Of a stretch of 20,382 bases of DNA, positions 1 through 20,382 are shown piece by piece (the first letter of the stretch is position 1; each line of letters starts with the position of its first letter). Origin of the DNA: an uncultured archaeon. Its GTDB lineage: Archaea > Asgardarchaeota > Lokiarchaeia > Sigyniarchaeales > SOKP01. The position numbers and the translations under genes were made by a program. The notes below the pieces were generated by a model that worked only from the letters and a program-made list of their open reading frames with translations, had not been told where the DNA came from and did no database searches. The stretch is taken from assembly GCA_964447495.1 (NCBI GenBank), contig CAYUTF010000059.1:1-20382 (forward strand), read 5' to 3'.

Positions 1-95
1 TCGTATTCAATATTAGGATACTGTTTATCTAAAATTGCCATTAATTTTCGTTCCCTATTGTCAATTATTAAGTAAACCTTGTTTTTTTCTGACAT
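1..95 (-). CDS. 5' end of a probable ERCC4-domain (XPF/Mus81/Hef-like) endonuclease, running off the window
   Basis: Not in the ORF track. Manual translation from ATG at 95 gives MSEKNKVYLIIDNRERKLMAILDKQYPNIEY..., open to the edge. hhhDxRE (LIIDNRE) matches the first motif of ERCC4 domains. Only 31 codons are visible. Confidence 0.6.
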   Translation of the reverse strand, partial: MSEKNKVYLIIDNRERKLMAILDKQYPNIEY

Positions 96-166
96 TCTAA
101 TCAAAAAACCTTATTATGGTATTAAATTTTTCAAAATATGCTAATTAGATATATATTATAATCATT

Positions 167-190
167 TAAAAATAAAAAAATAAAGGGAAA
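167..190 (-). terminator. T-rich putative archaeal terminator after the extended CPBP frame
   Basis: The minus strand reads TTTCCCTTTA followed by long T runs right after TAA at 192, which supports 192 rather than 282 as the gene end. Confidence 0.45.
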
Positions 191-191
191 T

Positions 192-1004
192 TTAGTTTAG
201 TGATGTGATTTTTACCATTCTTTTAGGATAGTAAGCGAAAATAATTATGATTATTACCAATAGAGTGAGAAAAAAGCTCATTCAACGTCCAAGATCTGAG
301 ATCCAATAGGGAAATATAGCTCCCGAAACATTATTCACAGTATGAAGAATCATTGTCGCTAACACGCTTCCATTTGTATTATGATATATCCAAGTGTAAA
401 TTATTGAAGAGATCGTAATGATTAAGAGATCTTGATAAATAGGGATAACTTCTTGAGTGGTACCTGCAATAAAATGGAGGGGTAAATGCCATATTGCCCA
501 GATAATTCCAACAAATAACCCTGAAATCACCATATTCCATTTATATTGAAATCTTTCAAGCAAGTATCCCCGCCATCCAAATTCTTCTGCTAAAGGGCCA
601 CCGGTGAAAAAGATAATTAGTAAAACGGGAAAAAATTTTGTAAAAGGGAGAGAATATGAAAGTATTGTTGGTCCCTCAATAATCAGTACTACTAATAAAG
701 AGAGAAAAGAGATAATTGGACCAATTAATAGGATTGGTAACCACCAGATTTTTCGAAAGTGATGGTTAATTCCTTTTTTTAACAATGTTTTTATTCCACT
801 TTTCCCTAAAGTCGCTCCAGTAACAAGTATCGATGATATAGTTGGGCCAAAGACTGCGAAGTTGCTAAAAAACAATAACAAAGGATCAATTTCAAAGCCA
901 AATGTATTTAAAACTTGAGGCAATCACAATAACCAAGACCACATAAAAGTAAGAATAATAAATAGAAAGAGATTTCTGAATTCCAAATCTTTTGTTTCGT
1001 TCAA
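192..1004 (-). CDS. CPBP (CAAX protease/Abi) family intramembrane glutamic protease, 270 codons with two in-frame TGA codons (recoded gene or pseudogene)
   Basis: Motifs EEFGWRG, WAIWH and HTVNN are intact. The frame extends upstream of the track ORF through TGA 926-924 to TTG 1004 (MNETKDLEFRNLFLFIILTFMWSWLL*LPQ). It extends downstream through TGA 284-282 to TAA 194-192 (SDLGR*MSFFLTLLVIIIIIFAYYPKRMVKITSLN). Each extension adds a transmembrane-like helix. Confidence 0.8.
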
Positions 1005-1137
1005 AATTTATCTATTCAAAATTAATAATTTAAGGAGAGAAGCGATGTTAAAATTTTTTTTTATTTTTCATTTACATAATAAAGCTTTTTAATACTTGAA
1101 ATTGCCAAAATATGACTCAGAACTAGGGTAATCTCCT

Positions 1138-1641
1138 TTATTTTGGTTCAATGGCTCTATTTCGAAGAAAATTGATAATTTTTTTTCCGGAATATAGTCG
1201 ATTGTGAATTAAAATAAAAATTAAAATCACTATTCCGGTTATTTCTGTAATAAGTACGATGGGATCGTTAAATAGGCTATATAACCATCCCCCAAGGGGA
1301 TCTTCAACATAAATAAAGTCATACGGAATGAAAGGAAAGAAAAATGGAATCTCTGGTAAATCTAAAATCAGATGGATCATATTACCAATAAAGAAAGGAA
1401 ATGAAATCAATAGATTTCCCTTGGTTATAAGGTGTATAACTAATGAACTAATTATTACAAACAATAAAGTATGGGAGATTCCTCTTCCGGAGCCCATATT
1501 CAGAAACATAAGCGTTTTATCGATGATATCTGGCATTAAGGCTCCGATTATTAAAGCAAACCTATTGAATGAATATTTACGTGTAATAAAAGGGATTTCA
1601 AAGATAAGCAGAGGGAGTGCAACATGAAAAATAGGGAAAAT
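1138..1641 (-). CDS. Membrane-bound metal-dependent hydrolase (YdjM/DUF457-like), about 167 aa, probable ATT start
   Basis: Motifs GALMPDIIDK, GRGISHTL and HLILD. The frame is open upstream of ATG 1536 to ATT 1641 (IFPIFHVALPLLIFEIPFITRKYSFNRFALIIGALMPD), which restores the N-terminal His typical of the family. GAGGTGA lies 6 nt upstream of the ATT. Confidence 0.75.
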   Translation of the reverse strand: MFPIFHVALPLLIFEIPFITRKYSFNRFALIIGALMPDIIDKTLMFLNMGSGRGISHTLLFVIISSLVIHLITKGNLLISFPFFIGNMIHLILDLPEIPFFFPFIPYDFIYVEDPLGGWLYSLFNDPIVLITEITGIVILIFILIHNRLYSGKKIINFLRNRAIEPK

Positions 1642-1647
1642 AAAGGC

Positions 1648-1654
1648 TCACCTC
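1648..1654 (-). promoter_or_regulatory. Shine-Dalgarno sequence GAGGTGA for the hydrolase gene
   Basis: Near-consensus archaeal SD, overlapping the TAG of the upstream small gene and 6 nt from the in-frame ATT at 1641. Confidence 0.7.
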
Positions 1655-1794
1655 TAAAAACCATAGATCCAACGGATTAAATTGATGATTTCAGGTAAAA
1701 AGTAGATAAGTAGCAATATAATCACAAATTCTATTGAAATTTTTAATGCTCGTTTAATCAAATATGGATATGAAACCTGTTTTTCCTCAGCCAT
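1654..1794 (-). CDS. Small single-pass membrane protein, 46 aa, unknown function
   Basis: Below the track cutoff. Translation: MAEEKQVSYPYLIKRALKISIEFVIILLLIYFLPEIINLIRWIYGF*. It fills the gap between aroA' (17 nt) and the hydrolase (12 nt) on the same strand and has one hydrophobic helix. Confidence 0.7.
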   Translation of the reverse strand: MAEEKQVSYPYLIKRALKISIEFVIILLLIYFLPEIINLIRWIYGF

Positions 1795-1811
1795 AAGTCC
1801 CAAATTATATT

Positions 1812-2615
1812 TTATTCTTTAAAATTAAATTCTTTTTGAACTTCATCGAGCGTATAATTATGATGAACTATTTTAGAAAGAGCGCATACCAGTTTAGTTG
1901 GATCTTCTGCTTGAAATACATTGCGTCCAAAAGCAACTCCTGCACCACCTGCTTGAATAGAATCATATACGACTTGTAATAGTTCAGGGACAGTATCCAT
2001 TTTTGGTCCACCTGCAATAATAACAGGAATTGAGACACTTTTTACAATATATTTAAAGCTATCAATATCACCTGTATAATTTGTTTTTACGATATCTGCC
2101 CCCAGTTCTGCCCCTACTCTCACTGCTATATTGACAACATCAGCATCATTTTCATTTTGGATTTTTCTTCCTCGTGGATATATCATTGCTATTAATGGTA
2201 CACCCCACTCTCGCGAAGCTTCAACAACATTATGAGCGTCCCTGAGCATCTCTGGTTCCTCATCAGCTCCAATATTAATATGAATTGATACGGCATCAGC
2301 CCCCATTTTCAAAGCACGTTCCACTGAGCATACTAATACCTTTCTATCAGAGTGTGGCGTCAGATTGGTTGCTCCTGATAAGTGAATGATAAGCCCAATA
2401 TCCCTCCCATATTTTCTATGACCTACTCCGACCATTCCTGAATGCATTAATACGGCATTTGCCCCTCCTTTAGCTACTTTATCAACCATCTCAGCCATAT
2501 TTTCTAATCCCTTAATTGATCCCATTGTTAACCCGTGATCCATAGGGACTATAATCGTTCTCCTACTTTGCCTATCAAGAATTCGTTCTAACCGAATATT
2601 CTTACCTAAATTCAT
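1812..2615 (-). CDS. aroA': 2-amino-3,7-dideoxy-D-threo-hept-6-ulosonate synthase (archaeal class I DhnA-type aldolase family)
   Basis: Motifs IIVPMDHG, GADAVSIHIN, YPRG, ELGADIVKTNY (Schiff-base Lys), VIIAGGPK and GRNVFQ. The N-terminus GKNIRLERI is typical of the MJ0400-like subgroup. An FBP-aldolase paralog cannot be fully excluded. Confidence 0.8.
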   Translation of the reverse strand: MNLGKNIRLERILDRQSRRTIIVPMDHGLTMGSIKGLENMAEMVDKVAKGGANAVLMHSGMVGVGHRKYGRDIGLIIHLSGATNLTPHSDRKVLVCSVERALKMGADAVSIHINIGADEEPEMLRDAHNVVEASREWGVPLIAMIYPRGRKIQNENDADVVNIAVRVGAELGADIVKTNYTGDIDSFKYIVKSVSIPVIIAGGPKMDTVPELLQVVYDSIQAGGAGVAFGRNVFQAEDPTKLVCALSKIVHHNYTLDEVQKEFNFKE

Positions 2616-2791
2616 TTTCTCTTTGACAAAAATTCATTATATTTGAATTAATCATATTAAATGAGAGTACCCATATAAAATTATATATGAAATTAGAGTT
2701 GAGTCTTTAACATGGTCTTCGGAGGGTTGCTGATCTACTTATCTTGAGAATACATTCTACTAAATTCTAAAGAATCATATTTCACACATTA

Positions 2792-4201
2792 TTACCCAAT
2801 TTTTTTCTTTATTGATTTCCTCTTCGTAAAATAGATCAAAGATATCATAATGATTATTGTAAAAAGTAAGTAATAATTTCCAAATGGAATAGCTGTTGCT
2901 CCATTCCCAGGAATACGACTGTCTACTCTTGCTATAAGGTACCAATTGTCTCCATTTCCTGCTTGAAACACAACCACTTCTCGATATCCATATAAAGTCG
3001 AAGTTGAAATAAATGCGGATTTTTCAATGCTCCCGTTGAATACTTTAATATCTGTCCAATTTGTAGGCACCCAAAATTTAAGATAATTGTAAGAATCTAT
3101 TCTCGAATCGAAACTATCAATCTTTTCATTGATGGAAGCGTTCCAAAGAACTAGATCTGGTTCAAGGATCTCAGAATTAGTATTCGCTTTTAAATCTGTT
3201 TTTGTGTAATTGATTTGAGCCTTAGTAATATCACAAGAAAGATCCCACCAATCTGCGGATAATTCAAATTCTAATTGACCTGATGGATTTATATACTCTT
3301 CATTACTTATCCAAAATCCTTTATTCTCATAACTAATATCACTTACATTTGTACCATTTATTTTTAGATTTAGATCAGAAGGTTTTGGTGTGCTATTTTC
3401 AGGATATAAATCGACTATTAAGCCCAAATCATTAGATGTAAGTTCTGGGAAGGAACCAAAAAGTCTCCAGATAATGCTATCATATTCTCCATTACTGCCA
3501 TAGTGCCAATATCCCTGCATATTAGACTGACAACTAAGTTTTATGAAGAATGTATTGTTATACGTTTTTTCTGTATCAAGGTAAATATGCCAATTTGTAA
3601 TATTCTCCCAACTCATGGTTGCATGGTCAACATTATAAATAACTCTCGTTGATGGAACAATACTTACGTTATATTTAATATACCCTCCTGAAAATGTCGC
3701 ATTATATACATCAAAAAAAAAATCTTGATCTCCTGTTGAATCTTCACTAATTAAAACTGAAACATTATCAAGATAACAATTTTCTTTGACTTGAAATGAT
3801 GCTAATCTTGCAACCACATAGAGTTCATGTTTAGCAGCTTGAATTTCCTCATCCTCAATTACTAGCGTTTTATTTGGAGCAAAAATATTTTCAATTTGAA
3901 TTTTAGTTCTACTCGAATTAAATGTTGGTTCAGTTGGGCATGGTAGAGTAAAGCTATCTGATTCGCTAAGATTTGAAAATTGAATTAGTCCAGGGCTTAC
4001 ATAAGATTGGTGAAGAGTTATATTTAATAGTTCACCAGCTTCTGCGGTCCTAACGGAATCATATAAGTATATCTTTTCTTGATTATTAATTACTAGCTTA
4101 CTAAACAATAAGTTGATATTTAACCCTATTAAGATTATACCAAACGCTAGTAGAAGAAATCTAAAACTGAGAAATAATTTTGATTTACAATTGAATTTCA
4201 T
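2792..4201 (-). CDS. Secreted/surface glycoprotein with a Loki-CTERM-like C-terminal sorting signal
   Basis: N-terminal hydrophobic helix, many N-x-S/T sequons and a beta-rich body. The C-terminus IPFGNYYLLFTIIIMISLIYFTKRKSIKKK has the motif + TM + basic cluster layout of Loki-CTERM. Confidence 0.8.
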   Translation of the reverse strand: MKFNCKSKLFLSFRFLLLAFGIILIGLNINLLFSKLVINNQEKIYLYDSVRTAEAGELLNITLHQSYVSPGLIQFSNLSESDSFTLPCPTEPTFNSSRTKIQIENIFAPNKTLVIEDEEIQAAKHELYVVARLASFQVKENCYLDNVSVLISEDSTGDQDFFFDVYNATFSGGYIKYNVSIVPSTRVIYNVDHATMSWENITNWHIYLDTEKTYNNTFFIKLSCQSNMQGYWHYGSNGEYDSIIWRLFGSFPELTSNDLGLIVDLYPENSTPKPSDLNLKINGTNVSDISYENKGFWISNEEYINPSGQLEFELSADWWDLSCDITKAQINYTKTDLKANTNSEILEPDLVLWNASINEKIDSFDSRIDSYNYLKFWVPTNWTDIKVFNGSIEKSAFISTSTLYGYREVVVFQAGNGDNWYLIARVDSRIPGNGATAIPFGNYYLLFTIIIMISLIYFTKRKSIKKKIG

Positions 4202-4287
4202 ATAAATAAAATTATTGATAATTTAGTATTTAAAACTTTATTAATGAAACTTTCTCCCCTTTAGTCGATAACTTTATCTTTTTTTAA

Positions 4288-5865
4288 TTACCACGGTCTT
4301 CTAATAGTGGTTGGTCTACTCATTGAAGCTTTAGTAGGATAATCGACATTATAATGAATTCCTCGACTTTCCTTTCTGGATATCGCACTTACAATTATCA
4401 GTTTTGCTACAGTTGCTAAGTTTCTTAATTCAACTAAATTTTTCTCAATTTTAAAATCCCAGTAATATTGGTTAATCTCATCAAGAAGTAAATTGATTCT
4501 TTTTTTCGCTCGCTGTAAACGTAAGTCTGTACGGACAATTCCAACATAGTTCCACATAAAGCGGCGTATCTCATCCCAATTCTGGGTAATCACAACAGCT
4601 TCCGTTGAGGGAACAGCATGTCCTGGCTCCCATTCCTTAAATTCATTAACTTTCAGTTCTTTAGCCTTTTTTGCAAGAGTTTTAGCACATTCATGAGCAC
4701 AGACTAATCCTTCTAATAAAGAATTACTTGCTAATCGATTAGCTCCATGTAATCCCGTGCAGGACGATTCTCCAATCGTATATAGATTTTTTACTTTTGT
4801 AGAGCCATCCACCTTGACAAGTACACCTCCACAGCTATAATGAGCTGCGGGAACAACTGGTATTGGTTCTTTCGTAATATCAATGCTAAATTGCTTACAT
4901 TGATCATAAACCCCTGGAAAGTGACTTTTAATAAAATCAGGGCTTTTATATGAAGCAATATCTAATAGCACGTGATCCTCTCCGGTACGCTTAAGTTCTG
5001 CATCAATAGCTCGTGATACAATATCTCTCGGTGCTAAATCTTTTAAAGGATGATATTTTTGCATAAACGCATTCCCTTTAATATCTTTTAAAACTGCCCC
5101 TTCTCCTCTCATTGATTCTGTTATTAAAAAGGATTTTGCAAAGGGGTGATAGAGGCAAGTAGGATGAAATTGATAAAACTCCATATTTGCAATAATTGCT
5201 CCAGCACGATATGCCATTGCAATTCCATCCCCTGAGGCAACATCGGGGTTTGTTGTATAAAGATAAATCTTACCAGCACCTCCAGTCGCTAAGATTGTGG
5301 ATTTGGCAGAAATATTGTAAATTTCTTCGCTTTTTTGATCTAAAACATACGCTCCATCACATCTAAAATTATTACAGAATAAATTGATCGCGCACCAATT
5401 TTCTTTAATTTGAAGGTTTGGAATCTTTTTAACTTTTTCGATGAGTTTAAGCTCTACATTTTGTCCCGTTAAGTCATTTACATGAAGGATTCTTCTTTCA
5501 GTATGGCCTCCTTCCTTTCCAAGATCAAACTCCCCCTCATTATTCCTTGAGAATTCAACTCCCATCTCAATTAATTGATCAATTCTTTCAGGTGCCTGCG
5601 ATATTATCAACCTTACAACTTCTTCATTGCACAATCCATCCCCGGCAATTAATGTATCTTGAATATGTTTCTCAAAATTATCATTTTTGTTACGTACACA
5701 TGCAATTCCCCCTTGAGCATAATAAGTATTGCATTCAGAAAGCTTTTCCTTGGTAAGTAATAAAATATCTTCTTTGGGAGCCATTTCTGCTAAATTAATT
5801 GCTAAAGATAGGCCAGAAACCCCTCCCCCGATTATTAAGAAGTCAGTTTTAAGTTTTAATGAAAT
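4288..5865 (-). CDS. nadB: L-aspartate oxidase (NAD biosynthesis), about 525 aa, true start upstream of the track ATG
   Basis: Motifs NTYYAQGGIA, EGGHTERRILH, QFHPT, LAPRDIVSRA, PAAHY, GLHGANRLASNSLLEG and ESRGIHY. The FAD-binding loop TDFLIIGGGVSGL (5847-5809) lies upstream of ATG 5784. The only near-cognate start before the in-frame TGA at 5874-5872 that keeps the N-terminal strand is ATT 5865. Confidence 0.93.
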   Translation of the reverse strand: MSLKLKTDFLIIGGGVSGLSLAINLAEMAPKEDILLLTKEKLSECNTYYAQGGIACVRNKNDNFEKHIQDTLIAGDGLCNEEVVRLIISQAPERIDQLIEMGVEFSRNNEGEFDLGKEGGHTERRILHVNDLTGQNVELKLIEKVKKIPNLQIKENWCAINLFCNNFRCDGAYVLDQKSEEIYNISAKSTILATGGAGKIYLYTTNPDVASGDGIAMAYRAGAIIANMEFYQFHPTCLYHPFAKSFLITESMRGEGAVLKDIKGNAFMQKYHPLKDLAPRDIVSRAIDAELKRTGEDHVLLDIASYKSPDFIKSHFPGVYDQCKQFSIDITKEPIPVVPAAHYSCGGVLVKVDGSTKVKNLYTIGESSCTGLHGANRLASNSLLEGLVCAHECAKTLAKKAKELKVNEFKEWEPGHAVPSTEAVVITQNWDEIRRFMWNYVGIVRTDLRLQRAKKRINLLLDEINQYYWDFKIEKNLVELRNLATVAKLIIVSAISRKESRGIHYNVDYPTKASMSRPTTIRRPW

Positions 5866-5880
5866 CTTCTTTCAAACCCC

Positions 5881-5907
5881 ATATATTTATAAAAATATCT
5901 TAAAATA
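5881..5907. promoter_or_regulatory. AT-rich divergent promoter region with TATA-like elements (nadB / phosphatase)
   Basis: ATATATTTATAAAAATATCTTAAAATA lies between divergent genes. TTTATAAA is a palindromic TATA-like octamer. Confidence 0.4.
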
Positions 5908-5987
5908 CCAAAATGAAATTATTTTTTTATATCTTTTTGAATATTCTAATAATTTTTTTTAGATGTCTACATTTTAAGTCTTATATT

Positions 5988-6482
5988 ATGCCTAAAATCA
6001 AATATATCCTCTTTTTATGTTCTGGAAATACATGTAGATCCCCTTTTGCTGAATATTATGCAAAGTTCCTCCAACAAACAAAATATCGAGATGAACTAAA
6101 AGATGTAAAGTTCGATTCTGCAGGAGTATATCATTACTATGAACAACCTCAAGAGGGTACATTAAAGTACCTACAAACGAAAGGAATAGACATCAAAGAT
6201 TTCAAAGCGAAAGAAGTAGATGAAGACTTAGTTAAAAATCAGGATTTAATCTTGGGATTTGAAAGAAAATGGCATATTAATAAACTAAAAAGAAGGTTTA
6301 AACATTTGAAAAATCTTGGAGATAAACTCTATCTATTGAGAGAATTTGCAGGATTTCAGAGAGATAATGAAATTCCAGATCCTTTTTATTTAAAAGAGAA
6401 AGAATATAATGCTATCCTGAAAAAAATTGAAGATGCTGTAGAAAAAACCATCGAAAAAGTTATTGAAATAAATAAAGAATAG
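5988..6482 (+). CDS. Low-molecular-weight phosphatase (LMW-PTP/YwlE fold), 164 aa
   Basis: P-loop LFLCSGNTCRSPFAE, DSAG and general-acid loop IPDPFY. The likely start is ATG 5988 (MPKIKYILF); the upstream extension in the track is low-complexity sequence. Confidence 0.9.
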   Translation: MPKIKYILFLCSGNTCRSPFAEYYAKFLQQTKYRDELKDVKFDSAGVYHYYEQPQEGTLKYLQTKGIDIKDFKAKEVDEDLVKNQDLILGFERKWHINKLKRRFKHLKNLGDKLYLLREFAGFQRDNEIPDPFYLKEKEYNAILKKIEDAVEKTIEKVIEINKE

Positions 6483-6485
6483 GAG

Positions 6486-6944
6486 TTATGTTCCAATCAA
6501 ATCAGCATATTTTTGGTTGAAGTACTTTTCCACTAAATATTTTGTATCATCAAAGGGAGTTACATTTCCAACAAATGATTTTAGCTCTTTTTCATAAGTT
6601 GCTCCAAAATCTTTTGAAAACGCATCTAGTTTTTTTGTTAATATCGGTAAATCAAGTGATGCGATTAATGTTGTAATATGATACTTTCCATATGAGAAAT
6701 ATAGATAATTTCCTTCCTTATCAATCTTCCTCAACCATTTTTTACTCTGGGTAATTTCTGATATTATCTTCAACACTCCAGTTAATGCACCTGAAATAAC
6801 ATTCTCGTCTAACCTTGAAGGCGTTTCATTTCCAATTTGTCTAAATTTTTGATCATATAAACAAACGCTATTCTTACGAAATATGAAAAGTGAGATAATG
6901 ACTGAAGCCCAATCTTTTTCTTTAGAGATAAGAATCTCTTTCAT
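6486..6944 (-). CDS. Longin/roadblock-like domain protein, possibly the 3' remnant of a longer gene
   Basis: Pattern LFIFRKNSVCLY...DENVISGALTGV...EIT...YFSYGKY...KKLDAFSKDF...FVGNVTPF resembles the longin-like C-terminal domains of Asgard proteins. The 5' end abuts an oppositely oriented OsmC-like fragment with no room for a promoter. Confidence 0.6.
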   Translation of the reverse strand: MKEILISKEKDWASVIISLFIFRKNSVCLYDQKFRQIGNETPSRLDENVISGALTGVLKIISEITQSKKWLRKIDKEGNYLYFSYGKYHITTLIASLDLPILTKKLDAFSKDFGATYEKELKSFVGNVTPFDDTKYLVEKYFNQKYADLIGT

Positions 6945-7293
6945 TGACCTAACAACGGGTTTTGGGATTGAGGATGGAATTGATGCCGTAAAAAATTTTA
7001 ATTTGGAATTAACAGTGGAAAGTGATGCAAATTTAAAAGACCTTAAGGATATTCTCGAAGATACGAAAAGACGCTGCTTTTGTATGTACTGTATTCAGAC
7101 TCCCATCATACCGAAGATTGAAATGATAAAAGAGTTCTCAAAGGAAGAAGAAGAACTCGTTCACTTCATCTGTCCCACATCTTTTAAGCAATCAATGGTA
7201 TTTCTTGATGATAATACACCTGTCTGTCAAGAATGCGGCACAACTGGGTTTTTTGTGCGAAATCCTGAAACACAAAAGGTCTCTCTCAAATAA
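6943..7293 (+). pseudogene. Chimeric remnant: C-terminal half of an OsmC-like protein fused in frame to a degenerate Zn-ribbon
   Basis: IDLTTGFGIEDGIDAVKNFNLELTVESDANLKDLKDILEDTKRRCFCMYCIQTPI resembles an OsmC/Ohr C-terminal half. It is followed by CPTS-x13-CQECG. The first 20 codons of the track ORF are antisense to the longin-like gene. Confidence 0.5.
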
Positions 7294-7351
7294 AAATTAT
7301 CTATCAAAATCAATTCTAATAATGGACTAATAAAAGAGATATGTGAAAAAA

Positions 7352-7573
7352 ATGTCAGAAGAATGGCCTTATGAACCGAAAGATAAGCAATATATAAAAA
7401 ACCTTGAAACAGATGTAGAAAAGTTAAAAACTCAGTTATATGATACACTTTTAAATTCAAATAGAGTAGTAGGAGAAATGCAGAAGCTCCAGAATCAACT
7501 TAATGCGTGTCAAATAGAGAATTCTAAATTAAAATCACAAATTGAGACACTAAAGAAGGCATTGGAAAAATAA
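7352..7573 (+). CDS. Small coiled-coil protein, 73 aa
   Basis: MSEEWPYEPKDKQYIKNLETDVEKLKTQLYDT...LQNQLNACQIENSKLKSQIETLKKALEK shows a heptad Leu/Ile pattern. It is 38 nt upstream of the second phosphatase. Confidence 0.75.
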   Translation: MSEEWPYEPKDKQYIKNLETDVEKLKTQLYDTLLNSNRVVGEMQKLQNQLNACQIENSKLKSQIETLKKALEK

Positions 7574-7611
7574 ACAAATAATTAATTAGGTTTACAATAT
7601 TTGATTATTCG

Positions 7612-8094
7612 ATGAGAATCAAGAAAATTCTTTTCGTATGTTTAGGTAATACTGCCCGATCTCCTGCTGCTGAATTTCTTGCTCGTCATTACGCTAAGAT
7701 GTATGGAATAGATTTGCTCGTTCAAAGTGCTGGTTTTATCAATGCGTTTTCATATATGCAACCTGAATCACAGGAATATTTAAATGAGAAAGGAATAAAC
7801 AATTCTGATTTTAGACCTCAATTAATTAATCGGAACTTACTTGGAAATCAGGATTTAATAATTACAATGGAACAATCCCATGTTGATGATATTGTAAAGA
7901 AATATTCTGAGCTCGAAAACATAAATAACATAACTTTTACTTTAAAAGAATTTAATGGCGAAAGTTATGATTTAGATATAATCGACCCCTACTACACAAG
8001 TAAAGCGATGTACCAAAATGTTCTCAAAACTATTGATGAAAATGTTGAGAAACTGATAAAAAAAGTAAAAGAAATTAATATGAATTATGACTAA
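7612..8094 (+). CDS. Low-molecular-weight phosphatase (LMW-PTP/YwlE fold), paralog of 5988..6482
   Basis: P-loop LFVCLGNTARSPAAE, QSAG, DLIITME and IIDPYY. Confidence 0.9.
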   Translation: MRIKKILFVCLGNTARSPAAEFLARHYAKMYGIDLLVQSAGFINAFSYMQPESQEYLNEKGINNSDFRPQLINRNLLGNQDLIITMEQSHVDDIVKKYSELENINNITFTLKEFNGESYDLDIIDPYYTSKAMYQNVLKTIDENVEKLIKKVKEINMNYD

Positions 8095-8187
8095 TTTGTT
8101 TCTGATTTATCAGGCAAATCATTTAAAATTACATTACTGTCGAAATTATATAAAAATATAAATATAGTTTTTTAGAATAGATATGTA

Positions 8188-8715
8188 ATGAATGAGATAA
8201 CAATTAACAATACTGTTATCGAACTTTTTATAGGAGATTTAACACAGTCAGAATACGATGCCATCGTAATTCCAACTAATTCAAGATTGTTACCCAGTGG
8301 AGACTTAAGATGCAAAGTTGTAAGAGAAGCAGGCTCAACGGTCCAAGTGGAATGCAATGTAATTGCCCAGAAGATTTCAAACATTCCAGTGGGAAGTGCA
8401 GTAATTACCTCTGGAGGAAATTTAAAAGCTAAATATATAATCCATGCACGGGCAGGTCACGATGGAAAAAAATTAATGTTAGCAATTTGGAATAGTTTAA
8501 AGATAGCTGATAAACATAGTATTAAATCTTTGGTATTTCCACCACTTTCTAAGGACGTGATCGGTTTTACAACAAAAAAAAGTAGTCAGATTATGCTTCC
8601 TACGATTAAAAAATACGTTACTGAAAAAACTAGCTCCATTAACAACATCTCTATATGTTTGGAGACATTACCTGATTATAAGGAATTTGAAACAGTACTA
8701 GATAAAATTGTCTAA
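8188..8715 (+). CDS. Macro domain protein (divergent MacroD/YmdB-like)
   Basis: Motifs GDLT...DAIV, GSAVITSGGNLKAKYIIHA and SIKSLVFP. The NAAN and GGGV motifs are replaced by IPTN and SGDL. Confidence 0.85.
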   Translation: MNEITINNTVIELFIGDLTQSEYDAIVIPTNSRLLPSGDLRCKVVREAGSTVQVECNVIAQKISNIPVGSAVITSGGNLKAKYIIHARAGHDGKKLMLAIWNSLKIADKHSIKSLVFPPLSKDVIGFTTKKSSQIMLPTIKKYVTEKTSSINNISICLETLPDYKEFETVLDKIV

Positions 8716-8826
8716 AGATAGAAATCTTTGTTACTTATTCTTAATATTAAATTTTTTAAAGTTTCAGTTCATTATTAAATCATATTAAACATAACTATTT
8801 TTCTTAAAGGAAATAGGGATAGGATT

Positions 8827-9348
8827 GTGAGTATAGAAGAAATTAATAATTTGATTAAAAGTGATCCATCTAAAATTAATTCACTAAAAGGCTTTGAAAT
8901 TATTAGTGAATCGATGGTTTATAAAATATTAGATTTATTCGGTAAGAATGCCCTTCTTTCAATGTTATTCCAGATAGGAGCGGGACCTGGAGAATTAATT
9001 GCTAAGAGGATCAAAGAAAGTTATGGAAGAGAAGAATTTGAGATCCTTGAGGCTCTCATTGTTTTAATGAGAGAATTAAAGGAATTCTACTCCTTAAAAA
9101 TAATAAGTGCTGATGAAGATGATGAAAAGGTCGTATTAGTTGTTGAAAATCAGTGCTTTTTGAGAGAACCTATCAAACATAGAAGTAAATTACAATTTGG
9201 CAAAGCATTCTGTAGAATAAATAAAGGGTATTTCGAAACAGCTTTTAAAAATTTAATTGGAAAAAAAATTAGTAAGATTGAAATTAATTTTCTTCATAAT
9301 GATGAGGAAAAAGACGTTTGTGTAGAAAAATTAATTTTTTATAAATAA
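8827..9348 (+). CDS. V4R-like (V4R/HNOB/Bet3 superfamily) ligand-binding protein
   Basis: Helical N-terminus with LFQIGAGPGELIA, then the three-Cys pattern NQCFLRE, AFCRINKGYFETAF and DVCVE typical of V4R. GTG start. Confidence 0.65.
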   Translation: MSIEEINNLIKSDPSKINSLKGFEIISESMVYKILDLFGKNALLSMLFQIGAGPGELIAKRIKESYGREEFEILEALIVLMRELKEFYSLKIISADEDDEKVVLVVENQCFLREPIKHRSKLQFGKAFCRINKGYFETAFKNLIGKKISKIEINFLHNDEEKDVCVEKLIFYK

Positions 9349-9356
9349 AAAATAAC

Positions 9357-10481
9357 TTAACATCTTTCAGGATTTAATTTACAAAATCTTAAGGAAGACA
9401 ACACTTCTTCTTCTCCGATAAGTCCAAGTACATAATCATCTGAATCATCTTTTACCACAACTAAATGAAGCTTATTATTCTCCTTCATTAAGTTTTTAAG
9501 TGCATCCTTTCCAGAACCTTTTTCAGAGATTGTCGGAAATTGATTGATGGATCTCATAGCATATCCCACAATAAAAGTGTCTCTCTTCTCAATAGGAATT
9601 TTTTTGATATCATCTATGTGTATTATTCCCTCGATTTGTCCATTTCTTATCACCGGGAAATAATCTTTTTTATAGACCAAAAAATAATATTTCAATGCTT
9701 CTTCAACAGTTAAATTAAATGGCACCTCTAATCTTGGCATACTTATCATTTCTTTTACATGTAACTTAGATAAGGATAATTCATTAAGAGTTTGAATATA
9801 TGATTGTTTTGTTTGACTATTTAAAAAAAATCCGATTATAATAAACCAAAAGCCACTAAAAAATCCAAATAGAAATGTTTGCAAAATTCCATATCCTATC
9901 AAACCATAGGCGAAAAAACTACCTACTTGAGAAGCAATTCGTGTAGCAGAAACAATATCCTTTCTTCTATGCCAGAGAATAGCTCGTAGTATCCTCCCTC
10001 CATCAATAGGAAAAGCAGGTAGAAGGTTAAATAAACCCAGACCTATATTTGAAATCCCTGAATAAAGTAATGTCACCGCCAATAGAGCCGGCAATTGAAA
10101 GGGAATGCCATAATAAGTTAACAAAAATATACCGCCAATCAAAAGACTGGTTAAAGGACCCACAATTGTTATTATGATTTCACTTTTAGGATTCTTAGGG
10201 TCTTCTTCTATTTTTGATGCCCCACCGAATAAATAGAGCTCAATTTCAGTAACCTTTAAACCATATTTTTGCGCAACGGCGGAATGTGCAATTTCATGTC
10301 CTAAGACTGAAGCAAGAATTACTAAACCATTAATTAATCCAACGACGATCAATTCAATAATTGTTGCCCCGATTACTATACTCGCATAAAAGCTTGCTGC
10401 ATAAAATCCGATCAATCCTACTATTATCAGAGTACTTAAACTTACTTTAATGTTAAATCCATATATTTTAGCTATTTTCAC
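9357..10481 (-). CDS. Site-2 protease (M50 family) with C-terminal CBS domain pair
   Basis: HEIAH zinc motif, LFGGAS, VGPLTS and FNLLPAFPIDGGR, multiple TM helices and a CBS-like tail. GTG start with GAGGT 7 nt upstream. Confidence 0.93.
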   Translation of the reverse strand: MKIAKIYGFNIKVSLSTLIIVGLIGFYAASFYASIVIGATIIELIVVGLINGLVILASVLGHEIAHSAVAQKYGLKVTEIELYLFGGASKIEEDPKNPKSEIIITIVGPLTSLLIGGIFLLTYYGIPFQLPALLAVTLLYSGISNIGLGLFNLLPAFPIDGGRILRAILWHRRKDIVSATRIASQVGSFFAYGLIGYGILQTFLFGFFSGFWFIIIGFFLNSQTKQSYIQTLNELSLSKLHVKEMISMPRLEVPFNLTVEEALKYYFLVYKKDYFPVIRNGQIEGIIHIDDIKKIPIEKRDTFIVGYAMRSINQFPTISEKGSGKDALKNLMKENNKLHLVVVKDDSDDYVLGLIGEEEVLSSLRFCKLNPERC

Positions 10482-10798
10482 AATTTTTACCTCTCATAAC
10501 TAATTATAATTTCTTACTTCTATCCATATATCACAGAGTTGCCCTTAAATTACTTCACATTAATAATACAAAACAAGGATGTTCTTAAAATTATAATTTT
10601 TAAGAGTTTGTGGTGATTAGGTTTTAAATAAAAACATAGAAAATTTTCTTGAATATTAGAAATATGAAGAATTTTTTGAATTAGTTCATGGGTTTTTTCG
10701 TTTCGGTAAATGAAATGTTAAAATTAAAAAAAAAGATATGATTTAATTATTTGTTACTTAATTTGTTAATAAAATTTAATGAGGATGAAAACAAAAAA

Positions 10799-11986
10799 AT
10801 GGTTGACGTAAAGAATGTTTTAGTACTTGGGGCTGGTTTAATGGGCAGCGGGATTGCTCAAGTTTCACTCATGGCGGGTTATAATGTGAAACTTGTGGAC
10901 GTTAAAGATGAATTTGTAGATAATGGATACTCAAAAATTGAAGAAGGTTTGAGAAAATTAGAATCTAAAAAAGCTTTAGGTGAGGGTGTAACTGCTGACA
11001 GTATCTTGGCTAAATGTCAAAAATCAATTGATTTAGCTTCAGCTGTGAAAGATGTTGACATTGTTATTGAAGCGGTCATAGAAAAAATGGACGTTAAACA
11101 GAAAGTATGTAAAACTGTTATGGATAATGGTTCTTCTCATGTTATATTCGCTTCAAACACTTCTACGATGAGTATAACGGAAATTGGAAAAAATAGCGGC
11201 GCACCAGAACGTGTATGTGGCATGCATTTCTTTAATCCTGTACCATTAATGAGATGCATTGAAGTTATTAAAGGTGCGGCTACTTCCGATCAGACATTTA
11301 ACACTGCTATGGAAGTTGCAGGAAAATTCCCATGCTTAAGAGGTGATAGATATATTGCTCCAGTATTAAAAGATCGACCTGGATTTATTGTGAATCGAAT
11401 GAATTCTCCAGTTATTATCTATTTACACTGGGCATTTGATGAAGCAGAAAAACGAGGTATTCCATGGGAACGTTTAGATGCTGATGCAGGTGGTAAAATG
11501 CCTATGCCACCTTGTGTTTTGACAGATTTTACTGGGATTGACACAAACTTTCATATTATGAATTATTATAAAGAAACTTTATCTCCTGATTTTGAACCAG
11601 GAAAAGTAATAACAGATTTATACAAGAAAGGAGATTTAGGTCAAAAAACAGGAAGAGGTTTTTATGACTGGAGCAAAGGAAGAGATGCGATAATGGTCAA
11701 AATTAAAAATGCAGAACCAGCAGGTATCTTTGACTTAAATACACTTTTTGCAATAATGCTAAATGAGGGTTGTCGTATCTTAGATGAGGGTATCGCAAGT
11801 GGCTTTAAAGTCATCGACGAGGCTAATATGGCGGGAATGAATGCTCCAGGACCCTTTGGTGCTGGGAAAAAGAATTATGCTGAATGGTCTAAGATTTTAG
11901 AAGATTTAGCAAATAAGACCGGTAAAAAATATTTAAAACCAATTGAATTGATGAAATCTGGAGAATTTTCGAAGATGCGCAAATAA
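10799..11986 (+). CDS. 3-hydroxyacyl-CoA dehydrogenase with duplicated C-terminal domain, 395 aa
   Basis: Motifs VLGAGLMGSGIA, IEAVIE, ASNTST, GMHFFNP, PGFIVNR and LGQKTGRGFY. The likely start is ATG 10799, with GAGGATGA upstream. Confidence 0.93.
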   Translation: MVDVKNVLVLGAGLMGSGIAQVSLMAGYNVKLVDVKDEFVDNGYSKIEEGLRKLESKKALGEGVTADSILAKCQKSIDLASAVKDVDIVIEAVIEKMDVKQKVCKTVMDNGSSHVIFASNTSTMSITEIGKNSGAPERVCGMHFFNPVPLMRCIEVIKGAATSDQTFNTAMEVAGKFPCLRGDRYIAPVLKDRPGFIVNRMNSPVIIYLHWAFDEAEKRGIPWERLDADAGGKMPMPPCVLTDFTGIDTNFHIMNYYKETLSPDFEPGKVITDLYKKGDLGQKTGRGFYDWSKGRDAIMVKIKNAEPAGIFDLNTLFAIMLNEGCRILDEGIASGFKVIDEANMAGMNAPGPFGAGKKNYAEWSKILEDLANKTGKKYLKPIELMKSGEFSKMRK

Positions 11987-12004
11987 ATACCTTTTATTAA
12001 ATTA

Positions 12005-12038
12005 TTTACTTTATCTACTTTTTTTTATTTTTACTTTT
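12005..12038 (+). terminator. T-rich putative terminator after the dehydrogenase
   Basis: Long oligo-T runs 20-50 nt after the stop codon. Confidence 0.5.
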
Positions 12039-12200
12039 AAATGCACATTATCCTTGTTTTTAGTTAATTTCAATTTTATAAGATTGAAATTTTAAAACTT
12101 TTTAATTTGTAAAAACCTATTACTACTTAATCATTTTTAGGATAAATTAAACAAATCTTACAAAAAAAAAAAATTTAAATAAGGTAAAGGATGAATTAAA

Positions 12201-13154
12201 ATGGTAGAAGAACCAAAGTTTGAACATATTAAAATAGAATGGCCTACAGCTCGAGATGATCAAGGAAACGTAATAAGACAGGGAACTATTGATGGCAACT
12301 ACGCTGTTATCGTTCTTAATCGACCAGATAGACTCAATGCTTTAACAGAACAAACTGTAGCAGAAATCTCTCAAGCACTTCGTATCTTACAGTTAGATGG
12401 ATCAGTACGAGCAGTAGTTCTAAGAGGAACTAAGGATTTCACTAAAAAACCTGCATTTTCTGCAGGAGCTGATTTAGCAGCAATGGTGGATCCGAGACTT
12501 AAAATGAACGTTCCTATGCATATGAGTATGGCAATGAGAACGAGACATAGGGATTATGATGAGATGGAACAATTTTCCAAACCTTTAATTGCTGCTGTGG
12601 ATGGATTCGCTTTAGGCGGAGGTCTTGAACTGGTATTAGCTTGTGATATTGTTATTGCTAGTGATAGAGCGATCTTTGGAGTACCAGAAGTCCATCGAGG
12701 GATATTTCCCGCTAATGGAGGGGTTACTCGCCTAGCTGCAAGAGTTGGGCTCAATAGAGCGTTAAGAGCTGCTTTTTTTGGAGAACAATTCGATGCGAAA
12801 ACTATGCTTGAATGGGGTTTAGTATCTTGGATAGCTCCAGCTGGGGAAGAATTTGAAAAATTGGTCCATGAAAAAGCGAAATGGTTAGGTGATGCCGCTA
12901 CTACAGCGTTATTTATAATAAAGAAATGTGTTAAGTTTGGTACAAGATATCCCCAATTAGGTTTAATGATGGAGCAACTTGGTTTTGGAATAAATAGCGC
13001 AAGTTTTGATTCTAAAGAAGGCATAGCAGCATTCAATAGAAAAGTGCGTTGTCCCGTATGTGGGGGAAAAGGAAAGATGGAAGATGATAGTATATGTCCT
13101 AACTGTAAAGGAAGTAAACGCATCAAGGACACTCCCCATTTTAAAGGAACATAA
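12201..13154 (+). CDS. Enoyl-CoA hydratase/isomerase (crotonase family) with an inserted DnaJ-type zinc finger
   Basis: Motifs LNRPDRLNAL, AFSAGADL, KPLIAAVDGFALGGGLEL and FGVPEVHRGIFP, with both catalytic Glu present. CPVCGGKG...CPNCKGSK lies just before the terminal PHFKG. Confidence 0.92.
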   Translation: MVEEPKFEHIKIEWPTARDDQGNVIRQGTIDGNYAVIVLNRPDRLNALTEQTVAEISQALRILQLDGSVRAVVLRGTKDFTKKPAFSAGADLAAMVDPRLKMNVPMHMSMAMRTRHRDYDEMEQFSKPLIAAVDGFALGGGLELVLACDIVIASDRAIFGVPEVHRGIFPANGGVTRLAARVGLNRALRAAFFGEQFDAKTMLEWGLVSWIAPAGEEFEKLVHEKAKWLGDAATTALFIIKKCVKFGTRYPQLGLMMEQLGFGINSASFDSKEGIAAFNRKVRCPVCGGKGKMEDDSICPNCKGSKRIKDTPHFKGT

Positions 13155-13173
13155 TCGCGATAAAAATCCTAAC

Positions 13174-13196
13174 TTATTTTTTTCTTTTTATTTTTG
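13174..13196 (+). terminator. T-rich putative terminator after the enoyl-CoA hydratase
   Basis: TTATTTTTTTCTTTTTATTTTTG lies about 20 nt after TAA. Confidence 0.5.
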
Positions 13197-13246
13197 ATTG
13201 AATCTATAGTTTTAAAATGAAAGCATTATTTTTTATGTTAGCTATA

Positions 13247-13801
13247 ATGTATCGTAACATTGATATTATTGAAGAAATAAACGATAAAAATCTTTATCTT
13301 AGGAAGATATCGAAAGATGACTCTCTTTTTCTCTTTGAAAGTCTAAATGATAAAAGAACAACTAATTATTTGTCTTTAGGACCGTTGCAATCATTAGAAC
13401 GCTCAAAGAGACTTGTAAAAGGGTATTTAAAATCCTGGGATAAATATCTCCAGTTTAATTATATAATTGAATTACGGGAAAGAAATAAATCTAAAAAAAT
13501 CGGATCGGTAAGCGTCTGGAATATAAGTTGGTATCATAGACGGGCGGATATTGGCATATGGATTCTACCAGAATATTGGAATAAAGGAATAGGAAAGAGA
13601 GCGCTTACTTTAATTAAAAATGTTACATTCTTTCATTTATATTTCCATAGAATTGAAGCACATATAGCTTTAGATAATGAGCGTTCAATAAAGCTGTTTA
13701 AAAATGCAGAATTTTTAGAAGAAGGAATCTTAAGAGAATATTTGAGTTTAAATGGGAAATATTATGATGCTATATTATTGGCTTGCCTGAATCGGTCTTG
13801 A
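13247..13801 (+). CDS. GNAT family N-acetyltransferase, RimJ/RimL-like
   Basis: Motifs LYLRKI, ADIGIWILPEYWNKGIG, NERSIKLF and EGILRE...GKYYD. The start is ATG 13247 or an upstream ATG. It ends in TGA within a 27-nt overlap with the convergent gene. Confidence 0.9.
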   Translation: MYRNIDIIEEINDKNLYLRKISKDDSLFLFESLNDKRTTNYLSLGPLQSLERSKRLVKGYLKSWDKYLQFNYIIELRERNKSKKIGSVSVWNISWYHRRADIGIWILPEYWNKGIGKRALTLIKNVTFFHLYFHRIEAHIALDNERSIKLFKNAEFLEEGILREYLSLNGKYYDAILLACLNRS

Positions 13802-14212
13802 TATCATACTTTTAGGAATCATTTCTTTAATATCTTTCGAAAATCTCTTAAATGGGGTGATATTTCCTTTAAAGTCTAGTAGATCATCTTCAAATCGAGT
13901 AAAAAACCTTTTAAATATTCGTTGAGCCATTAAATCAACCATTTTTTTTCTACTTCGTTTATCATCCATTTTACTATCACATTTTAAGATTAGGTGATAT
14001 TTCGAATGGGGATCAGTATAAAAATAAAACACACACTTATCCATTTTCAGAGTATTTATACTCTCCTTGAATCCATACTTCGCAAATCGACAAATTTGGT
14101 CGAAATACGAAGCTATAAGTTGATAATTATGACTATCATTAATTTCTTCACAGAAATTATAATAAAAGATGGGAAGTCCTGTATCAGATAAAATGGTTAT
14201 TTCTTGAATCAA
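13775..14212 (-). CDS. Stand-alone longin-like domain protein
   Basis: MIQEITILSDTGLPIFYYNF (beta-hairpin with Gly), a helix, three strands (TLKM, VFYFY, YHLILKC) and two helices ending FKGNITPFKRF, which fits longin topology. TTG start. Confidence 0.65.
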   Translation of the reverse strand: MIQEITILSDTGLPIFYYNFCEEINDSHNYQLIASYFDQICRFAKYGFKESINTLKMDKCVFYFYTDPHSKYHLILKCDSKMDDKRSRKKMVDLMAQRIFKRFFTRFEDDLLDFKGNITPFKRFSKDIKEMIPKSMISRPIQASQ

Positions 14213-14355
14213 TGTTACTTTTCCAAAAACGTCAATTTTTATCCAAAAGTATATTGATCATAACATTATTTAAATATTACTAACAAAAAATTAGCCTTAA
14301 GATATTAATTAAAATCGTTATTAACGAGTAAATATATTATGAAAAAAAGTTGTCA

Positions 14356-15507
14356 TTACTCTTCGAAATATTCTTGGATATAATTTAGTATATCTTTATA
14401 TTTCGCTAGAGCTTCTTTAAAATGCTCTTTATTTAACTCATTTTCAGCGATCTCTGATTGTCTTTTAACTGAATTGCTTAGAAGTTCAAATCTATTAAAG
14501 TCTCGCATTTTAATATTCATAGCATCTCTTCTTTTTTCATATTTCTCAATGAGATCTTGCTTACCTATAAATCGAGCAATTTTAATAATTTGGATACAAT
14601 TTTCTTTAGCATTTTCATATTGTTCTGTTTTTATGTTTCTTTTTATTTTCTCATCTAATTCAACAATGTCATTCAAAAGTTTCTGATATTTTCCTTCAGC
14701 ATCCTCAATATATCTTTTTTTAGCTGCTAATTTTGTTGTATATTCAATAAAACCCTTTTCTTTCGATATTTTTATTAATAAGGATAAAAGAGAATGAGCC
14801 TCTTTGAATTTATATTCTTCTGTAAGAAATGAAATTATCTTTAACTTTTTCTCGAAATCATCTTTAAACTCATGATCTTTACTAATTTCCAAATACTTGG
14901 AGTGAAAATTTTTCCATTTGTTAATGATATAGTCAACATTTACGCTTTTTAATAGCTTATTTGCTTTTTCTAAAGTATCTTTAGCAAATGGGATATTATT
15001 GGTATTAATATAGCTACTGAACTGAATTTCTAAAGGTTCAAGCAGTTTAATTGTACTTTCTTCCGCTTTACAATAATTCCATCTTTTTATTTCATTTTTC
15101 ATAAATTGATCGATGGAATCAATCAAATTTAGATTGTAGTATTCTCCATATTTCTCTTTGAAATTTTCAACAAGGTGATGCGCGTCGTAGAATTTGTTCT
15201 TTTTAGAGAGGTCTTCGTATTTCTTTTTCATAGTTTCAAAATCCTCTAAGATTATTAAAGCTAATTTGTCAGTTTCAACTATTTTATATATACTAGCAAT
15301 AAAATCTTCCTGTTCTCTTATGAGGGAGTCCATTTTAACATCTAAAGCTAAGTTGATAATCTTTTCTGCAGCTTTAATTGCTTCAGAGTATTTTTTCATT
15401 AGTAAGTGATTATTTGCAATAACCTTTAATTCATCCATTTCAGAAATGACGGTAAGCTTGTCTTTTTTCTTGGTGGATAGTTTTTCATCATCCTTCATTA
15501 AAATCAC
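14356..15507 (-). CDS. All-alpha helical-repeat (TPR/UVR-like hairpin) protein, paralogous to the C-terminal part of 15529..16590
   Basis: K/E-rich, with recurring units KYSEAIKAAEKIINLA, KFYDAHHLVENF, KFKEAHSLLSLLIKIS, QYENAKENCIQIIKIA and HFKEALAKYKDIL. The start is GTG 15507 or ATG 15498. Confidence 0.75.
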   Translation of the reverse strand: MILMKDDEKLSTKKKDKLTVISEMDELKVIANNHLLMKKYSEAIKAAEKIINLALDVKMDSLIREQEDFIASIYKIVETDKLALIILEDFETMKKKYEDLSKKNKFYDAHHLVENFKEKYGEYYNLNLIDSIDQFMKNEIKRWNYCKAEESTIKLLEPLEIQFSSYINTNNIPFAKDTLEKANKLLKSVNVDYIINKWKNFHSKYLEISKDHEFKDDFEKKLKIISFLTEEYKFKEAHSLLSLLIKISKEKGFIEYTTKLAAKKRYIEDAEGKYQKLLNDIVELDEKIKRNIKTEQYENAKENCIQIIKIARFIGKQDLIEKYEKRRDAMNIKMRDFNRFELLSNSVKRQSEIAENELNKEHFKEALAKYKDILNYIQEYFEE

Positions 15508-15528
15508 TTTTAAGAATAATTTTCTTTT

Positions 15529-16590
15529 TTAATTAACAAGAGTATCATTACAGATATTTTTCAGTTTATTGATGATTGTTTTATAAATTTCGATGGATTC
15601 AGAAATATTATGTTCAAATAATTTGGCATTTGCTGCTTGACTCATTTTTAGGATTGAAGATTTTAGTGTTTTCTTCTTTTTTTGATATTCCTTCTCAATT
15701 GATTGCCAATAATCTTCGGTCTCAGTTTCAGAAATGCTTTCGACTAAATTATTAATTTGTTTTAGAATAGTTGATGCCAAGATTAGATGTTCATTAGTCA
15801 TTAACCTTTCATATCTTTTGTAGAGTTGTTCTAATTCATTTTTTATTCTATTTGTTTCGATATTAATAGTTTCTACTAAGTTCTGATCCATCAAAAGAAT
15901 ATGTTTAGCTAAAGGAATAGTCATTAAATTGTACTCTTTTTCAAATTTCAATTTAAATACATTGACAATGCCATGAGCTCCTCGAAAGTCCTCAACATTA
16001 ATGCGTTCTTCAAACTCTTTGATAACTACTTTGCATTCTTCTTCGATTTCCTTTAATTTCTTTTTAAAATTTAGCTTAATCTGAGCTTGATTTATGAAAT
16101 TTTTTTGGTCATTTTCTACAGACTCATCTTCGATCTTTTTCGCTAACTCTATAATTTTATTCGCTTGAAATATTGCTTTTTCGAACTCTTCTGAGATAAA
16201 TAATTTATCCGCATCATTCTTTAAGCGATTAATTTCTGACATAATGGGTAATAGTCTAGTTTCGATATTTTGAAGATGGCTTCGTAATTCTTCCCTTGTG
16301 AAGCCCATTAAATCAAAGAACTCAGGAGGTTCAAAACCCGCCTCGATGGTAATATTACGCAATAACACCAATTCAGGATGTTCTCTGGAGAAAATCTGAC
16401 GTATTTGAGGAATGTGATTTTTTAAACTCTGAACTGATTTTTTAGCAATCCAAACATACATTCTTTTTTGATTAGAGACGAATACTGCTATTATATCAAA
16501 AAGGTTGAAGTAATCAAGTTCATTCTCAGATGATAGCTCAATAAAATTTCCCGAGTATGTTAACTTGAAGACTTTAATATTCGAACTCAT
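15529..16590 (-). CDS. Gelsolin-like domain fused to a helical-repeat/coiled-coil region
   Basis: The first ~96 aa (KVFKL...FNLFDIIAV...MYVWIAKKS...ITIEAGFEPPEFFDLMG) follow the gelsolin-repeat pattern (D-hhh, YhWxG, EGxEPxxF). The rest is helical. Confidence 0.7.
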   Translation of the reverse strand: MSSNIKVFKLTYSGNFIELSSENELDYFNLFDIIAVFVSNQKRMYVWIAKKSVQSLKNHIPQIRQIFSREHPELVLLRNITIEAGFEPPEFFDLMGFTREELRSHLQNIETRLLPIMSEINRLKNDADKLFISEEFEKAIFQANKIIELAKKIEDESVENDQKNFINQAQIKLNFKKKLKEIEEECKVVIKEFEERINVEDFRGAHGIVNVFKLKFEKEYNLMTIPLAKHILLMDQNLVETINIETNRIKNELEQLYKRYERLMTNEHLILASTILKQINNLVESISETETEDYWQSIEKEYQKKKKTLKSSILKMSQAANAKLFEHNISESIEIYKTIINKLKNICNDTLVN

Positions 16591-16655
16591 CTATACAATC
16601 ATTAAGATTCAATTATATTTCAATATTCTTTAATGAATATTTCATATCTAAATTC

Positions 16656-16690
16656 AAATAAAAAGTAAAAAAGAAATAAAATAAAGTTCT
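16656..16690 (-). terminator. T-rich putative terminator after the large surface protein
   Basis: The minus strand has several T runs directly after tandem TAA codons. Confidence 0.45.
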
Positions 16691-16696
16691 TTATTA

Positions 16697-19600
16697 TTAT
16701 TCGTTTACTTCAGGCGTTTCATCTGAAATTTCTTGAGGTATTTTTTTAATAAATTTATCGGGTTCAGTAGATGGGGCTGCAGAACGTCCTTTTAACATCT
16801 TTGCACTCTTCTCTAACTCTTCTTTATACGCGTCATTAATTGTTTTTTCTCGACTGTCAATCTCCGTTCTAGGCGCTTTCCCTTTGTTTAAAGTTTTTGC
16901 ATACTTTCTAACTGTTCTTACTTTCTTAGGGAATCTGAAAATCTTGCGATAAAGATATATATAAATCCCTACTGAGGATGTAATAGCAATTGCTAGTATG
17001 AGTAAAATCAGAAACAAGGTGACCTCTGCTTCAGGAATGATAGCAGAAATAGTGATACTTAAAGCCTCAAAATCATATTGGTCCCCTGCAAATGCAGTAA
17101 TATAGACTTTAAAGGATCCTAATGGGATATTTTCTAATGTAATTTCATAAATACCATCTCCATTTGAATCAATTAAATCTCCTGTTCCAAATGCCCATGA
17201 ATACTTAACATCTGCACCTAAAATTAGTTTTTCCAAATCAGTATTATTCAAAATTACCTCCAATTTGAGATTTTCACCAGGTCTCACAATAAATCTATCT
17301 TCTCCTGTTATAGTGGTGATTTCTGTTCGAAATCTCCTAACTACAATTCTTAAATCTTCTGTTTGATATTCATAATCGAATTTTTCAGCAGAAACAGTAA
17401 TAATTTTTACACCTAATTTTAAATCTGAAGAATTAACTAAGATACTGTATTGTTCTAAAGCTAAACTCTTATTTAAAGTATCTGAATAATCCCCAGATAA
17501 GGATAACACCGCATTATCTATGAAAAACCCTCGCATATCTTGGTATTTTATAGTAATATTTAAAAACGTACCAATTGGAACGTCAATAGAAGGATCACTT
17601 GTTTTGTCTATATTATTTAAATAGATACGTAGCTGGGTTAATCGTTCAGTTATTTGAAGAATTGCTCGGATAGATTGGGGATTATAGAAAGTAATATTAG
17701 CTATAACCGATAAATAATCTATTCCTTGACCTAGTTCAGTTGCATTAATCAATTTACTATAATGTTCTAATAAAGGATTTTCAGGTAAGTCTTCAGTAAA
17801 TCCTCCAATAATTACTTTGACGGAAGCGAAACTCAAGTGATTTAATTGTGCATCCGTATATTTTACAGTTACGTTTATTTGTTGCCATACCTCTACTGAA
17901 ATTAATTCATCATCGTAGATCTCTGTTCCATTAATAAACAGATTTATATTAGATTCTAATTCACTTATAAGGATTCTAATCGGTATTGATTGAGGGATAT
18001 GTTTAATCGCTCCAACATTAATTATCAGGGTATAAAGTTTTCCTGGATCATAACCAGGTCCAGAAGCGTTACATATTAAATTATATCTTCCTTGAGATAT
18101 TCGATTGAAATGAAAATCTCCCGCCCAGTCAATAGAGAGCGATGTGGCATCTATTCCTCCACCAGTATAAAATTCTGTATAATTAAATTGAACAGTAAAA
18201 TTAGATTTGTATGCAATATCTGTGAGAAAATCGTTATCAACTGTGAGAATTGTTTGCTTAATTATATCAATAGTGATATTCACTTGAGTGTTATCATAAT
18301 TCGTTGAATTTGCGTAAATATTTATTGTATTATTTCCTGCTAAACCTCCTATTGTACTAAATTCTAATATGTAAAATCCAGGATTAGCTTCATTGAAATA
18401 TTGAATGATGCTAGGATGTGTGAAATTATAAGTGTATACGATAGCGTTTTCAATAGCATCAAAATTCTCTAGATCATTAAACGAGATTTTAAGATTAATC
18501 ATTGTTCCTTCTAGATAATTATTAAAAAATTTCTGCTCGGGAGTCAATTTTGAATAGTGTATGACTCGAAATGTCTTATATATAATTCCGGTTTCATTCA
18601 TACCATAAGATGAATGTGTATTATTCCAGGTTACAATAGCTTCATATTCTCCCACCTCATAATTAGGAGTAGTGGAAGGAATCCTGATAGCGTTAAAGCG
18701 AACATAACCATTTGCATCTATCGATGCATATTGACCTTCTTGTGCCCATAAAGAACCGTTTGGAAATCTTATTTGAATTTGAGCTAAAGTATTGTGAATA
18801 TAAGAAGAGATTAAGAGTGAATTTGTAATTTTAGCAGTAATATTAAGATACTCTCCCGCTTTAAATTCATCATTTTGTTGCCAAATTCCCGTTGAATTAC
18901 CATATATTGATAAATCTTCACAATAATTAGGTGAGATGGCTTCAAATCTCCAGAATCCATCTGGAATAGAAGTTATTGTATTTATAGGTATAGTTAAGAT
19001 ACCGGGTATAGAATCATCACATAAATTAAGAATATTAGTAGAAGGCTCTTCGGGCGTAAATACTGATGTAATTATCATATCATTGGGAAATTCTATTTTC
19101 ATTTGTGATTCTGAATAACCTGTAGGAACTGCAATATAACCGTAAAATTCCCAATTTACGTTGCTATCATTATTTACTTGAAAAAGAGTGCCTAAAGATG
19201 CAGTATTAGTTTCATAGTTGGTTTCAGGTATATCTTTTGAAGCAAATAGGTTTAAATCGGTTTTAAGATTAACTGAGTATGAACCTAAAAGTCCGACATC
19301 ATTACTGCTGAAGTTTGCAGTAATTGGAGTAGTTTGCCAATTACCTAAAAGATTTACGCTACCTTTTCCCCAATCAAAGTCTTGTACTACTGTCTGATTT
19401 ACTCTTAAATCAAGATTAGAAGGCAAGGCCTCAGTTTTAGTTTCTAACTCAAGATTATCGAAATATAATCTCTGATAATCATCATATTGGAATCCAGAAT
19501 AATTTCCTCCCCCAATACATTCTAAATTAGCCCTTATTTCGATTAATTGATTATTGATTGGTCCACTTGGAAATATATTAGTATCATTAATCCATACATC

Positions 19601-20382
19601 TTGAGGGATGGAAAAACTATGCCACGTATTTACTCCAAATTGTAATAAAGTGTAGGTCCCGATGGAGTACACTTGTATATCATTAATATATATTGCAAAA
19701 GCCCACGAATTAAACTGTGCCAAATGATTAGGATATAAATCAAAATTCAATGTACTGTCAATAACTTCTCCTCTTGGAATTGAAACTGAAGTATTCCACC
19801 ATAATTGATCGTCGGGATCGTATGTATGAAATGTCGTACCATCTACATCAGTATCATAACTATCCATTCGCAACTCTAAACAATCATGACCTCCAATGTT
19901 ACTTCGATAATTACCACTCATAAGATTTGCTCCTAAGCCTGTATCATTAAATCCAAATGTCCAGTTTTGGTAACTATTACTTATCCATGTTGTATCATCA
20001 TCTCCAGCTGAATAATTACCATCATCACTCCCATAGGCAAAGGTTCCATTATTCCAATTTCGTTCATCAGTTAAATCCTCTACATATACATTTAATCTAT
20101 ATGCATCCCATCCGCCTCCCAATGGAATATTAGCTGTATCCCAACTATTTTCGTTAAAATTCACAAGAAGATCAGTATCTGTTCTATTTGCCCAGTGAGT
20201 AATATTTAGGGATGCTCCGATTCCGCTATGGGTATTATCAATAGAAATATCTTGATTTTTAGGATCACCATTTTCTCTTATATTGGTTTCATTAGTTATA
20301 ATAACATTGTTATTCAGAACGTAGCTAAAAAGAATTAAATTAAAAGTTAATACTATAAGCACGGAAAGTTTTATCTGTTTCT
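16697..20382 (-). CDS. Large type-I membrane-anchored surface glycoprotein with tandem Ig-like repeats (5' partial, more than 1221 aa)
   Basis: The frame is open to the window edge (KQIKLSVLIVLTF...), so the true start is outside. It has an N-terminal hydrophobic segment, many sequons, ~100-aa beta-rich repeats, a C-terminal TM helix (VTLFLILLILAIAITSSVGIYIYLY) and a charged cytoplasmic tail (RKIFRFPKKVRTVRKY...). Confidence 0.85.
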   Translation of the reverse strand, partial: KQIKLSVLIVLTFNLILFSYVLNNNVIITNETNIRENGDPKNQDISIDNTHSGIGASLNITHWANRTDTDLLVNFNENSWDTANIPLGGGWDAYRLNVYVEDLTDERNWNNGTFAYGSDDGNYSAGDDDTTWISNSYQNWTFGFNDTGLGANLMSGNYRSNIGGHDCLELRMDSYDTDVDGTTFHTYDPDDQLWWNTSVSIPRGEVIDSTLNFDLYPNHLAQFNSWAFAIYINDIQVYSIGTYTLLQFGVNTWHSFSIPQDVWINDTNIFPSGPINNQLIEIRANLECIGGGNYSGFQYDDYQRLYFDNLELETKTEALPSNLDLRVNQTVVQDFDWGKGSVNLLGNWQTTPITANFSSNDVGLLGSYSVNLKTDLNLFASKDIPETNYETNTASLGTLFQVNNDSNVNWEFYGYIAVPTGYSESQMKIEFPNDMIITSVFTPEEPSTNILNLCDDSIPGILTIPINTITSIPDGFWRFEAISPNYCEDLSIYGNSTGIWQQNDEFKAGEYLNITAKITNSLLISSYIHNTLAQIQIRFPNGSLWAQEGQYASIDANGYVRFNAIRIPSTTPNYEVGEYEAIVTWNNTHSSYGMNETGIIYKTFRVIHYSKLTPEQKFFNNYLEGTMINLKISFNDLENFDAIENAIVYTYNFTHPSIIQYFNEANPGFYILEFSTIGGLAGNNTINIYANSTNYDNTQVNITIDIIKQTILTVDNDFLTDIAYKSNFTVQFNYTEFYTGGGIDATSLSIDWAGDFHFNRISQGRYNLICNASGPGYDPGKLYTLIINVGAIKHIPQSIPIRILISELESNINLFINGTEIYDDELISVEVWQQINVTVKYTDAQLNHLSFASVKVIIGGFTEDLPENPLLEHYSKLINATELGQGIDYLSVIANITFYNPQSIRAILQITERLTQLRIYLNNIDKTSDPSIDVPIGTFLNITIKYQDMRGFFIDNAVLSLSGDYSDTLNKSLALEQYSILVNSSDLKLGVKIITVSAEKFDYEYQTEDLRIVVRRFRTEITTITGEDRFIVRPGENLKLEVILNNTDLEKLILGADVKYSWAFGTGDLIDSNGDGIYEITLENIPLGSFKVYITAFAGDQYDFEALSITISAIIPEAEVTLFLILLILAIAITSSVGIYIYLYRKIFRFPKKVRTVRKYAKTLNKGKAPRTEIDSREKTINDAYKEELEKSAKMLKGRSAAPSTEPDKFIKKIPQEISDETPEVNE
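17030..18560 (-). repeat. About five protein-level ~100-aa Ig-like repeats within the surface protein (approximate bounds)
   Basis: Clearest pair: SNINLFING...INVTVKYTD...LEHYSKLINATELGQGIDYLSVIA versus TQLRIYLNN...LNITIKYQD...LEQYSILVNSSDLKLGVKIITVSA. The flanking units share the I-x-x-A, G-x-Y and G-x-x-x-I-x-I-x-A pattern. The repeats are diverged at DNA level. Confidence 0.65.

Follow-up and report, generated by a model that had tools for sequence, protein, structure and literature searches.

The window analysed here, the whole of contig C59 (20,382 nucleotides), belongs to an Asgard archaeal genome of 3.81 Mb in 223 contigs with 31.4% GC. A single frame of 270 codons (192-1004, minus strand), which lies 191 nt from a contig end, encodes a CPBP/Rce1-like protease and runs from TTG 1004 to TAA 194-192 with no frameshift. 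Two in-frame TGA codons are its sole breaks. The first (924-926, minus strand, codon 27) lies between FMWSWLL and LPQ at the end of the first transmembrane (TM) helix, in the motif WSWLL(W)LP. The second (282-284, minus strand, codon 241) lies between SDLGR and MSFF, in the motif GR(W), ahead of the last TM helix. An in-frame TAA two codons upstream leaves TTG 1004 as the sole possible start, and this TTG lines up with the Met of the closest homologue. Apart from the TGA sites the frame has 10 Trp codons, all TGG. A T-rich tract 3' of the TAA (about 168-190, minus strand) resembles a terminator in sequence and may act as one. The original prediction had described one frame from TTG 1004 to TAA 192 broken only by the two TGAs and free of frameshifts, with a T-tract after the TAA and 10 further Trp codons of the TGG type; re-reading of the frame and a codon count bear out each of these points. 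The two TGAs enclose an open frame of 213 codons (282-923, minus strand) which starts at a TTG directly after the first TGA and is without the first and last TM helices. Gene callers and the public protein set give only this fragment, as a protein of 213 aa (P0002). Chance alone would leave the flanks open with a probability of about 1%, estimated from 31% GC; the real evidence is carried by homology.

When both TGAs are read through, the product scores 60.6 bits with Pfam PF02517 (Rce1-like; cut-off 22.4; E=1.8e-16), and a six-frame search of the genome recovered the same CPBP domain at 65.3 bits. The 270-codon product has 7845 full-length relatives at E<=1e-3, whose alignments reach, for example, from query 5 to 267, and this homology extends across both TGA sites. 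The best E value (1e-107) is to a relative of 271 aa, and the nearest protein in the large database is 63% identical. EExxxR and HxxxN are given as family-defining motifs, and MmRce1 of Methanococcus maripaludis as the structural prototype, in the accessible part of the source (PMC11980579). The catalytic motifs had been described as intact and are so: EExxxR (E140, E141 and R145; 570-587, minus strand), the second conserved His motif W169..W172-H173 (486-500, minus strand) and HxxxN (H221 and N225; 330-344, minus strand). In alignment A1, comprising the product and 38 homologues (39 sequences), E140, E141, R145, H173 and H221 are invariant and N225 nearly so. A wider alignment of 245 homologues retains the two Glu and the Arg of EExxxR in 242, 239 and 244 sequences, H173 in 241, H221 in 242 and N225 in 225. 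The frame therefore resembles the CPBP/Rce1-like glutamic endopeptidases in EExxxR, the conserved His and HxxxN, and has the length and helix layout of the full-length relatives (250-290 aa), which keep the first and last helices. It differs from them in being broken by two TGAs. The TM helix expected on each flank is indeed present, with the first and last helices lying outside the 213-codon middle frame; the stops cut both off, leaving the gene short of the full set of TM helices of PF02517, and the encoded product is no full family member.

Both stops fall at positions where Trp is found in homologues, to differing extents. Column 27 is W in 199 of the 245 homologues, W24 is present in 226 and P29 in 176, in agreement with the original statement that the first helix of many CPBP proteins ends in SWxxWxP. 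At column 241 no more than 23 of the 245 have W (65 have L and 75 a gap), but all seven of the closest homologues do (51-62% identity). The Trp that had been suggested for the second site thus holds for the nearest relatives, and for the TGG of a sister strain described below, but not across the family. At the DNA level the codons were read in 91 homologous loci (80 metagenome and 11 related-genome loci): TGG stands at column 27 in 70 of 80 aligned loci and at column 241 in 15 of 43, and TGA was absent from all five Trp columns examined across the 91 loci. The metagenome loci were retrieved with A1, and the best of the 80 kept is only 43% identical; a pattern-based search of metagenome contigs with P0001 gave 53 matches with no relative among them. 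Among same-genus genomes, 18 of the 24 others searched gave some match, the best 45% identical, and the CPBP gene is patchy within the genus.

Part of window positions 1-2600 is present in 18 public runs, all but one of them salt-marsh metagenomes of 2019-2020 and none listed as an RNA run. Logan contigs from four runs other than the likely source (X2-X5) were compared with positions 1-1400 of the window. The X3 contigs (186-349 and 680-1098) and the X2 contig (864-1072) have 0 differences from the window. Both TGAs are found again in assemblies from other runs and are therefore genuine and no base-calling slip, contrary to one of the explanations offered at the outset. A 33-nt piece (149-181) also matched other contigs; it is low-complexity AT sequence, unique in the genome at up to 5 mismatches.

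A sister strain, 95-99% alike, is present in runs X4 and X5. On the plus strand the sister has 282 T>C, that is TGA>TGG (Trp) at codon 241, and the ancestral state of the second site was TGG. The sister also lacks a segment of 763 bp (329-1091), with a single T in its place. The joint (328>1092) is spanned by an X5 contig of 977 nt, with >255 nt on each side, and by an X4 contig with a 46-nt side. The missing segment takes codons 1-226 together with 87 bp upstream, and a C-terminal coding remnant is left in the sister; the event is therefore a loss of sequence by the sister rather than a gain by the window's strain. Between sister and window the 137-nt remnant has 10 differences: one is the stop/Trp site, 3 are synonymous and 6 are non-synonymous, with I>S (twice) and T>N among the latter; the comparison stretch 1092-1400 has 3 differences in 309 nt, and both are small numbers. 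The radical changes appear to lie mostly on the sister's side; they speak for a decaying remnant but need not mean that the window's copy is decaying. Logan contig depth is low (about 3-6); the same differences are found in two runs, which may belong to one campaign. Since the sister strain has deleted 763 bp of the gene and its upstream region, the gene is dispensable, and it is being lost in this population.

The setting of the gene in a metagenome-assembled genome of 223 contigs, so near a contig end, would fit a sequencing or assembly error; recent acquisition from a donor in which TGA encodes Trp was weighed alongside. Taken together these origins are highly improbable. Recurrence of both TGAs in other runs' contigs argues against error. 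Against a code-4 donor, which the original prediction had listed, stand the other 10 Trp codons (all TGG), the homologous loci sampled, which are without TGA at the Trp columns examined, and a gene GC content of 32.8% that is close to that of the window (31.2%) and of the genome (31.4%). The codon score of the CPBP gene is low and similar to that of the adjoining small membrane gene. The neighbouring genes are ordinary chromosomal genes, all with a TAA terminator and none with an in-frame TGA; by eye they include putative aldolase, aspartate-oxidase-like flavoprotein, phosphatase, site-2-protease-like and acyl-CoA dehydrogenase/hydratase types.

We propose that 192-1004 is a young nonsense pseudogene of a CPBP/Rce1-like protease gene, one of 11 CPBP-domain genes in this genome, and give this reading a probability of roughly 85%. 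Two G>A transitions would have turned TGG (Trp) codons into TGA stops. The first stop possibly arose before the two strains split; the second stop and the sister's loss of 763 bp, with the promoter region and codons 1-226, would have followed the split independently. The first site was probably TGG as well in the ancestor; it lies within the segment deleted in the sister and so is not directly polarised. A gene with these two TGAs would not be expected to yield a functional protein. Of the explanations put forward originally, the young pseudogene with two TGG>TGA changes gains most directly, from the sister's TGG at the second site and from the deletion of most of the gene. The evidence can be summarised as (i) a stop where a close relative has a sense codon, as seen at the second site; and (ii) tolerated loss of the gene, as seen in the 763-bp deletion in two runs and in the best match of no more than 45% identity in the other same-genus genomes searched. 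In both respects the locus behaves as ordinary prokaryotic nonsense pseudogenes do, with stops at sense codons of relatives and a close strain that has the sense codon and a deletion. It departs from them in that neither frameshift nor motif loss is yet visible and in that both hits are TGG>TGA. The intact motifs, the two intact flanking TM helices and the lack of a frameshift in the window's copy are counterpoints to decay. The pseudogene, if it is one, is very young.

A further counterpoint is the nature of the lesions, which are both TGG>TGA, with no TAG or other nonsense type. The ancestral gene would have had 12 Trp codons in 270 (4.4%), compared with 4851 in 459692 codons (1.06%) in long ORFs of the genome, and 24 of its 131 single-base nonsense paths start at TGG as G>A transitions. 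In a mutation model with kappa of 2-6 and a GC>AT bias of 1-3, the probability that a nonsense hit is TGG>TGA is 0.15-0.32 and that both are is 0.02-0.10 (2-10%); the probability that both nonsense hits fall at Trp codons is 0.09-0.40. Two TGG>TGA hits are therefore mildly unusual and not anomalous, for a pattern that was picked after the fact.

The 213-codon frame between the stops could be a functional shortened protein, made from TTG 923 to TGA 282 and without the first and last TM helices. Such a product has a TTG in the right place, directly after the first TGA, contains all three catalytic motifs and is what the gene callers report (P0002). However, among the 120 matches listed (148-473 aa) only P0002 itself has these ends, and no other shortened near-identical form was found among the listed database matches. 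The full-length relatives of 250-290 aa keep both helices, loss of the first helix would be predicted to change the topology of a polytopic membrane protein, and the gene is deleted in the sister strain. We regard a functional short form as very unlikely.

A leaky nonsense allele would also account for a frame that is intact save for two stops, both of them on Trp columns. On this account the gene is transcribed and the near-cognate tRNA-Trp(CCA) sometimes reads UGA, giving a low level of the 270-aa protease and a hypomorph rather than a null allele. In other organisms tRNA-Trp is the near-cognate tRNA that usually reads UGA. Positive evidence for leakage at this locus is lacking, and both stops must be passed, so that the yield would be the product of two small rates. 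The bases directly after the stops are T and A, not C, and a C after the stop is the leakiest context. Any function that is left would also be dispensable, given that the gene is deleted in the sister strain. We therefore consider a leaky allele unlikely. A shade less likely still is that the allele corrects itself, the original Trp being inserted at both TGAs so that a trickle of wild-type CPBP protease is kept. If true, this could be an early step toward tolerated UGA ambiguity in an archaeon that recodes UGA for selenocysteine (Sec).

Genome-wide or incipient decoding of TGA as Trp, in the manner of code 4, was examined against the rest of the genome. TGA is a common terminator: among 2864 open frames of at least 150 codons, 1922 end in TAA, 519 (18%) in TGA and 423 in TAG. 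Aragorn identified a single tRNA-Trp, with anticodon CCA (C55), and a single bona fide tRNA-Sec, with anticodon UCA (C19). A second 'tRNA-SeC' call, on C4, was rejected as a false positive, having a 128-nt intron, 41% GC and weak stems. No UCA anticodon besides that of tRNA-Sec was found among 58 Rfam tRNA matches, of which those that aragorn had missed were inspected; the tRNA set is incomplete in that no Asn or Tyr tRNA was recognised. The gene for the release factor aRF1 on C155 is truncated at the end of its contig; its product has NIKS, YHCASEF (YxCxxxF) and GGQ, which we take to be the usual aRF1 motifs. Six-frame searches gave 11 CPBP, 45 ABC_tran and 38 radical-SAM domain matches, and none of these 94 has an internal stop.

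A number of tRNA genes were noted in passing. About 20 lie within 13 kb on C80 (about 10-13035), including Ile-UAU, Arg-UCU/CCU, Lys-UUU, two Glu-UUC and four Ser genes, none with a UCA anticodon; for several amino acids these are the only copies that aragorn found. This may be where most of the genome's tRNA genes are clustered, or else an array carried by a virus or mobile element. Two partial tRNA-like sequences, a 5' part with anticodon UGU (C1:22980-23041, plus strand) and a 3' part of Leu-UAA type (C191:2103-2168, minus strand), may be att-site remnants or contig-edge fragments. The genome also carries four actin-family genes, the best scoring 442 bits over the whole Actin model; together with tRNA-Sec and the multi-TGA genes aligned to Cys, they fit an Asgard archaeon of Lokiarchaeia-like type.

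Split genes were sought by a scan for same-frame ORF pairs parted by one stop, with paralogue support and at least 30 codons on each side; its sensitivity is limited and it leaves the CPBP gene itself unscored. At the two TGA sites of the CPBP gene, its distant paralogues showed I, G or M in the raw scan. The raw scan also produced 10 TGA sites aligned to W, with no TAG or TAA sites of this kind. These were rejected as Ser/Pro/Ile-rich antisense shadow frames and disappeared after a codon-usage filter. A similar case occurs in the window, where a Ser/Pro-rich open frame of 192 aa (12554-13132, minus strand) is antisense to an enoyl-CoA-hydratase-like gene (12201-13154, plus strand); it is a shadow ORF, the same type of artefact as the false TGA-to-W signal of the raw scan. 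After the coding-potential filter the same-frame pairs numbered 125 for TAA, 51 for TGA and 31 for TAG, and with the Sec genes set aside these counts closely track terminator usage. Of the TGA sites spanned by paralogue alignments after filtering, 11 of 13 align to Cys and 0 of 13 to Trp.

Decoding of TGA as Trp in this genome could draw on the two sites in the CPBP gene and on the 10 W-aligned sites of the raw scan, the latter being the shadow frames lost on filtering. Everything else is against it: TGA ends 18% of long open frames, tRNA-Trp(UCA) was not found, the aRF1 motifs are canonical, none of the 94 domain matches contains an internal stop and the sister strain has TGG. Three of the checks proposed originally, namely a tRNA able to read UGA as Trp, an altered aRF1 and further TGAs at Trp columns in the genome, gave a negative answer in the tRNA set, the release factor, and the domain matches and filtered paralogue scan, respectively. 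The suggestion of TGA read-through or recoding to Trp, with which these checks were concerned, finds no footing. What had been named beforehand as counting against recoding is also what was observed: a close relative has TGG at the second site, and in-frame TGA at Trp columns did not turn up elsewhere in the genome in the domain matches and filtered scan. UGA reassignment of the code 4/25 type is known from Mycoplasmatales, Gracilibacteria and others. Those systems share with this locus an in-frame TGA on Trp columns; here, in contrast, there are two sites in one gene, a UCA tRNA-Trp was not found, TGA is a common terminator and the release factor is canonical. An alternative genetic code is not established for Archaea, as far as the accessible part of a preprint goes (bioRxiv 10.1101/2024.09.30.615893). 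On the same partial basis, TGA=Trp here would be the first UGA sense reassignment reported in Archaea (bioRxiv 10.1101/2024.09.30.615893). We consider it extremely improbable.

A second TGA-containing CPBP sequence was considered in another genome of the genus (G023, contig C9, L015 637-1557). This is a CPBP paralogue in which the column of the TGA is Gly in 4 of 4 orthologues, which excludes it as a second Trp case and adds to the evidence against TGA=Trp decoding. It has no in-frame ATG, and a nearby ATG in another frame sits beside a T/A homopolymer run. These features would fit either CPBP paralogues decaying more than once in the genus or indels introduced by assembly.

Selenocysteine insertion at both TGAs would be a natural thought in a genome with tRNA-Sec and with multi-TGA genes aligned to Cys. 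The latter loci, with two or more Cys-aligned TGAs each and up to 13 paralogues, were observed on C5 (~47.8-49.9 kb, minus strand) and C25 (~19.0-21.2 kb, minus strand), with further examples on C51 (2.7-4.3 kb, plus strand) and C126 (3.4-5.1 kb, minus strand). They look like the multi-Sec HdrA/FrhD-type selenoprotein clusters described for Lokiarchaeia in the accessible part of the literature (PMC11227280). The host genome uses the standard code plus selenocysteine. The CPBP gene shares with Asgard selenoproteins an in-frame TGA in a genome with tRNA-Sec; the TGAs of those proteins align to Cys, as in the filtered paralogue scan, and are SECIS-dependent, whereas those of the CPBP gene are at columns that are Trp, not Cys, in homologues, with no Rfam SECIS match. 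The search covered positions 1-1300 of the window at E<=10, and Asgard SECIS-like models may lie outside Rfam. The 3' region of the gene is roughly 100 nt of AT-rich sequence, and the sub-threshold Rfam matches in 1-1300 (SL1, 25.8 bits against 75, and MIR8562) were rejected as chance. The same partially accessible source names five widespread Asgard selenoprotein families, HdrA, FrhD, FrhA, SelD and Prx-like, without CPBP among them, and its main text lacks the word CAAX (PMC11227280). We see next to no likelihood of selenocysteine at these two positions.

Elsewhere in the genome the split-gene scan yielded two ORF pairs of interest, both parted by TAA. One (C31, minus strand, ~1891 on the reverse-complement scale) has the stop aligned to Q of a paralogue that is 85% identical; in the other (C18, minus strand, ~18510) it is aligned to K of a paralogue that is 61% identical. 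Both are candidate nonsense pseudogenes. With the broken G023 paralogue they show that nonsense-type breaks are found in other genes of this genome and genus, in favour of the pseudogene reading of the CPBP gene.

The evidence points to routine gene decay caught early, one strain having taken two nonsense hits and its sister a deletion. The called ORF of 213 aa is best labelled a pseudogene fragment. AT-rich genomes with Trp-rich membrane genes offer a large target for TGG>TGA changes, and caution is called for when in-frame TGA codons are met at Trp columns. Strain-level contigs can resolve such cases fast.
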